Shown here: positions 1 to 64,000 of the stretch, one piece after another
How positions within the stretch are numbered: the stretch's first letter is position 1
Layout of the letters: each line of letters starts with the position of its first letter
Source of the DNA: Escherichia phage vB_EcoM-S1P5QW
Reading direction: 5' to 3' (one strand)
Sequence record: OL956808.1
DNA length: 64,000 bases
Program-made: the position numbers and the translations under genes
Notes under the pieces: generated by a model
Told to the model about the DNA's origin: nothing
Seen by the model: only the letters and a program-made list of their open reading frames with translations
Database searches by the model: none

Positions 1-369
1 ATTGACCCAGAAATGAAAATGGATTGGGACAAAGACGTTTCCAGATCTCTTGGATTAAGGTCAATTAAAAATAGCCTTTTAGGAATTATTACAACCAGGA
101 AAGGGTCAAGGCCATTTGACCCAGAGTTTGGATGCGATTTATCTGATCAGCTTTTTGAGAATATGACTCCTCTTACTGCTGATACTGTTGAGCGTAACAT
201 TGAAAGCGCAGTAAGAAACTACGAGCCACGTATTGATAAATTAGCAGTTAATGTAATACCAGTTTATGATGATTATACTCTGATAGTAGAAATACGCTTT
301 TCAGTCATCGATAACCCTGATGATATTGAGCAGATAAAACTACAACTGGCTTCCAGTAACAGAGTATAA
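1..369 (+). CDS. 25: baseplate wedge protein gp25 (5'-truncated at window edge)
   Basis: Open frame from nt 1; translation IDPEMKMDW...SSNRV matches recalled T4 gp25 C-terminal region; lies upstream of uvsY as in T4. Confidence 0.85.
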   Translation: MDPEMKMDWDKDVSRSLGLRSIKNSLLGIITTRKGSRPFDPEFGCDLSDQLFENMTPLTADTVERNIESAVRNYEPRIDKLAVNVIPVYDDYTLIVEIRFSVIDNPDDIEQIKLQLASSNRV

Positions 370-393
370 TGCTTCACGTATAAACGTGGTATA
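367..393 (+). promoter_or_regulatory. MotA-dependent middle promoter for uvsY
   Basis: MotA box aaTGCTTca about 12 nt upstream of -10 ggtataat. Confidence 0.6.
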
Positions 394-435
394 ATGAATC
401 TAAGTCCATCCAATAACAATTGAATAGAGAACAAT

Positions 436-849
436 ATGAAATTAGAAGATCTTCAAGAAGAATTGAAGAAAGATGTGTTTATAGATTCGACTAAATTACA
501 GTATGAAGCAGCTAATAATGTGATGTTATATAGTAAATGGCTCAATAAGCATTCAAGTATTAAAAAGGAAATGCTTAGAATTGATGCACAGAAAAAAGTT
601 GCTCTTAAAGCTAAATTAGACTACTACTCGGGACGAGGAGATGGTGATGAATTTAGTATGGATCGTTACGAGAAATCAGAAATGAAAACAGTTCTATCAG
701 CTGATAAGGATGTTTTAAAAGTTGATACTTCATTGCAATATTGGGGAATTTTATTGGATTTCTGTAGCGGAGCTCTTGATGCTATTAAATCACGCGGATT
801 TGCTATTAAGCATATTCAAGACATGCGAGCATTTGAGGCTGGAAAATAA
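436..849 (+). CDS. uvsY: recombination mediator UvsY
   Basis: 137 aa, near-identical to recalled T4 UvsY; ATG with agaga RBS; MotA-type middle promoter upstream. Confidence 0.92.
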   Translation: MKLEDLQEELKKDVFIDSTKLQYEAANNVMLYSKWLNKHSSIKKEMLRIDAQKKVALKAKLDYYSGRGDGDEFSMDRYEKSEMKTVLSADKDVLKVDTSLQYWGILLDFCSGALDAIKSRGFAIKHIQDMRAFEAGK

Positions 850-1073
850 TGAGATATAGCATTGATGATGCTTTTAATTATGAAGAAGAATTCGAAACGG
901 AAATTCAATTCTTAATGAAAAAGTATAATCTCAAGCGTCAGGATATTCGTATCCTGGCCGACCACCCATGCGGTGAAGATGTACTTTATGTTAAAGGAAA
1001 ATTTGCTGGATATCTTGATGAATATTTTTATTCTAAAGATATGGGCATTGATATGCATATGAGAGTTATATAA
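849..1073 (+). CDS. hypothetical protein (uvsY.-1 position)
   Basis: 74 aa ORF; TAATG start/stop overlap with uvsY. Confidence 0.6.
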   Translation: MRYSIDDAFNYEEEFETEIQFLMKKYNLKRQDIRILADHPCGEDVLYVKGKFAGYLDEYFYSKDMGIDMHMRVI

Positions 1074-1076
1074 ATA
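1069..1076 (+). promoter_or_regulatory. late promoter (TATAAATA)
   Basis: Exact TATAAATA about 26 nt upstream of ATG 1102. Confidence 0.6.
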
Positions 1077-1101
1077 GATATATAATTTAGAGGAGACAAT
1101 C

Positions 1102-1269
1102 ATGTCAGATAAGATTTGCGTTGTCTGTAAAACTCCAATCGATTCTGCATTGGTTGTTGAAACAGACAAAGGTCCTGTACATCCTGGGCCTTGCTATAAT
1201 TACATTAAAGAACTACCAGTTTCAGAAAGTTCGGAAGAACAATTAAATGAAACACAACTTTTGCTATAG
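1102..1269 (+). CDS. hypothetical Cys-containing small protein (uvsY.-2 position)
   Basis: 55 aa ORF not in track (<60 aa); ATG at 1102 preceded by aggag RBS; TATAAATA late promoter at 1069-1076; terminator hairpin downstream. Confidence 0.55.
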   Translation: MSDKICVVCKTPIDSALVVETDKGPVHPGPCYNYIKELPVSESSEEQLNETQLLL

Positions 1270-1288
1270 TGTGACCTTTAGTCTATAG

Positions 1289-1320
1289 TTTTGGCCCTTC
1301 CTTTTTGGTTGGGCCTTTTT
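1289..1320. terminator. bidirectional intrinsic terminator between uvsY.-2 and uvsW.1
   Basis: GC stem ggccc/gggcc flanked by T-run on plus strand and A-run upstream; convergent genes. Confidence 0.5.
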
Positions 1321-1324
1321 TAAT

Positions 1325-1555
1325 TTAAAAGCTTTCTTCTACTTCATCGTCTGAATCTTCTAATTCAGCTCTTTTTCCTGCCAAAGCATCTCTCACAGAG
1401 ATGTCATCAGTATCTTTTAATTCAGTTTCTTTGACTCTTTTCTTATAATAAGCTTCAAGTTCTTCTAAACCTTCTAATGTTTGACAAGAGGCAATTTTAC
1501 CCATAAATTCATCAATAGAAGCTTCATAAAGAAATTGTTTAAATTCTAGTAACAT
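1325..1555 (-). CDS. uvsW.1: UvsW.1-like small protein
   Basis: Track ORF starts at a TTG (1567); first ATG at 1555 gives 76 aa, the length recalled for T4 UvsW.1; directly downstream of uvsW. Confidence 0.7.
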   Translation of the reverse strand: MLLEFKQFLYEASIDEFMGKIASCQTLEGLEELEAYYKKRVKETELKDTDDISVRDALAGKRAELEDSDDEVEESF

Positions 1556-1580
1556 CTTTTTCTCCAAAGGGCCGAAGCCC

Positions 1581-3092
1581 TTATAAATTAACTGTTTTCA
1601 TTACGTAATTAAATTTTTCATCTGCGTAGCGCTGAATACGATCAATGCCGTGTTTTAAAAGATAGTTCAAATGAACGTATTTCTTTTTCGTATTAGCAGA
1701 TTTTGGCTTAACACCGCAATCATCAATGAGGTCCCAGACCGTTGCGATTGTTTTAGAACCATGCTTACGTAATACGCGACCTATTGTTTGCAATACAATA
1801 ATTTTAGATTTAACACCGTGTGCTAAAACAACGTGATGCAGATTTTTAACTGAAATACCAGTAGAAAATACACCATAACTAGCTACTATAATTATTCCTT
1901 TACCGTTTTCAGCTAAAGTTTTCATTACATTGCGGGTTTCGGTATCAACTTCCCCTGATACGTAATAAACTTTATCGTATTCATTTTTAATTAAATCGAA
2001 AATAGCTTTACCGTGTGATACGTGTTTAAACATGACAAAAGCGTTTTCATCTTTTTGCGCAAGCTTAATAGCTAATTTAGCGATCCATTTATTTCTTTTA
2101 CTGAGTCCAGTAATAATTTTTATTTCTTCTTGGTAAGTTTTTCCCTTTAATTTAGTAGTGAACTCATCGGGATAGCGAAGAAAAATACTATTAATTTTTA
2201 ACTCAGTTACTTGTCCATCTTCCATTAATTTAGAAGTCGTTACTGGCTTAAATATTTCACCAAACATTCCAACATACTGCATGATATTAGCTTTGCCATC
2301 ACGCAATGAACCGGACAAACCAAATTTAAACATGCAGTTATTTAAACCTGATATGATAGATGAAATACTTTTTCCTGTAGCAAGATGACATTCATCATTC
2401 ATCATCATTCCAAACTGTGAGAACCATTCTTTTGGTTGTTTTACTACAGTTTGCCATGTACCAACAACGACTGGTGCATCATTTTTATATTTATCATCTT
2501 TTGATGCTCCACCGCCGATTTTCTTTATCATTGCATGACTGAATAAACGATAGTCAACAAAGTCATCAGCCATCTGAGTTGTTAAAGCAGTTGTTGGAAC
2601 AATGATAAGAATTTTACCTTCATAATTTTCCAAATAATACCGAGCAAGCAGAGCTTGAATTAACGATTTACCAGCGGATGTTGGAAGATTAAGAATTCTA
2701 CGACGATTAACTAATCCTTCGAACACTGCATCTTTTTGATACCAGTGTGGTTCAATTCTTTTATTTCCTGAATAGATTTCTAATTTAGAAAGCCATTCAT
2801 CAAAATCTTTTCTTGATAATTCTTCTTTTTCGTTAATCTGCGGGTCAATCCAGGCTTTATAGCCAAAGTTATCACAGAACTTTTTAATTTGCCCGACTAA
2901 GCCGAATGGAAGAAGGCGATTATAATCTAAAAGACGGATTCGTCCATCCCAGTGACCATATTTGTATTTCGGATTAAAACGATACCCTTCAGCTTCAAAG
3001 CTAAAGAAATCACGGAGTTCATGAAATGTACTTTCTTCACAATCAATTCTCACGTGACTAAAATCATAAAAATGTACTTTAATGTCAGTCAT
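1581..3092 (-). CDS. uvsW: UvsW DNA/RNA helicase (SF2)
   Basis: 503 aa; Walker A TSAGKS and DECH box; matches recalled T4 UvsW. Confidence 0.9.
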   Translation of the reverse strand: MTDIKVHFYDFSHVRIDCEESTFHELRDFFSFEAEGYRFNPKYKYGHWDGRIRLLDYNRLLPFGLVGQIKKFCDNFGYKAWIDPQINEKEELSRKDFDEWLSKLEIYSGNKRIEPHWYQKDAVFEGLVNRRRILNLPTSAGKSLIQALLARYYLENYEGKILIIVPTTALTTQMADDFVDYRLFSHAMIKKIGGGASKDDKYKNDAPVVVGTWQTVVKQPKEWFSQFGMMMNDECHLATGKSISSIISGLNNCMFKFGLSGSLRDGKANIMQYVGMFGEIFKPVTTSKLMEDGQVTELKINSIFLRYPDEFTTKLKGKTYQEEIKIITGLSKRNKWIAKLAIKLAQKDENAFVMFKHVSHGKAIFDLIKNEYDKVYYVSGEVDTETRNVMKTLAENGKGIIIVASYGVFSTGISVKNLHHVVLAHGVKSKIIVLQTIGRVLRKHGSKTIATVWDLIDDCGVKPKSANTKKKYVHLNYLLKHGIDRIQRYADEKFNYVMKTVNL

Positions 3093-3121
3093 GTCTAAAT
3101 ACCATGTAATAAATATATCTA

Positions 3122-3129
3122 TATTTATA
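3122..3129 (-). promoter_or_regulatory. late promoter for uvsW
   Basis: Plus-strand tatttata = minus-strand TATAAATA, about 30 nt upstream of uvsW ATG. Confidence 0.6.
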
Positions 3130-3142
3130 CTGAGGAAATATT

Positions 3143-3823
3143 ATGATAGATAAAGATTATATTGCAGAGCTGAAGGCTCTTGATGATAACAAAGAAGCTA
3201 AAGCTAAATTAGCTGAATATGCTGAACAGTTTGGTATAAAGGTCAAAAAGAATAAATCTTTTGATAATATCGTTGTTGATATTGAAGAAGCCCTCCAGAA
3301 GCTCGCTAGTGAACCTATGCCAGAGACTGATGGGTTATCTATTAAAGACTTAATTGATGCTGCTGATGCCGCAGACGGATTAAAATATGACGATGAAGAA
3401 GTCAATCTAGAGGCAGCACTTCTGATTGATTCTCCGGTTAAATCTGACATTAAAATTGAAGTAGTAGAAATGGATAAAATTCCTGAAAATACCGATGTTT
3501 TGATTGAAGATACTCCTTTTGTTGAAGAAAAATTCGAGCAAGCTGTAGCTGAGATTATTGAATCTGAAAAGCCGTCTGTATTTACTCTTCCGGAAAACTT
3601 TAGTCCGAATCTTCAGCTGATTGGAAAAAATCCAGGATTCTGCACTGTTCCTTGGTGGATTTACCAGTGGATTGCTGAAACTCCGGATTGGAAATCTCAC
3701 CCAACAAGTTTTGAACATGCGTCGGCACACCAAACTTTATTTAGCTTAATTTATTACATTAATCGCGACGGATCAGTTCTAATTCGTGAAACACGCAATT
3801 CTTCTTTCGTAACATTAAAATAA
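3143..3823 (+). CDS. inh: Inh, inhibitor of prohead protease gp21
   Basis: 226 aa, same length and position as T4 inh, next to hoc; gagga RBS. Confidence 0.75.
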   Translation: MIDKDYIAELKALDDNKEAKAKLAEYAEQFGIKVKKNKSFDNIVVDIEEALQKLASEPMPETDGLSIKDLIDAADAADGLKYDDEEVNLEAALLIDSPVKSDIKIEVVEMDKIPENTDVLIEDTPFVEEKFEQAVAEIIESEKPSVFTLPENFSPNLQLIGKNPGFCTVPWWIYQWIAETPDWKSHPTSFEHASAHQTLFSLIYYINRDGSVLIRETRNSSFVTLK

Positions 3824-3832
3824 GGATAACTT

Positions 3833-4963
3833 ATGGCTTTTACAGTTGATATAACTCCTAAAACACCTACTGGAGTTATAGATCAGACTCAGCAGTTTAC
3901 TGCTACACCCAGTGGTCAAACTGGAGATGGACCTATTACATATGCTTGGACTGTAGACGACGCTCCACAGGAAGAAACGTCAGCAACTTTTAGTTATGTA
4001 CTAAAAGGACCTGCCGGTCAAAAGACTATTAAAGTAGTTGCAACAAATCCAGTTCCTGATTCTGAAGCTGAAACAGCTGAAATTAGTACAACTATCACAG
4101 TTCAAAATAAGACACAGACAACTACTTTAGCTGTAACTCCTAATAGTCCTCCGGAAGGAGTAATCGGAACAGCTGTTGAATTTACCGCTACTTTAGCTTC
4201 ACAGCCACCAAGTGCATCTGCTACATATAAATGGTACGTAGATGATTCTCAAATTGGTGGAGAAACTAATTCTACATTTAGCTATACTCCAACTACAAGT
4301 GGAGTAAAAAGAATTAAATGCGTAGCCCAAGTGACGGCAACGGATTATGACGCAAAAGAAGTTACTTCGAATGAAGTATCATTAACGGTTAATAAGAAGA
4401 CAATGAATCCACAGGTTACATTGACTCCTCCTTCTATTAACGTTCAACAAGATGCTTTGGCTACATTTACTGCTAATGTCACTGATGCTCCAGAAGAAGC
4501 ACAAATCGAATACTCATGGAAGAAAGATTCTTCTCCAGTAGAAGGATCAACTAATGTATATACCGTTGATACCTCATCTATTGGAAGTCAAACTATTGAA
4601 GTTACTGCAACTGTTACTGCTGCTGATTATGATAGCAAAACTATTACAGCAGAAGGTCAAGTTCAGGTAACTGATAAAGTTGCTCCGGAACCAGAAGGTG
4701 AATTGCCTTATGTTCATCCTCTTCCACATCGTACTTCAGCTTACATCTGGTGTGGTTGGTGGGTTATGGATGAAATCCAAAAAATGACCGAAGAAGGTAA
4801 AGATTGGAAAACTGATGATCCGGATAGTAAGTACTACTTGCATCGTTACACTCTTCAGAAAATGATGAAAGACTATCCAGAAGTTGATGTTCAAGAATCA
4901 CGTAATGGATACATCATTCATAAAACTGCTTTAGAAACTGGTATCATCTATACCTATCCATAA
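3833..4963 (+). CDS. hoc: Hoc, highly immunogenic outer capsid protein (Ig-like domains)
   Basis: 376 aa; N-terminus MAFTVDITPKTPTGVID... matches recalled T4 Hoc; repeated Ig-like segments; terminator hairpin after stop. Confidence 0.9.
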   Translation: MAFTVDITPKTPTGVIDQTQQFTATPSGQTGDGPITYAWTVDDAPQEETSATFSYVLKGPAGQKTIKVVATNPVPDSEAETAEISTTITVQNKTQTTTLAVTPNSPPEGVIGTAVEFTATLASQPPSASATYKWYVDDSQIGGETNSTFSYTPTTSGVKRIKCVAQVTATDYDAKEVTSNEVSLTVNKKTMNPQVTLTPPSINVQQDALATFTANVTDAPEEAQIEYSWKKDSSPVEGSTNVYTVDTSSIGSQTIEVTATVTAADYDSKTITAEGQVQVTDKVAPEPEGELPYVHPLPHRTSAYIWCGWWVMDEIQKMTEEGKDWKTDDPDSKYYLHRYTLQKMMKDYPEVDVQESRNGYIIHKTALETGIIYTYP

Positions 4964-4968
4964 TCATA

Positions 4969-4992
4969 AGGGGCTTCGGCCCCTTTCTTCAT
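4969..4992 (+). terminator. intrinsic terminator after hoc
   Basis: Hairpin aggggc-ttcg-gcccct followed by T-rich run. Confidence 0.6.
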
Positions 4993-5052
4993 TTTGAAAG
5001 CACACAAAACACAATCAGAAAATGATGTATATAATGGCACCAACTCGATAAC

Positions 5053-5268
5053 ATGAGATTGATTATGAGAACTGAGGTTGTGGTGTTTACTCTTCATGAG
5101 TCTGGAAAGTCATTCATTGAAATTGCTCGTGAATTAAACTTACAGGCGAAAGAAGTGGCTGTATTATGGGCTCGAGCTATGACTGCTAAGAATAAATTTG
5201 AGACTCGAGAAAAAGTTGTCTATAGAAAAAGACATATTAATAAAAAGGTGAAAAATGGAACAGTATGA
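5053..5268 (+). CDS. hypothetical protein (24.3 position)
   Basis: 71 aa ORF with ATG start between hoc and rnlB. Confidence 0.5.
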   Translation: MRLIMRTEVVVFTLHESGKSFIEIARELNLQAKEVAVLWARAMTAKNKFETREKVVYRKRHINKKVKNGTV

Positions 5269-5533
5269 TCTTTATGAAAATGAATCTTTTGCTAATCAAT
5301 TACGTGAAAAAGCATTAAAAAGTAAACAGTTTAAGCTAGAGTGTTTTATTAAAGATTTTTCAGAACTTGCTAATAAAGCAGCTGAACAAGGTAAAACATA
5401 TTTTAGTTATTATTGTACTGCTCGCGATAAACTGATTACTGAAGAAATTGGTGATTGGCTGAGAAAAGAAGGATTTAATTTTAAAGTCAATAGTGATCAG
5501 CGTGATGGTGATTGGTTAGAAATTACATTTTGA
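5255..5533 (+). CDS. hypothetical protein (24.2 position)
   Basis: 92 aa ORF; aaggtg RBS; overlaps upstream ORF. Confidence 0.55.
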   Translation: MEQYDLYENESFANQLREKALKSKQFKLECFIKDFSELANKAAEQGKTYFSYYCTARDKLITEEIGDWLRKEGFNFKVNSDQRDGDWLEITF

Positions 5534-5542
5534 GGATTAATT

Positions 5543-6547
5543 ATGTTTAAAAAGTATAGCAGTCTTGAAAATCATTACAACTCTAAATTTATTGAAAAAC
5601 TTTATAGCTTGGGATTGACTGGCGGCGAATGGGTAGCTCGTGAAAAAATTCATGGAACAAACTTTTCTTTGATTATTGAGCGTGATAAAGTAACTTGCGC
5701 TAAACGTACTGGACCGATTCTTCCTGCTGAAGATTTCTTTGGGTATGAAATTATTCTAAAGAATTACGCTGATTCCATTAAAGCAGTACAAGATATTATG
5801 GAAACTTCAGCGGTTGTATCTTATCAAGTCTTTGGCGAATTCGCTGGACCTGGCATTCAGAAGAATGTTGATTATGGTGATAAAGATTTTTATGTATTTG
5901 ACATTATTGTTACTACCGAAAGTGGTGATGTAACTTATGTCGATGATTATATGATGGAATCATTTTGTAATACATTTAAATTTAAAATGGCTCCACTTTT
6001 AGGTCGCGGTAAATTTGAAGAACTTATTAAATTGCCAAATGATTTAGATTCTGTCGTCCAAGATTATAATTTTACAGTAGACCATGCTGGATTAGTTGAT
6101 GCAAATAAATGCGTTTGGAATGCTGAAGCCAAAGGCGAAGTATTTACCGCTGAAGGATATGTATTGAAACCTTGTTATCCTTCTTGGCTGCCTAATCGCA
6201 ATCGTGTAGCCATCAAATGCAAGAATTCTAAATTTAGTGAAAAGAAAAAGTCTGATAAGCCTATTAAAGCTAAAGTTGAACTGTCAGAAGCTGATAACAA
6301 ATTAGTGGGGATTTTAACTTGTTACGTTACACTGAACCGAGTAAATAACGTTATTTCTAAAATTGGCGAAATTGGTCCAAAGGATTTTGGAAAGGTGATG
6401 GGGCTAACTGTCCAAGATATTTTGGAAGAAACTTCTCGTGAAGGTATTACTTTAACTCAAGCGGATAATCCTTCCTTGATTAAGAAGGAATTAGTTAAAA
6501 TGGTACAAGATGTACTTCGTCCGGCTTGGATTGAATTGGTAAGTTAA
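5543..6547 (+). CDS. rnlB: RNA ligase 2 (Rnl2)
   Basis: 334 aa; nucleotidyltransferase motif I KIHGTN near N-terminus; matches recalled T4 Rnl2. Confidence 0.9.
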
Positions 6548-6552
6548 ATAAA

Positions 6553-6576
6553 AAGGGACCTTTCGGTCCCTTTGTT
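6553..6576. terminator. bidirectional terminator between rnlB and gene 24
   Basis: Hairpin aaagggacc-tttc-ggtcccttt with T-run; convergent genes. Confidence 0.65.
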
Positions 6577-7860
6577 TTATTCATCAACGATAATTTTTGG
6601 TAGCTTAACACCTAATAAAACAGACAAATCTGAACGACCCGCCATTTTATCCATGTCTCCACCATCAATTATTCTTGCTTCTTTTTCATCTTTTGCTACA
6701 GTATAAGGATTTGCAGATAAAGCATATCTAACCAATAAACCGATAGATGGCTGCAAACTTTCTGGATCAACTACAACTTTAAATGCACCTACATGTTCAG
6801 GGTCATCTAAGTCAAGACCTTCTGTATACGGAGCATAGAAAATTGATCCAACAATTTCTTTTTCACCGATATTTTCTACTACGCCAACGATTACATAATC
6901 TAATGGGCTGTTAGTATCGCAATAAAGCGGTAAACCATTAGCTAAGAACCCATAGGCATTTTGTGAAAGATATTTATCATCTTCTGGTTTATGTTTTAAC
7001 CAACCTGATGCAGCAAGAATCGCAGCGGCACGAGCAGAAGCTACACAGAACGTTGCTGTATAAGTTGATTCTTTTTGGATATGCGAAACCATTTCACATA
7101 CCATTCGGTATAATGAACGACCAGCTTCAGGTGCAGATGCATAACTCAAATCAATGAATCCAGTATCAGTAATTCCTGTAACTTTATAACGTTTTGATAC
7201 TGTAATCAAAGACTGCAGAATATCTTTATTGATTTCATCTGCCATTTCAGTTGCAAGCAAATCTTCCAAGAAATTAGGAGCATCGAATCCATTTGCTTCT
7301 AAATCTTGTGCTAATTCAACTGTGATACCAGTTTTAAGTTTACGAGATTTAACTGCGGTTTGCCATTTATTAATCTGGAATCTAGCATCCGCAATTTCAC
7401 TATCAGAGCTTTCAAATTTGCTTGTTACTGCAGCATCAGAAAATAGACGAACCTTTAAAAGAACAATTGCAATCTGAAGAGCTAATTCTAGATCACTTTC
7501 CTGAATATCTGCAAACGGTGTATCTTCTAACACTTTATAGACGATATTATTATATTTGAAAAAATCGCCTTTATTGAGAGTTAATTTAGACTCTTCTGTT
7601 AATTCTGTGATTTGTTCTCGGTCTACGTATCCAGCTTCGCCAGCGTAAGTAGCACCAGTTTTAAATGTAAATTCGTTATCTGGGTTAAGGTATTTGATAC
7701 CATAAAAAGCAGCAACAGGTTGATTAGTTCTTTGCGTTGCTACAATGTCAGAATATATTAATTTAGTGGTAGCGCGAGTCAAAGCAACGAGATTTGGGCG
7801 ACCGATTGAGTTGCTATTCGTTGTGGTTGATTCGCGCAGAAGTTCGTTGATTTTAGCCAT
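6577..7860 (-). CDS. 24: capsid vertex protein gp24
   Basis: 427 aa; paralog of gp23; length and position as T4 gp24; late promoter upstream. Confidence 0.9.
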   Translation of the reverse strand: MAKINELLRESTTTNSNSIGRPNLVALTRATTKLIYSDIVATQRTNQPVAAFYGIKYLNPDNEFTFKTGATYAGEAGYVDREQITELTEESKLTLNKGDFFKYNNIVYKVLEDTPFADIQESDLELALQIAIVLLKVRLFSDAAVTSKFESSDSEIADARFQINKWQTAVKSRKLKTGITVELAQDLEANGFDAPNFLEDLLATEMADEINKDILQSLITVSKRYKVTGITDTGFIDLSYASAPEAGRSLYRMVCEMVSHIQKESTYTATFCVASARAAAILAASGWLKHKPEDDKYLSQNAYGFLANGLPLYCDTNSPLDYVIVGVVENIGEKEIVGSIFYAPYTEGLDLDDPEHVGAFKVVVDPESLQPSIGLLVRYALSANPYTVAKDEKEARIIDGGDMDKMAGRSDLSVLLGVKLPKIIVDE

Positions 7861-7887
7861 TGCGCTTTCCTTTTGGTTTATATGATT

Positions 7888-7895
7888 TATTTATA
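7888..7895 (-). promoter_or_regulatory. late promoter for gene 24
   Basis: Minus-strand TATAAATA 28 nt upstream of ATG. Confidence 0.65.
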
Positions 7896-7910
7896 CCATA
7901 AAAACAACTA

Positions 7911-7932
7911 AAGGGACCCGAAGGTCCCTTAA
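7911..7932 (-). terminator. hairpin after gene 23
   Basis: Stem agggacc/ggtccct with 4-nt loop just past gene 23 stop; T-rich on minus strand. Confidence 0.5.
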
Positions 7933-7943
7933 ATCGTCAAAGA

Positions 7944-9509
7944 TTAGATACCTTTAACATATACACGGCGGAAGTAAGCGTTTTTACCAAGGCTATTCAG
8001 AATAGAAGGCATACCGCTCTGGATGCGAGAAGCCGGAGCCTGAGCAGCGGATTCTGCAAATGGGTTGATACCGATACCGTAACGAGTTTTGAATCCCATT
8101 ACTGGTTGGAAGTTCTTCGGATCGGAACCACGCAGCGGAGTCAGAGCTACATATGGAGCGTAGTAAATACCAGCATCCATTTCGTTCGGACCTTTATAAC
8201 CTACAGTGAAATAATCCTGTTTAGCATACTGGTCGATATATACACGGTATTTACCACCCAGAACACCAGCAAATACTGACTTGGTAGTATCAGTGTTAAA
8301 GCCGGTAGCCAGACCTTGTGCAGCATAAGAAATGCCAGTATCAACAGAAGCCAGTACGTTAACTACGTTACGAGAAGCGATAATGAAGTTACCTTCACCA
8401 CGACCGGTTTGACGAGCGATTTCAACTGCTTCTTTATCAATCTGGAACAACAGAGCTTTAAAGGATTCACCAGCCCAGCGAGCACCACGAATATCAATTG
8501 GATCCTGGAAGTCGAATACACCAGCTTTAGAACCCGGAGTCAAGGTCATACCAGATTTACCAACCTGAGCGGAGTAGTTAATCCAATCAACAACTTCACG
8601 GTTGATTTCCAGCATAATTTCGGTAGCCAGAATACCGGACAGTTCAGCATCAGCATCCATACCGTGAACAGCGCGGAGGTCTTGTGCTAATTCAATAGAG
8701 TAAGCAGCTTTCAGCTGACGAGATTTAGCTTCGATAACTTGTTTATCGATACGGAAGCCCATTTCATTCCATGGGTTATCGGTAGAACCGTTAAAACCTT
8801 CCTGAAGTTCAGCGATAGAAGTAGCCATACCTTCAGCGATTTCTACCAGTACACCTGCTTCCATTTGTTTCTTAATTTCAGCATCTAATTTAGCTGCATC
8901 ATTTGCACTAGAATCAATTGTCACAACAGCTGAAGCTTGCAGATATACAGTACCGGTTTCCTGGAAGAAGTGAGTATAGATATCACCTACTGTGGTTTCT
9001 GTGCTAGCAGCCAGAGCTGGGAATTTCTTAGCAGCACCCTGACCAGAGAACATTGCATCTGGACCATACATTGGGTGGAATGCTTCTTTAGCACCGGCAG
9101 CGATCGGATCTTTACCATATACCGCGCGGAGTGCGAATACCTGACCGGTTGGGCTGCTCATCGGTTGAACACCGCAAATATCGAAAGCAATCAGGTTAGG
9201 AATAGCACGACGTACCATACCCATAACAGCCGGGCCAATCTGAGTTACTGCGCCAGAAGTCTGACCTGCAGCGATGTTGGTAGCATTGTAACCGTGGTCA
9301 CCACCGATTTCAGCTTCTGTTAAGAAAGAACCGAATGCCTGAGCAATTTTTTCGTCTTTATATTCCGGAGCTGTCTGGAAATCTTTTTCCTGGTTTTCAA
9401 AGATTTTAGCGATAATCGCTTGTTTGCTATTAGCAATTTCCGGTAAACCTTCACCTTCCAGTAATGGCTTCCATTTGTTCAAAAGTTCAGCTTTAGTTTT
9501 GATAGTCAT
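7944..9509 (-). CDS. 23: major capsid protein gp23
   Basis: 521 aa; N-terminus MTIKTKAELLNKWKPLLEGEG... matches recalled T4 gp23. Confidence 0.95.
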   Translation of the reverse strand: MTIKTKAELLNKWKPLLEGEGLPEIANSKQAIIAKIFENQEKDFQTAPEYKDEKIAQAFGSFLTEAEIGGDHGYNATNIAAGQTSGAVTQIGPAVMGMVRRAIPNLIAFDICGVQPMSSPTGQVFALRAVYGKDPIAAGAKEAFHPMYGPDAMFSGQGAAKKFPALAASTETTVGDIYTHFFQETGTVYLQASAVVTIDSSANDAAKLDAEIKKQMEAGVLVEIAEGMATSIAELQEGFNGSTDNPWNEMGFRIDKQVIEAKSRQLKAAYSIELAQDLRAVHGMDADAELSGILATEIMLEINREVVDWINYSAQVGKSGMTLTPGSKAGVFDFQDPIDIRGARWAGESFKALLFQIDKEAVEIARQTGRGEGNFIIASRNVVNVLASVDTGISYAAQGLATGFNTDTTKSVFAGVLGGKYRVYIDQYAKQDYFTVGYKGPNEMDAGIYYAPYVALTPLRGSDPKNFQPVMGFKTRYGIGINPFAESAAQAPASRIQSGMPSILNSLGKNAYFRRVYVKGI

Positions 9510-9527
9510 TTGTGTTAACCTTTAAAA

Positions 9528-10337
9528 TTAGAAACGAGATGCGACTTTCGCATATACACTTACAATATCTTCTGCACCCTGTGCAGCTTTATCTTCTACA
9601 GCTTCAGTGACGAAATTCAGTCCGGCTGCTTCAGTATCAGGAGTATTTATACCCTCAGTAATAGTGCTTTCATCTTTATTAGACTTCTTCACCATTTCTA
9701 CGATGGCACTCAATTTACTTGAGAATGCATCTGAATAATCCATACCTTCGACCAGAGCAGAGACTTTTTCTTTTTGAGACTCAGTCAGATCTTTAGTACT
9801 TTCGCTCAATGCCACTTCACGCTGCACATAATTGATATATGCGTCACGCTTATTGAGTTCTTCGAACAGACGAGCTGATTCTTCTTTATGTTCTTGCAGC
9901 TCTTCTTCCATTTCAGCTACAACATCAACTGATTCTTCTGGAACAACAACGTTGTGTTCAACAAAGAGCTCTTTTAATCCACCAAGCATGGATTCAAACA
10001 GTTCGGCTTTGATGCCTTTATCAACTGCTAATTTATTTTCAGCGAGCCATTCTTTCGCAAGATGGTCAATGAATTTAGAAGCTTGCTCAGCGATTTTCTT
10101 CTCAGCTTTTTCTTCTGCTTCTTCTTTATTTTTTTCTACTTCTTCTTCTGCTTTTTCAGCAATTTTAGCGATATGAGATTCAGCTAATTTAACGGCGTGC
10201 TGCTTGACGGTAGCTTCGAATACAGTGCCGAAAGTTTCTTTTGCTTCCGGAGAAATATTAACTGATTCGAAAATACTATCAAGAGCAACGGAAGCATCAA
10301 TTTTCTGCGCTTCGGCAATCAGTTGTTCTTTAAGCAT
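9528..10337 (-). CDS. 22: prohead core scaffold protein gp22
   Basis: 269 aa, highly charged/helical; length and position as T4 gp22. Confidence 0.85.
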   Translation of the reverse strand: MLKEQLIAEAQKIDASVALDSIFESVNISPEAKETFGTVFEATVKQHAVKLAESHIAKIAEKAEEEVEKNKEEAEEKAEKKIAEQASKFIDHLAKEWLAENKLAVDKGIKAELFESMLGGLKELFVEHNVVVPEESVDVVAEMEEELQEHKEESARLFEELNKRDAYINYVQREVALSESTKDLTESQKEKVSALVEGMDYSDAFSSKLSAIVEMVKKSNKDESTITEGINTPDTEAAGLNFVTEAVEDKAAQGAEDIVSVYAKVASRF

Positions 10338-10364
10338 TTTGTAGTCCTGTTGTTTAGATAATAA

Positions 10365-10372
10365 TATTTATA
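10365..10372 (-). promoter_or_regulatory. late promoter for gene 22
   Basis: Minus-strand TATAAATA 28 nt upstream of ATG. Confidence 0.6.
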
Positions 10373-11006
10373 ACGCTTTTTTCATGGCCTCTGCGAGAGC
10401 CATATAGGCGTCATCGGCACTTGTATCGGCTTCCGCCGTCTGTGATTCGGTAATTTCCTTAGGAGTTACCCATGCATCTGGAGCACTTGGACCCCATACT
10501 GCATCAACACCTACAGTTAATTTGAATCCTTCGTTTACGATACGATAACCTTTATTTGTGTCAGTCAATGAACCTAATCCACGAGAAGAAACTCCTGGAA
10601 TCCATCCGGCACGAATATTAGCTGCTAATTTATCTCCAGGACCATGGTCACCTTCAATAACACGAGCTCGTCCGTATACGTCATTTCCTTTCCACCACAT
10701 ATCTTCTATAATGATAGCGGCTTGCATCGGGTCAACATTAGCGCGTGGAGGATGATTTAATTCTCCGAGAGCTTGTTTAGTTAAAACTTGCTCATTAATA
10801 TAGTCTTTTACCGCTTTTTCTAATATACGTTTTGGATAAAGACGTTTATTTCTATTGACAACTTCCGCTTGCATGAATATTCCTTCGATGTATAAACCCG
10901 GTTTTAAACCTAAGTCTTTTCCATCATGAGATTCAAGCATTGGCACGCCATCAATAATTTCGCCAGGTTGACCCCAAGTTTCAATTAGTAATTGGGGTTC
11001 ATTCAT
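10368..11006 (-). CDS. 21: prohead core protease gp21
   Basis: 212 aa; length and position as T4 gp21. Confidence 0.88.
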   Translation of the reverse strand: MNEPQLLIETWGQPGEIIDGVPMLESHDGKDLGLKPGLYIEGIFMQAEVVNRNKRLYPKRILEKAVKDYINEQVLTKQALGELNHPPRANVDPMQAAIIIEDMWWKGNDVYGRARVIEGDHGPGDKLAANIRAGWIPGVSSRGLGSLTDTNKGYRIVNEGFKLTVGVDAVWGPSAPDAWVTPKEITESQTAEADTSADDAYMALAEAMKKAL

Positions 11007-11431
11007 TAGCTTAATCCTAATGCTTTACGGCGTTTAAGAGCTTTTTTACGCTTACGCTGAGCACGAGATTGACCTGCTGGATTGGCAATCTTCGTTTTGG
11101 TAGCTTTACGAGCAATTTGTCTACGTTTTGCTTTAGACAGCCCAGTGGTTTGAAATGCATTACGTTCACGCGTTTTGCGGTCTTTAGTGCGAGTAATTTC
11201 ACCACGGGCGGAAACATGTTTAACGATGAATTCATTTAACGGCATATTTTCATTAATAGAAGCTAATGCAACCGCTAAATCAGTTTCATCATCAAGCATA
11301 TTCTCGACAATTGTATTTATATCGTCTTTATTTAAAGCAGAAGACAATTCGTCAAAGCGACCCTGTGCTTCAGGAATAAGTGCTTCGACATTCTCGAGAA
11401 CTAATTCATGAGTTTCAGGGATCAGAAGCAT
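11006..11431 (-). CDS. 68: prohead core protein gp68
   Basis: 141 aa; basic C-terminus; 1-nt overlap with gp21 start. Confidence 0.75.
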
Positions 11432-11684
11432 TATTCATCATCCTCGTCTTCGTCATCTTCATCAGAGTCTTTGTCTTTTTTGTCGTCTTTATCATCGCTA
11501 TCTTCGTCATCATCTTCATCTTCATCCTCGTCTTCAGGTTCTTCACCTTCGATTAAAAAATTACGAGCGATAGCGATTTTTTCTTCTTTAATTAAATCAA
11601 TCGTTCTTGCAGCCATGGCTTCAGCAAATAATTTACGAGCGGCTACGAGGTCGTTTGATTTAATAGCTTCAATTAAACCTTCCA

Positions 11685-11685
<1 letters not shown>
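11431..11685 (-). CDS. 67: prohead core protein gp67 (acidic)
   Basis: 84 aa with poly-Asp/Glu C-terminal tail; TAATG overlap with gene 20. Confidence 0.8.
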
Positions 11686-13310
<1,625 letters not shown>

Positions 13311-13342
13311 TTAAGCAGGATGGGGATTTCTCCCCATTCATT

Positions 13343-13834
13343 TTATTCCCAATAATCGAGAGCAAGAGTTACTTCAAAGGTTTGAATTTCATTGTTTGAA
13401 TCCCAATCTAATTGAAGTTCACCCACGTTAGTAGGCCACAGACCTTTAATTTCAATTTCTTTTGTTACTGTTTTAGCGTCACGAGCATATTGACGAACGA
13501 TAGCGCTCTTTTTATACTCTGCAGGTTTTCCACCAGTAATTTCGTTTCCTTGTCCTGCAGCAATGCTTTGCCAATCAACAAACTTCTGGCGAGCATCATG
13601 AGCTTCATCGTTCATTACTGTAACAGTCCAGTCATCGAATGTACGATCGCCTGCCACGTTAATTTTACGGTTCATAAATCCGACTGGAATTTTTTCTACA
13701 ATACCAGCTGGTAAAGCAGTGGCTTTACATTGGAACGTAAAATTTTGTCCAAGATAAGAAATTTCTACTTGGAATAAGTTAGGTCGAGCAAAATCACCAG
13801 ATTCAAACGCTCGTGTTACATCATCTACAAACAT
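13343..13834 (-). CDS. 19: tail tube protein gp19
   Basis: 163 aa; length and position as T4 gp19; late promoter upstream. Confidence 0.88.
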   Translation of the reverse strand: MFVDDVTRAFESGDFARPNLFQVEISYLGQNFTFQCKATALPAGIVEKIPVGFMNRKINVAGDRTFDDWTVTVMNDEAHDARQKFVDWQSIAAGQGNEITGGKPAEYKKSAIVRQYARDAKTVTKEIEIKGLWPTNVGELQLDWDSNNEIQTFEVTLALDYWE

Positions 13835-13848
13835 ATTAGCCTCTGTAG

Positions 13849-13856
13849 TATTTATA
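13849..13856 (-). promoter_or_regulatory. late promoter for gene 19
   Basis: Minus-strand TATAAATA shortly upstream of ATG 13834. Confidence 0.6.
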
Positions 13857-13914
13857 TCCCTATGTTTAACCTAGGGCATATAGAATTAAAGAATTAAGGA
13901 TATAGTGTATTTAT

Positions 13915-13937
13915 ATGGCCTGCCGAAACAGGCCTTT
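13915..13937 (-). terminator. hairpin flanking the HNH endonuclease gene
   Basis: Stem ggcctg/caggcc with loop ccgaaa just past the HNH ORF stop. Confidence 0.45.
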
Positions 13938-13941
13938 AGAA

Positions 13942-14592
13942 TCATTCTAGTAAATCCCAAAGATCTACACTATTTCTTTTTGATTTTTCTCGGTTAGATT
14001 CCCAAGTGATTATTTCTAAATTATTAATACCGCCAATTATTTTAGCAGGAATTAAATTATCAAAACCGTATTTGATAGATACCTTATGATCAAGTTGGTA
14101 AGCACCTTTTGTACCACACACTCCTATTTTATCAGCATTTGGCCATTTTGACCAAATTTTCTTATGCTTACGAGTTTCTTTATATACCAATGAAATATAT
14201 TCACGCATTTCAGATTTATTTGGGTTCCATCTTGGATGATTTACGCCATGCATACATTCTACTGTTTTTCCTTTATTCGCGGAACCATATGAATTATTGC
14301 GCATTTTATCTTTATGACGGCAATCACGACAAATATCAGTGTTTCTTCCAATGCGTTGGTTATATTCAATTCCACATTTATCGCAACGGCATTTTACATA
14401 CGCGGTACTACCTTTAATGTCTTCAACTTTAACATCAATTTCATAATACCTAAATCCATGTTTAACCGCTCCAAGAGGTGTTAATTTATAACCCTTTGAT
14501 TGATAATGTTTAAAATTTGATGGTACAATTTTCACTTTAATAAATTTAGAAATAATCACTTGATTCCTCGAGAATAGGGGCCGAAGCCCCAT
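13942..14592 (-). CDS. HNH homing endonuclease (free-standing, inserted between genes 18 and 19)
   Basis: 216 aa; CxxC pairs plus HNH-like QLDHKVSIKYGF...NLEIITWESNREKSKR; ATG lies inside a hairpin, alternative GTG start at 14559 has a GAGGAA RBS; flanked by GC-rich hairpins. Confidence 0.7.
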   Translation of the reverse strand: MGLRPLFSRNQVIISKFIKVKIVPSNFKHYQSKGYKLTPLGAVKHGFRYYEIDVKVEDIKGSTAYVKCRCDKCGIEYNQRIGRNTDICRDCRHKDKMRNNSYGSANKGKTVECMHGVNHPRWNPNKSEMREYISLVYKETRKHKKIWSKWPNADKIGVCGTKGAYQLDHKVSIKYGFDNLIPAKIIGGINNLEIITWESNREKSKRNSVDLWDLLE

Positions 14593-14597
14593 ATCAA

Positions 14598-16577
14598 TTA
14601 ACCTGCAAGACCAGTTAACTCATCGAAATCTGCACCAGTAGCAGTTGCGACGAAATTCAAAGTAATATAATTTATACTGCGCGCCGGTTGGATGTAGAAT
14701 GTTGCAACAAACTCATTTCTATCAATTACTGACGGAGTGTTATTTGTTGTATCGCAAACTACACGATATTCATAAATTCCACCGAGAGCTTTAATTCCCT
14801 GTAAGTACTGGGCAGTTTCTGTGCGGAATGATGAACGAGTAAACGCGTTGTTTAATTCGAACAAACGATATTTTGAACTACGTCCGATATTCGTTTTCAA
14901 CATATTAAACAGACGACGAACGTTAATACGATCAAATGGAGAAGGAACAGAAGTAGCTGTTTTATCACCATACAATACGTAACCATCACCACCTGTACCA
15001 GTTACTGGGTTGATAGCTTCTTGGTATAAACGGTTGCGCTGCGCCTGACGAGTTTCAATAGCAAGTTTAATAACGTTAAGAATCTGGCCACGATTATAAC
15101 CAGCTGGAGACATCCAAGTCTGAGAAACGTTATCAGTTCTTGCGCATAAACCAGCAATATCAGCTGCTAATGGAACCCAACGATTCACATCATTATATTT
15201 GTCGTACTGATACTTGTAGTTACCATCAATTGCTGCGTAGGTTGAACTGATATTAAAGTTATTATCAGTGTATGAACCTACTGCAGTTCTCCAGTTAACT
15301 AAATTATCTACTGCACGAGTTACAGGAATTCCAACTACAGTTTCACGCGGTGGTGAGCACAGTACTAAGCAATCTTGGCGAGCATCCCCAATTGAAACGA
15401 CGTGTTTTTGGACAGTAGATGCTGTTTCTAAAGATTCACCGGCACAAGAACCCGCAATAAACAACTGAACGTCAACAGATTCACGGTCAGCAAAGAAGTC
15501 CCAAGCTTCCATCAAATCTCCTGCTGTTACTTCAGCATTTGATGATAAACCACCAGACAGAGTTAAAATTCCAGAGAAGCCTTCTGGCCAGTTTTGTGCA
15601 GTTGCGAAAATATATTCTGAACCACCTTTTGCGAAAAAGTCATCAATATAGATGTTACTATCGTAAATATCTTTTTCACCACGCTTCGTTGAAAGAACAA
15701 CGCTTTGAACAATAGCATCATTGCGACGAACTATAATAGCGTATTGTGAATCAGTTTGTGGTCCATATCCAAACACTGCTTTGGCAGTAGATGCGCGTGT
15801 TCCGCCACCTGGATAAATTGGGAGTAATGCAGAAGCACCTTTTGCGTAGTCTGCTTTAGATACGATTTCAATTTCGATTTTATCGCCCAACTCGCCTGGA
15901 TAAAGAGCTACTACTCCTGGAATTCCATATTTTTCGAGATTTGCTTGAAAGTCAACAGCTGTCATAGCAGCTTCGGCATTTTCAATTTCAGCTAATAAAA
16001 TACCAGAATCAGTAATAATTTTTCCAAGAGTTATTACTGCAGCTAAACCAGAGGAAGACGAAGAAATTTCCGCAGTCCAGTTAGAACCTAATGCTGGATA
16101 TTCGCCTACTTCTTTCGCTTTAGCGATAATTTTTGCGGTAGGAATATTAATTTTCTTAATTTTTCCATCTGCGTCTACTTCAGTAATTTTACCTTCTGTT
16201 TCAACATCTTCTGAAACATACTTAACAGTGATTTTATCTCCAACCGCGTAGTTACTACCTGGGGTAGAAATAGTGTATTCAATATTACCGGCAATCGGAG
16301 ATGAGTTTTTAGCGGTATCTCTATCGACAGCACGCACAACTCGCAAATCATTTCCGTATTGTAAGAAATTCATTGCAGACATAAAATAGTCAGCAGTTTC
16401 AGCTGTAGGTTGACCAAAAGTATTAACTAAATCTACTTCATTTGTAACCTGTTTAATTTGAAAAGCAGGACCCCACTGGAATTTACCGGCCAAAGCTGCT
16501 GTACCAGTAGAGTTATTAACCACGGTGCTTTGAACCGTAGTTTCTTTGAGCTCAATGCCCGGAGATAATAAAGTCAT
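14598..16577 (-). CDS. 18: tail sheath protein gp18
   Basis: 659 aa; length and position as T4 gp18; late promoter upstream. Confidence 0.92.
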   Translation of the reverse strand: MTLLSPGIELKETTVQSTVVNNSTGTAALAGKFQWGPAFQIKQVTNEVDLVNTFGQPTAETADYFMSAMNFLQYGNDLRVVRAVDRDTAKNSSPIAGNIEYTISTPGSNYAVGDKITVKYVSEDVETEGKITEVDADGKIKKINIPTAKIIAKAKEVGEYPALGSNWTAEISSSSSGLAAVITLGKIITDSGILLAEIENAEAAMTAVDFQANLEKYGIPGVVALYPGELGDKIEIEIVSKADYAKGASALLPIYPGGGTRASTAKAVFGYGPQTDSQYAIIVRRNDAIVQSVVLSTKRGEKDIYDSNIYIDDFFAKGGSEYIFATAQNWPEGFSGILTLSGGLSSNAEVTAGDLMEAWDFFADRESVDVQLFIAGSCAGESLETASTVQKHVVSIGDARQDCLVLCSPPRETVVGIPVTRAVDNLVNWRTAVGSYTDNNFNISSTYAAIDGNYKYQYDKYNDVNRWVPLAADIAGLCARTDNVSQTWMSPAGYNRGQILNVIKLAIETRQAQRNRLYQEAINPVTGTGGDGYVLYGDKTATSVPSPFDRINVRRLFNMLKTNIGRSSKYRLFELNNAFTRSSFRTETAQYLQGIKALGGIYEYRVVCDTTNNTPSVIDRNEFVATFYIQPARSINYITLNFVATATGADFDELTGLAG

Positions 16578-16605
16578 TTTTAATCCTCTTTAATATGCTT
16601 TAATA

Positions 16606-19746
<3,141 letters not shown>

Positions 19747-19787
19747 GATTTCTCCTAATCTGGGCTTTAATTAGTTTATAATATTTA

Positions 19788-21489
<1,702 letters not shown>

Positions 21490-21520
21490 TTAAAATCCTT
21501 TGGGGCCTTGCGGCCCCATG

Positions 21521-22984
21521 TTATGCTGGTGATAAAAAGGTAGAAAGCAATACCCATTCGCCGTCTTTACGAACGTAAGCTTGGCCATCTTTTGGAGCTT
21601 CAGGAATATAACCTGCTTCTTGGAGAGCTTGAACATCGCCTTGTAAAGAAGATATATTGCCTTTAGCTGTATTCACTTCTTGTGTAACTGATGCAATGTT
21701 AGTTTCGTTAGCTTTTATTGAATTGGTTAATCCGCGTTCTTCAACAGTTGAACCGTTTGGATTAGTTCCATTTACTAAAGTATTTAACGCTACAACTTGC
21801 CCTTTAATTCCTGTGCTGTTATTACCAATCTCTACTTGTAGGTTTTGAACATCGTTATTCAAGCCTGAAACAGAAGTTTCAATTGTAGAAACTCGGTTTA
21901 AAAGAGACCCAGGAGGAGAAGGTTGTCCACCGCTAGAATCAGTTCCAACAATTTGGTTTAACCACGAAACATTCGCTCTTAAACCAGATGAAGTGTTTTC
22001 ACCGACGATTCCATTTAAAGATTCGATTGAAGTTGTATTATCTTTGATTTGGCCTTTAATACTCGAAGGAATATCATCTGAACCAATAGAAGTTTCAATA
22101 ACGGTTAAACGCTGTTTAATACCTCCACTTTGATTTAGCTCTAAATTAATAGATGCAATATTATCAGTGTTTGTATTAACACTCGTAATAATCGAATTAT
22201 TTCCTGGATATCCTATTGAGGTCTTAATAGCACTAATATCAGACTCAACTGTTGTCTGTTTAGTGTCAATTTCATTTAAACGACTATAAACAGTCTGTGA
22301 AAAAGACGGTGGTTTCGGTCCAAGCTCTTCGCGAAGATTACCAACTTCAATGGTCAAAGAACCTACATCAGATTCAATAAATTTTGTTTCTAATTCACTT
22401 AAACGTATTCCCTGTGAAGTAATGACATCAGTATTATTAATAATACGATGCTTCATTCCAGTGCTAGGATTTCCTACAACAGGAAGACCATTAATATCTT
22501 GACCTGTATATTGACCTAATTCACGTTTAATCCACAGTAAATCATTTCTGATCGTTCTATATACAGAGTTGGCCTCAGAGTTAAATGGACCAATATCAGC
22601 AAGAATGTTGTCAACCGTACTATTAGTTCCATTTAATATTTCTGTATGTTCACTGGTTAGCGTTTTGAGGTCAGAAATATCCTTTTTATTGATACTTATT
22701 TGTGCTAAAGCTTCTATATCACCAGATACATCTAAGATGCCCTGGATGGTTTTAATATCACTATTTGCGGTTTCTAAAGATGTTTTAAGTATTCCAATGT
22801 TTTTATCGAGAACTTCAACATTTCTTAGTACAGAAACTGTAGGTCTATTCATTGAACCTTCGCTTCCATACTGTGTGTCAGCTCCTAATATTTCTTCGCC
22901 GTTTTTAATCCAGGAAATGCGGCTCTGGCCCTCCTGCGGAGGGCCGTCAACGAATGGTAAGTCATTCAGTACAATATCTGTCAT
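21521..22984 (-). CDS. wac: fibritin (whisker antigen control)
   Basis: 487 aa, coiled-coil-rich with Ser/Thr/Asn repeats; length and position as T4 wac. Confidence 0.85.
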
Positions 22985-24564
22985 TCTTTTACCTTAATTA
23001 TGTAGTTTAAAGAAATGTTCCATGGACGTGTTTCATTTCCAATTAATTCAGGACGATTTAATGTATATTTGGAATTTCGTTGTGATGCCGGGTCAATTTC
23101 ATATCCGTCATTGGTGAAGTATGAACGGTTATCCCAGTCAAGTCCTTTACGTGTACCAACAAAATTTGATCTACGGGTATTACCGAATGCTCCAGAATCA
23201 TCATGCTCACCAAATCCGCCAGCATGTTTATGATAAGACATCTGTTGTTTCTGTACTTCACCAACATATCCACCAGTACAACCTACACCTAATCTAGGCT
23301 TACCAAACTGGTCATTACCATTAACATTTGGATTTGTTAAGTGAGAGCCACGACCAGAGCCGCGAACGAAAAGACCACGCATATCAGGTAATCCAGGATT
23401 TGATGAACTTCCGCCGTATCTTGTTCCAATTCTAGAAGCATATAATGGACAATCTGATGCTGAAACAGTTCCACCGTGGCAAAAACGCCAAGCATCACTA
23501 GGAAGACTATCAGCGGCCCACATCATAATAGCTCCGACAGGAATAGTTCTATCAATTTCATTTTGTGTTACGACACGCTTACCTTGAATATAACCACCGG
23601 TCATGTTAACTGTTCCGGTAATATTTGCTCCACCTGAAGCTATTGTAAGCGTGTTATTAATGCGGAGTGTTCCATTAATAGTTTGACCGCCTCTTTGATG
23701 GATAACGTCAGCATTCCAAGCTAGTGCTGATGAAGCATCACCTCCACTCTGTGAGCCGGCAGTTGTAGTTAATTTAACTACGCCTCTCATTGACGTTGTA
23801 GAACCACGACCATTAAGAGTTGCACCAGTAACAGCAACAGAAGCATTATTCGAGTTAACTTCTGACTGTGTTCCTAATTTAATTACGCCTTTATATTCTT
23901 CAGTAGCAGATGAATTCATAAACGTATAAGGAGAAATTGCATAGCCTTCTCTTAAAGTTCCCTGACGAACCTGTGCTACTGTTGCTAATTGAACAACACC
24001 TTGGTCTGATTCAGTAGCTGTGGTTTCAGAAGGAGCAATTTGCGCAATTAATTTAATAGCTAACTGCTGTGTTTTTAATGGAGTCATTGCAGTAGTATCA
24101 TCTGCACCAGCTAATGCTTGCGGTAGAGATGAAATTTTAATAACACCATTCGAGGATTCAGTTGAAACTCGTGTTTCAAACGCATTATTAAGAGCAACAG
24201 TAAATTTAGCTGGAGTTATAGAAGATTCATTATTAACTCCGGCAATGGCTTCATCATTGGTTGAATATCTTGTTAATCCGTAAACAGTTTCAGTTGCGTT
24301 TGGATAAGATAATCTTGTTGCCAACGTTGCTGGTGTAACTGCTTTGGTATTATTAGTTCCATCTATAACTTCCTGTTCAGTGGCAAGAAATAAAATTCCC
24401 TTTGTTGTTGACGATGCATCAGGAACTCCATTTACGCCAGCAGGAGAAATGGCTGCTATAGCAGCCTGAACATCAGTAATCTCTTCCGGAAAATTTGTAC
24501 CAGTTGGATCAAATTTTACATAACGAGATTCATTAGAAACGTGTTGATATGTATTATTACTCAT
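22981..24564 (-). CDS. 12: short tail fiber gp12
   Basis: 527 aa; length and position as T4 gp12; ATGA overlaps with wac and gene 11. Confidence 0.9.
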
Positions 24565-25220
24565 GCTGTTCTCTCAAAATGATAAAGTACTGTAGGAGTC
24601 TGCTGATTATCTAAAGTTACAGTTTGTGCGCCTAATAAATTCCATGTACCGTAGCCAGGTTTAGACTCAGAAATAATTTCCTGTGAAATAGTTATTCCAT
24701 ATGTAGAATATGTGCTTAATACATGTTTTTGATTATCTAAATAAGTAACTTCTAATTTACTACCATCCGTTGGGTGGTCTTTATATGAGTTGATAGCAGT
24801 AAATGACGCAATAGCTTCTTGAAGGGCAACACGAACTTTTGCAACAAACTCAATTGCCGTCATTCCAGTAGTTGCTGAAACTGGAAGACCAAATACTAAT
24901 ACAGTAACAGGAGAACCAGGAGGAAGCGAATCGTCTGTTACCGTTCCCGAAAATGCCCAATAATCAGTTTGAGAAACACCCTCAGGCGAAACACCAGTTT
25001 TATTAGTAATAATTGTACCAACGTCTTTTATAGAAAAATTATGAACGTCATTAATAGCTGATTCTACGTTTGGTTCATAAAATCCTTTCGCTAATTGAGA
25101 AATTGTCACTGACCCAACTGATTGACGATTCATTACATCTATATTACCAGCTTTAGGTCTAAAACCAAGAAAATCGGCTAAGCGGGAAATAACTCCCGCT
25201 TTATTATTAAGTAAACTCAT
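24561..25220 (-). CDS. 11: baseplate wedge / tail pin gp11
   Basis: Track ORF over-extended at 5' end; ATG at 25220 gives 219 aa ([10 protein letters not shown]...), the length recalled for T4 gp11; TAATG overlap with gene 10 stop. Confidence 0.85.
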
Positions 25221-27028
25221 TATGCAATCCTTATCCAACGATAAACTGTAATATATGGTTGAATGTTAGTTATTGATGTTGGCGGAGTGTGAGTAGAGTT
25301 AGTAGATGCTTTAGCTTCACGGTATTTAGTGTAGATTGGACCGGATTCATCTGGATCGTATTGACACCCATCAACAATGACTGATCCATTTTCATCAACT
25401 ATTAGAACTTCTTCATCTGTTTCAGTTGCAGGAAGATTAGCATTTTCCAATGTAACAGAAGTAGAACCACCTGTTCCACCTGCAGTATGCGAAGGATTTC
25501 CGCCAGAATCTAAATCGTTGTTATTTAGAGCAAAATTCGGATCCGAAATATCTTCATTCCATCCAACTAAAACTTTTCCTTGCCCAAATAATTTCCATGA
25601 GCCGAATCCCATATATGTAACAGGGTTGTTTGGATTAACAGCGTTTTCATATATAGTTCCAATAGGATAAATCGTATCAAAGATATTTGAAACAGCATTA
25701 AATTCGCGTTGATAAGATTGAACTGCTTCTACATTTGGCCAACCAATTTTATCGAAGTCTGTTAAATTTACATCACCGGAAATATCTACTCCTGGTCCTT
25801 GCGATACATAGAGATTATCAGTTTCATCAATAATCTCATCTTTTGTTAATAATGTACCCAAATCATTATTAAACCAGGTGATATTGATAATGTCACCATG
25901 CTCAAATACTCTATCGAAATGTAAAATTTCCGGTATGCCGTTTTCATCAGTTTCAACTGAATAATCGGTATGAGATTGTTCCCAAGTTCCACCTAAAACA
26001 GAGCATTCTACTTCATCGTCTGAATCGGCACCAACACAATGAAATAATGGCATTCCAACTGTGCCAGCCAATTCCTGCAAAATCCCATTAAAACGAACCT
26101 CAAGAGAGTTAGGATTAATAGGTTCTCCTGGAATTAATCCAAAAGCAGAAAATGGAATTGATTTCATTGTTGATAAATCAGTAACGTAAATACTTCCTTC
26201 TAGAGAAGTTTTTGACGTTAATTTTGAATCTAACAATCTAATTTGACGTCTTGTATATGAACTTCTCCACTGCGATACACCATCCATAAATGTTTCAATT
26301 TGAACAGTGTCACCAATATTACAAGGCTGTCTTAATCGAATATTAAATCCATCAAGAGGAACCAGTTCTCCTTCATTTTCGCCTGGAGAGCCAAAATCAC
26401 TGTTTTCGCTAAACACATCGCCGTAATATAATTCGTTACCACGATGTTTTACTCTGATGTTATTTACATTATAACTAGTTCCACGGAAAACATCTAAAAA
26501 GTCCGTTTGTCCTTGAACTTCAACTAAAAATTCTTTACGAGCTACATTACTAATGTCTGAACTGGTAATTTTGTCAATTTGTTTATTTTTGACATATTCC
26601 CAACGTCCTGGGGCACAATACACTAGTTCTAAATCGCTGAATTGAACATTAATTTCAACTGGTACTGCAGACCCTTTAATCGTATCGCCGGAAGCAGCTA
26701 CTAGTGTAACTGGGTTGACGTTCCATGTAGCAAATACGTCTCTAGCTCTAATTACCTTGTTGTAATCATTAACTGTGCCCTTTGGAAGATTTATAGTCAC
26801 TCTTCCAGAAGATGTATTAATAGCGTACGATTTTCCCCATTCTGCTGTTAATGTTTGTCCTGATGAAGCATTATAAGTTTTCCAGGCACCGGCTGAATAT
26901 GGAACATCTCCATCACCAAGCTCATAATAAAGCTCATCAAAGTTTTCATTTATTTTTATACCACCTTTACGCAGGTAGTCACCGGTACCATCATCAACAA
27001 CATTACCGATATTAATATTTTGTTTCAT
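25220..27028 (-). CDS. 10: baseplate wedge / tail pin gp10
   Basis: 602 aa; length and position as T4 gp10. Confidence 0.9.
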
Positions 27029-27894
27029 TATTGAGCCACCCCGATTTTCTGCGTAGCGATAACTTTAACTGCTGCTCTCATACCGACAGTTGGAGAACTT
27101 ATAGTCGCCGTTACATAATTTTCTTTAATACTAAATGCAATATTAGCGATTTCGTCTTCTTCGGTTTCATTCCCAACTCGCATGACAGCATATTCAGAAG
27201 AAATGACCTCTGAATTAACAGTATCCACAAGAATATTTATTTCTGCTGTTTTAATTTTTCTTCCATCTACTGATTGGCATGTAACTAGCAATTTAGCCAT
27301 ATTGTATTCAGTGCGATGAAATAGTGGAATATCAACTGATCCGGATGTAGAAATATTCCATGTACCTTCAGCTGGTGATTCCTTTTGTCCAAACATGCTT
27401 TCAATAGAATAATTCCAAACCGATGTAGAATTATCAGATGAAATACAGCGTAAAGTTACTTTACTGTATGGGCTAGTTACTACTAAATTACCCGAAACAC
27501 CTTTAATTGAATCAATGGCTTGAATTGTTAAAGGATTAGTAACTGATATAGATCCATTTGAGTTAATAAATTCAACGCAGTCGCCAAGTTCGCCTCTTTC
27601 AATGATAACTTTAACACCTACAGTAGAGGTATCAATATCATGCCTAGTGCCAACTTTTACTGGAGTTGCGTACTCTGCAATAGAGTGTTTTTGATAATAT
27701 CCAGTAGCATGGATAATTTGGCCATCTGCTCCAGTTCCATTTGCTACTGCCATTTTACGTTGATCGCCAAACGCATTATAAATTGCGTTAAAATCACTAT
27801 TAATTTTATTACCACCGTCGAATAAGATATCACCAGTAGAAGCGTTACCAATTTCGCCGGTATCAATCAATTTCTTTGGTTCTTGAATGAACAT
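27028..27894 (-). CDS. 9: baseplate wedge tail-fiber connector gp9
   Basis: 288 aa; length and position as T4 gp9; late promoter 27919-27926. Confidence 0.85.
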   Translation of the reverse strand: MFIQEPKKLIDTGEIGNASTGDILFDGGNKINSDFNAIYNAFGDQRKMAVANGTGADGQIIHATGYYQKHSIAEYATPVKVGTRHDIDTSTVGVKVIIERGELGDCVEFINSNGSISVTNPLTIQAIDSIKGVSGNLVVTSPYSKVTLRCISSDNSTSVWNYSIESMFGQKESPAEGTWNISTSGSVDIPLFHRTEYNMAKLLVTCQSVDGRKIKTAEINILVDTVNSEVISSEYAVMRVGNETEEDEIANIAFSIKENYVTATISSPTVGMRAAVKVIATQKIGVAQ

Positions 27895-27918
27895 AGCGGT
27901 TTCCTTATGAGTTTATAG

Positions 27919-27926
27919 TATTTATA
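27919..27926 (-). promoter_or_regulatory. late promoter for gene 9
   Basis: Minus-strand TATAAATA 25 nt upstream of ATG. Confidence 0.65.
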
Positions 27927-27934
27927 AAGAAAAA

Positions 27935-27957
27935 GGGAGCCCATGGGCTCCCTTAAG
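27935..27957 (-). terminator. intrinsic terminator after gene 8
   Basis: Hairpin gggagccc-atg-ggctccc followed by T-run on minus strand. Confidence 0.6.
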
Positions 27958-28962
27958 TTAAAATGTAAACAGAATATTGATTTCTTCTGTTTGATCCATT
28001 GCCATGATAATAGGTGGCCTATTTTCCATATAAATCATTTCGCCCGAATGCCTCATTAAATCTTCCGGATCATAATAATCCTTTTCAGCTTTAACGTTTG
28101 GGTCATTTGGATGAGCTTTAGCTTCAAGAGGATTCGTGATTATTGATATTTGTCTAAATCCTTTATTTCCCGGCAATGCAGCCTCAGGAAAATAAACTGA
28201 ATCTAAATATGCTTTAAAACGGATAGTATTTGCCTTAACACGGTAAATTAATCCAAAATCATCTTGCTGCCAAGTGAGATTATCTTCATATCCCCATCTA
28301 GTCGGGTCTTCTTTTAATTCCTCAGGCCAAGGAACCACGATATATTCATTCGTACATCTATTTATAGATACATCAGGCGGAATCTCAAATAGATATTCCC
28401 AAACATATCCGTCCCCAGGTTCAATTGTTCCTTCAGCATCTCCTCGACCTTCAGGAGGAGTCATTGACCTAGCAGAAGGAGTCCATTTTCCACCTAACTT
28501 AAGGCATTCATCCTTATCAGTTAAAGATGCGATTGAACACATTCCAGTATCAGGAACATCTAAACAACGATATACTAACCAGCCTGCGCCTGATTCAGTA
28601 GCGTTGTAAGGAGCTGAGTTACACACTACAATATCGTTAATTCTAAATGTGTATGGATCCGGATATCTAGTATCTCCCCAATCTCGACGAGGAATAACTG
28701 CATCAAGCATTGATGGAAGAACTTTTACTGTTCCCATCATATGTGTCCACATGTCAGTTACGCCTAATACAGAATCGGTAGGATAAGGTGGGGCAAAGCC
28801 CACCTCATTTTCATTTGATGACCACGGTTCTGATCTTCCAAATGTGATAAAGATAGTGTTTTTATCCGGACCACTTCCAATTGAATTATAAAAATTCAAC
28901 ATTTTTTCTGTTCTAAATTTTGAAGTAACTATCGCACGATAGATAACACTTGAATCATTCAT
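27958..28962 (-). CDS. 8: baseplate wedge protein gp8
   Basis: 334 aa; length and position as T4 gp8. Confidence 0.85.
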   Translation of the reverse strand: MNDSSVIYRAIVTSKFRTEKMLNFYNSIGSGPDKNTIFITFGRSEPWSSNENEVGFAPPYPTDSVLGVTDMWTHMMGTVKVLPSMLDAVIPRRDWGDTRYPDPYTFRINDIVVCNSAPYNATESGAGWLVYRCLDVPDTGMCSIASLTDKDECLKLGGKWTPSARSMTPPEGRGDAEGTIEPGDGYVWEYLFEIPPDVSINRCTNEYIVVPWPEELKEDPTRWGYEDNLTWQQDDFGLIYRVKANTIRFKAYLDSVYFPEAALPGNKGFRQISIITNPLEAKAHPNDPNVKAEKDYYDPEDLMRHSGEMIYMENRPPIIMAMDQTEEINILFTF

Positions 28963-31900
28963 CTATTTTAACCTGTGTTGGATTTTCAGGGTCTCTTGGA
29001 TTTCCTATATTATCTTTTAGACGTTTATTAACTAAATCTCTAAATTGCGCAAATGTTGTTCCAGATGCATCAAATAAAGGACTCATTAATTTACGTCGTT
29101 CAGACGGCAATTGACCTTGAAATATTGAATTATTATTTTCAGCATTATAGTCATCAGGAAGAGGATATTCTACACCAGCCATTGGGCCAGGCTCATAAAT
29201 TGCTTCACCTGTTACCGAATCATGCTCAATTTCACCAGTTGGAGTCAATTTAGCTACTCTATCAGCATATTCAGTAGGCAATCCAGAATCCCATTTATAG
29301 TTTTTGTATTTATTAATTATAGTCTCTGTGTGTTTAAGAGTTAAACCAACATTAATAAACATCGTTAAAAGGGTAATTGCTATAAATCCAAATCCCACTG
29401 GATGAACAAAACGAATAACGTCAGATTTCCAACGAGAAGAAGGTAAATTGGATTTAATTTTCATTACATAATATGATCGACTTCTATTAATATAGTCTAT
29501 ATTATTTTGAAGCAAATCCTTTCCTTTAACCCCACGAATAATTTCGCCTTCAAAACTAGGAAGTCTTTCTGCTTTAACTTCTTGACCAGCAATTAATCGT
29601 CCCAAAAGATTATGAATAGTTACGGTCCATTGCAATTTACCATTAGAATAGCTTCTTTCTATATAAGTAACATTACATCTTCCTGTAGCTGTATAAATCG
29701 TTTGTCCTACTAAGTCTTCAGTCAAAGAATCAGATTGAACGATTATATCATATTCAGTACCAGCCCCAGATTCAATTTCAATTTCAACCTCTTCATTATA
29801 AAGAACTTTAAAAAGAAATTTGTATGATGCTTCAATTCCTTTAGTAGAATAAAAATCATAGCTACGTGATTCGAAAAATCTTGCAACTGCATCGCGTTTG
29901 TCAGCATTTAAATAAATGTTTCTTTTATATATCTCTGACCACAAATATTCCCACGCATGCTCTTCTCGTGGATATTTGTTACGAATTAAATTTCGTAAAT
30001 TATTATACTGAGTTCCATATCCATCAGAAAGATATTGAATATATGCTTCGCAAAATGCTTCAAAATTCGAATCCTGTAACAAATAAGAATCAGGCATCAT
30101 TGTGCCAATCAATGGTCTTAAATCAGGGTCAGCTAATCCACGCTCTTCTTCTGGTGACCAAGGAGTCTCATGCTCTTGGTTTTGTAAAAATGCTTTTAAA
30201 AATACTTCAGTTGGCTTCCAAATAATTTCTACTGTATCTCTCACACGATAGTTAAAATCATAGTAAGAAATTATTTCACCAGAGGCTTTATAGAAAAGCA
30301 TTCCTGATGCGTATTTTTTAAATCCAGTGAATTTAACATTTGGCATTACTATAGTGCAATCACCATCATCCCAGTATTCATGAACTAATCTATCTGGTGA
30401 TGTTTCCGGAATATTTTCTATAACTTTGGTGTATTTTAAATCAGCATAAACTACTACAACCCTATCAGAGTTGTTTATCCAACAACGTGTGTTAGATTTT
30501 TTAGACCAGTTAAAGAATGGTTCTGCATAGTATTTCATCGGCTGAGGAGTAAAAGTTTCCCAATCAGACTTTTCATCTGCTATAAATGCCATCATATGAT
30601 AATGCTTATCAGCTAGCCATTCACGAGGAAATTCATATTTAACAGCACCGATTAACTGATATTTTGCTGCAGTTTCAGGGTCATTAACAACATTATCACT
30701 TAAAAATTTAAAATTACTCGATGATAGAGAAACTAATTTACCATCAGTTGACATATTCGCATACCCGGGTTGAATACGTCTTCTTTCTTCTTCGGTATTA
30801 CCAAAAACTCTTTTCCATGTTTTTTCGTCATGATTTAAAACATATATTCCTTTATCAGCAGAATCAATTATTTTTGAAGTTCTCGGATTAGCATTTAATG
30901 TTTCAACTTCACCAATAATAAGAGCAAAAACTTTATCACCAACAGAATCCATTTTATAGCATACTGCTTTAGGATTTCCGGTTATAGTCATTGTGTCAGG
31001 TTCAAAAAGTCTTTCCGAATATGTTGGGGATAATGGATCAGAATCTATGGGTGCATTACTCGTTTTTATGTATCTAACTTTATCTCTGGCAACAACATAG
31101 ATATAATCATCCGTGCAAGTAATAGCCTCAGCTATACGGTATACATTCGCTGGTAAAGTAGCATAAGTAGCGAAGATTTCAACATCGAATCCTAAATGAA
31201 GTTGGTCTCCTAATTTAGCAAATGTTATATCCTGTGAACTGAATCTGACATCATCTGCTGACCATCTAACGTCAGTCGATTTACGGCCGTAGAAAATCTT
31301 GTCGTATCCTAGAACGTATGTTGTGTTTGCAGATTGGTAATATACTGTCTTAGATAAAGGATATCCTACGCGGTCATTGAAGAGCTTCACAGCTTTCCAG
31401 GTTTGTCCTTTATCATTAGATACTTTAACTACAGGTTGATAACGCTCAAAAAGATATAGAATCCCTTCTGATTCCATCAAATAAACTCGGTTAATATCCT
31501 TACATACCTGCTGAATAGAACCTTGTATTTCATGATACTCATTTTCACCAATAATAAAATTACTGATTGATGAAACATCAACATATGATGGGCTGAATTG
31601 AAACGATTCATTCATCAATGCAGCCATTATGGTGTCATTATTAAAATTAACATAATCAGAATTATTAAGAGTGAACTTTTCCTGAATGAATTTATTAGCT
31701 AATTGCATTTCAATCATATTTTGAAATGTGTAAGCATTCGTAGCAAAAGTTTCAAACTCTTCGGTATAAATCCAGTCAGACTGCTCAAAATCTTGAGCCG
31801 CCGTAGCTACTCTAATAACATATGATGTCAGTGGATCAGCATCATCAAAAAAGAAGCTGTTATTTGCAGTATATCCTAAATTAATCCAACGATATTGATT

Positions 31901-32053
31901 ACTCGGGAGTTTTTCCCCCGAGTTTGTTTTTGTCTCAGCGATTTCTACAAAATAGTAGAAATTAGCACCAACGTCATCCCAGCGTACTTGCACCTGATTT
32001 GCGGATAACTTGGAAATTCTGAGACTAGTGACTGAAGGTGCTTTTACTGTCAT
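28955..32053 (-). CDS. 7: baseplate wedge protein gp7
   Basis: 1032 aa; length and position as T4 gp7. Confidence 0.9.
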   Translation of the reverse strand: MTVKAPSVTSLRISKLSANQVQVRWDDVGANFYYFVEIAETKTNSGEKLPSNQYRWINLGYTANNSFFFDDADPLTSYVIRVATAAQDFEQSDWIYTEEFETFATNAYTFQNMIEMQLANKFIQEKFTLNNSDYVNFNNDTIMAALMNESFQFSPSYVDVSSISNFIIGENEYHEIQGSIQQVCKDINRVYLMESEGILYLFERYQPVVKVSNDKGQTWKAVKLFNDRVGYPLSKTVYYQSANTTYVLGYDKIFYGRKSTDVRWSADDVRFSSQDITFAKLGDQLHLGFDVEIFATYATLPANVYRIAEAITCTDDYIYVVARDKVRYIKTSNAPIDSDPLSPTYSERLFEPDTMTITGNPKAVCYKMDSVGDKVFALIIGEVETLNANPRTSKIIDSADKGIYVLNHDEKTWKRVFGNTEEERRRIQPGYANMSTDGKLVSLSSSNFKFLSDNVVNDPETAAKYQLIGAVKYEFPREWLADKHYHMMAFIADEKSDWETFTPQPMKYYAEPFFNWSKKSNTRCWINNSDRVVVVYADLKYTKVIENIPETSPDRLVHEYWDDGDCTIVMPNVKFTGFKKYASGMLFYKASGEIISYYDFNYRVRDTVEIIWKPTEVFLKAFLQNQEHETPWSPEEERGLADPDLRPLIGTMMPDSYLLQDSNFEAFCEAYIQYLSDGYGTQYNNLRNLIRNKYPREEHAWEYLWSEIYKRNIYLNADKRDAVARFFESRSYDFYSTKGIEASYKFLFKVLYNEEVEIEIESGAGTEYDIIVQSDSLTEDLVGQTIYTATGRCNVTYIERSYSNGKLQWTVTIHNLLGRLIAGQEVKAERLPSFEGEIIRGVKGKDLLQNNIDYINRSRSYYVMKIKSNLPSSRWKSDVIRFVHPVGFGFIAITLLTMFINVGLTLKHTETIINKYKNYKWDSGLPTEYADRVAKLTPTGEIEHDSVTGEAIYEPGPMAGVEYPLPDDYNAENNNSIFQGQLPSERRKLMSPLFDASGTTFAQFRDLVNKRLKDNIGNPRDPENPTQVKIDE

Positions 32054-34032
32054 TGTGATATAGGCTCCAAATCGATAGTTAAGTATTGTGGACGTAAGTC
32101 ATTTTCAAATACAATCAGTGAACCATCGCGAGTAAAGATAACATCATCGGTTGGGTCAGAATATAATTCAATAGTCTGAACTTCAAATTTTTCAGATGTT
32201 AAATTAATTTTAGCGATATTCCAGTAAATTGTGTCAGCTGGATAGTTTATTTCACCGATAACATAGTATTTGTCACGTCCTGTGGAGTTTGCTAATTTGT
32301 TAAAATCGTTTCCTGTATACGGCTGAATGTTTTCATTTTCTGTAACATCGCCAGAAGCAAATGGACCAATAATAACTTTACCAATTCCTTTAGAATCTCG
32401 GTCTGTTGATACTATACGAACGTCATATAATACATCTTCTTCTAAACCAGTATCAGGATTTACAACCTTTCGTCCAGAATTAAATGAAAACGTATTAGAT
32501 TCCATAGAACGATCTTTTATTTGATTATTGTATTTAATACCTGCTTCAGGCGTTTTATAGAAGTTTTGTACTTCACGAACAATTTGAATTGTCGCTGATG
32601 AACCAATGATAGAATGATCTGCATCATCTACATATGTCAACATCTTAGACTTGGCAAAAGACGAGTTAAAAATTTCTACATCTTCGGTATAATAACGATC
32701 AATTTTATCAATTATTTGACCTTCGAGCCACTGTTCGGATTCTTGTAGCTTATTTAAAGCATATGTGACTTTTAAATTAGTCTTAATGAAAAGATAATTA
32801 GGAGAAATAATTGACGGCGTAATAGGTGCTAAATTATAATCTTTGAGATAATTTTTAATATCTTCACGCTGCACAGTAGTTAAATATAATCCTGATTTAG
32901 GTTTAGCAGCAATAAATGCATAACCAGGTTTAGTAGAATCAGTGAAAGTCTGAACGGCTTGAATAATAGAACCAAATCTTTCTGAGACAAATGTATCATA
33001 ATCTGTCGCAGTTACACATCGCTGCTGAGTTTCACGCTTAATAGTACCCAATTCGCGAATACGTTCAATATCTTCTGGATCACCACCACCATCAGCACCA
33101 ACAAAATCTGGGTCGTCGTTTGGATTTTCATTAATATTGATGACAGTTATATTTGTTAATGTATCTGCATATGAAAATCCGACTGCGCCATTCGCATCTG
33201 CACCGTTAGTACTGATGTACTCAATAACAATAGTAGAGTTCTGGGTAGGTTTAAGACCTCCGATATAATTAGCGGTCAAAGCTCCTTCAGAAGCATTAAC
33301 AGAAATTTCACCTTCACCAAAATAGAATTCAGTGTTTCCGTCAATAGTTTCACGCATATAGTAAATCGTTGATGTTGAACCAGCATGAACCATTGACTTT
33401 CTCGTCCAGTTAATCCATTCCGCTCCATCAACATATAATTTAACCTGGTTTCTATCAATATTTTTATCATAAATGATAATAGGTGTTAATTTATCATAAA
33501 TGATTTCAGTTCTTACTATACGTCCCTGGGCCAATTTTAAACGTGGAAAATATTGGTTATTTTTATCACGAATAGCAATAACGTCTTCGGTAGAAACGAA
33601 GTTATATGGATTAACAGAAGTATCTTTTGCATATGCTAAAAAGCGAGTTCCGCGAGGAATAGTAATGTAATTCCTATTCAATGCGTCGGTGCATGTTAAC
33701 ATAATTTCGGTCTGCGCAGCGGATTTTGAAGTAGGTAAATATCCGTTATCTTGTGCAGCTTGAACAACTGAACTTCGTAAGTTAGCAGTACGCATAAAGC
33801 TTTCGTACACAGCAGCATTACCAAACTGCTGAATGTACAATGTATTATAAGCCAAAAGGTCACACAGAACGTTTAATCTTGAGCCTTCAAAATCATAATC
33901 CAAAAATTCATTTTGGCCATTAAGCCATTCAATGAGGTTTTGTTTTATTTCAGCAAACGTACCCCCGACGAATATCTCGGGAATAGCATTTGCTGTTCTT
34001 GTTAATTGATAATTTACAGGGGTATTTGCCAT
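32050..34032 (-). CDS. 6: baseplate wedge protein gp6
   Basis: 660 aa; length and position as T4 gp6. Confidence 0.9.
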   Translation of the reverse strand: MANTPVNYQLTRTANAIPEIFVGGTFAEIKQNLIEWLNGQNEFLDYDFEGSRLNVLCDLLAYNTLYIQQFGNAAVYESFMRTANLRSSVVQAAQDNGYLPTSKSAAQTEIMLTCTDALNRNYITIPRGTRFLAYAKDTSVNPYNFVSTEDVIAIRDKNNQYFPRLKLAQGRIVRTEIIYDKLTPIIIYDKNIDRNQVKLYVDGAEWINWTRKSMVHAGSTSTIYYMRETIDGNTEFYFGEGEISVNASEGALTANYIGGLKPTQNSTIVIEYISTNGADANGAVGFSYADTLTNITVININENPNDDPDFVGADGGGDPEDIERIRELGTIKRETQQRCVTATDYDTFVSERFGSIIQAVQTFTDSTKPGYAFIAAKPKSGLYLTTVQREDIKNYLKDYNLAPITPSIISPNYLFIKTNLKVTYALNKLQESEQWLEGQIIDKIDRYYTEDVEIFNSSFAKSKMLTYVDDADHSIIGSSATIQIVREVQNFYKTPEAGIKYNNQIKDRSMESNTFSFNSGRKVVNPDTGLEEDVLYDVRIVSTDRDSKGIGKVIIGPFASGDVTENENIQPYTGNDFNKLANSTGRDKYYVIGEINYPADTIYWNIAKINLTSEKFEVQTIELYSDPTDDVIFTRDGSLIVFENDLRPQYLTIDLEPISQ

Positions 34033-34040
34033 TTTAAATC

Positions 34041-34334
34041 CTATTTAATGAATACTTTAGATGATGCCTGAGCCACAGTATCACCGCATGATATTGGATC
34101 AGCCATTTGAACAGCTTTCTTTCCAGTGACATATACCTTAGAAGTTCTAGGTTGTGTCACTCCGCCATGTGTTTCATATGGCTTTTTAATTTCTGTATGT
34201 TCTGTAATTGGATCACCTGCTACGAGAACAGCAATTCCTCCAGTGAATACTTTACTTTGTGTAGCATTCACAACTGTTGGAGGCCATGCTTCATGGCCGG
34301 CAGTAACACACTTATCATAACTTAATCCTGACAT
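34041..34334 (-). CDS. 5.4: PAAR-repeat spike-tip protein gp5.4
   Basis: 97 aa Gly/Cys/His-containing small protein; length and position as T4 gp5.4. Confidence 0.85.
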
Positions 34335-34829
34335 TTATGGCCTCTCATACACATAGCTTCTCAATTTATTAGCCCAACGACTCCAATTTCCAACTATAGT
34401 TTTTGTGTAATTTTTAACAAGAGTTTTTCTTATTGGAGCTGGAGGATTCGTTGGTTCAGTAGTATCAGAAGATGACCTAGAATTACTGCCAGAACCTCCA
34501 GATTCACCTTGTTCTTGGTAGTCATATATTAATGTTACTTCGTAAGTGAATGTCTTCTGGAGGTTTTGAGGAGCTTTCCATAAATATAACTGAGTATTAG
34601 AATCAGTTGGAAGGTCTTCCCATGAAGCAGCGGTTTTAAATTCATTATCTAAACGATATTTCAACGCATCATTTCCAAATCCAAATACAGATTCATACGT
34701 TCCATATAAACGATTTTCTTCTACTAAAACCCCAGGAGTTTCTTCGTAACTAGTTATATTTATAGATACTAACGTTTCACCTGTTTCTAATTGAGCGGTA
34801 AAGGTGACGTCGATAGAAGAACCTTCCAT
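34335..34829 (-). CDS. hypothetical protein (5.1 position)
   Basis: Track ORF (to 34892) starts at TTG inside gene 5; the ATG at 34829 has an AGGAGAA RBS and gives 164 aa; ATG at 34889 is an alternative. Confidence 0.55.
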
Positions 34830-34863
34830 GGATTCTCCTAAATCAGCGCTCATTGGAAGTATA

Positions 34864-36591
34864 TTAGCCAATGTCAATCCTCGATCCATCAATTGTGTAT
34901 TGACCAGATGAAATAGAACTCATAGATGCCATTTTTTCTGTCCAATCACCACCAACGTCCCAATCAACTGTCCCAGCAACTTTCCAAGAAAGATTTCCAT
35001 TTACTGTATTAGTCTGATTTCCTTCAACTAAAGTGGTAGCATCTCCTTTAACTGTAATGTCAGCATTACCTTCAACTACAATAGTAACATTACCTTTAAC
35101 TAGGATAGTTCCATTACCTTCAACCGTCTTAGTTTCATCGCCACGTACAAATATTGTATTGCTTCCATCTATTTGGTGGAGACGATTATCCATGTTGTAA
35201 TAAATTTCTGACCCACCGACGTTAGTCTTTTTATCGCCAGCTACCAAAAAATTACCATCAGCATTTGTTATATCATACAAATTATCAACAGTTTTTCTTG
35301 TTTTTCTTCCTGACGGTGATACTTCCTCATATGTTCCAGTCGGATGAACTAATCTGTATCGTTCTTGTCCCGGGGTATCGTCAAATTCCTGAATATGACC
35401 GCTTTCAGTTTCCATTGTGTGAACATACGGGTATTCACCTTTATATGAAGAAACAGGTTCTTTAAATAAAATTCTCGAATCATTCGGAATAGGAGGGTCA
35501 GCTGGATCAGAAGACTTTGCTACAGCAGCAGCCATTGCTGACAAAGACCTAGCCGGTGTTTTCACTTCAATACCGTATGATTCCAAATTACCGGTAAGAA
35601 TAATCATGGTAACACGGGATGCACGGCCTTTTGTTTGTTGATACCACAATGAATCACGACCGGCTTTATATGCTTTTTCCCAATCTCCAGCTAACATAGC
35701 AGTTAACATTGTGTTAAATTTAGCTACACCGCCAACACCCATCTGAAATGCCATATTTTCTAACGCCATTTGACGAGAACGATTAACTGCTTGCCAAACT
35801 GGGCCAACTTTAGAATGTGATTTAATGTCACGTTGCATATCAGCCAAATCACGTTCAAATAAAGCTACCGCTTCTTCCATTGTAATAGAACCTGGATTTC
35901 CGGTAATTTCACGACCAACTTGTTTTGATAAAACTTTATTAATTTGAGTCATATCACGAACTGGCTGCTTCATGATAAGATGACCAATACCAATTGTCGG
36001 ATATCCTTCAGTATCCCAATAAACCTTTAGTCTTAATCCTTCATCACGGCGAAGCATTTCAGCCATTGACATATTTGGATTATCATCAGTTGGAATTTCT
36101 GATAGCGGTCTATCATCGGGATTTATCGCAGTATCTAGATTGCTATCTTGGATAATATTAGAAGACGAATCATATCCTACTTCTCCGCCTTGGTTTAATA
36201 CGTTAGTATCATTTCCTAGACGTCTAGGATACTGTCCAGTCGGGTCAGAAAATCCTTCAAGTCTATTCGGTTTTTCGCGAACTATTCCACCATACGTACC
36301 AAGGACAATTCCGTTAGTTTTCCATTTGTCTAAAAAATGACCATAAACTCTAGTTCCTTCTACTGGACCAGTAACGGAGCCTCCAATTCCAGACATTGCT
36401 GCAGAAGTTATAGGTTGAATAACTGACATCCATGGTAATTTATCAGTTGGAATACCCATTACGTCGCCTTGCGCTCTTTGAGGTGGATGCAGACCAACTA
36501 CACGAACACGAACACGACCTAATTTTAATGGGTCCATTCTATCTTCAACAACACCAACAAACCAATTAAGGTTATTACTTATCATTTCCAT
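34864..36591 (-). CDS. 5: baseplate hub subunit and tail lysozyme gp5
   Basis: 575 aa; internal lysozyme domain LRLKVYWDTEGYPTIGIGHL paralogous to e lysozyme in this window; C-terminal beta-helix repeats. Confidence 0.95.
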   Translation of the reverse strand: MEMISNNLNWFVGVVEDRMDPLKLGRVRVRVVGLHPPQRAQGDVMGIPTDKLPWMSVIQPITSAAMSGIGGSVTGPVEGTRVYGHFLDKWKTNGIVLGTYGGIVREKPNRLEGFSDPTGQYPRRLGNDTNVLNQGGEVGYDSSSNIIQDSNLDTAINPDDRPLSEIPTDDNPNMSMAEMLRRDEGLRLKVYWDTEGYPTIGIGHLIMKQPVRDMTQINKVLSKQVGREITGNPGSITMEEAVALFERDLADMQRDIKSHSKVGPVWQAVNRSRQMALENMAFQMGVGGVAKFNTMLTAMLAGDWEKAYKAGRDSLWYQQTKGRASRVTMIILTGNLESYGIEVKTPARSLSAMAAAVAKSSDPADPPIPNDSRILFKEPVSSYKGEYPYVHTMETESGHIQEFDDTPGQERYRLVHPTGTYEEVSPSGRKTRKTVDNLYDITNADGNFLVAGDKKTNVGGSEIYYNMDNRLHQIDGSNTIFVRGDETKTVEGNGTILVKGNVTIVVEGNADITVKGDATTLVEGNQTNTVNGNLSWKVAGTVDWDVGGDWTEKMASMSSISSGQYTIDGSRIDIG

Positions 36592-37165
36592 AAGATTTCT
36601 CCATTATACGTATAAGGTCGTTCATAAATGAATTGATGTCTGATTTTGCTATTATTTTTATTTGACGAAGTTTTTCATTTTCAAGAACAGCAGCTTCATA
36701 CGTATCGACCGCGGCAAGTGCTCCTTCATATTGAGGATATTTTCTAGCTTTATCACCTTTGTCATACCAAACATATGGATTATCATCATATGATACTAAA
36801 TTATAAAATTTTTCACCATTTTCATTCACATGATATACTATTTGGTCTCCACCTACGTTTTTGTATTTTTGTATAGATGCTTGATAAGCAGCTTCTTGCG
36901 AAGTAATCCATCCATAATACGGATCATAATTATCATTACACATCAATAAAACCCAATACAACTGCGGATTTCCATATATAGCATTTGCTAATTCTTCCGG
37001 GCGTGGTGAACCTTTAATATAATAAGTACGTAAGCGGTATCCCGCAAGAGCACGTTTGAAATAGTCTTTATAGTTTCTAAAAATATCTGTCATAGGAATA
37101 GTCGGCGCGTTTTTATTCACCGTTTTGGCCGCATATTCAATCGGATCAAAAAATGTAAAGAGCAT
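36575..37165 (-). CDS. 53: baseplate wedge protein gp53
   Basis: 196 aa; length and position as T4 gp53; late promoter 37194-37201. Confidence 0.85.
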   Translation of the reverse strand: MLFTFFDPIEYAAKTVNKNAPTIPMTDIFRNYKDYFKRALAGYRLRTYYIKGSPRPEELANAIYGNPQLYWVLLMCNDNYDPYYGWITSQEAAYQASIQKYKNVGGDQIVYHVNENGEKFYNLVSYDDNPYVWYDKGDKARKYPQYEGALAAVDTYEAAVLENEKLRQIKIIAKSDINSFMNDLIRIMEKSYGNDK

Positions 37166-37178
37166 GGGCCCTCCTGTT

Positions 37179-37186
37179 TATAAATA
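37179..37186 (+). promoter_or_regulatory. late promoter for gene 4
   Basis: Exact TATAAATA 27 nt upstream of gene 4 ATG; divergent from gene 53 late promoter. Confidence 0.65.
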
Positions 37187-37193
37187 TATTATC

Positions 37194-37201
37194 TATTTAT
37201 A
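37194..37201 (-). promoter_or_regulatory. late promoter for gene 53
   Basis: Minus-strand TATAAATA 29 nt upstream of ATG. Confidence 0.65.
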
Positions 37202-37212
37202 AGGAGAATCCA

Positions 37213-37665
37213 ATGGCATATTCTGGAAAATGGGTTCCTAAAAATATATCAAAATATAGAGGTGACCCTAAAAAAATTACGTATAGATCAAATTGGGAAA
37301 AATTCTTTTTTGAATGGTTAGATAAAAATCCAGAAATTATTGCATGGGGTAGTGAAACAGCAGTAATTCCTTATTTTTGTAATGCAGAAGGGAAAAAACG
37401 TAGATACTTCATGGATATTTGGATGAAAGATTCTTCTGGACAAGAATTTTTTATTGAAATAAAACCTAAAAAAGAAACACAACCACCAGTTAAACCGGCA
37501 CATCTAACAACTGCAGCGAAGAAAAGATTTATGAATGAAATTTATACATATTCCGTTAATACTGACAAATGGAAAGCAGCGCAAGCTTTAGCTGAAAAGC
37601 GTGGAATAAAATTTAGAATTCTAACAGAAGATGGATTAAGAGCTCTTGGCTTTAAGGGGGCATAA
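37213..37665 (+). CDS. 4: head completion protein gp4
   Basis: 150 aa; aaggag RBS; late promoter TATAAATA 37179-37186; length as T4 gp4. Confidence 0.85.
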
Positions 37666-38489
37666 TGGCTATTTTTCAAATAATTAATGAAAGCACTCCC
37701 CAAGTTCCAAAGGTTAAGCAATCATTAAACGAAAAGAAATGGATTCAGATAGGTCTTGAATACAGAAAGGCCAAAGCAAAAGGAATGACAGGAAAGCAAT
37801 TTGCTGAAGAAAGAGGAATCAAATACTCTACGTTTACTTCGGCAATGTCAAAATATGCTTCAGGAATTAAAACAGCTGAAAAGATTCAAAAGCTTGAATC
37901 AAAACCAATGAATAAACTCAATAAGCAAGAAAGACAACTGCTTATGATAAATTCATTCAGGCAAACATTGCGTGATAAAATTCGTAATGAAGGTGCAGCA
38001 ATTAATAATAAAACCAGAAAGTGGTTTGCTGAAACTATTAAGCAAGTAAAAGGACATAAAGTTGTTCGCCCGCAGCCGGGACGAATATATGCTTTTGCTT
38101 ATGATGCTAAACACAAGGAAACTCTTCCTTACTGGGATAAATTTCCTTTGATAATTTACCTTGGTTTAGGTAAGCATAATTTAATGTACGGATTAAACTT
38201 GCACTATATTCCACCTAAAGCTCGTCAGCAATTTCTAGAAGAGCTTTTAAAGCAATATTCAAATACACCTACTATTACTAATAAAACGAAATTAAAAATT
38301 GATTGGAGTCAAGTGAAAGGATTTAGGGGTGCAGACCAAATGATTAAGGCATATATACCTGGTAATATTATGGGTAGCCTTGTTGAAATCGCCCCGAAAG
38401 ACTGGGCGAACGTTGTATTAATGCCACTTCAGCAGTTCGTTTCAAAAGGAAAACGTTTCTCTGCAAACAAAGTCTGGTCAAATATCTAA
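37665..38489 (+). CDS. 2: DNA end protector protein gp2
   Basis: 274 aa; TAATG overlap with gene 4; length as T4 gp2. Confidence 0.85.
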
Positions 38490-38595
38490 TTCTATTATCT
38501 TCCATTCTTTTCTATTGTTTGTTCTAATTGGAATTGAATGGAAGGGACTTAGACCCATTATACCACCAACATTTATGAAGCATTATGAGGAATAT

Positions 38596-39126
38596 ATGTC
38601 GCAAGCACTACAACAAATTTTTAACCAAGCAAATACAACTAACTTTGTAGTATCAATACCGCATAGTAATACTACATCTGCTTTTACTTTAAATGCTCAG
38701 TCAGTTCCTATTCCGGGAATTAGGATACCTGTTACTGATACCGTGACTGGGCCGTTTGGACTAGGCCGAGCACAACGTCCAGGTGTTACATTTGAGTACG
38801 ACCCACTCATCGTGAGATTTATAGTTGATGAAGAGCTTAAATCATGGATAGGAATGTATGAATGGATGCTAGGAACTAGTAACTATCTTACAGGCGAAAA
38901 TACTGCCCAAAAAACAGGTCCTGAATACATTACGCTTTACATTTTAGATAATAGTAAAACTGAAATCGTGATGTCAATAAACTTTTATAAGCCTTGGGTT
39001 TCTGACCTGTCTGAAGTAGAATTTAGCTACACAGAAGATTCAGACCCAGCCTTAGTATGCACAGCAACGATTCCTTATACGTATTTTCAAGTAGAAAAAG
39101 ATGGCAAAATTATAGCAGAAGTTTAA
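38596..39126 (+). CDS. 3: tail completion and sheath stabilizer gp3
   Basis: Track ORF (38515) over-extended; ATG at 38596 with gagg RBS gives 176 aa, the length recalled for T4 gp3. Confidence 0.78.
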   Translation: MSQALQQIFNQANTTNFVVSIPHSNTTSAFTLNAQSVPIPGIRIPVTDTVTGPFGLGRAQRPGVTFEYDPLIVRFIVDEELKSWIGMYEWMLGTSNYLTGENTAQKTGPEYITLYILDNSKTEIVMSINFYKPWVSDLSEVEFSYTEDSDPALVCTATIPYTYFQVEKDGKIIAEV

Positions 39127-39151
39127 TGCTTCAGTTTCATGTGTTATAATC
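39125..39151 (+). promoter_or_regulatory. MotA-type middle promoter upstream of gene 1
   Basis: aaTGCTTca followed by -10 tgttataat. Confidence 0.5.
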
Positions 39152-39175
39152 TTAACTAAATTTGAGGAGAAACAT

Positions 39176-39888
39176 ATGAAACTAATCTTTTTAAGTGGTG
39201 TAAAGCGTAGCGGAAAAGATACTACTGCAGATTTTATCATGAATAATTATTCTGCAGTTAAATATCAACTTGCTGGTCCTATTAAGGATGCATTGGCTTA
39301 TGCATGGGGTGTATTTGCAGCAAACACTGACTATCCTTGCTTAACTCGTAAAGAGTTTGAAGGAATTGACTATGATCGTGAGACTAATTTAAATCTGACT
39401 AAATTAGAAGTAATTACGATTATGGAACAAGCATTTTGCTATCTTAATAGTAAAAGCCCAATTAAAGGTGTGTTTGTTTTTGATGACGCAGTTAATTTCG
39501 TAGCATTTAATAAGATTGCTGACGTTATAAATAATATTGAAGATCAATGGTCAGTCCGTCGTCTGATGCAAGCCCTAGGTACGGATTTGATTGTTAATAA
39601 CTTCGACCGCATGTATTGGGTAAAATTATTTGCTTTAGATTATCTTGATAAATTTAACTCAGGTTATGATTATTATATCGTTCCTGATACTCGTCAAGAT
39701 CATGAAATGGATGCGGCTAGGGCGATGGGTGCTACAGTAATTCATGTAGTTCGTCCTGGTCAAAAATCCAATGATACTCATATTACAGAAGCTGGATTGC
39801 CAATTCGTGATGGCGATTTAGTAATTACAAACGATGGTTCTCTTGAAGAACTTTTTTCTAAAATTAAAAATACACTAAAGGTACTATA

Positions 39889-39889
<1 letters not shown>
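39176..39889 (+). CDS. 1: deoxynucleoside monophosphate kinase gp1
   Basis: 237 aa; P-loop GVKRSGKDT; position as T4 gene 1; MotA-type middle promoter upstream. Confidence 0.9.
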
Positions 39890-40586
<697 letters not shown>

Positions 40587-40598
40587 TTTCACAAAGTT

Positions 40599-40629
40599 GT
40601 TTACACAGGGTTTTAGTAGTGATACTATT
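40599..40629 (+). promoter_or_regulatory. early promoter upstream of ipI
   Basis: -35 GTTTAC, about 17-nt spacer, -10 tgaTACTAT; short inverted repeat agggt/accct around -10. Confidence 0.55.
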
Positions 40630-40662
40630 ACCCTATCAAAACAAAACCAAATGGAAATCAAA

Positions 40663-40896
40663 ATGAAAACTTTCAAAGAGTTTATCGCTGAATCTTCTGA
40701 TGTAAAAGTTGAGTTTATTTACACCGGCAAGAAAGATAAAATGGGTGAAATGCCTCATGGAGTTCTTCGTGATGCATTAGATAATTTCGGTCAACTCGCC
40801 GCAGAAGATTACGGTGATAAAATTGTTGTTACTGGTCCTGCTGCAGTTATTGAAAAATGGGCAGCAGAAAATAAATCAATTTTTCGTAAAAAATAA
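40663..40896 (+). CDS. ipI: internal protein I-like, N-terminal capsid targeting sequence
   Basis: Track ORF starts at TTG inside the promoter; ATG at 40663 gives MKTFKEFIAE-SSDV..., matching the T4 IP capsid targeting sequence and gp21 cleavage context; adjacent to 57B as T4 ipI; start could be the ATG at 40651. Confidence 0.7.
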   Translation: MKTFKEFIAESSDVKVEFIYTGKKDKMGEMPHGVLRDALDNFGQLAAEDYGDKIVVTGPAAVIEKWAAENKSIFRKK

Positions 40897-40927
40897 GTTT
40901 ACTTTTAGATAGGGTAGTGATACTATT
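40897..40927 (+). promoter_or_regulatory. early promoter with stem-loop
   Basis: GTTTAC then inverted repeat atagggta/taccctat enclosing -10 gtgaTACTAT; near-duplicate of the element at 40611-40637. Confidence 0.55.
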
Positions 40928-40954
40928 ACCCTATCAACTACCGAGGAGAATAAA

Positions 40955-41140
40955 ATGAAACGTTGTGAATTAATTCGAAATGTTGCTATTGCAATTTCTG
41001 CTTCTGCTTTTAGTTTTTCAATGTTTGTTGGATTTATATGCGGATTATTGACTACAGCAGAAAATGTTTTTTCACTTGTAGCAGCATTTTTAATTGGTTT
41101 AATTGCTATCGTTATGGATAAAATTTCTAAAGGTGAATAG
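40955..41140 (+). CDS. small membrane protein (2 predicted TM helices)
   Basis: 61 aa hydrophobic ORF; gaggag RBS; downstream of early promoter 40897. Confidence 0.55.
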   Translation: MKRCELIRNVAIAISASAFSFSMFVGFICGLLTTAENVFSLVAAFLIGLIAIVMDKISKGE

Positions 41141-41141
41141 A

Positions 41142-41525
41142 ATGTATAAAGTGTACGCGGATTATCAGGCTAATCCATCTGAAAAGCCAGGTTGTCAAAT
41201 TGGATGGGCTCATGATACTTTGCTTGAAGCAGTAGATGCTGCTCAAAAATTAGGATATAAATATGTAGAGATTGTTCAACTACCATCAGGAAAAGTTATT
41301 ACTCTTGAAGAGTTCAATAATATTAAACCAAACTTTTTACTTTTTGCAGGTGATAATTATTATCCTCGTGGTGGATATGCTGATTTAATCGCGAAAGCCG
41401 CTACCGAAGATGAACTTCGTGATATTATTAAAGAAAATGAAAATAAACCGATGTATGGTTCTAATCGTTTTGACTGGTGGCAAATTGTAAATGCCCATAC
41501 TCATACTATTGTTGATGAAGGCTGA
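41142..41525 (+). CDS. hypothetical protein
   Basis: Track ORF starts at non-ATG 41103; ATG at 41142 with aggtg RBS gives 127 aa. Confidence 0.55.
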   Translation: MYKVYADYQANPSEKPGCQIGWAHDTLLEAVDAAQKLGYKYVEIVQLPSGKVITLEEFNNIKPNFLLFAGDNYYPRGGYADLIAKAATEDELRDIIKENENKPMYGSNRFDWWQIVNAHTHTIVDEG

Positions 41526-41527
41526 TA

Positions 41528-41815
41528 ATGATTCTTTATGCGAAAGTATCATCCATTGAAAATGGATATAAATATGATCAAGACGCGACTAAAGCCTTGA
41601 TTGATGATTATGGCATTTTAACATGTTTTGAAGTTGAAAAGGTTTACATTGACCGTTCATCTTCTCAGGTTAAATTAGTGAAGGAAGACCGTAAATTTAA
41701 TACAGTAAATTTTGATTTCTTTATTGAAACAGAAAAAGGTCCTCTTGAATATGATATTTTCAAGAATCCTTTGGGTCTTGAATGCATCGTAAATATGTAT
41801 TATCATAAATGGTAA
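41528..41815 (+). CDS. hypothetical protein
   Basis: 95 aa; start overlaps upstream stop (coupled). Confidence 0.5.
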   Translation: MILYAKVSSIENGYKYDQDATKALIDDYGILTCFEVEKVYIDRSSSQVKLVKEDRKFNTVNFDFFIETEKGPLEYDIFKNPLGLECIVNMYYHKW

Positions 41816-41887
41816 ATATGCTTTAAGAATTATTTGTTATTATTAACTCATACCGCACTGATTAATACCCTCTATCATCAAGGGTTC

Positions 41888-41911
41888 TTGCTTAAGAGCC
41901 TTTGTTAATAA
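41888..41911 (+). promoter_or_regulatory. candidate middle promoter for the tRNA cluster
   Basis: MotA-box-like tTGCTTaa followed by AT-rich -10-like taataat just upstream of tRNA-Gln. Confidence 0.35.
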
Positions 41912-41912
41912 T

Positions 41913-41985
41913 TGGGAATTAGCCAAGTTGGTAAGGCACTGGATTTTGATTCCAGGATGCAAAGGTTCGAGTCCTTTATTCCCAG
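41913..41985 (+). tRNA. tRNA-Gln (anticodon UUG); CCA not encoded
   Basis: Cloverleaf folded by hand: acceptor tgggaat/attccca, anticodon loop ttTTGat, T-loop ggttcgagtcc. Confidence 0.85.
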
Positions 41986-41986
41986 C

Positions 41987-42073
41987 GCGAGAATGGTCAA
42001 ATTGGTAAAGGCACAGCACTTAAAATGCTGCGGAATGATTTCCTTGTGGGTTCGAGTCCCACTTCTCGCACCA
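41987..42073 (+). tRNA. tRNA-Leu (anticodon UAA), type II
   Basis: Acceptor gcgagaa/ttctcgc, anticodon loop ctTAAaa, long variable arm, encoded CCA; abuts tRNA-Gln (dimeric precursor as in T4). Confidence 0.85.
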
Positions 42074-42078
42074 AATTT

Positions 42079-42152
<74 letters not shown>

Positions 42153-42198
42153 ATTTATGTCTCGTCGTGAGACGCTCAGTTCTTTATTAGGGACTGAT

Positions 42199-42807
42199 AT
42201 GCATTTTTATCTTTATAAAATAACAAATAAAATTAATAATAAAATTTATATTGGTGTGCATTCTACCGAAAATTTAGATGATGGATATATGGGTTCTGGT
42301 AAATTATTAAAAAGAGCCCAAGATAAATATGGTATAGAAAATTTTTCTAAAGAAATATTAGAGTATTTTGATGATAAAGAATCTATGCTTGAAGCCGAGA
42401 AAAATATTGTCACAGAAGAGTTTTTAAATAGACCAGATGTGTATAATTTAAAACTTGGAGGTGAAGGTGGATGGGATCATATAAATAATTATCCTATGAC
42501 AGATCAGCAACGCGAATTAATTTCATTGGGTGTTAAAAAGGCACATTCTAACGGAAAATTAAAAGGATGGTCTTCAAATGGATTAATGAAAAATGGCTTT
42601 GCTGGTAAAACTCATTCTCAAGAAGCTAAACGTAAAATAGCAAAAGCAAACGAAGCAAAAGTTTCTGCGAATGAAAGAAAAAGAAGAATAGAAATTTCTA
42701 AATTATATGATTTTTCTAAGCGGGGTGAATTATCTAAATATGCTAAGCATATTGGCGTAAGTCATACTCAAGCAAAAAGAATTCTAAATCAAATTAACAA
42801 TATATAA
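42199..42807 (+). CDS. segB: GIY-YIG homing endonuclease, SegB-like
   Basis: GIY-YIG signature FYLYKITNKINNKIYIGVH...YMGSG; track ORF (42157) begins just after tRNA-Gly, ATG at 42199 has an RBS; inside the tRNA cluster as T4 segB. Confidence 0.75.
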   Translation: MHFYLYKITNKINNKIYIGVHSTENLDDGYMGSGKLLKRAQDKYGIENFSKEILEYFDDKESMLEAEKNIVTEEFLNRPDVYNLKLGGEGGWDHINNYPMTDQQRELISLGVKKAHSNGKLKGWSSNGLMKNGFAGKTHSQEAKRKIAKANEAKVSANERKRRIEISKLYDFSKRGELSKYAKHIGVSHTQAKRILNQINNI

Positions 42808-42813
42808 ATATTT

Positions 42814-42903
42814 GGAGGCGTGGCAGAGTGGTTTAATGCACCGGTCTTGAAAACCGGCAGTCGCTCCGGCGACTCATAGGTTCAAATCCTATCGCCTCCG
42901 CCA
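42814..42903 (+). tRNA. tRNA-Ser (anticodon UGA), type II
   Basis: Acceptor ggaggcg/cgcctcc, anticodon loop ctTGAaa, long variable arm, encoded CCA. Confidence 0.85.
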
Positions 42904-42908
42904 GTTTT

Positions 42909-42984
42909 GCTGATTTAGCTCAGTAGGTAGAGCAACTCACTTGTAATGAGAAGGTCGGCGGTTCGATTCCGTCAATCAGCACCA
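42909..42984 (+). tRNA. tRNA-Thr (anticodon UGU)
   Basis: Acceptor gctgatt/aatcagc, anticodon loop ctTGTaa, T-loop ggttcgattcc, encoded CCA. Confidence 0.8.
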
Positions 42985-42985
42985 A

Positions 42986-43060
42986 GGCCCTGTAGCTGGA
43001 AGGTTCAAGCAAGCGACTCATAATCGCCAGATGGTGGTTCAATTCCACCCAGGGCCACCA
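42986..43060 (+). tRNA. tRNA with CAU anticodon (Ile2-type as in T4, or Met)
   Basis: Acceptor ggccctg/cagggcc, anticodon loop ctCATaa, encoded CCA. Confidence 0.75.
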
Positions 43061-43069
43061 AATTAATTT

Positions 43070-43156
43070 GGGGAGTTATCCCGTAGAGGTAGCGGTGTGG
43101 ACTGTAAATCCATTGTCATTGCGACTCGGGTGGTTCGACTCCATCACTCCCCACCA
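43070..43156 (+). tRNA. tRNA-Tyr (anticodon GUA), type II
   Basis: Acceptor ggggagt/actcccc, anticodon stem gtgga/tccat with loop ctGTAaa, long variable arm resembling E. coli tRNA-Tyr, encoded CCA. Confidence 0.7.
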
Positions 43157-43160
43157 ATTT

Positions 43161-43235
43161 GGATGTGTAGCTCAATGGCAGAGCGATCGCCTGTTAAGCG
43201 ATTGGTTATAGGTTCGAATCCTATCACTTCCGCCA
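43161..43235 (+). tRNA. tRNA-Asn (anticodon GUU)
   Basis: Anticodon stem atcgc/gcgat with loop ctGTTaa, T-loop ggttcgaatcc, encoded CCA; one U-U mismatch in acceptor stem. Confidence 0.7.
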
Positions 43236-43349
43236 AATTTGTGACAACTGTCACATTAATATCTACTTGACGCGATTATCGGGGTTGAACTGATCACTCT
43301 TCTCTTAATTTCGTGTGAAGACATCTTGATTGTTGGAGTAGGTATTAAT

Positions 43350-43425
43350 GTGGCCGTAGTTCAGTTGGTAGAACTCGAGATTGTGATTCTCGTAGTCATG
43401 GGTTCGACTCCCATCGGTCACCCCA
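43350..43425 (+). tRNA. tRNA-His (anticodon GUG)
   Basis: D-stem gttc/gaac, anticodon stem cgaga/tctcg with loop ttGTGat, T-loop ggttcgactcc, discriminator C and CCA; no encoded G-1. Confidence 0.7.
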
Positions 43426-43429
43426 ATTA

Positions 43430-43505
43430 CGGGGCATAGCTCAGAAGGAAGAGCAAGGACCTTCTAAGTCCTGGGTCGTAGGTTCGATCCCTACTGCCTC
43501 GACCA
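43430..43505 (+). tRNA. tRNA-Arg (anticodon UCU)
   Basis: Acceptor cggggca/tgcctcg, anticodon stem aggac/gtcct with loop ctTCTaa, encoded CCA. Confidence 0.8.
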
Positions 43506-43850
43506 AACAAGAAGCCGGGTCGCTACCGGTAAGTCGTCGGACTGATGTTCCCTGGGTAAGGACTGGCATTAACAAATCTTTACGATCGGTTAATGCCCCC
43601 TTACATCACAGCAGAAACGGCGCACCGAATTATCGATTCGAGGAAATATCTTTGCCGTAAGCCGAGTAGCGTTTTTGACGGAACGTTCGGATATGGTCGA
43701 GATATGGCCTTTTAAAATATTAAGTAGCGTCAACTGCTTAATAACCGGGTTCGAATCCCGGCGTTTCGTACAAACACTTGCCTTAGCAGGTGGAACCCCG
43801 ACAAGGTTGCCGCAAGGCTTAGCCCCGACCGAAAGGTTGGGGCTTTTTAG
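43506..43850 (+). ncRNA. stable small RNA region (T4 RNA C/D-like) ending at an intrinsic terminator
   Basis: 345 nt without a credible ORF right after tRNA-Arg; tRNA-like T-arm ccgggttcgaatcccgg at 43745-43763; ends with hairpin plus T-run 43822-43850; T4 has two stable RNAs here (recalled). Confidence 0.4.
43822..43850 (+). terminator. intrinsic terminator (copy 1)
   Basis: agccccgaccgaaaggttggggc + TTTTT; near-identical copy at 44377. Confidence 0.7.
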
Positions 43851-43894
43851 TATAAATAAGTATATTAAAACCACGAATTAAAACAGGAAATAAG

Positions 43895-44368
43895 ATGAAA
43901 TCATATGCTCAATTTTTAAATGAAGCGGTGTTAAATGAAGCATCTAGCACCGAAATTCAAGCCGTTGCAAAAGCTGCCATTGCCGCGGGTAAATATTCCT
44001 ATAAAGATGCTTCTGATGAGTCACGATTCCAATTTGCTCGCGATATGAAAGCGGAAGGATTTACAGGGAATGCAGTTAGTATGGCCTGGAAAAGTCTAGT
44101 TGCTACTGGAGCTGCTTTTGCAAAGGCTTCGGGTAAACCTGCTCCTAAAGCAGATCCTAAAGTCACACAAGAGAAAAATATTGTTAAAGGAATTATCTCC
44201 AAATATGAAGCTATCCTTAAAGAGCTTTTAGTAATCAAAACTGAAGGCCAAAAACTGGCTCGTGCTTATAGTTTCAAAGATAACCCACATGCTCACTCTC
44301 TTGAGTATGTTGAAGACATCCAAAAAATTATTAAAGACCGCATTTGGTCTGCTAAACAAATCAAATAA
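43895..44368 (+). CDS. candidate packaged internal protein with CTS-like N-terminus
   Basis: 157 aa; N-terminus MKSYAQFLNE-A resembles T4 CTS MKTYQEFIAE; Ala/Lys-rich; flanked by near-identical terminators. Confidence 0.55.
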   Translation: MKSYAQFLNEAVLNEASSTEIQAVAKAAIAAGKYSYKDASDESRFQFARDMKAEGFTGNAVSMAWKSLVATGAAFAKASGKPAPKADPKVTQEKNIVKGIISKYEAILKELLVIKTEGQKLARAYSFKDNPHAHSLEYVEDIQKIIKDRIWSAKQIK

Positions 44369-44376
44369 CATTCTTA

Positions 44377-44403
44377 GCCCCGACAGAAAGGTTGGGGCTT
44401 TTT
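44377..44403 (+). terminator. intrinsic terminator (copy 2)
   Basis: agccccgacagaaaggttggggc + TTTTT after the CTS-like gene. Confidence 0.7.
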
Positions 44404-44536
44404 GGCATCTAGGCTTTTCCGGGCCTCTCTAGGCATCATTTAGTTTATATCCTTTATAATATATTATCCTATCCTTTGATTTCCCCTCCCTGCCCTAGAA
44501 TTCCCTAAAACTTTTTAAAAATTTTTTCACAAAACT

Positions 44537-44568
44537 GTTTACATCCCTGTTCTTCCATGGTACTATAT
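44537..44568 (+). promoter_or_regulatory. early promoter
   Basis: GTTTAC, -10 tggTACTATat; shares tggtactata(c/t)aactatcaact with promoters at 59485 and 60924. Confidence 0.55.
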
Positions 44569-44609
44569 AACTATCAACTACTGATACAGAAAACAACTTG
44601 GAGAACGAA

Positions 44610-44873
44610 ATGGATAATTACGGCGAACTGTTCAACTTCTTTATGAAATGTGTTTCAGAAGATTTCGGTCGTACAGTGAATGATATTAAAGTTATCGGTC
44701 CTGATCATCCGATGTTTGAAACTTATGCGGTAATGGGCAATGAAGACGGTCAGTGGTATACTGTAAAGGTTGTGATTAACATGTTCACTGCTGAAAGTTA
44801 TGTTAAACTGTCTTCTAAAGTTTACCATGATAACGACGAAATCGCAGAAGAATATTTCAATAATATGAAATAA
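44610..44873 (+). CDS. hypothetical protein (e.8-like position)
   Basis: Track ORF starts at TTG 44598; ATG at 44610 with ggag RBS gives 87 aa; downstream of early promoter. Confidence 0.5.
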   Translation: MDNYGELFNFFMKCVSEDFGRTVNDIKVIGPDHPMFETYAVMGNEDGQWYTVKVVINMFTAESYVKLSSKVYHDNDEIAEEYFNNMK

Positions 44874-44883
44874 GTTTACATAG

Positions 44884-44913
44884 GCTCATGATTGAGATAT
44901 TATGAGCCTATAA
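44884..44913 (+). promoter_or_regulatory. early promoter with stem-loop
   Basis: GTTTAC; 10-bp inverted repeat ataggctcat/atgagcctat brackets the -10 gaTATTAT. Confidence 0.55.
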
Positions 44914-44929
44914 CTTTGAGGAGAACATA

Positions 44930-45328
44930 ATGAATATTAAAGATAAAGAAATGCGAGAGTTATATAATTCATTAACACCCGAACAACAAAAATCTGTTAA
45001 AGAATTAGAGAAAGCTCTTAGTTTAAGCTTGACAAAAACTGATTGGGTCGCCGTGTATGAAGAAAAAATGAGATCGGAAAATGAAGCTGTCGAGAGAAAT
45101 GAATGGATTGTAGACACCAAGATTGGTGATGATGGATGTTCTGTTGAGGTGTCAGCTGTAGTTAAAGGTACTCATGGCGAAGAATCATGGGGTTGGCATA
45201 ATGAGGCAAACAAATATATTGTTCTCTCAACGTCAAAAACTTATGGTCAAAAGGTTCCTGTATCCAAAGCTATTATTAAGCAAGCTCAATGGGAAGCCAA
45301 TGAAATCTGCCTCGCAAAAATGAAATAA
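44930..45328 (+). CDS. hypothetical protein
   Basis: 132 aa; gaggag RBS; own early promoter. Confidence 0.55.
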   Translation: MNIKDKEMRELYNSLTPEQQKSVKELEKALSLSLTKTDWVAVYEEKMRSENEAVERNEWIVDTKIGDDGCSVEVSAVVKGTHGEESWGWHNEANKYIVLSTSKTYGQKVPVSKAIIKQAQWEANEICLAKMK

Positions 45329-45331
45329 CAT

Positions 45332-45361
45332 GTTTACAAACTCTCGGGAGTAGAGTATAAT
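45332..45361 (+). promoter_or_regulatory. early promoter with stem-loop
   Basis: GTTTAC, -10 gagTATAAT; inverted repeat gggagta/tactccc around -10. Confidence 0.6.
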
Positions 45362-45405
45362 ACTCCCACGGATTATAAAACCCTTAATTAACTAAAGGAA
45401 ATGCT

Positions 45406-45999
45406 ATGAACATGCTGAAGAAAATTGTTGAGTTTATTCGCACTAAACTTGGTTCTGCTATGGCTAAAAATCTATCTGTTGAAGAGCAGTATACTGCCGC
45501 AGCAGCAAAACTACTTGATAAAATTAAAGATCTAAAAACTGCTTCTGTTAAATCTATTAATGAAGAAAAGCGTATTCGTGAACTTATTGTCGAAAAGAAT
45601 CGACAGGCCGAATCAAAAGAGCGTGAAATTCGCAAGCTTCTTTCGGAAGGTCAAGATGTAACAATGCATGCTAAACTTGGTTTACTATATCGTCGAACAG
45701 CTGAGCAGTTGACTACTAAAGCTGATGGTTATGCTGAAATGCGAATTGAAATCGCCAAGAAAGTAGTTGAGTTAGATGATGCTCGCCAAGAACTTGCAGT
45801 TAAATTGGAATATATCCGTGAAACTCGCGCCGCGAATGCCCTCGGAATTAGTACTGCTGATGATGTAGTTGAAATTGCAGCACTGACTAAGGTTGATATT
45901 GAAGATACTCTTGCTCGAGTTGAAACCTTTAATGGCAATATTTCTGGGGTTGAAACTACCTCTGCCGATGTTCAGGAATACATTAATTCTCTGAAATAA
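45406..45999 (+). CDS. hypothetical helical/coiled-coil protein
   Basis: 197 aa; aaggaa RBS; own early promoter; terminator after stop. Confidence 0.55.
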
Positions 46000-46022
46000 T
46001 GATAAGGGGCTTCGGCCCCTAT
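45998..46022 (+). terminator. hairpin after ORF 45406-45999
   Basis: Hairpin aggggc-ttcg-gcccct; weak T-run. Confidence 0.45.
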
Positions 46023-46040
46023 TACTTGGAGTAAGTAGGA

Positions 46041-46646
46041 ATGAAAATGCAAAGTGATTTCAATTCAATGTTTGAAGAGTTCCAAAGACAGGTTGATGTT
46101 CCAGACCAATTATTAAATGCTCTTAAACGTATGGCAGAAGGACGTAATTATTATTGGGGTTCTTCATATGAAACTGATGAAAGTCTTTCTGGATTTTATA
46201 AAGGTAAAAAGTCTTTAATACGTCCTGGAATACTTATTAACAGTATTGAATCAATTCATTCATTAACATGTGATTTTGATGTTGAATTTACTGATTTCAT
46301 TTCTCCTGAATGGACAGTATGTTATTTAAACGACGATTATGATTATCTTGGCGTTTACAGTTTAAGTGACGCATGGTTTAAACGTAATTTACAAAAGTCA
46401 AATTTGTTCTATATTGATACTACGGTAAAATTTCAGGGAAAGAAATATTTCTTTACTCTTATAGTTGACTCTGAAACAAAATATGAAAATAAGCGTATTC
46501 TTAATAAAAAGAATATCTTAACTATCGTTGATGATCTTTTTGATAAATTCGTGGAAAATCCTAATTTTGAAAGCGATTTATTATTAGAAAAATTTGTTAA
46601 GGAATGTAGAGAATATGTCAAAGCCATCACTATACCTTCCAAGTAA
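46041..46646 (+). CDS. hypothetical protein, first member of C-terminal FVKECR paralog array
   Basis: 201 aa; aggaa RBS; C-terminus LLEKFVKECREYVK. Confidence 0.55.
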   Translation: MKMQSDFNSMFEEFQRQVDVPDQLLNALKRMAEGRNYYWGSSYETDESLSGFYKGKKSLIRPGILINSIESIHSLTCDFDVEFTDFISPEWTVCYLNDDYDYLGVYSLSDAWFKRNLQKSNLFYIDTTVKFQGKKYFFTLIVDSETKYENKRILNKKNILTIVDDLFDKFVENPNFESDLLLEKFVKECREYVKAITIPSK

Positions 46647-47007
46647 ACCCTTAAAGTATGAACTAAAGCGTCAGCTAATTCCTACTGATGTATTAATAGG
46701 TCCTGTGACAGCTATATCATTTGTAATTCTATTGGTTGTTGGAATGGTTATAGACTTTATGACTGATATTGAATCTGGCGTAATATTTTTGTTAGTATTA
46801 ATTCTTCCATTAGTAGTTCCATTTTTATTGGTACCTGTAAATTGGGTAGGATATTGGTATCAAGGAAGACATTATCGTAAACGTGTACGTGAATGGAAAG
46901 CTCAGTGTAAAAAGATTAAAAAGGAACACCAGCTTAAATTAGATATGCATGAATTTAACGAAATTATGAAATTTGTTAAGGAATCACGATGCAAAAGCCA
47001 AAACTAA
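46615..47007 (+). CDS. membrane protein, FVxECRK-motif paralog
   Basis: Track ORF starts at TTG 46594; ATG at 46615 gives 130 aa; 2 predicted TM helices; C-terminus MKFVKESRCK. Confidence 0.5.
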   Translation: MSKPSLYLPSKPLKYELKRQLIPTDVLIGPVTAISFVILLVVGMVIDFMTDIESGVIFLLVLILPLVVPFLLVPVNWVGYWYQGRHYRKRVREWKAQCKKIKKEHQLKLDMHEFNEIMKFVKESRCKSQN

Positions 47008-47363
47008 ATAAAGTCAAATATTCTTTTTCTGAGTCATTTTTAATTTTTGCTGTGGCGTTGGCTGCAGCTCTTGCTGGTAGTCTTATTGGATTAATGATTG
47101 ACTGTATTATTTTAAACATCCGCAGTAATGTCAGCGGTATAGTAGATATAATAGAAGTTTGGAGTGAACTTCATTATACTATAGCGATTTCATTATTTTC
47201 ATTCTTTGGTATTATTTTATATTTTCATTATGATAATTTTAAAATAAATTGGCAAAGAAAAAAGGATTACAAAATACAATTAAAAGAATATAATAACTAC
47301 ATGTCTTATATTGAAAATGAATCAATGAAAGAATTCGTGAATGATTGTAGGAAAATCAAATGA
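46989..47363 (+). CDS. membrane protein, FVxECRK-motif paralog
   Basis: 124 aa; 2 predicted TM helices; C-terminus KEFVNDCRKIK; overlaps neighbours. Confidence 0.5.
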   Translation: MQKPKLNKVKYSFSESFLIFAVALAAALAGSLIGLMIDCIILNIRSNVSGIVDIIEVWSELHYTIAISLFSFFGIILYFHYDNFKINWQRKKDYKIQLKEYNNYMSYIENESMKEFVNDCRKIK

Positions 47364-47848
47364 TTTTAAAAACTCGCTGGTATGATTTAGATGATGGGGA
47401 TGATGGCATTTCAGTTGATAGAGTTGACTGGAATGGCTGTTCCGAAGATATGAAAAATTTGCTGATTAGGGAGTTTAGAATGGGATATCAACCAGTTAAG
47501 CCATCTACTGCAACAGATGATAAATTCGTGTGTATTCATAATGGTCGCGCTAAATTAACGAACACTGATTGGTTCACAGATAAGATTATGATTCTGTGGT
47601 ATATTATTAGTTTTCCTGTGACATCATTTGTATTTTGCTTCTTTGGAGAAAGTCCAGTAGACAGAACGGGAGATTGGATTATTTTAACCATACTTGTTAA
47701 TATTTTTACAGCAGCAATATTATCTGGGATATGGTACACGTTCATTGAAATGCCATGGCGTTTACGTAGGCAGCAAAAGATTTTTGATGAAAAGAAATAT
47801 ACTCAAAATTTAAATAATTTTATCACCGAATGCAGGAAATTAAAATGA
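47360..47848 (+). CDS. membrane protein, FVxECRK-motif paralog
   Basis: 162 aa; hydrophobic segments; C-terminus NNFITECRKLK; ATGA overlap. Confidence 0.5.
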   Translation: MILKTRWYDLDDGDDGISVDRVDWNGCSEDMKNLLIREFRMGYQPVKPSTATDDKFVCIHNGRAKLTNTDWFTDKIMILWYIISFPVTSFVFCFFGESPVDRTGDWIILTILVNIFTAAILSGIWYTFIEMPWRLRRQQKIFDEKKYTQNLNNFITECRKLK

Positions 47849-48285
47849 AAACATTATCAGCTGGTATTATCTTTATGACAGAAGATAAAGATTTATTCAT
47901 GGGACGGGTTACTGGTTCTCGTAAGCCTGGAATGATGGCACATCGCTGGGATATTCCAAAAGGCCGTGTAGAAAATTCTGATTTGAGCGCACTAGATGCA
48001 GCACGAAGAGAATGCTTAGAAGAGACCGGTTTTAGCAATTATAATCCAGACCTTCTAGAAGACCTAGGTGTATTTAAATATTCTAGTAATAAAGACTTAC
48101 AGCTGTTTTATTATACGATTCCAGTAGAGCATGAGATGTTTAGAAATTGCCATTGCGAGTCTTATTTTGAAAATAAAGATGGTGTTATGATTCCAGAGAT
48201 GGATGCTTTTGCTCTTATTCCTCGTACTCAGTGGCAATATGTGATGGGTCCTTCACTTTACCGAATAATGAACAGCCTCTTTTAA
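47845..48285 (+). CDS. nudE: Nudix hydrolase NudE (e.1)
   Basis: Nudix box GRVENSDLSALDAARRECLEETGF; ATG at 47845 overlaps upstream stop (ATGA) and has aggaaa RBS; track start 47830 is an alternative. Confidence 0.8.
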   Translation: MKTLSAGIIFMTEDKDLFMGRVTGSRKPGMMAHRWDIPKGRVENSDLSALDAARRECLEETGFSNYNPDLLEDLGVFKYSSNKDLQLFYYTIPVEHEMFRNCHCESYFENKDGVMIPEMDAFALIPRTQWQYVMGPSLYRIMNSLF

Positions 48286-48816
<531 letters not shown>

Positions 48817-48820
48817 AGTT

Positions 48821-48850
48821 ATTTACTTTCTCCTAGAATTGTGATAGTAT
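48821..48850 (+). promoter_or_regulatory. candidate early promoter upstream of the IPIII-like gene
   Basis: -35-like ATTTAC and -10 gtgaTAGTAT. Confidence 0.4.
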
Positions 48851-48910
48851 ATTCACAGTTACTTGAAGAGATAAATTATTAATTAAAATATTTACATTTA
48901 AAGGATACAC

Positions 48911-49384
48911 ATGAAAACATATCAAGAATTTATTACTGAAGCAGCTATTAATTCTCAAATTATTGCTGAATCTTTTACTGATCTTTTGAAATTTAAAAAA
49001 GGACAGAAAATCACTGCTGTACTGGATGATGGTACAGAAGTTGAGATGGATGTACAGGGATATAATTATGCAGTAGATGGAAAACTGTATAATAAATCTC
49101 ATGCTAAATTTGATTCATTTGACGACTTTGTTAATACAGTTGAAGATGAAAAAACTCGTCGATCCATTGCAACAGGTGATGCTAAGGTTCTTATGGCACA
49201 TGGTCATGAACGTATTCGCGCTAAACAGAATAAAATGGGTGAAGATAATTTTGCATTAGTTGGTTATCAATCTGGTAAACAAACTTATGGCTATCAACGT
49301 ACTGCTACCATGTATAACAAAAATGGTAAAATTGCCTTTGTGAATAGTAAAGGTTCTATTCAGTACGTTAAATCGTTCAAATAA
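48911..49384 (+). CDS. internal protein (IPIII-like) with capsid targeting sequence
   Basis: 157 aa; N-terminus MKTYQEFITE-AA matches T4 CTS; adjacent to e as T4 ipIII; aagga RBS. Confidence 0.6.
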   Translation: MKTYQEFITEAAINSQIIAESFTDLLKFKKGQKITAVLDDGTEVEMDVQGYNYAVDGKLYNKSHAKFDSFDDFVNTVEDEKTRRSIATGDAKVLMAHGHERIRAKQNKMGEDNFALVGYQSGKQTYGYQRTATMYNKNGKIAFVNSKGSIQYVKSFK

Positions 49385-49537
49385 GCAAATAAGAAATATG
49401 GGAACAACCTGGACCTCATGATTCTGTGAGGGATTCCCGCCAACCTGTAATAAGGTCGAGCCCAAGTGCGGTAATGGGTAAATACAGAAATGGACAATTC
49501 ATGCGCCACGGAATGGCCCAAACCTAGAGAGAATAAA

Positions 49538-50077
49538 ATGAGAACATTTTTAACTGGTCCTTATCTATCCCTGATGAATGCTTTTACACACCATTCTGAT
49601 GCTAGAGTAGAAGAAATTTGTAAAAACGAATATATCCCGCCATTTGAAGAATTACTTAAACAGTATTGCACACTTCGACTAGATGGTGGACGTCAATCCG
49701 GTAAATCAATTGCTGTGACTAACTTTGCTGCTAATTGGTTGTATGATGGCGGAACAGTTATCGTTCTTTCTAATACTTCAGCTTACGCTAAAATTTCTGC
49801 AAATAACATTAAAAAGGAATTTTCGCGTTATTCTAATGATGATATACGTTTTCGTTTATTTACTGATTCTGTGCGCAGTTTTATTGGTAATAAAGGAAGC
49901 AAGTTCAGAGGTTTATCGCTTTCGCGAATTTTGTATATAATTGATGAGCCTGTCAAATCTCCTGATATGGATAAGATTTATAGTGTCCATATTGAGACTG
50001 TACACTACTGCTGTAATAGTAAATGTTGTATTGGTGGTATTACTCGTCCACAGTTTTTCGTAATCGGAATGCAATGA
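49538..50077 (+). CDS. small P-loop NTPase-like protein with Cys-rich C-terminus
   Basis: Track ORF (49490) over-extended; ATG at 49538 with RBS gives 179 aa; Walker A GGRQSGKS, Walker B-like ILYIIDEP, C-terminal HYCCNSKCC. Confidence 0.55.
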   Translation: MRTFLTGPYLSLMNAFTHHSDARVEEICKNEYIPPFEELLKQYCTLRLDGGRQSGKSIAVTNFAANWLYDGGTVIVLSNTSAYAKISANNIKKEFSRYSNDDIRFRLFTDSVRSFIGNKGSKFRGLSLSRILYIIDEPVKSPDMDKIYSVHIETVHYCCNSKCCIGGITRPQFFVIGMQ

Positions 50078-50403
50078 TGACAGACACTCAGCTTTTCGAA
50101 TATCTTTATTTTTCGCCAAAAACTATTAAAAATAAATTGGTGAATCATTTTGAAATTTTGGCAAATAACAACGTCTTGAGCGAATTTTATCCTAAGCAAT
50201 ACAAATTACAAAAAGGCGTATTCAAAGGATGCAGAGTTTTGTGTACTGCTCCTAATGCACGGCTAATGAATAAAATTCCATATTTTACCATGGAATTTAT
50301 TGATGGTCCTTTTAAAGGACTAATCACCCAAAGTTTAATGGCATATGATTCTGAGCCATTTTTAATTAAAGAACAATCTTGGATAAATTTATTTTCTAAT
50401 TGA
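50074..50403 (+). CDS. hypothetical protein
   Basis: Track ORF starts at non-ATG 50023; ATG at 50074 overlaps upstream stop (ATGA), 109 aa. Confidence 0.45.
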   Translation: MMTDTQLFEYLYFSPKTIKNKLVNHFEILANNNVLSEFYPKQYKLQKGVFKGCRVLCTAPNARLMNKIPYFTMEFIDGPFKGLITQSLMAYDSEPFLIKEQSWINLFSN

Positions 50404-50409
50404 GGTTAT

Positions 50410-50772
50410 ATGAAAGCATATCAAATTCTTGAAGGCACACATAAAGGTACTATTTATTTTGAAGATGGTATTCAAGCACGAATTATTGTCTCTAAAACCT
50501 TTAAAGAGGACTCTTTTGTAGACCCAGAAATTTTCTACGGTTTGCATGCCCGTGAAATTGAAATTGAGCCACAGCCTACAGTTAAAATTGAAGGTGGTCA
50601 ACACCTGAACGTTAACGTTCTGCGTCGTGAAACTCTGGAAGATGCAGTTAAGCATCCGGAAAAATATCCGCAGCTGACCATCCGTGTATCCGGTTATGCA
50701 GTTCGCTTTAACTCTCTGACTCCGGAACAGCAGCGCGACGTTATCGCTCGTACCTTTACTGAGAGTCTGTAA
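50410..50772 (+). CDS. autonomous glycyl radical cofactor, GrcA/YfiD-like
   Basis: 120 aa; C-terminal 60 aa contain glycyl-radical motif RVSGYAVRF and look identical to recalled E. coli GrcA C-terminus; 3' half has host-like GC-rich codons. Confidence 0.85.
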
Positions 50773-50993
50773 TGGCAAAGATAATTATTGAAGGTTCTAA
50801 AGATGTGCTAAATGCTTTCGCAGAATGGTTTAGTAATTCAGGCGAACAGCAATTTAATGAAGCCTGGAATATGGGTGATATTGATGGAATTTATCCTACG
50901 ACAGAAATTTCTGTTCAAGGATATGGCATTCATGAACCTATTCGTTTAGTTGAATATGATTTATGCACTGGTGAGGAAGTCAAATATGATTGA
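50772..50993 (+). CDS. hypothetical protein
   Basis: 73 aa; TAATG overlap with upstream gene. Confidence 0.45.
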   Translation: MAKIIIEGSKDVLNAFAEWFSNSGEQQFNEAWNMGDIDGIYPTTEISVQGYGIHEPIRLVEYDLCTGEEVKYD

Positions 50994-51252
50994 AGATATT
51001 AAAGGTTATAAGCCACATACCGACGAAAAAATCGGTAAAGTAAATGCTATTAAAGACGCTGAAGTTCGTTTAGGACTTATCTTTGATGCTTTATACGATG
51101 AATTTTGGGAAGCATTTGATAGCTGTGAAGATGATGAACTCGCGAAGAATTACGCCGAAAGCCTCGATCAGTTAACTATTGCTAAAACGAAACTCAAAGA
51201 AGCCAGTATGTGGGCTTGTCGTGCAGTGTTCCAACCAGAGGAAAAATATTAA
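50986..51252 (+). CDS. hypothetical protein
   Basis: Track ORF starts at TTG 50950; ATG at 50986 with gaggaag RBS gives 88 aa. Confidence 0.45.
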
Positions 51253-51530
51253 TGGCTCAATTAAGCGCAGGGTTTGGTTATGAGTATTATACTGCCCCTC
51301 GTCGTGTATCTGCCGCTCCTAAGAAAATTCAAAGTCTTGATGACTTCCAGGAAGTAGTCCGTAAAGCTTTCCAGGACTATGCACGTTATCTTAAAGAAGA
51401 TTCACAGGACTGTCTTGAAGAAGATGAAATTGCTTACTATGAGCAACGTCTTGAACAGCTTAAAAACCTACATGAGGTCCGTGCAGAAGTTTCAAAGTCT
51501 ATGAATAAATTGATTAGATTTAAAGAATAA
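51252..51530 (+). CDS. hypothetical protein
   Basis: Track ORF over-extended; ATG at 51252 overlaps upstream stop (TAATG), 92 aa. Confidence 0.45.
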
Positions 51531-51539
51531 CTGTTTACT

Positions 51540-51569
51540 TTTCCTCTTGACTGTGGTATAATTTTTCTA
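51540..51569 (+). promoter_or_regulatory. early promoter upstream of regB
   Basis: GTTTAC, 18-nt spacer, -10 tggTATAAT; imperfect inverted repeat cctcttgactg/cagttaagagg. Confidence 0.6.
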
Positions 51570-51589
51570 TCAGTTAAGAGGAGAATAAC

Positions 51590-52051
51590 ATGACTATCAA
51601 TACAGAAGTTTTTATCCGTCGAAATAAGCTTCGTCGTCACTTTGAGTCGGAGTTTCGTCAAATTAACAATGAGATTCGTGAGGCATCAAAAGCAGCAGGG
51701 GTCTCATCGTTTCATCTAAAATATTCTCAGCATCTTCTTGATCGTGCAATTCAACGGGAGATTGATGAGACATATGTTTTTGAATTATTCCATAAAATAA
51801 AAGACCATGTTTTAGAAGTTAATGAATTCCTGAGTATGCCTCCGCGTCCTGACATTGACGAGGATTTTATTGATGGGGTTGAATATCGTCCTGGACGTTT
51901 AGAAATCACAGATGGAAATCTTTGGCTTGGATTTACGGTTTGTAAGCCTAATGAGAAGTTCAAAAACCCGTCACTTCAATGCAGGATGGCAATTATCAAC
52001 AATCGTCGTTTACCAGGAAAGGCTTCTAAAGCAGTAATTAAAACTCAATGA
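51590..52051 (+). CDS. regB: RegB site-specific endoribonuclease
   Basis: 153 aa; MTINTEVFIRRNKLRRHFESEFRQ... matches recalled T4 RegB; own early promoter and gaggag RBS. Confidence 0.85.
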   Translation: MTINTEVFIRRNKLRRHFESEFRQINNEIREASKAAGVSSFHLKYSQHLLDRAIQREIDETYVFELFHKIKDHVLEVNEFLSMPPRPDIDEDFIDGVEYRPGRLEITDGNLWLGFTVCKPNEKFKNPSLQCRMAIINNRRLPGKASKAVIKTQ

Positions 52052-52058
52052 GGTAAGC

Positions 52059-52604
52059 ATGAGAAAAGCACTACTCGCTGGTCTATTGGCCATTTCAATG
52101 ATGGCACATAGCTCCGAGCATACTTTCAGTAATGTCCAACTCGATAACATGCGTTACGCGTATCAATTCGGGGAACAATTTTCTAAGGATGGAAAATATA
52201 AAACACACAAAAATATCCACAAGAGCGGATTAGGTCATATAATGGCTGCCATTTTATGGCAAGAAAGCTCTGGCGGAGTTAATTTAAAATCTAAACCAAA
52301 GCATCACGCCTACGGAATGTTCCAAAATTATTTGCCTACTATGCGAGCAAGAGTTAAGGAACTTGGTTATAATATGACCGATGCTGAAATAAAAAGAATG
52401 TTGAATAAACGGTCCAATTCAGCTTCCTGGGCGTACATTGAACTTTCTTATTGGTTAAATATACATAAGGGCGATATAAGAAAAGCAATATCCTCTTATA
52501 ATTCGGGATGGAATGTTAAAGCAGGTTCTAAATATGCTTCTGAAGTCCTAGAAAAGGCTAATTACCTTAAAAATAATAAACTTTTGGAAATAGTAAATGA
52601 CTAA
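52059..52604 (+). CDS. secreted lytic transglycosylase-like protein
   Basis: 181 aa; N-terminal signal peptide; SLT-like AILWQESSGG motif. Confidence 0.6.
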   Translation: MRKALLAGLLAISMMAHSSEHTFSNVQLDNMRYAYQFGEQFSKDGKYKTHKNIHKSGLGHIMAAILWQESSGGVNLKSKPKHHAYGMFQNYLPTMRARVKELGYNMTDAEIKRMLNKRSNSASWAYIELSYWLNIHKGDIRKAISSYNSGWNVKAGSKYASEVLEKANYLKNNKLLEIVND

Positions 52605-52938
52605 AATTTTGGTTTTATGTATAGGATTAATTTCATTTTCTGCGTTAGCAGATACATCATATACTGAAATTAGAGAGTATGTAAACCGTACTGCAGCGGA
52701 TTATTGCGGGAAAAATAAAGCATGCCAAGCTGAATTTGCGCAGAAATTAATATATGCATATAAAGACGGAGAAAGAGATAAATCAAGCAGATACAAAAAC
52801 GATACATTGTTAAAACGATATGCTAAAAAGTGGAATACCTTAGAATGTTCAGTTGCGGAGGAAAAAGATAAAGCCGCTTGTCATTCAATGGTTGACCGTT
52901 TGGTAGATTCTTATAATCGAGGATTGAGTACTAGATGA
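52597..52938 (+). CDS. secreted or lipoprotein-like small protein
   Basis: 113 aa; N-terminal signal peptide MTKILVLCIGLISFSALA; several Cys. Confidence 0.5.
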   Translation: MTKILVLCIGLISFSALADTSYTEIREYVNRTAADYCGKNKACQAEFAQKLIYAYKDGERDKSSRYKNDTLLKRYAKKWNTLECSVAEEKDKAACHSMVDRLVDSYNRGLSTR

Positions 52939-53414
52939 TTGTAAAATATATCAAGGGCGATATTGTCGCCCTCTTTCTTGAAGGTAATATTATTGCGCAT
53001 GGGTGTAACTGTTTTCATACAATGGGCAGTGGTGTAGCTGGTCAATTAGCAAGAGCCTATCCCAAAATTTTAGAAATAGATAAAACCACTACTGAGTACG
53101 GTTCTCGTGATAAATTAGGCGATATGTCTATTGTTTTTAAACATAAACCTAATGGTTTTGGCATATGTTATAACTTGTATACGCAATACGAACCAGGTCC
53201 TAATCTTGATTATGGTGCTTTAGTAAACTGCATGATAGAATTAAATCTACAGGCAGAAACCCTTTTGTTTAAACCAGTAATTTACATTCCACGCATAGGT
53301 TGTGGTATTGCTGGCGGCGATTGGGATAAGGTTTCTAAATTAATCGACATGTTTACTCCTGATATTGATTTAATAGTGGTGGATTATGAAAGTACATTAC
53401 CCACATCCGTTTGA
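52935..53414 (+). CDS. macrodomain-like protein (ADP-ribose binding/processing fold)
   Basis: 159 aa; Gly-rich motifs HGCNCFHTMGSGVAGQLA and RIGCGIAGGDW resembling macrodomain nucleotide-binding loops. Confidence 0.5.
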   Translation: MIVKYIKGDIVALFLEGNIIAHGCNCFHTMGSGVAGQLARAYPKILEIDKTTTEYGSRDKLGDMSIVFKHKPNGFGICYNLYTQYEPGPNLDYGALVNCMIELNLQAETLLFKPVIYIPRIGCGIAGGDWDKVSKLIDMFTPDIDLIVVDYESTLPTSV

Positions 53415-53598
53415 TCCTAAAAACAAAGTGGAAATTATTCGTCAATGGGAACGCATTTGCCGTACTAAATGTCCAATTAATAGTCCACATGATGTAGATA
53501 AAGACTACATTGGAACATTCGTTGAATATACCTTTATTGATAAGAAAGGTCGTAAACAACATGTAGAAGAATATTGCTTAAAGGTTACATGGTTATGA
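53386..53598 (+). CDS. hypothetical protein
   Basis: 70 aa; overlaps upstream gene 3' end. Confidence 0.4.
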   Translation: MKVHYPHPFDPKNKVEIIRQWERICRTKCPINSPHDVDKDYIGTFVEYTFIDKKGRKQHVEEYCLKVTWL

Positions 53599-53801
53599 GC
53601 CAAACTAGTATTCTTAAAAATGCCCACTGTGAAAAGTGTAAGTGGCCTGTTGTTTTTGCTTTATGTAATGATGAAATGGCTTGTGATTTCGATTATTGGT
53701 GCTATTGTTCTAATAAAGGATGCATCAATCATAAAGGTGAAGGATTTTATTCGGGATTTTATCCTTATCCTGATTTCGTTAAAGAAGGTAAACCAAAATG
53801 A
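53595..53801 (+). CDS. Cys-rich small protein (putative zinc-binding)
   Basis: Track ORF starts at TTG 53574; ATG at 53595 overlaps upstream stop; 68 aa with CxxC and further Cys pairs. Confidence 0.45.
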   Translation: MSQTSILKNAHCEKCKWPVVFALCNDEMACDFDYWCYCSNKGCINHKGEGFYSGFYPYPDFVKEGKPK

Positions 53802-53974
53802 ATGATGATTTAAAATATCAATTATTACGTGAACTTGATGTTTTGATTGAACTTTCTGCGCAAAAAGGATTTATAATTGGATCAGGTCAAAAAGACCCCA
53901 ACGGTCATTCAATCGTAGCGGTTATGAATCAGAAACGAGTCATTTTAAAACTTTTGGGGATTGACATACTGTGA
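53798..53974 (+). CDS. hypothetical small protein
   Basis: 58 aa ORF not in track; ATG overlaps upstream stop (ATGA). Confidence 0.35.
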   Translation: MNDDLKYQLLRELDVLIELSAQKGFIIGSGQKDPNGHSIVAVMNQKRVILKLLGIDIL

Positions 53975-54156
53975 GTCTAAGCAAAGAACAAAAAGATAAA
54001 TTGTTTGAGCTTATCCATGAACTTCTAGATGAGCATATAGAAGCAAACACCTTTTATGATGAATACGGCCCGCTATCTCCAGAACAGCAGGAAGAATTTG
54101 CTGATCGGTTTGATAAGAAAGAAAATGAATTAATAGCTTATGTGAATACGCTTTAA
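53971..54156 (+). CDS. hypothetical small acidic protein
   Basis: 61 aa; GTG start overlapping upstream stop (GTGA); low certainty. Confidence 0.35.
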   Translation: MSLSKEQKDKLFELIHELLDEHIEANTFYDEYGPLSPEQQEEFADRFDKKENELIAYVNTL

Positions 54157-54165
54157 GAAGGTGAT

Positions 54166-54747
54166 ATGGCGAGTTTAATTTTTACTTATGCAGCAATGAA
54201 TGCTGGAAAATCTGCTTCTCTTTTGACTGCTGCACATAATTATAAAGAACGTGGAATGAGTGTATTAGTTCTTAAGCCTGCTATTGATACTCGCGATTCT
54301 GTCTGTGAAGTTGTTTCTCGCATTGGAATTAAACAGGAAGCGAATATTATTACAGATGATATGGATATTTTCGAGTTCTATAAATGGGCTGAAGCACAAA
54401 AAGATATTCATTGCGTATTTGTAGATGAAGCTCAGTTTTTAAAAACTGAACAGGTGCATCAATTAAGTCGAATTGTTGATACATATAATGTTCCTGTTAT
54501 GGCTTATGGATTAAGGACTGATTTCGCTGGAAAATTGTTTGAAGGTTCTAAAGAACTTTTAGCGATTGCAGATAAACTTATTGAACTAAAGGCAGTTTGT
54601 CATTGTGGTAAAAAAGCGATTATGACAGCTCGATTAATGGAAGATGGAACACCAGTTAAAGAAGGTAATCAAATCTGTATTGGTGATGAAATTTATGTTT
54701 CTTTGTGCAGAAAACATTGGAATGAATTAACTAAAAAGCTCGGTTAG
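54166..54747 (+). CDS. tk: thymidine kinase
   Basis: 193 aa; P-loop AMNAGKS; C-terminal CxxC zinc ribbon; matches recalled T4 Tk. Confidence 0.92.
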   Translation: MASLIFTYAAMNAGKSASLLTAAHNYKERGMSVLVLKPAIDTRDSVCEVVSRIGIKQEANIITDDMDIFEFYKWAEAQKDIHCVFVDEAQFLKTEQVHQLSRIVDTYNVPVMAYGLRTDFAGKLFEGSKELLAIADKLIELKAVCHCGKKAIMTARLMEDGTPVKEGNQICIGDEIYVSLCRKHWNELTKKLG

Positions 54748-54789
54748 TGCAAAAGTTATAAATAGGTTTATCTAACTAAAGGGGTATAT

Positions 54790-55002
54790 ATGCTACAATT
54801 AACTGAAAAGCAACTTCGCAATCTTACTGTTCTTCAATTAGATGAAATTCGTAGGGAAGTTGGAAATATCATTTCAGCTTTGCGTCGAGAAGTATCACTC
54901 AACCAATCTCCGGCAGACTATACTAGATTGCGAAATTTTGAAAAATACCTTGATAAAGTTAAGGCCGTGCATCGGCATAAAGTAAATACAGGACAAAAAT
55001 GA
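54790..55002 (+). CDS. hypothetical protein
   Basis: 70 aa; RBS present; between tk and rI. Confidence 0.5.
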
Positions 55003-55014
55003 TAGGAGGCCTTT

Positions 55015-55308
55015 ATGGCCTTAAAAGCAACGGCACTTTTTGCCATGCTAGGATTGTCATTTGTTTTATCTCCATCGATTGAAGCGAATGTCGATCCTCA
55101 TTTTGATAAATTTATGGAATCTGGTATTAGGCACGTTTATACACTTTTTGAAAATAAAAGCGTAGAATCGTCTGAACAATTCTATAGTTTTATGAGAACG
55201 ACCTATAAAAATGACCCGTGCTCTTCTGATTTTGAATGTATAGAACGAGGCGCGGAGATGGCACAATCATACGCTAGAATTATGAACATTAAATTGGAGA
55301 CTGAATGA
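55015..55308 (+). CDS. rI: lysis inhibition regulator RI (antiholin)
   Basis: 97 aa; N-terminal signal-anchor MALKATALFAMLGLSFVLSPSIEA; matches recalled T4 RI. Confidence 0.85.
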   Translation: MALKATALFAMLGLSFVLSPSIEANVDPHFDKFMESGIRHVYTLFENKSVESSEQFYSFMRTTYKNDPCSSDFECIERGAEMAQSYARIMNIKLETE

Positions 55309-55691
55309 AATTCAGCGACTTTTCACAAAGTGGAAAACCTTCAAAGGCAGATGAATACTTAGGTTTATTAATGGCTGCACAAGCTTATTTTCATTCTGCA
55401 CATTTTGAAACTAAAAGTTATGCTAGACACAAAGCATACGATTTTATTTTCTCCGAGTTGCCAGATTTGATTGATAAATTTGGTGAGCAATATTTGGGGT
55501 ATTCTGGTAGAAAATACACGCCTTCAATTCCAGATGCCAGTAAACTTCCTACCGACACAATTAAAATGATTGATCGCATACTAGACCAATCTAACAGCAT
55601 TTATAAAGAAATGCCTCCAGCCATTCAAAGCACGATAGATGATATTACTGGAATGTTTTACCAGAGTAAGTATCTTCTTTCCCTCGAATAA
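55305..55691 (+). CDS. hypothetical protein
   Basis: 128 aa; ATGA overlap with rI; terminator hairpin after stop. Confidence 0.5.
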
Positions 55692-55696
55692 CATTA

Positions 55697-55722
55697 GTCT
55701 CCTTCGGGAGACTTTTTTCATT
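55697..55722 (+). terminator. intrinsic terminator after ORF 55305-55691
   Basis: Hairpin agtctcc-ttcg-ggagact followed by TTTTTT. Confidence 0.7.
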
Positions 55723-55728
55723 TTACCG

Positions 55729-55760
55729 GTTTACTTTCCGTTTGAGCTGTGATACTATAC
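55729..55760 (+). promoter_or_regulatory. early promoter
   Basis: GTTTAC, -10 gtgaTACTATacaactatc. Confidence 0.5.
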
Positions 55761-55786
55761 AACTATCGGATAAAGAGGAGAACATC

Positions 55787-55975
55787 ATGAAAATTGAAGC
55801 ACTCAATCAAGAAGGAAATATCTACGTCATCATTAATGGTGATTTTTTCGTCGACATGGATGAAGTTACTAGTGAAGAACTTGTAGAATTTCTTAAGAAA
55901 CGTTATAATATGTGTGATGAAGTTGCAACTCACATGGCATGTGCAATATTCTCTCTTTCATATGTGGTGGAATAA
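55787..55975 (+). CDS. hypothetical small protein
   Basis: Track ORF starts at TTG inside promoter; ATG at 55787 with agaggag RBS gives 62 aa. Confidence 0.45.
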
Positions 55976-56178
55976 TGATTAGTATCGAACAAGCGGATAA
56001 AATTAAGGAATTGGTAGCTTTAATTCGTAAAGCAGATGAGGAACTTAGTGACTTTGCTTGGTTTTCGTCAGGCATTGCAAATAAAGGTATTGATGAACTT
56101 GAAGCTAAAGTTGATAATGCTTTAGAAGCGTTAGATATGTTTCTTGATGAAATTATCGATCATAATACGAGAGTTTAA
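55975..56178 (+). CDS. hypothetical small acidic protein
   Basis: Track ORF over-extended; ATG at 55975 (TAATG overlap) gives 67 aa. Confidence 0.45.
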   Translation: MISIEQADKIKELVALIRKADEELSDFAWFSSGIANKGIDELEAKVDNALEALDMFLDEIIDHNTRV

Positions 56179-56180
56179 GT

Positions 56181-56375
56181 ATGCTAACACGCGAACAGTT
56201 TGAAAAAATCATTAAATTAGCACGTGATATTGAAATAGATTCATACCAATTAGCAGTTGAGCATTGTGAAGGATATTCATACGACGGTATAGAAGCAGCT
56301 AAAAAGGATTTGGATAAATCTAAAGCTAAGTTAGTTCAATATCTTGAAATGATTAGGTGGAATAATGAAAACTGA
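56181..56375 (+). CDS. hypothetical small protein
   Basis: 64 aa ORF. Confidence 0.45.
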   Translation: MLTREQFEKIIKLARDIEIDSYQLAVEHCEGYSYDGIEAAKKDLDKSKAKLVQYLEMIRWNNEN

Positions 56376-56538
56376 AAAGCAGATGTTTTTAATGAAACTA
56401 ATTGAAGAATATGCTAATGCAGTTTCTGACTATGAATGTTCTTCTCGGGAAAGAGGTACAGCTTTCGCCAAAGAAGAAATGAAAATCATGGTTGATGCTC
56501 ACACAAAGCTTCAGAATTTTATTGAAAACGTCATTTAA
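56365..56538 (+). CDS. hypothetical small protein
   Basis: 57 aa ORF not in track; aggtgg RBS; overlaps upstream 3' end. Confidence 0.35.
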   Translation: MKTEKQMFLMKLIEEYANAVSDYECSSRERGTAFAKEEMKIMVDAHTKLQNFIENVI

Positions 56539-56540
56539 TG

Positions 56541-56571
56541 GTTTACAAGTTGGCAAGGTTATGGTATAGTA
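56541..56571 (+). promoter_or_regulatory. early promoter
   Basis: GTTTAC, -10 tggTATAGT. Confidence 0.5.
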
Positions 56572-56702
56572 ATCTTGTCAACTTCCAAGGAGAAGAGAAT
56601 GAAAGTTTTGTTTGTTGTGTATGTGATGATTCAATATAATTACCCAATGTTTACTTATAATTTGGTAAACAACATTATTGATATGATTCAGAGGAGTATG
56701 TA

Positions 56703-56888
56703 ATGACAAGTGAGCAGGCTTTTAAATTAAGAGAATTAATTGAGACGTATAGTAAAGCTGTTCATACATCAACAATTATTGATGAATCAGCTTTCTCCGG
56801 ACATGCTAACAAGATTAAATACAAAACTCTTATGGAAGAAGCTAAAGTAAATCTTGATTCTTATATTGAAACTTTAATTGGTAAATAA
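56703..56888 (+). CDS. hypothetical small protein
   Basis: 61 aa; gaggag RBS; preceded by early promoter and a 34-codon mini-ORF. Confidence 0.45.
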   Translation: MTSEQAFKLRELIETYSKAVHTSTIIDESAFSGHANKIKYKTLMEEAKVNLDSYIETLIGK

Positions 56889-56889
56889 T

Positions 56890-57432
56890 ATGAAAGCTGT
56901 AATTGAAACAACTGATTTGTTCGGTGACCTAGTTATCGAAAAACGCGGTAATGTATACGTTCTGACGCAGGAAGACGATAGTATTACTATTCTTCCTATG
57001 GAACTGGCTGCGATTTTATCTTATGCTCCCTCAGGAGTTACCGGTGTAACTAATATTACAGGTGACCTCCAAGTTCGTTTTTATCGTGGCCTTTACGGCG
57101 GTAATATTGAAACTGAATTTATGTGTCTTTCTATCAACAATTGGGCAACATTCGTTGCCAAGGTGAAAGAATTCTTAGAATCTGAAACAGCCGAAACACC
57201 CGAAAAGGCTAAACTTCAATGGGCTAAAGATCGCGGTGCTAACATTATTAATCCAGTAGCTGCAAACTATACTACGACTTTGGATGTCAAGACTTCTTAT
57301 GAAGATGGCGATGTCGTACTTGTTCGCCAAAATGATGATTCTCGAGCACATATTGTCACATTTACCAAAGACGAAGCTATTGCGCTAAAGACTTATCTTG
57401 ATTCTGTCATTCCAACTATGATTTCAAAGTGA
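56890..57432 (+). CDS. hypothetical protein, tandem paralog A
   Basis: Track ORF starts at TTG 56878; ATG at 56890 gives 180 aa; C-terminus EAIALKTYLDSVIPTM resembles that of the next gene. Confidence 0.5.
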   Translation: MKAVIETTDLFGDLVIEKRGNVYVLTQEDDSITILPMELAAILSYAPSGVTGVTNITGDLQVRFYRGLYGGNIETEFMCLSINNWATFVAKVKEFLESETAETPEKAKLQWAKDRGANIINPVAANYTTTLDVKTSYEDGDVVLVRQNDDSRAHIVTFTKDEAIALKTYLDSVIPTMISK

Positions 57433-57438
57433 GGAAAT

Positions 57439-57960
57439 ATGTTTATTTCAAGTGGAAGTGGTTTAATTCGTGTTGAATTTAAAAATGACATCTTTCTTAT
57501 TCAAGGAGATGATATTATTAAAATGAGTTATGACGAAATCAAGAAAATTTGTCATGCTCTTGAAAGTCATGGAAAAGTGAACGCTGTTATTGATATTGGC
57601 GATTTATGGGTGACGCTTTATGAAGTATCCGAAGGATTTAACATTGAAGATGAAAATAACATTTTAGCTATTGATAAAAGAACTGATTTGCTTGATATAT
57701 TAAAAGCCTATGAGCAGTCAAATGGCGGAAGAAAAGCTGCATTGATTTATCAAAAACCGCATTCATGTGGAACTGCTTCAATCATTTCAAATATTGAAGG
57801 CGAAGTTGATACTTATATGTGTGTTTTAAAAGCTGGTGGTGACCGTCATCCGGATTTTATTTCTATTCGTCAAAGCAATGGAGAAATTTCATTATCAAAA
57901 TCAGAAGCTGAAGCTATGATTAAGTATTTAACAACCGTTACGCCTTCAATGAAAGGATAA
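57439..57960 (+). CDS. hypothetical protein, tandem paralog B
   Basis: 173 aa; gagga RBS; C-terminus EAEAMIKYLTTVTPSM. Confidence 0.5.
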   Translation: MFISSGSGLIRVEFKNDIFLIQGDDIIKMSYDEIKKICHALESHGKVNAVIDIGDLWVTLYEVSEGFNIEDENNILAIDKRTDLLDILKAYEQSNGGRKAALIYQKPHSCGTASIISNIEGEVDTYMCVLKAGGDRHPDFISIRQSNGEISLSKSEAEAMIKYLTTVTPSMKG

Positions 57961-57962
57961 TT

Positions 57963-58424
57963 ATGATTATTAATGAAAACTCTTGGCATTATAAATTATT
58001 CAAATTGTTTAACGACGAATGGCAACGACCTAAGACACTATGCGCATATTTTTGGTCTATTGCCATTCCTACATTTTTCGTTTCTATTTTTGGATGTGCT
58101 ATACTCGTAGGGCTAACAATTATTTGTGCAGAAAGCCTACAACGTTGGCTTATTTTCGGTAGTTTATGGACTCTTCTTCCATCGGCATTTATACTTGCAC
58201 TTTTGGTTGTTTTACTTATTATCGGTTCATTTGTTATTCCTGCACATTTGCGTGAAAAATATAAAGATTATAAATGGAAAAAGGATTATGCTTTACGCGT
58301 AGAAAATATTGATAGGGCGTATAAAGGTTTACCTCCTATTCAACCCAAGAAATCGATTATCGTTGAATTTTTAAAAGCTCGTAAAGCTAAAGTATGTCCT
58401 GTTATTGAATATAAGGCTGAATGA
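57963..58424 (+). CDS. polytopic membrane protein
   Basis: 153 aa with 2-3 hydrophobic helices; translationally coupled to the downstream nucleotidyltransferase. Confidence 0.5.
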   Translation: MIINENSWHYKLFKLFNDEWQRPKTLCAYFWSIAIPTFFVSIFGCAILVGLTIICAESLQRWLIFGSLWTLLPSAFILALLVVLLIIGSFVIPAHLREKYKDYKWKKDYALRVENIDRAYKGLPPIQPKKSIIVEFLKARKAKVCPVIEYKAE

Positions 58425-59434
58425 TGAAAACAGTAATGAAAAGCTATTTTGGTAGTCATCTTTATGGAACTTCTACCCCAGAATCTGATGTAGATTTTAA
58501 AGAAATCTTTGTTCCTCCTGCTCGCGATATTCTTATCGGAAATGTCAAAGAGCACATGAGTAAAAACACTAACAACACATCATCTAAAAACACTAAAGAT
58601 GATATTGACCATGAACTATACAGTCTTAAATATTTCTTTAAATTAGCAGCAGATGGTGAAACTGTAGCATTGGATATGCTTCACACTCCACCTGAATTAG
58701 TGGTTAAATCTGATTTGCCTGATGTGTGGAAGTTTATTCAAGACAACCGTTCTCGTTTTTATACGACTAACATGAAATCATATTTAGGATATGTTCGCAA
58801 GCAAGCTTCTAAATACGGTGTCAAGGGTTCTCGTTTGGCTGCATTACGTGATGTATTGAAAGTAGTTAATCAAATCCCTGAGCAATGGGTTGATTACCAA
58901 GAAGACGGTTCCATTAAGCATCGTCGAACTAAAGTTGAAGATATTAAGCATCGTCTTCCAGAGAACGAATTCTGTGAATGGGTATTCCATAATCATGAGA
59001 AAACAGGTCCACAAACGTTCTACACTGTGTTGGGTCGTAAATATCAAACAACGCTTTCTCTCATTGAGCTTAAGCAGTCTTTGAATAAACTTGATGCTGA
59101 ATACGGCGAACGTGCTCGTAAGGCTGAAGCGAATGAGGGCATTGACTGGAAAGCTCTGAGTCATGCTTGCCGTGGTGGACTCCAACTATTGGAAATTTAC
59201 AAAACTGGTGACTTAGTCTATCCACTTCAAGATGCTCCATTTATTCTTGACGTGAAGTTGGGTAAGCATCCATTTAAAACGGTTCAAGAGTTTTTAGAAG
59301 ATGTGGTCGATCAAGTAGAAGCAGCATCTACTGAAGCTTCTAAGAACGGTATGCAGCAAAAAGTAGACATGAGTTTCTGGGATGACTTCCTTGAGAAGGT
59401 GTATCTCGAAAACCATCGAAGTTATTATAAATGA
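58421..59434 (+). CDS. Pol-beta superfamily nucleotidyltransferase-like protein
   Basis: 337 aa; N-terminal signature FGSHLYGTSTPESDVDF (G[GS]x9-13DxD) plus downstream acidic ALDMLH; ATGA overlap with upstream gene; terminator after stop. Confidence 0.6.
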   Translation: MMKTVMKSYFGSHLYGTSTPESDVDFKEIFVPPARDILIGNVKEHMSKNTNNTSSKNTKDDIDHELYSLKYFFKLAADGETVALDMLHTPPELVVKSDLPDVWKFIQDNRSRFYTTNMKSYLGYVRKQASKYGVKGSRLAALRDVLKVVNQIPEQWVDYQEDGSIKHRRTKVEDIKHRLPENEFCEWVFHNHEKTGPQTFYTVLGRKYQTTLSLIELKQSLNKLDAEYGERARKAEANEGIDWKALSHACRGGLQLLEIYKTGDLVYPLQDAPFILDVKLGKHPFKTVQEFLEDVVDQVEAASTEASKNGMQQKVDMSFWDDFLEKVYLENHRSYYK

Positions 59435-59461
59435 TAGGGAGCCTTCGGGCTCCCTTTTTTA
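59433..59461 (+). terminator. intrinsic terminator after the nucleotidyltransferase gene
   Basis: Hairpin gggagcc-ttcg-ggctccc followed by TTTTTT. Confidence 0.7.
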
Positions 59462-59484
59462 TTTCAAAAATTTTTCACAAAGTT

Positions 59485-59517
59485 GTTTACAAGCATAAAG
59501 CTTTATGGTACTATACA
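59485..59517 (+). promoter_or_regulatory. early promoter with stem-loop
   Basis: GTTTAC; inverted repeat cataaag/ctttatg in spacer; -10 tggTACTATacaactatcaact. Confidence 0.55.
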
Positions 59518-59548
59518 ACTATCAACTGATACGGATTTGGAGAATAAA

Positions 59549-60517
59549 ATGAAAACTGTAACTATCAATAAGGGTATCTACTTCGGTAAAGAAATCTCTG
59601 GAACTTTTGAGCTCTTAGGCGAATGGTTCCCAGATAATGCTCCGGTGGATGCACAAGGAGATGGTAAAGTTTTTGTTGAAATTGACGGTAAGCGTCGCGG
59701 TGTTTGGGTTTACAAATCAGACATTTCATATGATGGTGTAAAAGTTGAAGAAGTTAAAGAATCATATGAAGATATGAAAACCCGCATTAATAAAAGATTT
59801 AATGTTATGGGAATGATGACGAATGGTATTATTAACGGAAACATTCGTTCATTAATTATCTCTGGTGCGGCGGGTATTGGTAAAACGTATTCTTTAGATA
59901 AAGCTTTAAATAAAGCAAATGATATTGGATACATTGAATATAAAAGCATTAACGGTAAAATCTCCGGTATCGGTCTTTATGAACAACTTTGGAATAATCG
60001 TGAAGAGAATTCTGTCCTTTTGATTGATGATGTGGATGTTTTCTCTGATATGGACATTCTTAATCTTCTAAAAGCTGCTCTGGACACTGGAGAGACCCGT
60101 AAAGTCTGCTGGAGCACTGCATCTTCTTACTTAGAAGAAAAAGGCATTGAGCGTGAGTTTGAATTTAAAGGAACGATTGTTTTTATCACAAACGTTGACA
60201 TTGACCGCGAATTAGACCGTGGTACTAAACTTGCTCCACATTTACAAGCATTAGTGTCCCGCTCAGTTTATTTGGATTTGGGTGTTCACACTAATGAAGA
60301 AATTATGGTCAGGGTTGAAGATGTTATTCTTTCAACTGACATGATGCAAAAGCGCGGTCTTTCTGATGAAGAAACTTATAAAGCATTATCATGGATGAAA
60401 GTCAATGTTAATCGTTTACGCAATGTTTCACTGCGTACTGCTCTTTATCTTGCTGACTTTATTATGACCGACAAAAACGGTTGGGAAGAAATTGCTGAGG
60501 TTACTCTTCTGAAATAA
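59549..60517 (+). CDS. P-loop ATPase (AAA-like)
   Basis: Track ORF starts at TTG inside promoter; ATG at 59549 with ggaga RBS gives 322 aa; Walker A GAAGIGKT, Walker B VLLIDDVD. Confidence 0.6.
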   Translation: MKTVTINKGIYFGKEISGTFELLGEWFPDNAPVDAQGDGKVFVEIDGKRRGVWVYKSDISYDGVKVEEVKESYEDMKTRINKRFNVMGMMTNGIINGNIRSLIISGAAGIGKTYSLDKALNKANDIGYIEYKSINGKISGIGLYEQLWNNREENSVLLIDDVDVFSDMDILNLLKAALDTGETRKVCWSTASSYLEEKGIEREFEFKGTIVFITNVDIDRELDRGTKLAPHLQALVSRSVYLDLGVHTNEEIMVRVEDVILSTDMMQKRGLSDEETYKALSWMKVNVNRLRNVSLRTALYLADFIMTDKNGWEEIAEVTLLK

Positions 60518-60618
60518 TTCATAAGAGGACTTCTATGACAAAAAGGCAGTTCAGAAATAGATTATATGGACTGCCATTAAAAAGATGACTAGAATTAAAC
60601 TGGTGAATGGAGGTAGTG

Positions 60619-60921
60619 ATGTTATACTCAAAGGCTCGTGAAATTTATGAAACTAAAATTAAAGACGCGGTTCATCAGTTCGCAACGACAATGCGTTGGA
60701 CAAATGATTGGGAGTATTCAAAAAATCATAAGAAGCCCTTGGTGACAAGAAAGGCTCATATGTTAGTGTTAATAGACCGTGAGCAGATTAAAGCCCGAGA
60801 AGCCCTCCAGAATCATAAAAAGGCTGCTTTTGAATGGTTTATGGATAACACTGCTCCTGAGACTAAGAAAGCAGTGAGCGCTTGGTTCAGTGGAAAAAAT
60901 TGTGAAAGAAGTTTCTTTTAG
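60619..60921 (+). CDS. hypothetical protein
   Basis: ATG at 60619 with ggaggtag RBS (100 aa); upstream ATG at 60607 is an alternative. Confidence 0.45.
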   Translation: MLYSKAREIYETKIKDAVHQFATTMRWTNDWEYSKNHKKPLVTRKAHMLVLIDREQIKAREALQNHKKAAFEWFMDNTAPETKKAVSAWFSGKNCERSFF

Positions 60922-60923
60922 TT

Positions 60924-60955
60924 GTTTACAAGACCGTTCCTCTGTGGTACTATAC
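60924..60955 (+). promoter_or_regulatory. early promoter with stem-loop
   Basis: GTTTAC; inverted repeat gttcctc/gaggaac brackets -10 tggTACTATacaactatcaact. Confidence 0.55.
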
Positions 60956-60981
60956 AACTATCAACTACGGAGGAACACAAA

Positions 60982-61509
60982 ATGAACGCTAAAGATATTT
61001 TCAACCTGGTAAATTACAACGATGGTAAATTTAAATCTGAAGCACAAAGCAAGTTCTTTAATGACATCTCAATCGGAGGTGAAATCACGGTTGATGGAGG
61101 ACAAATTTACAAATCCCGTTGGAATTGGATCGTTATTATCGATGAGATTGGTATTGTAGAAATTTACAAGAATACGAATAAAAATCGTACATTACACTGG
61201 TCTCGTGATACTAATGAACAGTACAAAAAGGATAAAGCATCTAAATTATCTCGTGTAACTCAAGAAGATATTGAGTTCATCAAGAAAGATATTTTGATGT
61301 ATGATAACTTAATTGCTGAAGAGCAAGCTGTTATTGATAAATTTGACGAGATTAAAGCTTCTCGTGAAATTCCTGATTTTATGAAAGAATCAGTAAATGA
61401 ACGATACACTCTCATTTCAGAGCGTATTGAAACTTACAAAAAGCAAAGAGCTGAACGCCAGAATACTCTTCGGAAGTTTGAAGAACGGTTAAAGACGGTA
61501 CTCGCATAA
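60982..61509 (+). CDS. hypothetical protein
   Basis: Track ORF starts at TTG inside promoter; ATG at 60982 with ggagga RBS gives 175 aa. Confidence 0.5.
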   Translation: MNAKDIFNLVNYNDGKFKSEAQSKFFNDISIGGEITVDGGQIYKSRWNWIVIIDEIGIVEIYKNTNKNRTLHWSRDTNEQYKKDKASKLSRVTQEDIEFIKKDILMYDNLIAEEQAVIDKFDEIKASREIPDFMKESVNERYTLISERIETYKKQRAERQNTLRKFEERLKTVLA

Positions 61510-61564
61510 CCGCTTTATACCAAGGATGGTATAATGGTTCTAAGCCCTTTTAATTGAGATTATT

Positions 61565-61966
61565 ATGAAACAGTTGATAATTAAAAGATTGAATTTATTG
61601 ATATGTTGTTTATGTATAGTAATTGCATATGGTTATTACGCAATTAATGATTATATGCATTATAAAGATTATGATGTTACTGTAGTTAATACCTTTACAG
61701 GAACTCAAGGAAAGGGGTCTAGTTTATCGTTTATTGCCGTATATGAACTAAATGACGGTTATAGATTTAGCGAATATATTTCACCGGAGATGTATTCTTC
61801 AATAGAAAAAGGTGATAATATTACTGTAAGTTTACGTCCTTTCGACGTAAAACAGACATTGTTTGATAATATTGTTTGGTTCTTTGGAATGGTATTAGTT
61901 CAATCTGTGTGTGGTGCTTATATAGTCTTTTCCATCATATTCTGCGTATTTAGTAAAATTGAGTGA
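61565..61966 (+). CDS. membrane protein (N- and C-terminal TM helices)
   Basis: 133 aa with hydrophobic helices at both ends. Confidence 0.5.
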   Translation: MKQLIIKRLNLLICCLCIVIAYGYYAINDYMHYKDYDVTVVNTFTGTQGKGSSLSFIAVYELNDGYRFSEYISPEMYSSIEKGDNITVSLRPFDVKQTLFDNIVWFFGMVLVQSVCGAYIVFSIIFCVFSKIE

Positions 61967-61973
61967 GGAAAAT

Positions 61974-62861
61974 ATGTCAGTAGTAATTAATAATGTCAAT
62001 GCAGTAATTAAATCTTTAGTTAATAAAAAATTGAATGAATGGACTGTACTTCGTCGTGGAGAGCCAGATAAATTTTTTCATAGATTTAACCCAACTTTGG
62101 ATTTGAATGTTATTGACAGAGATGTTCATGCTGAAATTTTAGATAAATTTAAAGTTGATATTGGGTTTGGATTAGATAAACATTTACAACGAACAAACGG
62201 GTCTGGAATGGGTTTATCTAATCGCATCATGAAAGCCCTTAATAAAATTGGAGCGTTGTCTCGTATTAACGCGAGTGAAATTCTTCGCAATTATAATAAA
62301 GGATATGACCTTTATGGTAGACTAATGCCGAAATTGTCATTCGATCAAATGATTGCGGATTTGTGGGAAAATCAACGACGATTATTAGCATTAGGCGCTC
62401 GATTAGCTAAAGGTCTAGATAAACAAATGATTTTTAAGACCAATAATACAGAAGACCTTAAATGCTTTAAATTTAGTATTCGCGGCGATGATTATTATAT
62501 CAGAGCTCGCTCTACAGATTATGTTAATATGGGGCATCATCTCTGTTTAGCTTTTGAAGTTTTAAAAGAAGCTGGAACGTTAGAATATTCATCTGGTGCT
62601 AAATGCCCGATTGGTTCAAATTGCATTTTAATTTATCGCCCGGATGAATCCAGTTTAACTAAATTTCCTACAAAACCTGTACCAGTTCGTAGTAACGAAA
62701 AACATTCTGAACAAATTGATTATTTTAATAAGCAAATTGAAGAGCTAAATATTTCTATTCAACAATATGACGATGAAATTTTCAGACTATCTGGACTGAG
62801 TAGTAAAGCTAAATCTGAACGTGAAAAATTAATTAAAATTGTTGATTTACTTAAATCTTAA
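61974..62861 (+). CDS. hypothetical protein
   Basis: Track ORF starts at TTG 61959; ATG at 61974 with gaggaa RBS gives 295 aa; coiled-coil-like C-terminus. Confidence 0.5.
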   Translation: MSVVINNVNAVIKSLVNKKLNEWTVLRRGEPDKFFHRFNPTLDLNVIDRDVHAEILDKFKVDIGFGLDKHLQRTNGSGMGLSNRIMKALNKIGALSRINASEILRNYNKGYDLYGRLMPKLSFDQMIADLWENQRRLLALGARLAKGLDKQMIFKTNNTEDLKCFKFSIRGDDYYIRARSTDYVNMGHHLCLAFEVLKEAGTLEYSSGAKCPIGSNCILIYRPDESSLTKFPTKPVPVRSNEKHSEQIDYFNKQIEELNISIQQYDDEIFRLSGLSSKAKSEREKLIKIVDLLKS

Positions 62862-62869
62862 GGAACACC

Positions 62870-63889
62870 ATGAAAACTCGTTCTCAAATTGAAGATATGG
62901 TTCGTAATGCCAGCTATACTCGTGATGTTATGACATTTTTGTGCCAAAATAATTTAGACCCTGATAAAGTTAATCGTGATATTCACTTTAAATATATGAA
63001 TAGCAGTGAATGGTTACGTCATTTTAGTAAAGCGGGGTATATTACACAAATGACTGCTCGTGAGCAGCTCACCGATTTCTGTAAAACTATTGATTATAAA
63101 AATCCTCTATTTGTTCAAGGTGTTGGTCAGAGTAAGGTCGATTTATCATCTGGATTTTTCAATCCAAATCATTATCGTATTGAATGGAGATTTATTGCTC
63201 TATTCCGTAAACAATTAAAGCAAATTTTGTCGACGGCTAGTCGATTAAAAGGTTCTGATATTAACTTAAAGAACCTGAAATTTGATGGTTATACTCTTCA
63301 GATGGAAGTAAGACCATTAAAAGAAAATAATAGAACTGCACGAATTAGCTTTAAACCTAATACAAAAAATTCTCTTTCAATTTGTGAATGTCTTAAATCA
63401 CAGCTGACAGAAGCATTTAAGTATATGGATGTTGTTGCTGCTGTTCAATCTAAGATTTCGCAGCATTTCGAACGATTTAAATTAGATACGACAACATATG
63501 AACTTGATATGATCGTTTCATTTAAATACGATTTTTTGAGAAAGGACGAAGTCCCGCAAGAGAAAAAGCAGGAAGTGCAAGATAACTTAAATTTATCTAA
63601 TTACTCATCAAACGATCCTAAATTTTGGATGTATAGTTCAGGTAATAAAGATGCATGGAAATTCAATAAAGTGAATTTTCTTCCTATTGAAAATCCGAGT
63701 CTTAAACCTGTTGAAAAATGGCACGCGGATGCGATTGAGAAGTCCCTTAAGGCAGTAGATGATGAACTCGTTAAAGCGACCAATGAAGTGTTAGAAGCTG
63801 AAAAGATGCTAGAAAAAGCACAAGAAAAAGTCAAAAATCTCACGAAGCAACGTTCTAAACTGAACAATGCACTAAATGCACTGAACTAG
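62870..63889 (+). CDS. hypothetical protein with coiled-coil C-terminus
   Basis: 339 aa; aggaa RBS. Confidence 0.5.
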   Translation: MKTRSQIEDMVRNASYTRDVMTFLCQNNLDPDKVNRDIHFKYMNSSEWLRHFSKAGYITQMTAREQLTDFCKTIDYKNPLFVQGVGQSKVDLSSGFFNPNHYRIEWRFIALFRKQLKQILSTASRLKGSDINLKNLKFDGYTLQMEVRPLKENNRTARISFKPNTKNSLSICECLKSQLTEAFKYMDVVAAVQSKISQHFERFKLDTTTYELDMIVSFKYDFLRKDEVPQEKKQEVQDNLNLSNYSSNDPKFWMYSSGNKDAWKFNKVNFLPIENPSLKPVEKWHADAIEKSLKAVDDELVKATNEVLEAEKMLEKAQEKVKNLTKQRSKLNNALNALN

Positions 63890-63918
63890 TTTACTTTGCC
63901 ACAAGGATGTGGTATAAT
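63889..63918 (+). promoter_or_regulatory. early promoter
   Basis: GTTTAC, palindrome ccacaaggatgtgg in spacer, -10 tggTATAAT. Confidence 0.6.
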
Positions 63919-63946
63919 GTTCTTACTTTCTACTGAGGAGATTAAT

Positions 63947-64000
63947 ATGACTCGTAACGAATATATCAAATCATTCAATAGCGTTATTGATGATAAAGCT
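63947..64000 (+). CDS. hypothetical protein (3'-truncated at window edge)
   Basis: ATG at 63947 with gaggag RBS and early promoter upstream; frame open to window end. Confidence 0.4.
   Translation, partial: MTRNEYIKSFNSVIDDKA

Follow-up and report, generated by a model that had tools for sequence, protein, structure and literature searches.

The DNA analysed is a 64,000-nt stretch (hereafter the window) of Escherichia phage vB_EcoM-S1P5QW (OL956808.1), which is a Tequatrovirus (T4-like) genome, and the segment under study occupies positions 43506-43850. On the plus strand, ARAGORN and Rfam detected a T4-type cluster of tRNA genes in the order Gln, Leu, Gly, then Ser, Thr, Met(CAU), Tyr, Asn, His and Arg. 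The non-coding sequence that follows extends from 43506, just after the end of tRNA-Arg at 43505, to 43894, the next credible gene starting at 43895, while position 43850 is located just past a terminator. The locus contains the following features.

43430..43505, plus strand: tRNA-Arg(UCU) with an encoded CCA, last tRNA of the cluster and directly 5' of rnaD (ARAGORN; Rfam tRNA, 63.9 bits)
43507..43626, plus strand: rnaD, predicted orthologue of T4 species 2 RNA, 120 nt (alignment, ends transferred from the T4 annotation)
43627..43632, plus strand: spacer GAAUUA between rnaD and rnaC
43633..43770, plus strand: rnaC, predicted orthologue of T4 species 1 RNA, 138 nt, with a predicted tRNA-like four-way junction (alignment to T4; consensus structure)
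43771..43820, plus strand: conserved 3' trailer outside the annotated mature RNAs, with small hairpins, e.g. CACUUGC-CUUA-GCAGGUG (fold)
43821..43848, plus strand: intrinsic terminator of the tRNA/rnaD/rnaC unit, AGCCCCGACC-GAAA-GGTTGGGGCT plus TTTTT (10 bp, 7 of them G-C)

T4 specifies two small stable RNAs, rnaD and rnaC, whose sequences date from the 1970s and which figure in its reference annotation. Coordinates were mapped by alignment to T4 (NC_000866; rnaD at 71053-71171 and rnaC at 70908-71046) and to the RB6 and GiZh annotations, and in all three genomes the two genes are annotated at positions that align to 43507-43626 and 43633-43770 of the window. The order tRNA-Arg, rnaD, rnaC, terminator is common to the window, T4, RB6 and GiZh. 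Over 138 of 138 nt, rnaC displays 97.1% identity to its T4 counterpart, and rnaD displays 87% identity to that of T4 (over 118 nt) and 92.5% to that of RB6. When the 345 nt served as a BLAST query for 50,697 phage records, 805 records matched with 90-99% identity, almost all of them T4-like phages of Escherichia, Shigella, Yersinia and Salmonella.

Segment 43506-43850 thus very probably holds the orthologues of T4 rnaD and rnaC, with a conserved trailer on their 3' side and, beyond it, the terminator of the tRNA unit; the ends of both RNAs in vB_EcoM-S1P5QW are predicted by homology from T4. An earlier note on this DNA had described a non-coding stretch after tRNA-Arg that likely specifies stable small RNAs akin to the two found beside the T4 tRNAs, an identification that holds by homology because alignment to the annotated T4, RB6 and GiZh genes lands on rnaD and rnaC. 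The T-arm-like ccgggttcgaatcccgg and the strong terminator to which it pointed are both present, the former at 43745-43761 as part of rnaC and the latter at 43821-43848, where a G+C-rich hairpin followed by a T run is found as in intrinsic (Rho-independent) terminators. The last ca. 80 nt (43771-43850) lie outside both annotated mature RNAs and consist of trailer and terminator, a distinction absent from that note. Conservation at 90-99% in ca. 800 records, together with the rnaC fold and its compensatory pairs (see below), argues that the conserved stretch is more than chance; as a genome feature, the rnaD/rnaC pair is already described and routine.

When compared to T4 rnaC (species 1 RNA, 139 nt), which it resembles in position, trailer, terminator and predicted fold, the window copy is one base shorter in the junction A-run and carries three substitutions, two of which fall in the P3 stem with pairing kept. 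Likewise, T4 rnaD (species 2 RNA, 119 nt) starts one base after the CCA of tRNA-Arg, as in the window, and has an identical 5' hairpin, closing helix and internal loops; differences are concentrated in the apical hairpin, and the 3' end reads ...CACCA in T4 and ...CACCG in the window. The upstream tRNA-Arg(UCU) at 43430-43505 is quite unlike T4 tRNA-Arg in sequence while rnaD and rnaC downstream are conserved, which indicates that the tRNA cluster is mosaic.

The structure of rnaC was derived from an alignment of 21 distinct homologues from Tequatrovirus, Karamvirus, Tegunavirus and uncultivated viral contigs. It predicts a tRNA-like (cloverleaf-like) four-way junction in which two additional hairpins join an acceptor-like stem and a genuine T-arm.

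43634..43640, plus strand: 5' strand of the acceptor-like stem, CGAUUCG (7 bp), with two central U.U mismatches, pairing with 43762-43768
43647..43704, plus strand: long hairpin P2, closed by AGG (43641-43) and CCU (43708-10), with the apical loop UUGAC at 43675-43679
43718..43743, plus strand: hairpin P3, 10 bp, with GUCAA in its loop at 43729-43733; 8 of the 10 stem pairs covary
43745..43761, plus strand: T-arm CCGGG-UUCGAAU-CCCGG, i.e. ccgggttcgaatcccgg; two stem pairs covary
43762..43770, plus strand: 3' strand of the acceptor-like stem, CGUUUCG, plus UA; CAAAC comes next in the genome, and CCA is thus not encoded

Structure prediction, proposed by the earlier note as a check, indicated that the rnaC part folds far below shuffled controls (z = -4.2). 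Of the 47 pairs in the consensus structure, 18 are changed on both sides among the 21 homologues, and 96% of cells are paired; none of 500 shuffles was as good and slid controls were ca. 40% paired. Both the acceptor stem and the T-arm are backed by compensatory changes. At the third pair of the acceptor-like stem, 10 sequences have A-U and 11 have G-C, and both U.U positions are Watson-Crick in three Tegunavirus-type sequences. A T-loop resembling UUCGAAU occurs in most homologues. The rnaC of Kanagawavirus and Klebsiella phages combines an unrelated P2 stem with an identical loop and otherwise keeps the architecture. The bases following the stem are U-ACA in the window and T4, U-UCA in Tegunavirus and U-CCA in Klebsiella phages. 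The 5' end mapped in T4 corresponds to position 43633, 1 nt upstream of the 7-bp stem defined by covariation, which leaves an uncertainty of one base in the assumed RNase P site.

Two other partners were considered for the 3' strand of the acceptor stem. Pairing with GAAACG at 43614 was rejected, as this segment falls in the 3' end of rnaD and 43634-43640 is the true partner, and pairing with the internal ACGGAACG is possible in Tequatrovirus but is not kept in Karamvirus or Tegunavirus.

With a canonical tRNA (class II or tRNA-Sec-like, with a long extra arm), rnaC shares a 7-bp stem stacked beside a 5-bp T-stem, the UUCGAAU loop, a four-way junction and a location in a tRNA operon, and some homologues encode U-CCA. 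In contrast to a canonical tRNA, it is twice as long, has two U.U mismatches in its stem and scores below Rfam tRNA thresholds. In the window it displays neither an anticodon arm nor a D-arm, and no CCA is encoded; lacking the anticodon arm and the encoded CCA, rnaC cannot decode. In one lineage represented by three homologues, the T-loop has changed from UUCGAAU to UGCAUGC together with a change from UGG to UCG in the junction (alignment columns 122-128 and 75-76), a single event that hints at an elbow contact of the D-loop/T-loop type.

The P2 loop UUGAC (43675-79) is exactly complementary to the GUCAA of the P3 loop (43729-33), and this complementarity is found in all 26 sequences compared (21/21 in the main alignment and 5/5 in a second lineage). 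Two compensatory changes were detected, one from C-G to U-A in three Tegunavirus-type sequences and one from A-U to G-C in Klebsiella phages, which results in UUGGC/GCCAA. In the second lineage, formed by Edwardsiella phage PEi20 and Klebsiella phages, both loops are retained although the P2 stem is unrelated. These data suggest that the P2 and P3 arms are locked by a 5-bp loop-loop (kissing) contact, UUGAC/GUCAA; with only two compensatory events, which are independent, and loops retained after stem replacement, this candidate contact is supported but unproven. No mention of it was found in the literature searched, the older T4 literature being outside that scope.

For rnaD, 17 homologues were aligned and seven variants were folded individually. 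A common plan emerges, with a short A-rich leader, a hairpin of 5-6 bp, a UAAG linker and an irregular rod that ends in a variable apical hairpin.

43514..43530, plus strand: 5' hairpin with a 5-bp stem and the 7-nt loop GUCGCUA (MFE folds; Alifold pairs 11-27 to 15-23, compensatory at two pairs)
43533..43539, plus strand: 5' strand of the closing helix, GUCGUCG, pairing with 43618-43625 (CGGCGCAC)
43554..43604, plus strand: apical hairpin, hypervariable (alignment; folds of seven variants)
43618..43625, plus strand: 3' strand of the closing helix, CGGCGCAC, followed by C and then G (A in T4, giving ...ACCA)

The core of the closing helix, CGUCG/CGGCG, is invariant in all rnaD homologues, including the Karamvirus, Jiaodavirus and Vequintavirinae versions, and the asymmetric internal loop, GACUGA/GAAA, is invariant in Tequatrovirus and Dhakavirus. 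Within the rod, a U-A pair of a short helix is flipped to A-U in some homologues, and the apical hairpin has been swapped wholesale for unrelated hairpins between lineages. The hairpin-plus-rod fold recurs in the seven divergent variants. Since fold energies are unremarkable in most of them (z from -0.2 to -1.2), the case for an rnaD structure rests on conserved architecture and not on stability. The GACUGA/GAAA loop was also compared by inspection with the kink-turn and sarcin-ricin consensus; it fits neither, and no such claim is made.

Matches to rnaC were found in 744 phage records, with 95-99% conservation in 680 records, and matches to rnaD in 734. The two RNAs are separable, each being missing next to the other in some genera. 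In JS98-type Dhakaviruses, rnaD is joined straight to the trailer and rnaC is precisely absent; in Karamvirus, Tegunavirus, Kanagawavirus and Klebsiella phages, rnaC occurs alone beside or between tRNAs. In Karamvirus, the AAUUA leader also lies directly 5' of rnaC, there after the CCA end of a tRNA. Divergent rnaD-like elements occur elsewhere in Karamvirus and Jiaodavirus genomes, in Karamvirus within the tRNA cluster; they were detected by a search with the short Vequintavirinae version, and an initial reading of Karamvirus as devoid of rnaD was withdrawn. In a Providencia phage, rnaD is located between tRNA-Arg and tRNA-Ile, and in a few Vequintavirinae phages a tRNA is followed by a short rnaD. 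Enterobacteria phage IME341 (Dhakavirus) has an extra mini rnaD of 65 nt (hairpin, AAG linker and a stem closed by CGUCG/CGGCG) between tRNA-Arg and the full rnaD, at position 436-500 of the extracted locus. No cellular counterpart of either RNA was found among 5,426 genomes of E. coli and 185,579 species-representative genomes of bacteria and archaea, which points to a phage-specific origin.

The 50-nt trailer is nearly invariant in Tequatrovirus and Dhakavirus and stays beside rnaD where rnaC is absent. Its segment 43771-43806, ACACUUGCCU(U)AGCAGGUGGAACCCCGACAAGGUU, which is near-invariant in both genera, is better conserved than rnaD and may serve as a signal for processing, as a third RNA element or as a site acting at the DNA level.

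A late-promoter-like TATAAATA is found at 42803-42810, 4 nt before tRNA-Ser. In the proposed scheme, rnaD and rnaC would be co-transcribed with the tRNAs from this motif at 42803 to the end at 43848, and the tRNA-processing machinery would cut them out of the tRNA precursor. An endonuclease would cut the A-rich linker after the CCA of tRNA-Arg to yield the 5' end of rnaD, RNase P would generate that of rnaC by acting on the acceptor/T-arm minihelix, and exonucleases would trim the 3' ends back to the terminal helices, the compact folds then conferring stability on both RNAs. These putative steps rest on general knowledge of E. coli tRNA operons and on T4 work of the 1970s-80s. The TATAAATA motif at 42803-42810 fits the late accumulation reported for the T4 RNAs, whose assignment has been validated by Northern blot, with T4 rnaC reported as a discrete stable species of about 140 nt in infected cells (PMC9697503).

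Few records annotate rnaC and rnaD (GiZh, RB6, RB68 and T4), and in most of the ca. 800 related records the region is blank or carries hypothetical proteins or a false tRNA-Lys. These annotations, and the match of two ORFs to the PHROG families phrog_28391 and phrog_24262 (function unassigned), would speak for small proteins encoded by ORFs 43590-43874 (minus strand), 43675-43881 (plus strand) and 43593-43715 (plus strand), a reading that we consider extremely unlikely. The first two of these ORFs, of 94 aa with a GTG start and of 68 aa with a TTG start, are mutually antisense and neither is preceded by a Shine-Dalgarno sequence, as the earlier note had remarked when it saw no credible ORF in the stretch, a view confirmed by the breaking of the frames by a 1-nt indel between the window and T4/RB6. 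The long frames are split in T4, RB6 and SHFML-26, whereas the window lacks one base in an A-run, and the long ORFs exist in the window only because of this 1-nt deletion. Moreover, substitutions track RNA base-pairing, and in other genera the homologous sequence is flanked directly by tRNAs. The ORFs lying over rnaD/rnaC that match phrog_24262 and phrog_28391 are 43593-43715 (plus strand) and 43675-43881 (plus strand), and because the frames are not conserved, both families most simply appear to be collections of repeated mis-annotations over RNA genes.

It is equally hard to credit that the 3' two-thirds of rnaC (43678-43771) form a functional tRNA-Lys(UUU), even though ARAGORN reports a 94-nt tRNA-Lys there, two phage records annotate one and the T-arm is real. 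The D-arm and anticodon stem proposed by ARAGORN are mostly mismatched and have no supporting covariation, its acceptor 5' strand shows no compensatory change and has one pair unpaired in 10 of the 21 sequences, and the "anticodon" reads UUU, UUG, UCU or others among homologues. In addition, the mature T4 RNA begins 45 nt further upstream. The Rfam tRNA models (RF00005; clan CL00001) gave no match within 43506-43850 at the gathering score, and at E<=10 only tRNA-Sec appeared, with 17 bits for a cut-off of 47. The ARAGORN call was therefore rejected as one that reuses the real T-arm and P3, its remaining stems being devoid of covariation. At gathering and permissive thresholds Rfam returned no family for rnaC or rnaD, and no tmRNA was found by the ARAGORN tmRNA mode or by Rfam.

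On laboratory hosts, T4 remains viable when its tRNA region is deleted, and any role of rnaC and rnaD would hence be accessory. An acceptor/T-arm module that tRNA enzymes recognise and that is joined to non-tRNA parts is the general idea that rnaC has in common with the tRNA-like domain of tmRNA, with YrlA (a bacterial Y-RNA-like RNA) and with viral tRNA-like structures. Unlike tmRNA, it has no tag reading frame and no G3.U70 pair, its third acceptor pair being A-U or G-C, and unlike YrlA it lacks a terminal stem for Ro binding; within 43506-43850, Rfam matched neither tmRNA nor YrlA. The likeness is one of functional analogy only. As for its function, rnaC may mimic tRNA so as to occupy or titrate a host or defence factor that binds tRNAs, a possibility held with low confidence.

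In turn, rnaD may be a conserved scaffold that presents a fast-evolving apical hairpin with a host-specific target. In three of three lines of a T4-like phage evolved on E. coli ECOR34, an identical single SNP arose within rnaD, and the virulence index of the evolved phage rose from 0.17 to 0.98 (PMC12685909); this shared SNP is an experimental hint at a host-specific role of rnaD. Taken jointly, rnaC would be a tRNA-shaped decoy, built of the acceptor/T-arm minihelix and the two arms locked by the kissing contact, that binds and neutralises or diverts a host tRNA enzyme or a tRNA-targeting immune nuclease and the apical hairpin of rnaD would decide success on particular strains, a combination that must be regarded as speculative and improbable as a whole. 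If true, the pair would make RNA a determinant of host range or anti-defence in the best-studied of phage families.

The main rival to the tRNA-mimic reading is that neither RNA has a trans-acting function, both being stable by-products or cis-acting parts of the precursor (platforms for folding or processing, or protection of the 3' ends of upstream tRNAs) and rnaC being a degenerate former tRNA. This is a doubtful but serious possibility, given that rnaC and rnaD always occur inside or at the end of tRNA clusters, that the only tRNA parts retained by rnaC are those required for processing (acceptor stem and T-arm), and that each RNA is missing beside the other in some genera. It also agrees with the literature searched, in which no function is reported for rnaC or rnaD (PMC3014915, PMC9697503, PMC12685909), the early processing papers (species 1 RNA, p2Sp1) being outside that scope. 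However, rnaC has remained 95-99% conserved in 680 records while the adjoining tRNA-Arg has been replaced by a different sequence, the P2 and P3 loops are conserved and co-varying although irrelevant to tRNA processing, and one and the same rnaD SNP came under selection three times on a single host (PMC12685909).

A role as regulatory small RNAs that base-pair with mRNAs of host or phage via conserved single-stranded loops would account for the invariant unpaired segments, namely GACUGA/GAAA in rnaD and the junction UGG..UUUAAAA in rnaC, and the term "small regulatory RNAs" is used loosely in papers (PMC9697503). Such a role is nonetheless quite improbable, as no target is known and the best-conserved loops of rnaC pair with each other and are not free.

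The practical value of the identification lies in annotation: most of the ca. 800 related records carry blanks, phantom ORFs or a false tRNA-Lys, two PHROG families appear to be affected and no Rfam family was matched. Scientifically, the gain is modest but real, since what rnaC and rnaD do has been a question for 50 years. Handles for mutagenesis and deletion tests are provided by the covariation-backed fold and candidate kissing contact of rnaC, by the invariant core and swappable tip of rnaD, by the independent placement of the two RNAs within tRNA clusters and by the published convergent adaptive SNP in rnaD.

Other observations concern the surroundings of the two RNA genes. Downstream, a second copy of the terminator occurs at 44376-44403 with one mismatch relative to that at 43821-43848, and the two copies flank a 157-aa ORF (43895-44368; phrog_2280, function unassigned) that looks like a gene cassette inserted between repeated terminators. 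The late-promoter motif TATAAATA also occurs at 43851, just past the first terminator. In T4, the downstream gene at the corresponding place is e.8 and not the 157-aa ORF. Upstream, an ORF of 216 aa resembling GIY-YIG/NUMOD3 homing endonucleases (42157-42807) lies between tRNA-Gly and tRNA-Ser, in the place occupied by tRNA-Pro in T4, RB6 and GiZh, and ARAGORN called no tRNA-Pro anywhere in the 64-kb window. Finally, an unannotated gap of 114 nt (43236-43349) that starts with a hairpin, UGUGACAACUGUCACA, separates tRNA-Asn from tRNA-His; tRNA-His is absent from the GiZh and RB6 clusters, in which tRNA-Asn directly precedes tRNA-Arg, and the gap may be part of an inserted tRNA-His module or another small RNA.

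Follow-up and report, generated by a model that had tools for sequence, protein, structure and literature searches.

Why do four overlapping phage genes, whose products differ in size and architecture, encode proteins that end in nearly the same residues? The genes lie in a stretch of 64,000 nt from Escherichia phage vB_EcoM-S1P5QW (sequence record OL956808.1), which we call the window. A first-pass annotation, made from the sequence alone, had placed them at the position of T4 e.2 to e.5 and had described a diversifying family of four paralogous proteins, the last three with transmembrane (TM) helices. The window belongs to a Tequatrovirus and is 98% identical to phage AdolfPortmann/Bas44, its closest relative. 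All four products matched their PHROG families at full coverage (Table 1), and the T4 order, from e.6 through the array to nudE and e, is conserved on the same strand and with overlapping genes; the assigned position was thus borne out. Proteins of the window and T4 are 81 to 99% identical, with the same gene order and the same overlaps, but e.2 is intact in the window at 162 amino acids (aa) and is frameshifted in the T4 reference, at 102 aa. Identity of e.2 to 162-aa homologues ranged from 100 to 81%. For e.4 we took the ATG used in annotated relatives; the list of open reading frames (ORFs) begins at a TTG at 46594. We conclude from sequence and gene order that e.5, e.4, e.3, and e.2 of the window are true orthologues of their T4 namesakes.

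Table 1. Coordinates of the array, its C-terminal motifs, shared repeats, and flanking features in the window
Feature	Position (nt)	Strand	Details
Promoter-like site upstream of e.6	45333-45361		TTTACA-17-TATAAT
e.6 orthologue	45406..45999	+	197 aa; predicted long helices; 99% identity to T4 e.6, 87% to RB69 e.6
Hairpin between e.6 and e.5	46006..46019	+	GGGGCTTCGGCCCC; UUCG loop; from sequence
e.5 orthologue	46041..46646	+	201 aa; soluble; phrog_2607, E = 9e-108; 94% identity to T4 e.5
e.5 motif	46584..46610	+	LEKFVKECR, from translation; protein end ...LLEKFVKECREYVKAITIPSK
Perfect 16-nt direct repeat	46590..46605	+	AAATTTGTTAAGGAAT; e.5 codons K-F-V-K-E; copy 2 at 46969-46984 in e.4
e.4 orthologue	46615..47007	+	130 aa; phrog_2604, E = 1e-70; 85% identity to T4 e.4
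e.4 predicted two-TM hairpin	46690-46854		about residues 26-80
Repeat at start of TM1 in e.4	46701..46710	+	TCCTGTGACA; sole other window copy at 47614-47623, start of TM1 in e.2
e.4 motif variant	46963..46989	+	IMKFVKESR; protein end ...IMKFVKESRCKSQN
e.3 orthologue	46989..47363	+	124 aa; phrog_2330, E = 1e-61; 92% identity to T4 e.3
e.3 predicted two-TM hairpin	47031-47225		acidic periplasmic loop
e.3 motif	47325..47351	+	MKEFVNDCR; protein end ...MKEFVNDCRKIK
e.2 orthologue, full length	47360..47848	+	162 aa; phrog_2203, E = 4e-79
e.2 two TM helices	47582-47746		after soluble N-terminal domain
e.2 motif	47810..47836	+	LNNFITECR, tip of C-terminal helix; protein end ...LNNFITECRKLK
nudE (Nudix hydrolase)	47830..48285	+	Pfam NUDIX, E = 1e-13; overlaps e.2 end

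The T4 genes have been recorded before (GenBank L13089, msp4 to msp7; UniProt P39223, P39222, P32274, and P32273), as have the families (PHROGs 2607, 2604, 2330, and 2203; precomputed Pfam PF26876, PF26873, and PF26896). None of these entries gives a function or mentions a common C-terminal motif, and motif strings were absent from the searchable literature. The genes are therefore already known, and the motif itself seems undescribed. CRISPRi-ART labels T4 e.2 to e.5 “UNKNOWN” and “Not Fit,” in keeping with the annotators' remark that their functions are not established, and HIDEN-SEQ labels them “Non-essential”; neither knock-down nor disruption of e.2 to e.5 gave a phenotype in T4. The frames are nonetheless expressed: during T4 infection, proteins of all four genes were detected by proteomics, and their RNA is early (PMC9697503, supplements). 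We concluded that e.5 to e.2 are early-transcribed, translated accessory genes that are dispensable on laboratory E. coli.

The array occupies a plastic region between conserved e.6 on one side and nudE and e on the other. A tblastn search matched e.6 in 1106 phage records, among them phages of Klebsiella, Enterobacter, and Aeromonas. The hairpin that follows it is annotated as a putative stem-loop in T4 also (GenBank L13089). Our terminator scan picked up this hairpin on the minus strand only and found no terminator-like site on the plus strand. The hairpin sits between e.6 and e.5, and transcripts of e.5 to e.2 must read through it. The ORF overlaps reported for the array are real, at 32 nt (e.5/e.4), 19 nt (e.4/e.3), and 4 nt (e.3/e.2). 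The e.2/nudE overlap is 19 nt, or 4 nt with an alternative nudE start at 47845 that has a better Shine-Dalgarno sequence, AGGAAA, formed by the R-K codons of the e.2 motif.

By hydropathy, e.5 has no TM segment (KD19 maximum, 0.87), and e.4, e.3, and e.2 have two each, as had been supposed for the last three. The termini of these three proteins are rich in Lys and Arg and their loops are acidic, which by the positive-inside rule places both ends in the cytoplasm. The tails on the variable bodies are thus cytoplasmic, as first proposed, and we conclude that e.4, e.3, and e.2 are N-in/C-in two-helix inner-membrane proteins. From hydropathy and charge, the cytoplasmic tail has 49 residues in e.4, where it is basic, and 45 in e.3. 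The TM helices of e.2 follow a conserved soluble N-terminal domain (residues 1 to 74). In the AF2 model of e.2 (pLDDT, 70.9), helices span residues 74 to 95 and 103 to 161, so that TM2 runs on as a single long helix to the C terminus. The AF2 model of e.5 is poor (pLDDT, 54.7) and has a helix at residues 179 to 195; the motif falls within this helix, the last one predicted, and the 11 residues after the motif overlap the beginning of e.4.

All four proteins end in LxxF(I/V)x(E/D)(C/S)R, and the endings were correctly quoted in the first-pass annotation. Among 531 six-frame ORFs of the window, only five have F[IVL].[EDG][CSIV][RK] in the last 25 residues, and four of the five are those of the array. 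Across the window and the closest relative's whole genome, e.5, e.3, and e.2 were the only genes with the Cys form in a C-terminal tail. In 11 representative loci (33,342 residues), F[IVL]xxC[RK] was found 26 times within the last 30 residues of an ORF and once elsewhere; the reversed pattern, used as a control over the same residues, occurred once. In e.4, Ser replaces Cys and the following Cys codon overlaps the e.3 ATG; the e.4 lineage of other genera has V, M, S, or I at the Cys position.

From T4 to Kanagawavirus, the invariant columns of each family coincide with the motif. F185, E188, C189, and R190 of e.5 are invariant across the T4/RB69/Dhakavirus alignment, as are F116 and C120 in the e.3 alignment. 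Twenty e.2 homologues, down to 25% identity, share only four invariant columns, F154, C158, and R159 among them. The motif is kept while the bodies drop to 16 to 30% identity or become unalignable, and its codons turn over: Cys is encoded by TGT (26) or TGC (23), Arg by AGA (18), CGT (16), AGG (8), CGA (6), or CGC (5), and Leu at -3 by TTA, CTT, CTA, or CTC. Glu at +3 gives way in other genera to Y, M, N, Q, D, H, L, I, K, S, or G. The motif falls within the last 6 to 17 residues, with 5 to 17 residues after it in e.5-type proteins, and lies 11 to 95 nt from the next start codon. We concluded that its occurrence is far beyond chance, that it is strictly C-terminal, and that it is under protein-level selection.

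Across T4-like phages, the motif ends proteins from six or more families and nine or more genera, mostly downstream of e.6. The carriers are e.5-like, e.4-like, e.3-like, and e.2-like proteins, a soluble family of 92 to 135 aa, and a family of 109 to 116 aa; the genera are Tequatro-, Mosig-, Dhaka-, Kanagawa-, Marfa-, Moon-, Karam-, Tulane-, and Pseudotevenvirus, the motif being more internal in the last. The first motif-bearing gene is nearly always directly 3′ of the highly conserved e.6, and in 8 of 9 lineages examined the gene directly after e.6 bears the motif; several motif genes lack e.6 in their immediate neighborhood (PG7). Genera in which the surrounding DNA is unalignable still conserve the motif. 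In Aes012 and RB43, the regions examined have one motif-bearing member each. The first-pass annotation read a conserved tail on variable bodies as the mark of a diversifying family. A motif so widely spread is not special to the array; its distribution favors a shared docking or assembly peptide over a simple diversifying paralogue family.

The description of the four as paralogues was overstated. Comparison of profiles with hhalign supports similarity among e.2, e.3, and e.4: E = 3.6e-6 for e.2 against e.3, but over only 19 columns; E = 2e-5 for e.3 against e.4, over 43 columns after TM2; and E = 3e-3 for e.2 against e.4. There was also a weak match of e.3 to the e.4 family, phrog_2604 (E = 0.008). 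Identity between the proteins in the TM region and tail is 13 to 19%, and what similarity e.2, e.3, and e.4 have is nearly confined to tail and architecture. In contrast, e.5 has only the tail of 9 to 13 residues in common with the others, and its C-terminal similarity found no comparable support (E = 0.05 against e.4, over 9 columns only). The four-sequence profiles used throughout are shallow. These alignments support common descent of the four only in part.

The reading that we favor, with a probability of roughly 45% for the explanation as a whole, is that these T4 accessory genes carry a selected, portable tail by which their products dock to a common putative partner. In this reading, the e.5 protein is cytoplasmic, and e.4, e.3, and e.2 are helical hairpins of the inner membrane with both ends in the cytoplasm, their second TM helix continuing as a cytoplasmic helix of 30 to 50 residues. 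Each protein is capped by an amphipathic helix, [L/I]-[E/N]-x-F-[I/V]-x-x-C-R, with V, M, or S for Cys in the e.4 lineage, and cap residues -3, 0, +1, and +4 form one hydrophobic face beside the conserved Arg. Through the cap, soluble and membrane-anchored bodies that are otherwise unrelated may be brought to a single putative partner in the cytoplasm, at or close to the inner membrane. Candidate partners are the conserved e.6 protein, by synteny only, and a conserved host factor. Conservation confined to about nine residues at a helix end, the Arg fixed and the Cys preferred, is the usual pattern for a peptide-in-groove contact, and the tail has the features of a docking short linear motif: fixed terminal position (26 of 27 occurrences in the last 30 residues), presence in at least six families, and synonymous codon turnover. 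Against docking, the motif is not uniform, Cys being absent from the e.4 lineage; loss of the genes has no visible effect in T4; part of the conservation may be at the RNA level; and some motif genes have no e.6 nearby. Because that lineage carries V, M, S, or I there, the substitution also weakens the case for an obligatory metal or covalent Cys site.

The conserved tail might instead hold the proteins together among themselves. The tails of the family would then bundle as homo- or hetero-oligomers, and e.2, e.3, and e.4 would tether e.5 and other soluble members in one membrane complex without a third party. Several members usually occur together in one genome, co-transcribed and overlapping; the conserved residues fall on one face of an amphipathic helix with a/d-like spacing (-3, 0, +1/+4); and the tail of the e.2 model is a long, straight helix. 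However, only about nine residues are conserved, with no extended heptad pattern upstream, and an invariant Arg with a preferred Cys would be unusual for a purely hydrophobic bundle. The lone members in the Aes012 and RB43 regions, and phage UFV11, left with e.5 and one fusion protein, likewise speak against self-assembly, which we consider unlikely. We give still less weight to a signal that sets the localization or lifetime of early proteins, either an in-plane amphipathic targeting helix or a C-terminal degron for a host AAA+ protease. MinD and FtsA end in in-plane amphipathic membrane-targeting helices, and ClpX-type tags are C-terminal; the cap, too, is amphipathic, basic, and confined to the last 6 to 17 residues, and it is present even on soluble e.5, the neighbor of membrane proteins. 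Yet its hydrophobic face is small, lipid binding needs no invariant Arg or Cys, a targeting helix is needless on proteins already in the membrane, and the residues after the motif in e.5-type proteins are atypical of a C-terminal degron.

Gene packing could in principle conserve the tail as a peptide without function, through nucleotide constraints from the next ribosome-binding site (RBS) or start codon or through recombination or gene conversion that keeps the junction repeats similar. The motif codons do contain the next gene's Shine-Dalgarno sequence, as AAGGAA (K-E) in tails ending in -CRK and as AGGAAA (R-K) in T4-type tails ending in -CRK[IL]K, and its position shifts along with tail length; hence, conservation at x-E and R-K may partly be at the RNA level. 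In addition, the e.5 and e.4 motifs share the perfect 16-nt repeat, and natural deletions end in these repeats. However, synonymous changes, for Arg even between CGN and AGR codons, leave F, I/V, C, and R in place, the motif is conserved where surrounding DNA is unalignable, and there was no match to an Rfam family. Given the synonymous codon turnover and the variable distance to the next start, we rejected pure RBS or RNA constraint as the main cause, and we consider a functionless by-product very improbable.

Docking to a common partner would allow a further, more doubtful step, in which LxxF(I/V)xxCR acts as an addressing tag that plugs changing accessory proteins into one putative conserved hub, e.6 or an inner-membrane host machine. 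The carriers would then be part membrane-anchored and part soluble, up to five per genome; recombination at the tag would suffice to acquire new cargo; and the hub, whether of phage or host, would serve as a general adaptor platform in host takeover or anti-defense, with changing functions attached in modular fashion to a fixed platform. About half of T4 genes are without an assigned function, the e.1 to e.8 block being a classic example. A nine-residue tag in four adjacent T4 proteins and in further families offers one testable handle on such orphan genes, by which a partner might be identified for a whole set of uncharacterized proteins at once.

Comparison with known systems assigned the array to none of them. 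Searches of Pfam, NCBIfam, PADLOC, and PHROGs gave no match with known function for the array proteins, and thus no homology support for the suggested roles in superinfection exclusion or defense interference. A single-sequence homologue search with e.3 reached only relatives of at least 70% identity. Foldseek with the e.2 model gave no match in the PDB with E below 1. An e.5 HMM searched against 1.84 billion cluster representatives gave 9 matches at E ≤ 0.001, 5 of them at E ≤ 1e-10 and none annotated; the weak ones include a 952-aa protein (E = 1.9e-4). The T4 membrane proteins Imm, Sp, RI, and RIII (with holin T), which serve superinfection exclusion and lysis control, are likewise small, early, and dispensable in the laboratory; they have one or two TM helices and work through short soluble domains. 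The motif is absent from all of them, as is any sequence or profile similarity to the array proteins; membership with Imm or Sp was rejected on the lack of any Pfam, PHROG, NCBIfam, or PADLOC match, and in the closest relative Imm and Sp (spackle) are separate genes at other places in the genome.

T4 gp43, gp33, and gp55 bind the gp45 sliding clamp by their C-terminal tails, and the C-terminal tail of SSB is a hub-binding peptide. These resemble the motif in being short conserved peptides at or near the C terminus of otherwise unrelated proteins, and the clamp-binding plugs have a similar hydrophobic L-x-x-F-[I/V] core; unlike LxxF(I/V)xxCR, they are not known to have the conserved C-R, and three of the array carriers are membrane proteins. 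A Psp-like system, with e.6 as PspA and the small membrane proteins as PspB/C, was rejected, since alignment of e.6 with E. coli PspA gave E = 0.3 and a probability of 0.2% in hhalign; e.6 had no match to Pfam PspA_IM30 and no sequence match in the PDB. We also rejected a capsid-targeting sequence (CTS) or gp21 cleavage site (…EFI[A/T]E↓). The CTS is N-terminal with an obligatory (L/I)-x-E, whereas the motif is C-terminal, its Glu at +3 is not conserved, and its carriers include integral membrane proteins. A true CTS is present on the ORF at 48911.

PeSL cassettes in hyperplastic regions of T4-type genomes likewise vary in gene content through recombination at short repeats, but PeSLs are intergenic repeats of a promoter and a stem-loop (PMC2839356, PMC4122927), whereas the repeats of the array lie in coding sequence, at motif codons and the start of TM1. 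A PeSL cassette was rejected: the genes overlap by 4 to 32 nt, leaving no intergenic space, and the only hairpin is the one after e.6. Both copies of the 16-nt repeat are codon-aligned within their own genes (repeat family D9). Around TCCTGTGACA, the flanking 12 to 13 nt are near-identical too (repeat family D14), and about 21 of 22 nt there are identical between e.4 and e.2. This sequence is the crossover point of a natural e.4::e.2 fusion gene in phage UFV11, which retains just e.5 and the one fusion protein, and the end-points of natural deletions fall in shared repeats. Natural recombinants thus have the array remodeled at shared stretches, and such recombination accounts for its variable copy number. 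The natural fusions and precise deletions show arrays gaining and losing members with translational coupling intact.

The four ORFs are already known hypothetical genes of T4. Judged against annotated T4 and phage Aplg8, the genes run in the order e.6, e.5, e.4, e.3, e.2, nudE (encoding a Nudix hydrolase), and e (lysozyme); the four ORFs are therefore orthologues of T4 e.5, e.4, e.3, and e.2. Each has a full-length PHROG match, and their placement at the T4 e.2-e.5 position in the first-pass annotation was thus borne out. That the ORFs overlap was also confirmed (by 32, 19, and 4 nt); e.2 additionally runs into nudE. An old GenBank entry (L13089) names the genes msp4 to msp7. The interval 45400-48900 shares 98% identity with Escherichia phage AdolfPortmann (Bas44) and Shigella phage Sf22, and at least 80% of it is covered by 495 phage records, nearly all from Tequatrovirus.

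Coordinates of the array, neighboring features, and features of comparison loci (L numbers)
Feature	Sequence	Coordinates	Detail
e.6	Window	45406-45999	
e.5 orthologue	Window	46041-46646	PHROG, E = 9e-108
e.4 orthologue	Window	46615-47007	PHROG, E = 1e-70
e.3 orthologue	Window	46989-47363	PHROG, E = 1e-61
e.2 orthologue	Window	47360-47848	PHROG, E = 4e-79
TCCTGTGACA in e.4	Window	46701-46710	
TCCTGTGACA in e.2	Window	47614-47623	
Candidate nudE starts	Window	47830-47848	
GGGGCTTCGGCCCC hairpin	Window	4970-4983; 46006-46019	
ORF behind e	Window	48911-49384	
T4 reference e.2	L001	3153-3461	
e.4::e.2 gene of UFV11	L009	3001-3321	
Reference for e.4 loss	L007	3466-4354	
gp59 of AdolfPortmann	L029	2500-3153	
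G-x-W family	L004	3731-4526	
G-x-W family	L007	4691-5479	
G-x-W family	L022	5710-7303	
G-x-W family	L023	5567-7137	
G-x-W family	L024	6078-6846	
G-x-W family	L026	5302-5828	

In T4, all five genes e.2-e.6 give early RNA and detectable protein, the proteins being classed as early (e.4 and e.5), middle (e.2 and e.6), or late (e.3) (PMC9697503 supplements). In a CRISPRi-ART study these genes are labelled “Not Fit” and of unknown function (PMC11879866 supplements). HIDEN-SEQ transposon mapping scored e.2-e.8 as non-essential, including e.6 despite its wide conservation (10.1101/2025.11.20.689424 supplements). The array proteins had no family match in the Pfam copy used, NCBIfam, or PADLOC; homologues carry precomputed Pfam accessions (PF26876, PF26873, and PF26896) that this copy lacks. 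A search of 1.84 billion cluster representatives with an HMM of the e.5 family returned just 9 proteins.

The shared C-terminal peptide (the motif, or tag) is L-x-x-F-(I/V)-x-x-C-R, numbered from Phe as position 0, and the four C-terminal strings match the original quotation exactly. A pattern fitted to these four tails themselves matched the last 25 residues of 5 of the 531 six-frame ORFs in the window, 4 of which belong to the array. Across the window and the whole genome of the closest relative, only e.5, e.3, and e.2 have the Cys form in a C-terminal tail. A survey of 11 representative loci, comprising 255 ORFs and 33,342 residues, gave 26 matches to F[IVL]xxC[RK] in the final 30 residues of ORFs and one elsewhere; the reversed-pattern control matched once. 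The consensus of 66 distinct tails is [L/I](-3)-[E/N](-2)-x-F(0)-[I/V](+1)-x-x-C(+4)-R(+5), in which positions -3, 0, +1, and +4 make one helix face. At +4 the e.4 lineage has V, M, S, or I instead; the Cys is therefore a preference and not a requirement, which speaks against its being essential as a metal or covalent site. We conclude that the motif observation is correct and stronger than initially stated.

The motif was followed into other genera through e.6, which is present in 1106 T4-like phage records and is still 50 to 65% identical in phages of Klebsiella and Aeromonas. RB69 (Mosigvirus) has a fourth carrier, ORF133c, ending in ...NFIKECRGK. Tails in IME523 and PEi26 (Kanagawavirus) are ...DFVDQCRANIK..., ...LFIKNVRRK, ...SFIQMCRGNQNVS, and ...NFIKGCRK; those in Klebsiella phage R3_1 (Marfavirus) are ...EFIKHCREAVNG, ...AFLKEMRK, and ...RFIKYCRGKHVS. 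Salmonella phage KM16 (Moonvirus) and Enterobacter phage PG7 (Karamvirus) have four carriers each, Dhakaviruses have the tail ...KLFLEYCRSDVQL, and in Aeromonas phage Aes012 (Tulanevirus) a 290-aa protein encoded right behind e.6 ends in ...MFVDYCRRTAPKRE. PHROG scans identified the proteins following e.6 in Kanagawa-, Marfa-, and Moonvirus as remote e.5 homologues, and ORF133c and one PG7 protein as remote, N-terminally short relatives of e.2; the soluble carriers of 92 to 135 aa form families of their own.

The four proteins had been described as paralogues, and this is only partly supported. Alignment with hhalign linked e.2 to e.3 (E = 3.6e-6; 19 columns), e.3 to e.4 (E = 2e-5; 43 columns, after TM2), and e.2 to e.4 (E = 3e-3; 23 columns), whereas e.5 aligned with e.4 over 9 columns only (E = 0.05). 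N-terminal M-x-K-P-x-L is common to e.3 and e.4, and e.3 weakly matches the e.4 PHROG (E = 0.008). At the start of TM1, e.4 and e.2 share the 10-mer TCCTGTGACA, found in just these two copies in the 64-kb window, and an adjoining near-identical 12-13-mer; identity over the TM region and tail is just 13 to 19%. From these sequence comparisons, e.2, e.3, and e.4 plausibly derive from one two-TM ancestor, and we conclude that e.5 is a different protein bearing the same tag. As predicted earlier, the last three proteins have TM helices, with two hydrophobic segments each; none was found in e.5. With K/R-rich termini on either side of an acidic loop, e.4, e.3, and e.2 are predicted by the positive-inside rule to have both ends in the cytoplasm, in line with the cytoplasmic tail proposed before. 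An AlphaFold2 model of e.2 (20 homologues as alignment input; pLDDT, 70.9) places TM1 at residues 74-95 and a single helix at 103-161; TM2 is thus predicted to run on as a cytoplasmic helix of ~30 residues with the motif at its tip.

Several phages have remodelled the array. In phage vB_EcoM-UFV11, one 106-aa gene replaces e.4-e.3-e.2: its first 33 codons are those of e.4 and continue in frame into the part of e.2 that encodes TM and tail, with the crossover in the shared TCCTGTGACA at the start of TM1. Several Dhakaviruses (contigs L013-L016 and L018) precisely lack e.4 relative to L007, with the e.3 start intact, and have a hybrid e.5 tail, ...FIAECREYAKEVQNGTA (or ...ECREYAKEVQNGTA), that consists of the e.5 tail plus the last e.4 residues. 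This arrangement is what an e.4 deletion through recombination of the e.5/e.4 junction with the similar e.4/e.3 junction would leave. The window encodes its e.5 and e.4 motifs by a perfect, codon-aligned 16-nt direct repeat with copies 379 nt apart, which could support an e.4 deletion of the Dhakavirus type. The T4 reference e.2 is frameshifted (102 aa, versus the 162-aa gene of the window), and its remainder, including ...NNFITECRKL, survives out of frame in a 160-nt “gap” before nudE; other phages also have 102-aa e.2 clusters (P0173 and P0174). The motif strings were not found in any searchable paper. A C-terminal tag that crosses families, with recombination at the tag, appears to be new.

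When each protein was aligned with orthologues from T4, RB69, Dhakavirus, and Kanagawavirus, the motif residues were among the few invariant columns in all four alignments; in e.2, only M41, F154, C158, and R159 are invariant among 20 homologues, down to 25% identity. In 57 distinct motif DNAs, the same residues are encoded by freely varying codons: Cys is TGT (26) or TGC (23), Arg is AGA (18), CGT (16), AGG (8), CGA (6), or CGC (5), Phe is TTT or TTC, and Leu(-3) is TTA, CTT, CTA, or CTC. Spacing between the Phe codon and the following start codon likewise varies, from 11 to 95 nt. Selection on the motif therefore acts on its amino acids, and this comparison largely excludes the motif being a by-product of RNA or recombination constraints at the junctions, a reading we consider very improbable. 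An RNA-level constraint is superimposed, in that the motif codons also hold the Shine-Dalgarno sequence of the gene that follows: AAGGAA (K-E), with the ATG 9 nt on, in forms that end in -CRK, and AGGAAA (R-K), with the ATG 7 nt on, in T4-type forms that end in -CRK[I/L]K, which have lost the K-E pair. This constraint accounts for some preference at variable positions but not for F, I/V, C, and R.

In its anatomy, the tag is a short, position-specific helix cap under protein-level selection, whose hydrophobic face is small and whose Arg is fixed, and it ends a cytoplasmic helix on otherwise unrelated bodies, some membrane anchored and some soluble. Because these properties fit a docking peptide, we tentatively infer that the tag is a putative docking peptide for one common partner (probability, about 0.45). 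That the tails bundle with one another to form a single membrane complex seems unlikely, and a role of the tag as a membrane-binding helix or degron more doubtful still. The docking peptide would resemble the C-terminal clamp-binding tail common to unrelated T4 proteins, in that one C-terminal peptide is carried by unrelated proteins. What makes e.6 a candidate partner is only its strong conservation and its place immediately upstream of a motif gene in 8 of 9 lineages; a conserved host factor is equally possible. We tested e.6 as a PspA-like protein and found no support, nor did we find any for the “host specificity protein” label that e.6 carries in many records. A capsid-targeting or gp21-site reading of the motif was rejected, since the position is wrong and the Glu is not conserved.

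Some e.3 homologues (P0013, P0028, P0031, and P0032) have NCBI names such as “sulfurtransferase” or “DNA primase”, and some belong to records of E. coli or Salmonella, apparently through misannotation or because phage contigs ended up in bacterial assemblies. AdolfPortmann gp59 ends in ...NVFIETVKSCKY, which loosely fits a relaxed motif, probably by chance. The true nudE start is ambiguous: the T4-style ATG at 47830, created by the E-C codons of the e.2 motif, lacks a Shine-Dalgarno sequence, and the ATG at 47845, annotated as the start in Aplg8, forms an ATGA stop/start overlap with AGGAAA 7 nt before it. The hairpin GGGGCTTCGGCCCC, with a UUCG loop, occurs twice in the window. An unrelated second tandem family of small acidic proteins, not present in the window, lies just 3′ of e.3-like genes in Mosig-, Dhaka-, Kanagawa-, Marfa-, Moon-, and Karamvirus; all its members end in G-x-W-[VIQ]-S-S-S-x-x-C (for example, WVSSSMEC, WQSSSYQC, and WQPSSC). 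Finally, the ORF behind lysozyme e begins with MKTYQEFITEA, the T4 capsid-targeting sequence; its Aplg8 counterpart is annotated as a putative internal head protein (IpIV-like), and T4 has ipIII/ipII at this place.

Follow-up and report, generated by a model that had tools for sequence, protein, structure and literature searches.

Internal protein Ip4 and the variable locus between genes e and vs.8 in Escherichia phage vB_EcoM-S1P5QW

A short gene stands directly behind the lysozyme gene of Escherichia phage vB_EcoM-S1P5QW, at the place held by ipIII in T4, and its product starts almost exactly like a T4 internal protein. Does the gene encode a diverged IPIII, or has the locus been filled by a different protein, and what might that protein do? 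We analyzed a stretch of 64,000 nucleotides of this phage (OL956808.1; hereafter the window), which is a segment of a Tequatrovirus genome. The gene in question is the open reading frame (ORF) at 48911-49384 (+), encoding 157 aa from an ATG start with the N-terminus MKTYQEFITEAAINS. We found it to be the gene for Ip4, an alternative internal protein of the T-even phages and a member of the Ip4/DUF7412 family.

Identity of the Ip4 gene

The precursors of T4 IPIII and IPII both start with MKTYQEFIAE, and the Ip4 leader, MKTYQEFITE, is identical at nine of the ten residues (A9T). It retains all the positions mapped in T4, Y4 and F7 for targeting and I8 and E10 for processing, and M1, K2, F7 and E10 are invariant across 14 members of the Ip4 family. 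The earlier note was thus right to read MKTYQEFITE-AAINS as a near-exact T4 capsid-targeting sequence. It was equally right in placing the gene in the ipIII position after e, 94 nt downstream of that gene, in finding the product shorter than T4 IPIII (157 versus 193 aa), and in counting it as the third leader-bearing protein, the window containing three such ORFs (the others at 40663-40896 and 43895-44368). Its description of the protein as IPIII-like did not survive alignment without the leader, which revealed no similarity to IPIII and left Ip4/DUF7412 as the family.

The assignment to that family rests on full-length matches above the curated cut-off. Residues 1-157 fall on profile positions 1-158 of Pfam DUF7412 (PF24183; E 5.7e-96, 319.4 bits against a cut-off of 27), and the protein matches PHROG 3155 (phrog_3155), "internal virion protein," with E 6e-102. 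The top and only significant structural match in the BFVD viral structure library was UniProt Q38388, "Ip4 [Enterobacteria phage K3]," at 99% identity. A search of PDB sequences with the Ip4 family profile found no solved structure at E ≤ 0.5. The syntenic gene is labelled Ip4 in AR1, RB14, RB51 and Shfl2, and ipIV in GiZh. Compared with the known Ip4 of T-even phages, that of the window differs in nothing of substance: phages K3, T2, RB14, RB32, RB51, AR1, Shfl2, GiZh and Salmonella S16 have the same protein, of the same length, at the same locus after e and with the leader. Annotations of many genomes already record this gene under this name and at this locus, as well as the exchange relative to T4.

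Using residues 11-157 as a tblastn query, we obtained matches in 470 phage records. Together with the full-length DUF7412 match, these argue that Ip4 is not a chance ORF. In 291 of the records the identity is at least 99%, with phage T2 at 100%, and approximately 160 records at 60-80% identity come from T4-like phages of Salmonella (S16, STML-198), Klebsiella and Raoultella. The family is nevertheless narrow. In a collection of 5.8 billion proteins it forms 14 clusters, to all of which the window's Ip4 is 61-99% identical, and a single residue (N136S) separates it from the cluster representative P0001. When 1.8 billion representatives were searched exhaustively with the profile, only eight matches emerged, three of them distant full-length Ip4 homologs, whose N-termini (MNFEQFLNES, MNFKDFLNES) resemble diverged leaders. 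The single genomic context examined for these, a contig of 2.8 kb, was uninformative.

Much about the gene resembles T4 IPIII, a precursor of 193 aa that likewise occupies the slot directly after e, is preceded by the same kind of upstream block, carries a near-identical leader with an L/I-x-E site, and is small and basic. Position, leader and upstream regulatory block would all fit an ortholog of IPIII, or of IPII, with ordinary divergence. We consider this reading highly improbable, since nothing beyond the leader supports it. With the leader removed, BLASTP returned E values of at least 9 against T4 IPIII and of 0.2-0.6 against T4 IPII, and we rejected both as orthologs; tblastn of T4 IPIII against the window recovered only the leader, 13-19 residues. 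Among the orthologs proper of IPIII in phages of Escherichia, Yersinia and Klebsiella, identity is still 87-96%, and the DNA flanking Ip4 is 94-96% identical to T4, whereas the segment between the flanks has no DNA match. Ip4 and IPIII belong to different PHROG families, DUF7412 is matched by Ip4 only, and both proteins are present in Klebsiella phage KP17. The absence of mature similarity and the presence of Ip4 beside ipIII in that phage indicate separate families that have the targeting leader alone in common. In addition to its dissimilar mature sequence, Ip4 differs from IPIII in being 36 residues shorter and in its probable second site of cleavage, at E20.

The remaining T4 internal proteins gave the same picture, and none of the tests for homology of mature Ip4 to the IPIII, IPII or IPI* families was positive. 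A pairwise match to the IPI precursor at E 3e-4 was rejected as evidence of remote homology to IPI* because it came from the propeptide, the mature parts alone giving E = 10. T4 IPI (IPI* being the inhibitor of GmrSD-CT596) is leader-bearing like Ip4, and its 19-residue propeptide ending in ITE↓A resembles the two-step propeptide predicted for Ip4, but it lies at another locus (after 57B) and its mature part is unrelated. IPII, the inhibitor of GmrSD-ECOR21/BrxU, is similar to Ip4 in its leader and upstream block, but unrelated in its mature part, and its gene is absent from the window.

The cassette between e and vs.8

The gene order in T4 is e - ipIII - ipII - denV - vs.8 - vs.7 - vs.6, whereas the window, AR1 and T2 have e - Ip4 - vs.8 - vs.7 - vs.6. 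With e on one side and vs.8 on the other, Ip4 is syntenic with T4 ipIII-ipII, as expected of a gene in one of the two polymorphic internal-protein loci, which follow e and 57B. A blastn comparison with the T4 locus found homology at 48250-48942 (93.9%) and 49396-50100 (96.1%) only, and the intervening cassette has no counterpart in T4 (Table 1). The left junction coincides with the end of the common leader codons, where homology to T4 DNA stops at 48942, and the right junction falls 12 nt after the Ip4 stop codon, corresponding to a point just after the T4 denV stop. Searching with T4 IPIII, IPII and DenV, tblastn found ipIII, ipII and denV to be absent from all 64 kb of the window, the leader-only match of IPIII aside. 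Ip4 replaces ipIII-ipII-denV of T4 in a clean cassette swap within an otherwise colinear genome.

Table 1. Features of the Ip4 locus and its neighbors, in window coordinates
Feature	Position	Strand	Basis or remark
Nudix hydrolase gene	47830-48285		upstream of lysozyme gene e
Late-promoter boxes (two), TATAAATA	48288-48295 and 48301-48308	+	exact T4 consensus, just upstream of e
Lysozyme gene e, 164 aa	48322-48816	+	Pfam Phage_lysozyme; named e at the syntenic place in AR1 and T4; left anchor of the variable locus
e-Ip4 intergenic block	48817-48910	+	conserved with the T4 e-ipIII intergenic region by alignment
Shine-Dalgarno AAGGA	48901-48905	+	before the Ip4 ORF
Capsid-targeting sequence, codons 1-10 (MKTYQEFITE)	48911-48940	+	predicted to be cut by gp21 after E10 (I-T-E↓A)
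Probable second propeptide segment, codons 11-20 (AAINSQIIAE)	48941-48970	+	ends in second gp21-type site, I-A-E↓S
Swapped cassette, 453 nt without T4 counterpart	48943-49395		replaces 1441 nt of T4 (mature ipIII, ipII and denV); blastn, alignments
Folded mature Ip4 domain (residues 21-157) and stop	48971-49384	+	alpha/beta; DUF7412/phrog_3155; AF2 model
Downstream homology block, right-hand cassette edge	49396-49535 (to about 49540)	+	~96% identical to T4 DNA after the denV stop
vs.8 ortholog, right anchor	49490-50077	+	tblastn with T4 vs.8: 97.8% aa identity over 180 aa; AR1 annotation
vs.7	50023-50403	+	after vs.8
vs.6/GrcA	50410-50772	+	Pfam Gly_radical

These results bear on two further claims of the earlier note. 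That the internal-protein repertoire differs from T4 agrees with the absence of ipII and denV from the 64-kb window, and the alignment with T4 IPIII and IPII excluded an ordinary IPIII ortholog with ipII and denV just outside the reading. The claim that unrelated genes follow in place of ipII and denV was correct insofar as those two are not the next genes, but the neighbors are the T4 orthologs vs.8, vs.7 and vs.6; since these three follow denV in T4 as well, the genes after Ip4 are its normal T4 neighbors.

The arrangement is no peculiarity of vB_EcoM-S1P5QW, being the standard one of phages of the T2/AR1/RB14 type. The 2.7 kb around the Ip4 ORF share 98.6% identity with Shigella phage Sf22 and 98.3% with phage AR1, and 425 phage records match at least 80% of this segment. 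The genome of AR1 was read over its stretches 1-50000 and 56038-73500. Repoila et al. (in 1994) reportedly described a two-locus polymorphism of internal proteins with a conserved leader and flanking blocks of homology. The figure of "at least 10" Ips is credited to Repoila et al. 1994 by PMC12373910.

Two other phages have different arrangements of the same genes. In phage GiZh (L004 2045-2944), the order is e - denV - Ip4 with 9 nt between denV and Ip4; in phages of the GiZh type, a denV approximately 78% identical to that of T4 is inserted ~30 nt upstream of the Ip4 start, so that denV is a separate module of the same hotspot. Klebsiella phage KP17 (L005 2950-4083) carries an endolysin gene, an Ip4 homolog and ipIII side by side. 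Taken together, the two arrangements indicate that Ip4, ipIII and denV move independently of each other.

The left edge of the cassette may explain how such exchanges occur. A part of the upstream region together with the leader codons (window 48830-48942) also matches the upstream region and leader of T4 ipII, with 79.6% DNA identity over 113 nt. As the block before Ip4 thus also precedes T4 ipII, regulatory region and leader form a portable unit common to the ip genes, at which recombination can take place. At the DNA level, we found no repeat of this promoter and leader block upstream of the other two leader-bearing ORFs of the window.

Expression of Ip4 is likely to depend on the two exact late-promoter boxes at 48288 and 48301: late transcripts reading through e into Ip4 likely originate there, a start that we infer from the boxes themselves. 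Our scan detected no terminator-like site between e and Ip4 and no exact late promoter directly upstream of Ip4, the one near-consensus box nearer to Ip4 than those two being TATAAAAA at 48802. The intergenic block contains a weak sigma-70-like element that is conserved with T4, TTTACT at 48822-48827 and, after a 17-nt spacer, TG-n-TAGTAT at 48842-48850; read from the letters only, this promoter-like element agrees with the consensus at 8 of 12 positions and lies under the scan threshold.

T4 annotates the block at the right edge of the cassette (49396-49535) as the 5' end, the first 40 codons, of vs.8. In the window, a GTG stands in place of the T4 ATG and the frame is interrupted by an indel of 8 nt, the conserved vs.8 frame starting at ATG 49490 or at ATG 49538 (MRTFLTGP). 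Such conservation of the DNA without preservation of the frame suggests a non-coding element or a recombination block. The GC content of the block is slightly raised (0.43). A search for structured RNA gave no Rfam match in the block at or near the gathering score (two matches with E ≤ 1 fall outside it) and a folding z-score of +0.64.

Processing and possible role of Ip4

In T4, the first 10 residues of IPIII are sufficient to bring a protein into the prohead core, with residues 4 and 7 important for targeting and residues 8 and 10 for processing; cleavage by the prohead protease gp21 follows the Glu of L/I-x-E and removes internal-protein propeptides of 10-19 residues; and the head packages ~300 copies of each internal protein, which leave it with the DNA and pass into the host (PMC9026906). 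Ip4 carries such a gp21 site at I8-T9-E10↓A and a second, conserved one at I18-A19-E20↓S. Within the 14 family members, E20 never varies and its P3 position is occupied by I, L or M throughout, and in the distant homologs L-N-E↓S stands immediately ahead of the conserved domain. In the AlphaFold (AF2) model (pLDDT 78.8, pTM 0.73), residues 10-20 have pLDDT below 50 and the protein is folded from residue 21. T4 IPI loses 19 residues, ending in ITE↓A. From the invariance of E10 and E20, the hydrophobic P3, the disorder of residues 10-20 and the parallel with IPI, cleavage by gp21 is predicted after E10 and probably also after E20. Depending on the cut, at E10 or at E20, the mature protein would have a mass of 16.5 or 15.5 kDa and a pI of 9.1-9.3, with 9.3 for the 15.5-kDa form, and would be basic like IPII and IPIII.

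By analogy with T4, we consider it likely that Ip4 is a head-targeted, injected internal protein, directed most probably against a type IV restriction system. The precursor would be made late and, through its first 10 residues, directed to the scaffolding core of the prohead, where gp21 would cut it at I-T-E↓A, after E10, and probably a second time at I-A-E↓S, after E20. The head would retain the resulting basic protein of 15.5-16.5 kDa, in large numbers if it resembles the T4 internal proteins, until it is injected with the phage DNA. In the cell, it would most probably neutralize one specific modification-dependent (type IV) system that cuts glucosyl-hydroxymethylcytosine DNA. In the literature, we found no account of function for Ip4 or DUF7412 and no virion proteomics or injection report for Ip4.

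The proposed role draws on the internal proteins that have been matched with targets. Each of the T4 proteins Ip1 (IPI), Ip2 (IPII) and Ip3 (IPIII) is the inhibitor of a GmrSD type IV enzyme of its own (Silas et al. 2025, PMC12373910), and all proteins of both Ip loci have been proposed to target variants of the GmrSD family (PMC12373910). The leader-bearing protein Bas37_0260, encoded at the ipI locus of Bas37, inhibits McrBC (bioRxiv 10.1101/2025.11.20.689424). By its description, the latter is an alternative internal protein of a T4 relative with the N-terminal signal as its only link to IPI-III, just as Ip4, although at a different locus, and it supports the general model of what internal-protein cassettes do. 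Four internal proteins now have targets and all four targets are type IV restriction enzymes, from which Ip4, too, would most probably disarm a modification-dependent nuclease.

Two results count against a simple answer. When "ip4-10" were assayed against a panel of active GmrSD variants, no reproducible inhibition was observed (PMC12373910, Supplementary Fig. 9), the correspondence to our Ip4 being by name only; neither the protein string nor the DNA string of Ip4 was found in the supplements of Silas et al. Moreover, T2, which lacks ip2 and ip3 as does T6, is still restricted by GmrSD-ECOR17, the target of IPIII, and by GmrSD-ECOR21 (PMC12373910), despite having the exact same Ip4. The GmrSD family is very diverse, however, and only a fraction of it was tested (PMC12373910).

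These observations leave room for other roles, among them a mainly structural or morphogenetic one, in which Ip4 is a basic core protein aiding scaffold assembly or DNA condensation where IPIII is absent. T4 IPIII mutants assemble heads at approximately half the rate and have a burst of ~40% of normal, and internal proteins copurify with the scaffold protein gp22 and, at low salt, bind DNA (PMC9026906). Where IPIII is missing, Ip4 takes its slot and, like IPIII, is basic, its near-identity in 291 records exceeds what one might expect of a protein in an arms race, and "ip4," matched to our protein by name, was without inhibition on the GmrSD panel (PMC12373910). IPIII itself is a GmrSD inhibitor (PMC12373910), however, so that a morphogenetic effect is compatible with an anti-defense role; the adjacency of Ip4 and IPIII in Klebsiella Jiaodavirus phages speaks against simple substitution, and the locus behaves as a hotspot of shuffled accessory genes. 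On balance, we regard a mainly structural role as unlikely. We are similarly doubtful that Ip4 is an injected inhibitor of a defense other than type IV, for instance a glycosylase acting on hmC-DNA or an abortive-infection system. The lack of a GmrSD target for "ip4-10" (PMC12373910; again Ip4 by name) would fit such a role, as would a fold unlike that of any known inhibitor, and other modification-directed defenses against T-even phages, DNA glycosylases included, have reportedly been described in recent work. The weight of precedent is on the other side, with type IV restriction enzymes as the targets in four of four cases, and the partial coverage of the very diverse GmrSD family weakens the argument from the panel.

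Ip4 may possibly inhibit a defense so far without a matched phage countermeasure, one candidate being a type IV variant or another modification-sensing defense that recognizes T2-type DNA. If this is true, the choice between Ip4 and ipIII/ipII at the locus would track the sugar-modification type of the phage.

T-even phages exchange injected anti-restriction proteins at their internal-protein loci, which are hotspots of such swaps. Ip4 ranks with the most frequent alternatives, T2 being among its 470 phage records, and is a reasonable candidate for functional work; the question of its target is general to these ~470 records and not particular to the window.

In phage AR1, whose Ip4 locus has 98% identity to that of the window, the glucosyltransferase encoded is a T6-type beta-glucosyl-HMC-alpha-glucosyltransferase and not the T4 beta-gt (L007 22356-23198, outside the window).

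Other leader-bearing reading frames and the tRNA region

The tRNA cluster of the window differs from that of T4, containing tRNAs for Met, Tyr, Asn and His and none for Ile or Pro. It is split between tRNA-Gly and tRNA-Ser by an ORF for a GIY-YIG homing endonuclease (42157-42807, +; phrog_314; "segD" in AR1), whereas segB of T4 lies at a different point of the cluster. At 43678-43771 (+), ARAGORN calls a 94-nt "tRNA-Lys(ttt)," and the Rfam tRNA model scores there under its gathering score. AR1 has no tRNA annotated at the corresponding place, T4 has the stable RNAs rnaC and rnaD there, and the element, which ends in a hairpin before the late promoter at 43851, is probably not a normal tRNA.

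The late promoter just mentioned, an exact TATAAATA at 43851-43858 just past the hairpin and a T-run, precedes one of the two further leader-bearing ORFs. This ORF (43895-44368, +) encodes 157 aa starting with MKSYAQFLNEAVLNEA, a leader-like N-terminus, and has two gp21-type sites of the form L-N-E↓A and a basic mature part (pI ~9.5). It lies between the tRNA cluster and e.8, outside both classical internal-protein loci, and T4 annotates no gene between rnaC and e.8. No Pfam family covers it, and its PHROG is phrog_2280, "unknown function." Matches were found in 511 phage records, and among the annotated matches listed all are called "hypothetical protein" or "Phage protein" and none internal protein. 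Judged by these features of its sequence, the ORF may encode an unrecognized internal protein at a third locus.

The other ORF (40663-40896, +) encodes 77 aa starting with MKTFKEFIAE, directly after 57B in the ipI locus, and belongs to phrog_8111, "internal virion protein." It shares with T4 IPI the first 7-14 residues only, which indicates that the ipI slot, too, holds a non-T4 cassette.

Follow-up and report, generated by a model that had tools for sequence, protein, structure and literature searches.

Introduction

The early gene vs.8 of bacteriophage T4 was recently retrieved when T4 proteins were screened with AlphaFold 3 against EcAvs2, a terminase sensor (PMC13601566; Nat Commun, 3 Aug 2026). 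In that work Vs.8 is an "uncharacterized ATPase-like protein", related by homology to the ATPase of the T4 terminase, both Walker motifs (A and B) included, and a non-terminase activator of EcAvs2: it was modelled in the terminase pocket with a bridging ATP (ipTM 0.84), and its co-expression with EcAvs2 resulted in toxicity. Its role in infection and its native function were left open, the authors suggesting that such activators may be anti-defence proteins. Ksap1 and Ksap2, small and lineage-restricted phage proteins with a terminase-ATPase-like sheet, predicted in the Avs2 pocket, are comparable to Vs.8 by their description, and are families separate from it according to the same report. Near vs.8, vs.3 encodes TadIV-1, an anti-type-IV-Thoeris sponge, and a cloned "promoter of vs.8" has been used to drive genes (both in PMC13243611).

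Described nucleic acid elements also bear on this locus. The PeSL of T4-like phages consist of a single short stem-loop and a promoter (PMC2839356, PMC4122927), laid out as stem-loop, early promoter TTTACW-N17-TAYWAT, Shine-Dalgarno sequence and start codon (PMC4122927). Phage "theta" HDV-like ribozymes, for their part, sit next to tRNAs (PMC10879173). We report here an analysis of the vs.8 region of Escherichia phage vB_EcoM-S1P5QW, within a stretch of 64,000 nucleotides of record OL956808.1, called the window below.

Results

The ORF at 49538-50077 is the ortholog of T4 vs.8

The window is a segment of a Tequatrovirus genome, in the orientation opposite to that of the T4 map. Shigella phage Sf22 shares 99% identity with its 48300-51300 region, and AR1, RB18, RB32 and RB14 share 97-98%. 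On the plus strand, a 179-aa ORF (MRTFLTGP...FFVIGMQ) starts at an ATG at 49538 and ends at 50077; the first-pass annotation, made from the sequence alone, had correctly read in it a Walker A motif GGRQSGKS (residues 50-57), a Walker B motif ILYIIDEP (residues 131-138) and the Cys-rich segment HYCCNSKCCIGG (residues 156-167). The product of T4 vs.8 (NP_049732) is 97.8% identical to the window protein over 180 aa (the 179-aa core), and the PHROG 1488 profile is matched over its full length (E 4.1e-79, residues 3-179 on profile positions 2-177 of 177). Gene order in the window is nudE (47830-48285), the e lysozyme gene (48322-48816), Ip4, vs.8, vs.7, vs.6/GrcA (50410-50772) and, further on, regB (51590-52051), to be compared with e-ipIII-ipII-denV-vs.8-vs.7-vs.6 in T4; in the vs.8 region AR1 and T4 share the same gene order. 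Based on the 97.8% identity and the shared synteny (vs.7, vs.6, regB), we conclude that the ORF is the ortholog of the T4 early gene vs.8. The features of the locus are the following.

48911-49384, plus strand: Ip4, internal virion protein gene with a capsid-targeting N-terminus MKTYQEFITEA (DUF7412, 6e-96; PHROG 3155; synteny)
49400-49487, plus strand: 5' domain of the upstream element, a nested pseudoknot RNA (covariance model match at 49397-49488; covariation)
49400-49404/49434-49438, 49409-49411/49485-49487 and 49414-49417/49428-49431, plus strand: helices P1, PK and H2 of the 5' domain
49440-49442/49475-49477, 49443-49446/49453-49456 and 49460-49461/49468-49469, plus strand: helices P3, H4 (loop GUAAUA) and H5 of the 5' domain, with the conserved GGUAA at 49470-49474
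49490-49518, plus strand: 3' module, with conserved AUGGAC (49490-49495) and hairpin H6, GCCA-CGGAA-UGGC (49505-49517), GGA being in the loop; single copy in the window
49526-49540, plus strand: purine-rich, Shine-Dalgarno-like AGAGAGA and vs.8 start codon (from the sequence; the start is family-wide)
49538-50077, plus strand: vs.8 ortholog, very likely a stand-alone terminase-type ASCE ATPase domain (Walker A G50-S57 with the R52/Q53 terminase signature, R124-G125, Walker B D136-E137), ending at the conserved strand FFVIGMQ
50005-50040, plus strand: codons of the Cys-rich segment HYCCNSKCCIGG, residues 156-167, variable and poorly modelled
50077-50403, plus strand: vs.7, 108 aa (PHROG 2049, PF26834), its start overlapping the vs.8 stop (ATGA)

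The gene had been placed in the position where T4 carries ipII/denV, and read as a novel minimal ATPase with a metal-binding Cys tail that replaces ipII/denV as a host-takeover factor. The window does lack denV, as had been stated for the interval: none was found by tblastn between e and vs.8 or in the whole 64 kb (NBEco003, a close relative, has denV between e and Ip4). However, T4 carries the same gene beside denV, directly after it, and what differs is the 5' neighbour of vs.8, Ip4 in the window and denV in T4. The e-vs.8 slot, occupied by ipIII-ipII-denV in T4, is filled by Ip4 in the window, contrary to the statement that no ipII-like gene is visible there. Comparison with T4 synteny consequently yields a vs.8 ortholog, not a substitute for ipII/denV; the protein aligns to a known T4 ORF, albeit one without an established native function. 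The replacement part of this reading is already refuted, as is its conserved metal tail (see below), and we give the reading as a whole almost no credence.

A vs.7 homolog overlaps the vs.8 stop codon by 1 or 4 nt (TAATG or ATGA) in 30 of 37 loci (36 related loci and the window). Given this overlap of start and stop, vs.8 and vs.7 are predicted to be translationally coupled. The search for vs.7 homologs gave only 9 close matches. A scan with promoter and terminator consensus sequences around the vs.8 ORF stayed at chance level. In phage Lutter, an annotated "promoter" feature lies inside a split vs.8, and is uninformative.

The conserved product has 179 residues

Annotated lengths of Vs.8 differ between records, from 219 aa in T4 and 195 aa in AR1 to 179 aa in NBEco003, and the window itself permits a longer reading of 195 aa, from 49490. 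Across 37 loci, the frame 5' of the family ATG (M[RK]xFLT or MKYLT) stays open for a median of 13 codons, and for at least 40 codons in only 2, T4 being one of them. The 179-aa reading is the conserved one; the 195-aa and the T4 219-aa versions are not. The 40-aa N-terminal extension of the T4 record is out of frame in the window; the neighbours (vs.7, vs.6/GrcA, regB) and the conserved upstream block are the same in both. The T4 reference protein most likely starts 40 codons too early. Since the frame is so rarely open, the block at 49400-49518 is non-coding, and its annotation in T4 as a coding N-terminal extension of Vs.8 is an error.

Vs.8 resembles the ATPase domain of large terminase subunits

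By tblastn, 1009 phage records were found to encode the vs.8 protein; they extend from Tequatrovirus to T4-like phages of Klebsiella, Enterobacter, Serratia and Kosakonia, where identity falls to 37%. When 1.84 billion cluster representatives were searched with a profile, only 50 relatives came up, of 57-259 aa and mostly of 150-185 aa: the family is narrow, and made of small stand-alone proteins. In BFVD, similar small P-loop proteins are present in other T4-like phages and in jumbo phages. A sequence search of the PDB with the family profile returned nothing significant (best E 0.07), and no NCBIfam model matched Vs.8.

Kinship with the large terminase subunit (TerL) was seen in several comparisons. 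The TerL profile PHROG_2 matches Vs.8 residues 43-142 (E 1e-5), and Pfam Terminase_6N (PF03237) scores 12.7 bits (E 0.099), under its gathering cut-off of 22. Compared with the window's own gp17 (16609-18441, minus strand, 610 aa), the Vs.8 profile gave an E-value of 0.0025, in an alignment that pairs GRQSGKS with SRQLGKT, KFRGLS with AVRGNS, and IIDEP with YIDEC. The Arg-Gln signature of the terminase Walker A (x-R-Q-x-G-K-[ST]) is present as G-R-Q-S-G-K-S in 18 of the 18 sequences of our conservation alignment, in which identity goes down to 41%. Also invariant are a Walker B with a catalytic-type Glu (E137) and the R-G element that precedes it (R124-G125); the full list comprises D49-G-G-R-Q-S-G-K56, R113, R124, G125, E137 and P138, along with an N-terminal YLxLMxAF and a C-terminal FFV.G.Q. 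Walker A and B are therefore kept in homologs, whereas their loss would, by the first-pass annotation's own terms, have refuted its reading, and its description as a small P-loop NTPase among early genes stands.

The ASCE fold of Vs.8 (AlphaFold2 model, pLDDT 81, pTM 0.82) is superimposable on solved TerL ATPase domains, and its chain stops at residue 179, just past the fifth core strand, which in gp17 is the coupling-motif strand. Relative to TerL, whose counterpart is the N-terminal subdomain I of T4 gp17 (Terminase_6N), Vs.8 is short (179 versus 610 aa), its gene is early and not late, and it lacks both the lid subdomain II and the C-terminal RNase-H-like nuclease domain. Without these two parts, it cannot by itself be a packaging motor or translocate DNA. 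Taken together, Vs.8 is very likely a single RecA-like (ASCE) ATPase domain of the terminase-large-subunit type, that is, a vs.8 ortholog with a terminase-like ATP site. This protein part is already known, as T4 vs.8, the terminase-ATPase-like activator of Avs2.

The missing lid and nuclease domains would also fit a relic of a terminase domain, catalytically unimportant, and serving as a structural mimic or pseudo-enzyme or being lost. The gene is frameshifted or split in T2, SV76 and Lutter, and distant relatives have G-H-[ST], having lost both the Lys of Walker A and the Glu of Walker B, which suggests that the wider family includes members without catalysis. Against such a relic, Walker A, R124-G125 and D/E136-137 are invariant at 37-45% identity, being kept across Tequatrovirus and Karam-, Winkler-, Gapriver- and Slopek-type phages, an invariance that indicates purifying selection on the nucleotide site. 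We consider the relic unlikely, while leaving it some weight, and retain the terminase-type ATPase domain.

The Cys-rich tail announced by the first-pass annotation is indeed present in the window protein as a Cys/His cluster, but it is not a family trait. It falls in the most variable part of the alignment (columns 170-190), none of the columns that are invariant, or nearly so, in the 18 sequences holds a Cys or His, and the Cys residues vanish in homologs below about 60% identity. The segment is also poorly modelled (pLDDT below 50 at residues 161-168, and 45 over 161-170). Its sole Pfam match is a sub-threshold one to conotoxin. A zinc ribbon or metal-binding Cys tail is not supported on these grounds, namely unconserved Cys/His, variable columns and a pLDDT of 45.

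A covarying pseudoknot RNA precedes vs.8

The approximately 125 nt that precede vs.8 (block 49400-49518) are GC-rich, the genomes of T4 relatives being about 35% GC. In T4 the conserved block begins exactly after the denV stop codon, and in the window it follows Ip4: its conservation at the DNA level is independent of the upstream gene. It extends to Dhaka-, Gapriver-, Karam- and Winklervirus, despite a Vs.8 identity of only 40-60%, and 31 of 35 IMG/VR loci have one or both of two core sequence patterns in the roughly 225 nt that precede vs.8.

An alignment of 32 distinct T4-like copies was curated by hand, with only three lineage-specific indels placed manually; it was made with the structure in mind, from sequences that are mutually related. 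The strand order is P1, PKa, H2, P1', the P3 domain, J, and PKb. P1 has 5 bp, PK pairs the P1 loop with the 3' tail, and P3 encloses H4 (ACCU-GUAAUA-AGGU), H5 and an invariant GGUAA. In these copies, 85.8% of the cells are paired, against 71.9% when shuffled (a level reached in 0 of 500 shuffles), covariation scores 0.41 against 0.16, and shifting the 3' partners by 1-3 columns lowers pairing to 30-55%. Double-sided, compensatory changes were found at 16 of the 25 pairs; covariation is seen at every pair of P1 (five pairs) and of P3 (four pairs), and at the core of PK three pairs are formed in 100% of the copies, by 2-3 pair types each (CUG/CAG, CCG/CGG, CCA/UGG and CUCGA/UCGAG as partners).

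Less guided approaches recovered little of this structure. The single-sequence fold of the leader was no better than that of shuffled sequences (z 0.46), and RNAalifold on a plain MAFFT alignment gave only 9 pairs, the structure having emerged only with the hand-curated alignment and then the covariance model. An unconstrained best-helix search against shuffled flanks discriminated only P3 (94% versus 34% with at least 3 bp), the search space for P1 and PK being too large.

Two further pieces lie 3' of the motif in T4-likes, a conserved A(U/A)GGAC and then the H6 hairpin. Compensatory variants of the H6 sequence GCCA-NGGAA-UGGC include GGCA/UGCC, GACA/UGUC and CAGCA/UGCUG, and the stem begins 29-42 nt before the start codon in 38 of the 42 listed loci. 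The twin GGA motifs and the purine-rich Shine-Dalgarno sequence recall CsrA-regulated leaders. We conclude that 49400-49487 is a covarying nested pseudoknot RNA, followed by a GGA-loop hairpin, and that in T4-likes the two together form the leader of either vs.8 or an ip gene.

The RNA element recurs in unrelated phages

BLAST of the block matched unrelated phages, Vequintavirus naswa and the 45-kb phage Ivi. With a degenerate core pattern, 61 loci were retrieved from IMG/VR, of which some two dozen belong to non-T4 contigs (17-360 kb). A covariance model (R1), trained on the T4-like alignment only, found full-length matches in all those non-T4 loci (E 3e-5 to 4e-12), exactly one match in the window (49397-49488, 81 bits), and none in two spurious pattern loci (L051 and L057). 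The hosts of the element are Straboviridae, Vequintavirinae, a 360-kb jumbo contig and contigs of 17-92 kb.

The non-T4 alignment shows 89.6% of cells paired versus 65.7% when shuffled (0 of 500), a covariation of 0.47 versus 0.11, and at most 46% pairing with shifted partners. P1 is 96.9% paired, with 4-5 pair types at each position. PK partners are diverse (CGGA/UCCG, UCCGG/CCGGA, CCAG/CUGG, GGGUA/UACCC, GGGAG/CUCCC, ACCG/CGGU, ACCAA/UUGGU), and complementarity of a copy to its own partner, with at least 4 Watson-Crick pairs, was found in 63% of copies versus 22% with swapped partners. H2 is optional, being absent from one type of copy (L089, L091, L095, L098 and L104).

Same-strand tRNA genes lie within about 0-1000 nt of the element in 18 of 25 non-T4 loci. 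At one (L105) the motif starts 3 nt after a tRNA-Ser gene and is followed by an intrinsic terminator; at another (L088) 20 nt separate it from a preceding tRNA-Glu gene. The tRNA cluster of the window (41913-43771) is 5.6 kb upstream of the element, on the same strand. Two tandem 5' domains were seen in three phages, and in some Klebsiella-type phages an internal-protein gene has been inserted downstream of the complete element, with a second copy of H6 alone in front of vs.8. Rfam 15 held no relevant match at E up to 5 for the window region, 8 T4-like loci and 3 non-T4 loci, and the core sequence was not found in the literature searched. A BLAST search with the Ivi-type element found nothing in 5,426 complete E. 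coli genomes, so that the motif is apparently not prophage-borne in E. coli.

These observations favour, on balance, a block that is one copy of an apparently undescribed RNA class, found across unrelated virulent phages and, outside the T4-likes, mostly in tRNA clusters. Its members would be nested pseudoknots of 80-110 nt that share the invariant core CCUGUARNAAGGYC-N-AG...CGGUAA, and could serve as a trans-acting RNA or as the leader of a vs.8-vs.3 operon.

Vs.8 could instead be a helicase-like RecA1 module with RNA as its substrate, perhaps its own structured leader, and serve in autoregulation or as a chaperone of RNA. The protein has, however, neither a second RecA domain nor any of the motifs Ia, Ib, II (DEAD) and III of helicases, and its signature is of the terminase type (RQxGK[ST], RG...DE). 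The RNA motif, moreover, occurs in many phages in a tRNA-cluster context, and tblastn, applied to one such locus (L045), detected no vs.8 over the 1.2 kb that follow; some T4-likes have the motif in front of an ip gene rather than of vs.8. We find such a module very unlikely.

Comparison with PeSL cassettes and HDV-like ribozymes

The block might not act as RNA at all, and correspond either to the coding N-terminus of Vs.8 or to a DNA-level, PeSL-type promoter/terminator recombination cassette. In the T4 record NP_049732 the annotated start is a GTG that lies within the block, but the rarity of open frames given above speaks against coding. As to a cassette, long-type copies hold GTTTAC, comparable to the -35 consensus TTTACW of the T4/PST PeSL (PMC4122927), with a weak TAYTAT-like -10, and the region has been used as "the promoter of vs.8" (PMC13243611). 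The likeness extends to an intergenic, hyperplastic location, to stem-loops upstream of a promoter-like TTTAC...TAYWAT in some clades, and to a tie with ip-gene swapping, the 3' hairpin being duplicated at ip-gene insertions.

On the other hand, the window and T4 have no TTTAC -35 (TAAAT instead), no -10 is conserved across clades, and a GTTTAC-like segment is also found at the tRNA-Ser locus (GGGGTTTAATTCGGT), 3 nt after the tRNA and ahead of the terminator. The upstream element differs from a PeSL in being a multi-helix pseudoknot of about 90 nt with invariant loops, unique in the window, and in its presence in non-T4 phages within tRNA clusters. A non-RNA element does not account for the compensatory changes at most of the pairs, nor for the recovery, by a model built on T4-likes only, of copies from unrelated phages in which P1 is so consistently paired with so many pair types. 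We hold a coding or cassette nature of the block to be quite improbable, and keep the structured RNA as the preferred reading.

The strand order of the upstream RNA is like the nested double pseudoknot of HDV-like ribozymes (P1-P2-hairpin-P1'-domain-J-P2'), and its copies beside phage tRNA genes are a second likeness. It differs by a P1 of 4-6 bp and not 7, a first pair that is not G.U, the absence of P1.1, a hairpin in the P3/L3 position that varies in length and is missing from the copies without H2, and the lack of a conserved C before PKb, the T4-type J segment UAAAUA offering no candidate for the catalytic C (J4/2). No Rfam ribozyme model matched the upstream RNA. An HDV-like ribozyme was discarded on the basis of the short P1, the dispensable P3-equivalent hairpin and the J segment, and self-cleavage appears unlikely from these sequence features.

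Discussion

In the mechanism that we propose, Vs.8 would be made early, from an mRNA with a folded 5' region, would bind ATP and probably hydrolyse it, and would possibly work as an oligomer or with Vs.7. Being a look-alike of the terminase ATPase, it would engage TerL-directed host factors or sensors before the real terminase appears, and its recognition by Avs2 would then be a side effect or a host counter-adaptation. An early counter-defence role exploiting the likeness to TerL is the guess to which we commit for native Vs.8, as a possible rather than a probable one. Among the neighbouring genes, vs.4 is presumably the anti-CBASS sponge Acb2. With PADLOC defence and anti-defence models, the only hit on Vs.8 was HerA (E 0.027, 10.8 bits). 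Against a simple decoy, Vs.8 activates EcAvs2 and does not block it. An anti-defence function, as suggested by the first-pass annotation, or an immune-related one is in this sense plausible, given the toxicity of vs.8 with EcAvs2 (PMC13601566) and the identity of vs.3 as TadIV-1 (PMC13243611); what does not hold is a novelty taking the place of ipII/denV.

As for the RNA, it could be a trans-acting, stable non-coding RNA tied to tRNA biology or defence evasion, or it could be a ligand- or protein-sensing leader gating the early vs.8-vs.3 anti-defence operon; it may also be a structure protecting 3' ends.

On the protein side little changes: conservation of the catalytic site is confirmed and the metal-tail idea is removed. 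The main gain of the analysis is the structured RNA at 49400-49518, absent from Rfam, which also means that cloning "vs.8 with its promoter" brings along a highly structured RNA. If it is a functional class, it would be a widespread phage non-coding RNA linked to tRNA clusters and, in T4, a candidate control element of an operon with at least one proven immune-signal sponge, vs.3/TadIV-1, directly testable in the best-studied of phages.

A conserved RNA motif upstream of vs.8

The T4 ipIII-ipII-denV slot (window 48817-49537) is occupied in vB_EcoM-S1P5QW by one internal-protein gene, Ip4. A tblastn search for denV across the whole 64-kb window found no copy; in the relative NBEco003, denV is located between e and Ip4. 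A conserved pseudoknotted RNA motif, with the core CCUGUARNAAGGYC-N-AG...CGGUAA, lies upstream of vs.8, and further copies were found in loci from other phages and IMG/VR contigs:

Window 49400-49518, + strand: motif upstream of vs.8
L085:1169-1256: motif copy
L086:1167-1243: motif copy
L105:6666-6753: motif copy
L088:12902-12981, - strand: motif copy

It is also present at about 20 loci beyond the window and these four, and in unrelated phages its most frequent setting is a tRNA gene cluster. Covariation is strong among the T4-like copies and, independently, among the non-T4 copies. Comparison of the motif with Rfam gave no match.

The annotated start of T4 Vs.8 falls within this region. The T4 reference protein (NP_049732, 219 aa) begins 40 codons 5′ of the family-wide ATG, and the frame of its extension runs across the structured RNA block:

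T4 (NC_000866) 64793-64912, corresponding to window 49426-49537: N-terminal extension of T4 Vs.8

Because this frame is closed in 35 of the 37 related loci, the extension probably results from misannotation. The AR1 protein (195 aa) is given a start in yet another frame, differing from that of T4.

Tandem and cassette-like arrangements

In Karamvirus-type loci (L018, L029, L040 and L005), two 5′ domains of the RNA element are found in tandem, about 100-290 nt 5′ of vs.8, one L017-like and the other L034-like in subtype. They share a single GGA hairpin, followed by vs.8, an arrangement reminiscent of tandem riboswitch aptamers. In two Klebsiella-type T4-like contigs from IMG/VR (L054, L068; motif position +1 to +500), an inserted internal-protein gene (MKTYKEFITEAK...) is preceded by the full RNA element, GGA hairpin included, while vs.8 itself is preceded by the GGA hairpin alone, as a second copy. 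This layout looks like a cassette insertion via recombination at the hairpin, in the manner of the promoter-early stem-loop (PeSL) cassettes.

The loop and stem of hairpin H4 read GUAACAAGGU, or GUAAUAAGGU in the window (49447-49456), with variants at other loci. This loop and stem appears identical to the universally conserved segment of 16S rRNA at about positions 1497-1506; this likeness may be coincidence or mimicry.

Divergent relatives and broken copies of vs.8

In a sub-branch of distant metagenome relatives (P0056, P0058, P0060 and P0066), Walker A G-K-[ST] is changed to G-H-[ST] and Walker B D-E to D-[VCA]; such proteins may be non-catalytic. T2, SV76 and Lutter have a split or frameshifted vs.8, and tblastn recovered the broken gene as 2-3 pieces (matches H40 and H42, T2 and Lutter), the annotated fragments being of 109-133 aa (P0018, P0023). 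The gene can evidently disappear from lineages in the laboratory or in nature.

Genes downstream of vs.8

Window 50077-50403: vs.7, overlapping the vs.8 stop through ATGA at 50074-50080
Window 50410-50772: vs.6, GrcA-like glycyl-radical cofactor (PF01228 at 3e-18)
Window ~50957-51253: vs.4
Window ~51253-51530: vs.3

Precomputed annotation assigned PF26834 to vs.7, and a vs.5-like gene takes its place in L026, L043 and L042. In most relatives, vs.8 and vs.7 are translationally coupled. Vs.3 is TadIV-1, an anti-Thoeris sponge (PMC13243611). As vs.6, vs.4 and vs.3 lie 3′ of vs.8/vs.7, we conclude that vs.8 stands at the head of a gene block rich in auxiliary and anti-defence genes.

Follow-up and report, generated by a model that had tools for sequence, protein, structure and literature searches.

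The locus considered here raises the question of why one half of a gene in a T4-like phage is written in phage DNA, while its other half is nearly identical to a gene on the chromosome of the host bacterium. T4 degrades the DNA of its host and replaces cytosine with hydroxymethylcytosine, so that exchange from host to phage should be rare, which counts against any explanation that invokes it. T4, the reference lytic phage, is generally regarded as sharing essentially no DNA with the host that it degrades. The DNA analyzed is a stretch of 64,000 nucleotides from Escherichia phage vB_EcoM-S1P5QW (sequence record OL956808.1), which is referred to as the window in the following. In a preliminary description, which was made from this sequence alone, an open reading frame of the window had been proposed to be a mosaic gene encoding a GrcA-like glycyl radical cofactor, with a 3' half acquired by recent recombination with the host grcA gene.

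This open reading frame is located at positions 50410-50772 on the plus strand, codes for 120 amino acids and corresponds to gene vs.6 of phage T4, whose product is known as Y06I. The encoded protein shows 100% identity to Vs.6 of T4T, and the T4 YfiD-like reading frame to which the preliminary description had alluded as previously reported is this same gene. On the plus strand of the window, the genes are arranged in the order e, an Ip4-like open reading frame, vs.8, vs.7, vs.6, vs.5, vs.4, vs.3, regB, and vs.1, and the gene order around vs.6 is the same as annotated in phages RB9 and T4T. Both the identity of the protein and its place between vs.7 and vs.5, upstream of regB, assign the gene to the vs.6 orthologue group of the Straboviridae. 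Nolan et al. 2006 (PMC1524935) describe vs.6 as being kept in six of six T4-like genomes. The features of the window that are required for the following analysis are:

48322-48816, plus strand: lysozyme gene e, marking a T4-like (Tequatrovirus) segment.
50023-50403, plus strand: vs.7, the next gene upstream, given as the longest open reading frame (in T4T, the start is annotated about 50 nt downstream); phage-type DNA.
50410-50772, plus strand: vs.6 (T4 Y06I), coding sequence of a GrcA homologue of 120 aa, assigned by the list of open reading frames, identity to T4T Vs.6, synteny, PF01228, TIGR04365, and PDB entry 6OWR.
50410-50587, plus strand: phage-type 5' half of vs.6, comprising residues 1-59 and the first base of codon 60; AT-rich, probably with remote homology to the N-terminal region of GrcA.
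50588-50762, plus strand: tract of 175 nt with 100% identity to the B-type grcA allele of E. coli, probably derived from the host by conversion; it codes for the glycyl radical domain.
50692-50694, plus strand: codon GGT of Gly95, the radical glycine in RVSGY, equivalent to G734 of PflB in the alignment of residues 58-120 to PflB 697-759.
50763-50772, plus strand: tail of vs.6, which ends in the stop codon TAA and in which two synonymous bases are of the phage type (GAG at 50763, AGT at 50766); the 3' crossover falls in this zone.
50772-50993, plus strand: vs.5, the next gene downstream, whose ATG overlaps the stop codon of vs.6 (TAATG).

The assignment of the product to GrcA is supported at the level of domain, family, and structure. 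The Pfam domain PF01228 (Gly_radical) matches residues 61-101 with an E-value of 2.8e-18, and the NCBIfam model TIGR04365 (GrcA) aligns over residues 20-120 with 153.3 bits and an E-value of 3.7e-45. The best match among solved structures is the NMR structure of GrcA, 6OWR, with an E-value of 8.6e-42, and residues 58-120 align to residues 697-759 of PflB with an E-value of 5e-26. The protein is small and stands alone, consisting essentially of one glycyl radical domain as in the GrcA class of about 14 kDa, and it has both the RVSGY motif and the close similarity to the C-terminus of PflB that are expected of a GrcA protein. Its last 61 residues (about E61-L120, ending in TFTESL) are identical to residues 67-127 of E. 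coli GrcA, including the radical glycine G95 of the RVSGY motif, so that the identity of this domain, which the preliminary description had proposed, is confirmed. The score of the whole protein lies below the equivalog cutoff of TIGR04365 (153.3 vs 170 bits), because the N-terminal half has diverged, and this half of 59 aa alone retrieved no Pfam or NCBIfam family at E <= 1. The alignments of the whole protein to TIGR04365 and 6OWR reach back to residues 20-22 with the pairs ARIIVSK/ARCIVAK and REIEIE/REVPVE, and intermediate phage sequences (L034-L039) bridge the N-terminal regions of vs.6 and GrcA.

The function of the protein is known from biochemical work on its counterparts. In Wagner et al. 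2001 (cited in PMC8683613), YfiD of E. coli and Y06I of T4 were reported to be activated by the PFL activase, after which they associate with oxygen-cleaved PFL and make it active again. The same function is predicted for the product in the window because its sequence is identical to that of the T4 protein. Following the published biochemistry of Y06I, PflA of the host would place the radical on Gly95 in the C-terminal domain. The radical-bearing domain would then replace the C-terminal piece that PFL loses upon cleavage by oxygen at G734, whereby PFL activity, and hence the fermentative energy supply, would be restored in the infected cell. The DNA segment with host identity codes exactly for the part of the protein that is homologous to this C-terminal piece of PflB around G734. 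The product of vs.6 already carries the annotation 'autonomous glycyl radical cofactor' in many phage records.

The relation of this segment to the host chromosome was determined by comparison with 5,426 complete E. coli genomes. When vs.6 was compared with these genomes by blastn, only positions 50588-50772 (185 nt) aligned, and they did so with the chromosomal grcA gene in 5,426 of 5,426 genomes, with 98.4-98.9% identity depending on the host allele. The 5' half of vs.6 did not yield a blastn alignment in any of these genomes, and its global identity to the 5' half of E. coli grcA is 47.7%. The paralogue tdcE has a DNA identity of only 75.9% to the 3' half of vs.6, and the donor is therefore grcA and not a PFL gene. 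In a direct alignment to grcA, the last phage-specific base is A50587, followed by a perfect run of 175 nt at 50588-50762 that forms a sharp boundary with the poorly matching upstream sequence. Two synonymous mismatches at 50763 and 50766 lie within the last three sense codons, and the similarity stops at the stop codon. The junction is thus located at 50588 and not at about 50570 as suggested in the preliminary description, and the DNA resembles the host gene even more than had been presumed there. In a megablast search of the entire window against the same 5,426 genomes, 50588-50772 was the sole chromosomal match, and the neighboring vs.7 was without any match in E. coli. The remaining megablast matches of the window were between phage tRNA genes and tRNA genes on E. 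coli plasmids.

The composition of the gene changes at the same place. GC3 is 0.22 in the 5' half, which is typical for the phage, and 0.426 in the 3' half, equal to the value of 0.42 for the same segment of E. coli grcA. Windows of 61 codons in the 62 other long open reading frames of the window have a mean GC3 of 0.232 with a standard deviation of 0.061, and the 3' half of vs.6 falls on the 99.8th percentile of this distribution. In the 3' half, all six leucine codons are CTG and all three proline codons are CCG, codons that have phage-wide shares of 7% and 16%, respectively. The described switch to GC-rich, host-style codons is therefore real, and the composition of the tract fits the donor and not the recipient. 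A scan of positions 49300-52200 for promoters and terminators returned sites that were no more numerous than in shuffled sequence, none of which was placed to explain the junction.

Near-identity of DNA could in principle mean that the host domain was captured once, long ago, and has since been kept similar by purifying selection on protein and codon usage, without any recent exchange. The C-terminal domain is indeed under very strong constraint at the protein level in all phage homologues. However, the extent of the identity in the window goes beyond protein conservation, because RB16-like contigs (L027-L029), in which the last 61 residues are identical as well, share only 154 of 186 nt with E. 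coli grcA and have a longest exact run of 17 nt, compared to 175 nt in the window. Expressed as synonymous differences per synonymous site (pS), the 3' half of vs.6 differs from E. coli grcA by 0.043, whereas the homologues in Karamvirus differ by 0.59-0.69 and a T5-like homologue by 0.75. Moreover, the codons of the tract are atypical for the phage, and phages of Klebsiella have the K. pneumoniae version of the segment (see below). Ancient capture followed by purifying selection is therefore very improbable.

The homologues just mentioned are informative in their own right. In Karamvirus, Slopekvirus, RB16/RB43-like, and T5-like phages, the gene has AT-rich codons, its identity to E. coli grcA is 72-83%, and exact runs to either host, E. 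coli or K. pneumoniae, do not exceed 20 nt, so that these homologues show the unconverted state. Slopekvirus was considered as a candidate for conversion on account of its K. pneumoniae-type residues LLDAVEH, but was rejected, as its codons are AT-rich and its pS to K. pneumoniae grcA is 0.82. The LLDA residues of Slopekvirus are probably ancestral and not evidence of conversion, because PflB and the T5-like homologues also carry them.

The identity between two sequences alone has no direction, and it could in principle also have arisen if T4-like phages had supplied E. coli and K. pneumoniae with the 3' half of grcA. Nothing specific speaks for such a flow beyond the identity itself, and several lines of evidence contradict it. 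The codon usage of the tract is of the host type and not of the phage type. The grcA genes of E. coli and K. pneumoniae differ at 30 of 198 positions in the 5' half and at 22 of 186 positions in the 3' half, and this even divergence along the gene is what would be expected if the hosts had inherited grcA vertically as a whole. In addition, grcA is found at a conserved place on the chromosome in each of the 5,426 genomes, and the phage-type tail was found in none of them, as no E. coli genome reaches 99% identity to the segment. Finally, the phages concerned are lytic and kill the cell. A transfer from phage to host is thus extremely unlikely, and the host-type codons, the even divergence of the host genes, and the absence of the phage-type tail from the E. 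coli genomes all point to a transfer from host to phage.

Many other phages share the mosaic with the one analyzed here. A 3' half with at least 95% identity to that of the window is present in 643 phage records (about 640-646) belonging to Tequatrovirus and Mosigvirus. The 5' half has at least 95% identity to that of the window in 480 records and 80-95% in a further 179, adding up to about 659. An artefact from host contamination or a chimeric assembly of this one phage genome was considered, but nothing speaks for it. The same junction occurs in T4T, in RB9, in a Mosigvirus, and in about 640 independent phage records as well as in metagenome-derived viral contigs, and the reading frame is unbroken across it, so that the probability of an artefact is negligible.

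The comparison of the two halves between genera bears on the age of the tract. In lineages such as Mosigvirus LF82-16 and mar005P1, the 5' half has drifted to 88-91% identity to the window, while the 3' half is still 97-98% identical. In a Nei-Gojobori comparison of the window with LF82-16, from which vs.4 was left out because an indel between its two versions caused misalignment, pS is 0.338 in the 5' half (12.5/37 sites) and 0.065 in the 3' half (3/46 sites), with a binomial P of 1.3e-5. One capture before the split of the genera followed by ordinary divergence does not fit this contrast. Given the much lower divergence of the 3' half compared to the 5' half, the comparison indicates that the tract has been renewed since Tequatrovirus and Mosigvirus separated, either from the host or via spread among phages. 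Recombination with the host gene as originally proposed is thus borne out by the near-identity at synonymous sites, the sharp 5' boundary, the host-type codons, and the replicate in Klebsiella phages, but a recent event private to this phage is not, since T4 and about 640 records share the mosaic. The term recent would apply only relative to the divergence of the phage genera, and repeated or continuing conversion fits the pattern better than one event.

Polymorphisms within the gene provide further hints in this direction, each of which would be weak on its own. The one common polymorphism of E. coli within the tract is at nt 240 of grcA, where the B-type allele has CGT and the K-12-type allele CGC. 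The same site is polymorphic in the phages, with CGC in RB9 and L016 and CGT in the window and T4T. The sharing of CGT and CGC concerns a single transition site and could be a coincidence, for which the chance is roughly 0.05-0.2. The variant at nt 240 does not track the laboratory host, as the recorded host of RB9, which has CGC, is E. coli B, a CGT lineage. At the tail codons, all four combinations are found, namely GAA-AGC in E. coli, GAA-AGT in T4T, GAG-AGC in L019, and GAG-AGT in the window. Both the polymorphism at nt 240 and the tail codons favor several host-to-phage events.

A second donor species is found in phages that infect Klebsiella. In Jiaodavirus, for which five sequenced genes were compared (KP17, 15882-3, Shinkou, KP179, and KLB8), the 5' half of vs.6 is of the phage type with a GC3 of 0.19-0.27 and 47.8% identity to host grcA, whereas GC3 in the 3' half is 0.53-0.61. 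The 3' halves of KP17, 15882-3, and Shinkou match grcA of K. pneumoniae at 172-174 of 186 positions compared to 157-160 for E. coli, and those of KP179 and KLB8 match at 164 of 186 compared to 155-157. Exact runs to K. pneumoniae grcA extend over 104 nt in KP17, 131 nt in 15882-3, 68 nt in Shinkou, and 44-53 nt in KP179 and KLB8. A 42-mer from the 3' half of Jiaodavirus gave only one match among 185,579 species, each represented by one genome, and this was grcA of K. pneumoniae ATCC 13883. The runs start at the codon (GAA GGx GGT) at which the E. coli tract of the window starts as well, and the last four sense codons (ACA GAG GCA CTA) are still of the phage type. The mosaic has thus an independent counterpart with a second donor, and these comparisons indicate that E. 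coli in one phage lineage and K. pneumoniae in the other have served as donors for the same half of the gene, which was overwritten up to the same 5' limit.

The tracts of the Jiaodavirus phages have variable or nested endpoints relative to K. pneumoniae grcA. Between KP17 and KP179, pS is 0.29 in the 3' half and 0.10 in the 5' half, which is the reverse of the pattern between the window and LF82-16; the 3' half is more diverged here because the tracts differ in where they end. In KP179 and KLB8, the second part of the 3' half matches neither E. coli nor K. pneumoniae grcA, and an exact 41-mer from this segment was absent from metagenome contigs.

The renewal of the tract could also be explained by a single conversion in each host lineage, one from E. 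coli and one from K. pneumoniae, with the allele being spread thereafter by recombination among phages and without repeated exchange with the host. T-even phages are generally known to recombine intensively among themselves, and every phage with a 5' half at least 80% like that of the window also has an E. coli-type 3' half (about 659 vs about 646 records), as would be expected after a single sweep. Within the E. coli phages, one conversion and subsequent spread among phages would predict much the same pattern as repeated conversion, and the combinations of tail codons can be explained by crossovers between phages or by point mutation. The tract is, however, 97-99% identical to present-day E. 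coli alleles even in genera that differ at a third of the synonymous sites of the adjoining 5' half. Furthermore, the K-12-type CGC occurs in some phages and the B-type CGT in others, and the ends of the tract in Jiaodavirus differ relative to K. pneumoniae grcA. Because the tract stays within the range of host alleles, is split between CGC and CGT, and has varied ends, several host-to-phage events are the simpler explanation, and a single conversion per lineage, while conceivable, is rather doubtful.

All this makes it highly probable that the 3' half of vs.6 was acquired by gene conversion from host to phage within boundaries set by homology, in at least two independent events and probably recurrently. 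According to this explanation, phage vs.6 would be an old full-length homologue of grcA, the 5' half of which has diverged past the point at which the DNA can be aligned. The 3' half would have been overwritten through homologous recombination with grcA in the bacterium being infected, as only the segment coding for the glycyl radical domain is presumably similar enough for strand exchange (about 77-83% in unconverted phages). Because only this segment keeps enough homology, the 5' edge of the tract would coincide with the edge of similarity between phage and host at the I-E-G-G codons. The 3' crossover would fall within the last few codons, where the phage sequence overlaps the region of the vs.5 start. 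At least two events would be required, one from E. coli to Tequatrovirus and Mosigvirus and one from K. pneumoniae to Jiaodavirus.

Once converted, the tract would match the chromosome perfectly over about 175 nt and make the next exchange much easier, and it is proposed that this is why the tract has not moved outside the range spanned by present-day E. coli alleles. Judging from general knowledge of T4, fragments of host DNA probably enter the UvsX-dependent pathway of recombination and replication. At the 3' end, the sequence GAGAG in the tail of vs.6 may be the ribosome-binding site of vs.5, and the phage-type tail may have been retained through selection on the translation of vs.5. In the KLB8 record of Jiaodavirus, the ribosome-binding site (GAGG) of the downstream gene is annotated at the place of the tail GAG of the window.

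A more far-reaching version of the conversion model, which we put forward only tentatively and consider less likely to be true than false, holds that strictly lytic T-even phages and the chromosome of their current host evolve in concert at the 3' half of vs.6, which would be a permanent site of exchange. Conversion would be self-priming at this site and would be selected to match the spare part to the local PflB and PflA. If this holds, the tract would be a readable record of the recent host species of a phage and would offer a natural gauge of the frequency at which chromosomal DNA is copied by lytic phages.

Host-to-phage conversion of vs.6 as such has several implications. Short and partly diverged homology would suffice for natural copying from host to phage, and this would have occurred more than once, with the counterpart in Klebsiella phages representing a clean natural experiment with two hosts. 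The tract is a candidate marker of the host species in genomes of the Straboviridae and could serve as a natural calibration of the homology needed for recombination between phage and chromosome. It also calls for caution with pipelines in which host-identical DNA in phage assemblies is treated as contamination.

The gene vs.6, its product, and its biochemical role were already known, as was the exchange of segments between host and phage as a kind of event. The accessible parts of PMC8683613, PMC1524935, PMC13450708, and PMC2993671 give the function of the Vs.6 protein and its Gly_radical annotation. A description of the DNA mosaic or of nucleotide identity to host grcA was not found in the searchable literature, including these parts, and an earlier remark is possible in Wagner et al. 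2001 or in the T4 genome review of 2003 (PMC150520). Apparently undescribed in the searchable literature are therefore the near-identical tract in T4 and its relatives, the fixed 5' boundary, the renewal since the split of the genera, and the K. pneumoniae version in Jiaodavirus.

Among known systems, Vs.6/Y06I of T4 is closest to the gene in the window, with the same protein, the same neighbors, and the same DNA mosaic (183/186 positions of T4T match E. coli grcA). The differences between T4T and the window are synonymous only, with two sites in each half, among them those in the tail codons, which read GAA AGT TTG in T4T and GAG AGT CTG in the window. GrcA (YfiD) of E. coli is likewise a small stand-alone protein with the RVSGY glycine, and its C-terminal 61 residues are identical to those of Vs.6, with the DNA identity of 98.4-98.9% given above. 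Vs.6, however, is 7 residues shorter and strongly diverged in its N-terminal half (about 48% DNA identity). In the E. coli genome examined, grcA is flanked by ung and eamB as usual, whereas vs.6 is part of a phage early-gene cluster. The C-terminal domain of PflB (697-759) has the same radical motif and is the piece that the spare part replaces, but it belongs to an enzyme of 759 aa, in contrast to the 120-aa Vs.6 protein.

As an evolutionary process, the conversion of vs.6 resembles the intragenic recombination of psbA and psbD between cyanophages and their hosts, which has been reported for T4-like phages (Zeidner et al. 2005; Sullivan et al. 2006, PMC1484495). In both cases, a host-derived metabolic gene of T4-like phages has a patchy G+C content and has exchanged segments with the host copy (PMC1484495). 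The exchanges in psbA were inferred statistically from many diverged sequences and run in both directions (PMC1484495). In vs.6, by contrast, the tract is near-identical to the host gene, with one 5' boundary that is fixed and, in the sequences sampled, a single direction of transfer, and it exists in two host-specific versions in enterobacterial phages, T4 itself among them.

The Vs.6 protein is 98-100% identical to that of the window in Tequatroviruses isolated on Yersinia or Proteus, which were represented by records H47, H63, H59 and H151 (Yersinia phages PYps47T, PYPS2T and phiD1, and Proteus phage Isf-Pm2). The DNA-level search in phiD1 covered the 5' half of vs.6 only. If the 3' halves of these phages also consist of E. 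coli-type DNA, this would suggest that E. coli or Shigella, and not the isolation host, was their recent evolutionary host.

In the Jiaodaviruses KP179 and KLB8, the 3' half of vs.6 contains a second part:

L009 (KP179) and L010 (KLB8), vs.6 gene 423-785, from about codon 92: second part of the 3' half.

This segment, which includes the codons GTA TCT GGC TAC GCC GTA CGT TTT AAC TCC CTG ACC, is still fairly G+C-rich and matches neither the grcA gene of K. pneumoniae nor that of E. coli. An exact 41-mer taken from it was not found in metagenome contigs. The segment could stem from another Klebsiella species or represent an older phage-type sequence.

Replacement of the 3' half may have involved a different host gene in a T4-like homologue on a 163 kb contig:

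L047 (IMG/VR UViG_2706796082), about 1001-1399: T4-like vs.6 homologue.

The C-terminal domain of its product is PflB-like (NVMNREMLLEAMEDPTKY...SLTKEQQ) and not GrcA-like, and GC3 within the gene jumps from 0.19 to 0.40. Its 3' half is a candidate for conversion by host pflB in place of grcA.

A GrcA homologue of 122 aa is encoded directly 3' of tRNA genes in T5-like phages, comprising several hundred Salmonella and Escherichia records, for example:

L013 (Escherichia phage HildyBeyeler, Tequintavirus), 417-785: GrcA homologue, 122 aa.

The 3' half of this gene has just 71.5% identity to E. coli grcA, and there is therefore no sign of a recent conversion in the T5-like homologue, despite the same hosts.

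Close to the junction of vs.6 in the window, a short inverted repeat was found:

50592-50606, minus strand: inverted repeat AGGTGTTGACCACCT with a 5-bp stem, a few bases into the host-derived tract from its 5' boundary.

On the minus strand, it is followed by a T-rich run that crosses the junction. The same inverted repeat is present in E. coli grcA. As the number of such sites around vs.6 is not above that in shuffled sequence, this repeat is probably due to chance.

The window also encodes tRNAs:

41913-43771, plus strand: tRNA gene cluster with 11 members (Gln, Leu, Gly, Ser, Thr, Met with CAT anticodon, Tyr, Asn, His, Arg, Lys).

T4 has eight tRNA genes. The Tyr/Asn stretch (about 43065-43221) shows 83-90% identity to tRNA genes of about 255 E. 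coli plasmids of about 75-112 kb. On these plasmids, which may be phage-plasmids, there are also tRNA genes for Tyr, Thr, Asn and Arg.

In the Aeromonas T4-like phages PX29 (H103) and phiWae14 (H104), the vs.6 homologue adjoins nrdG, which encodes the activase of anaerobic ribonucleotide reductase (RNR). In the Yersinia jumbo phages L042 and L043, an NrdD-like ORF ending in RRVSGY is located close to the vs.6 homologue. These neighbours hint at a possible link of some phage spare parts with anaerobic RNR instead of PFL.
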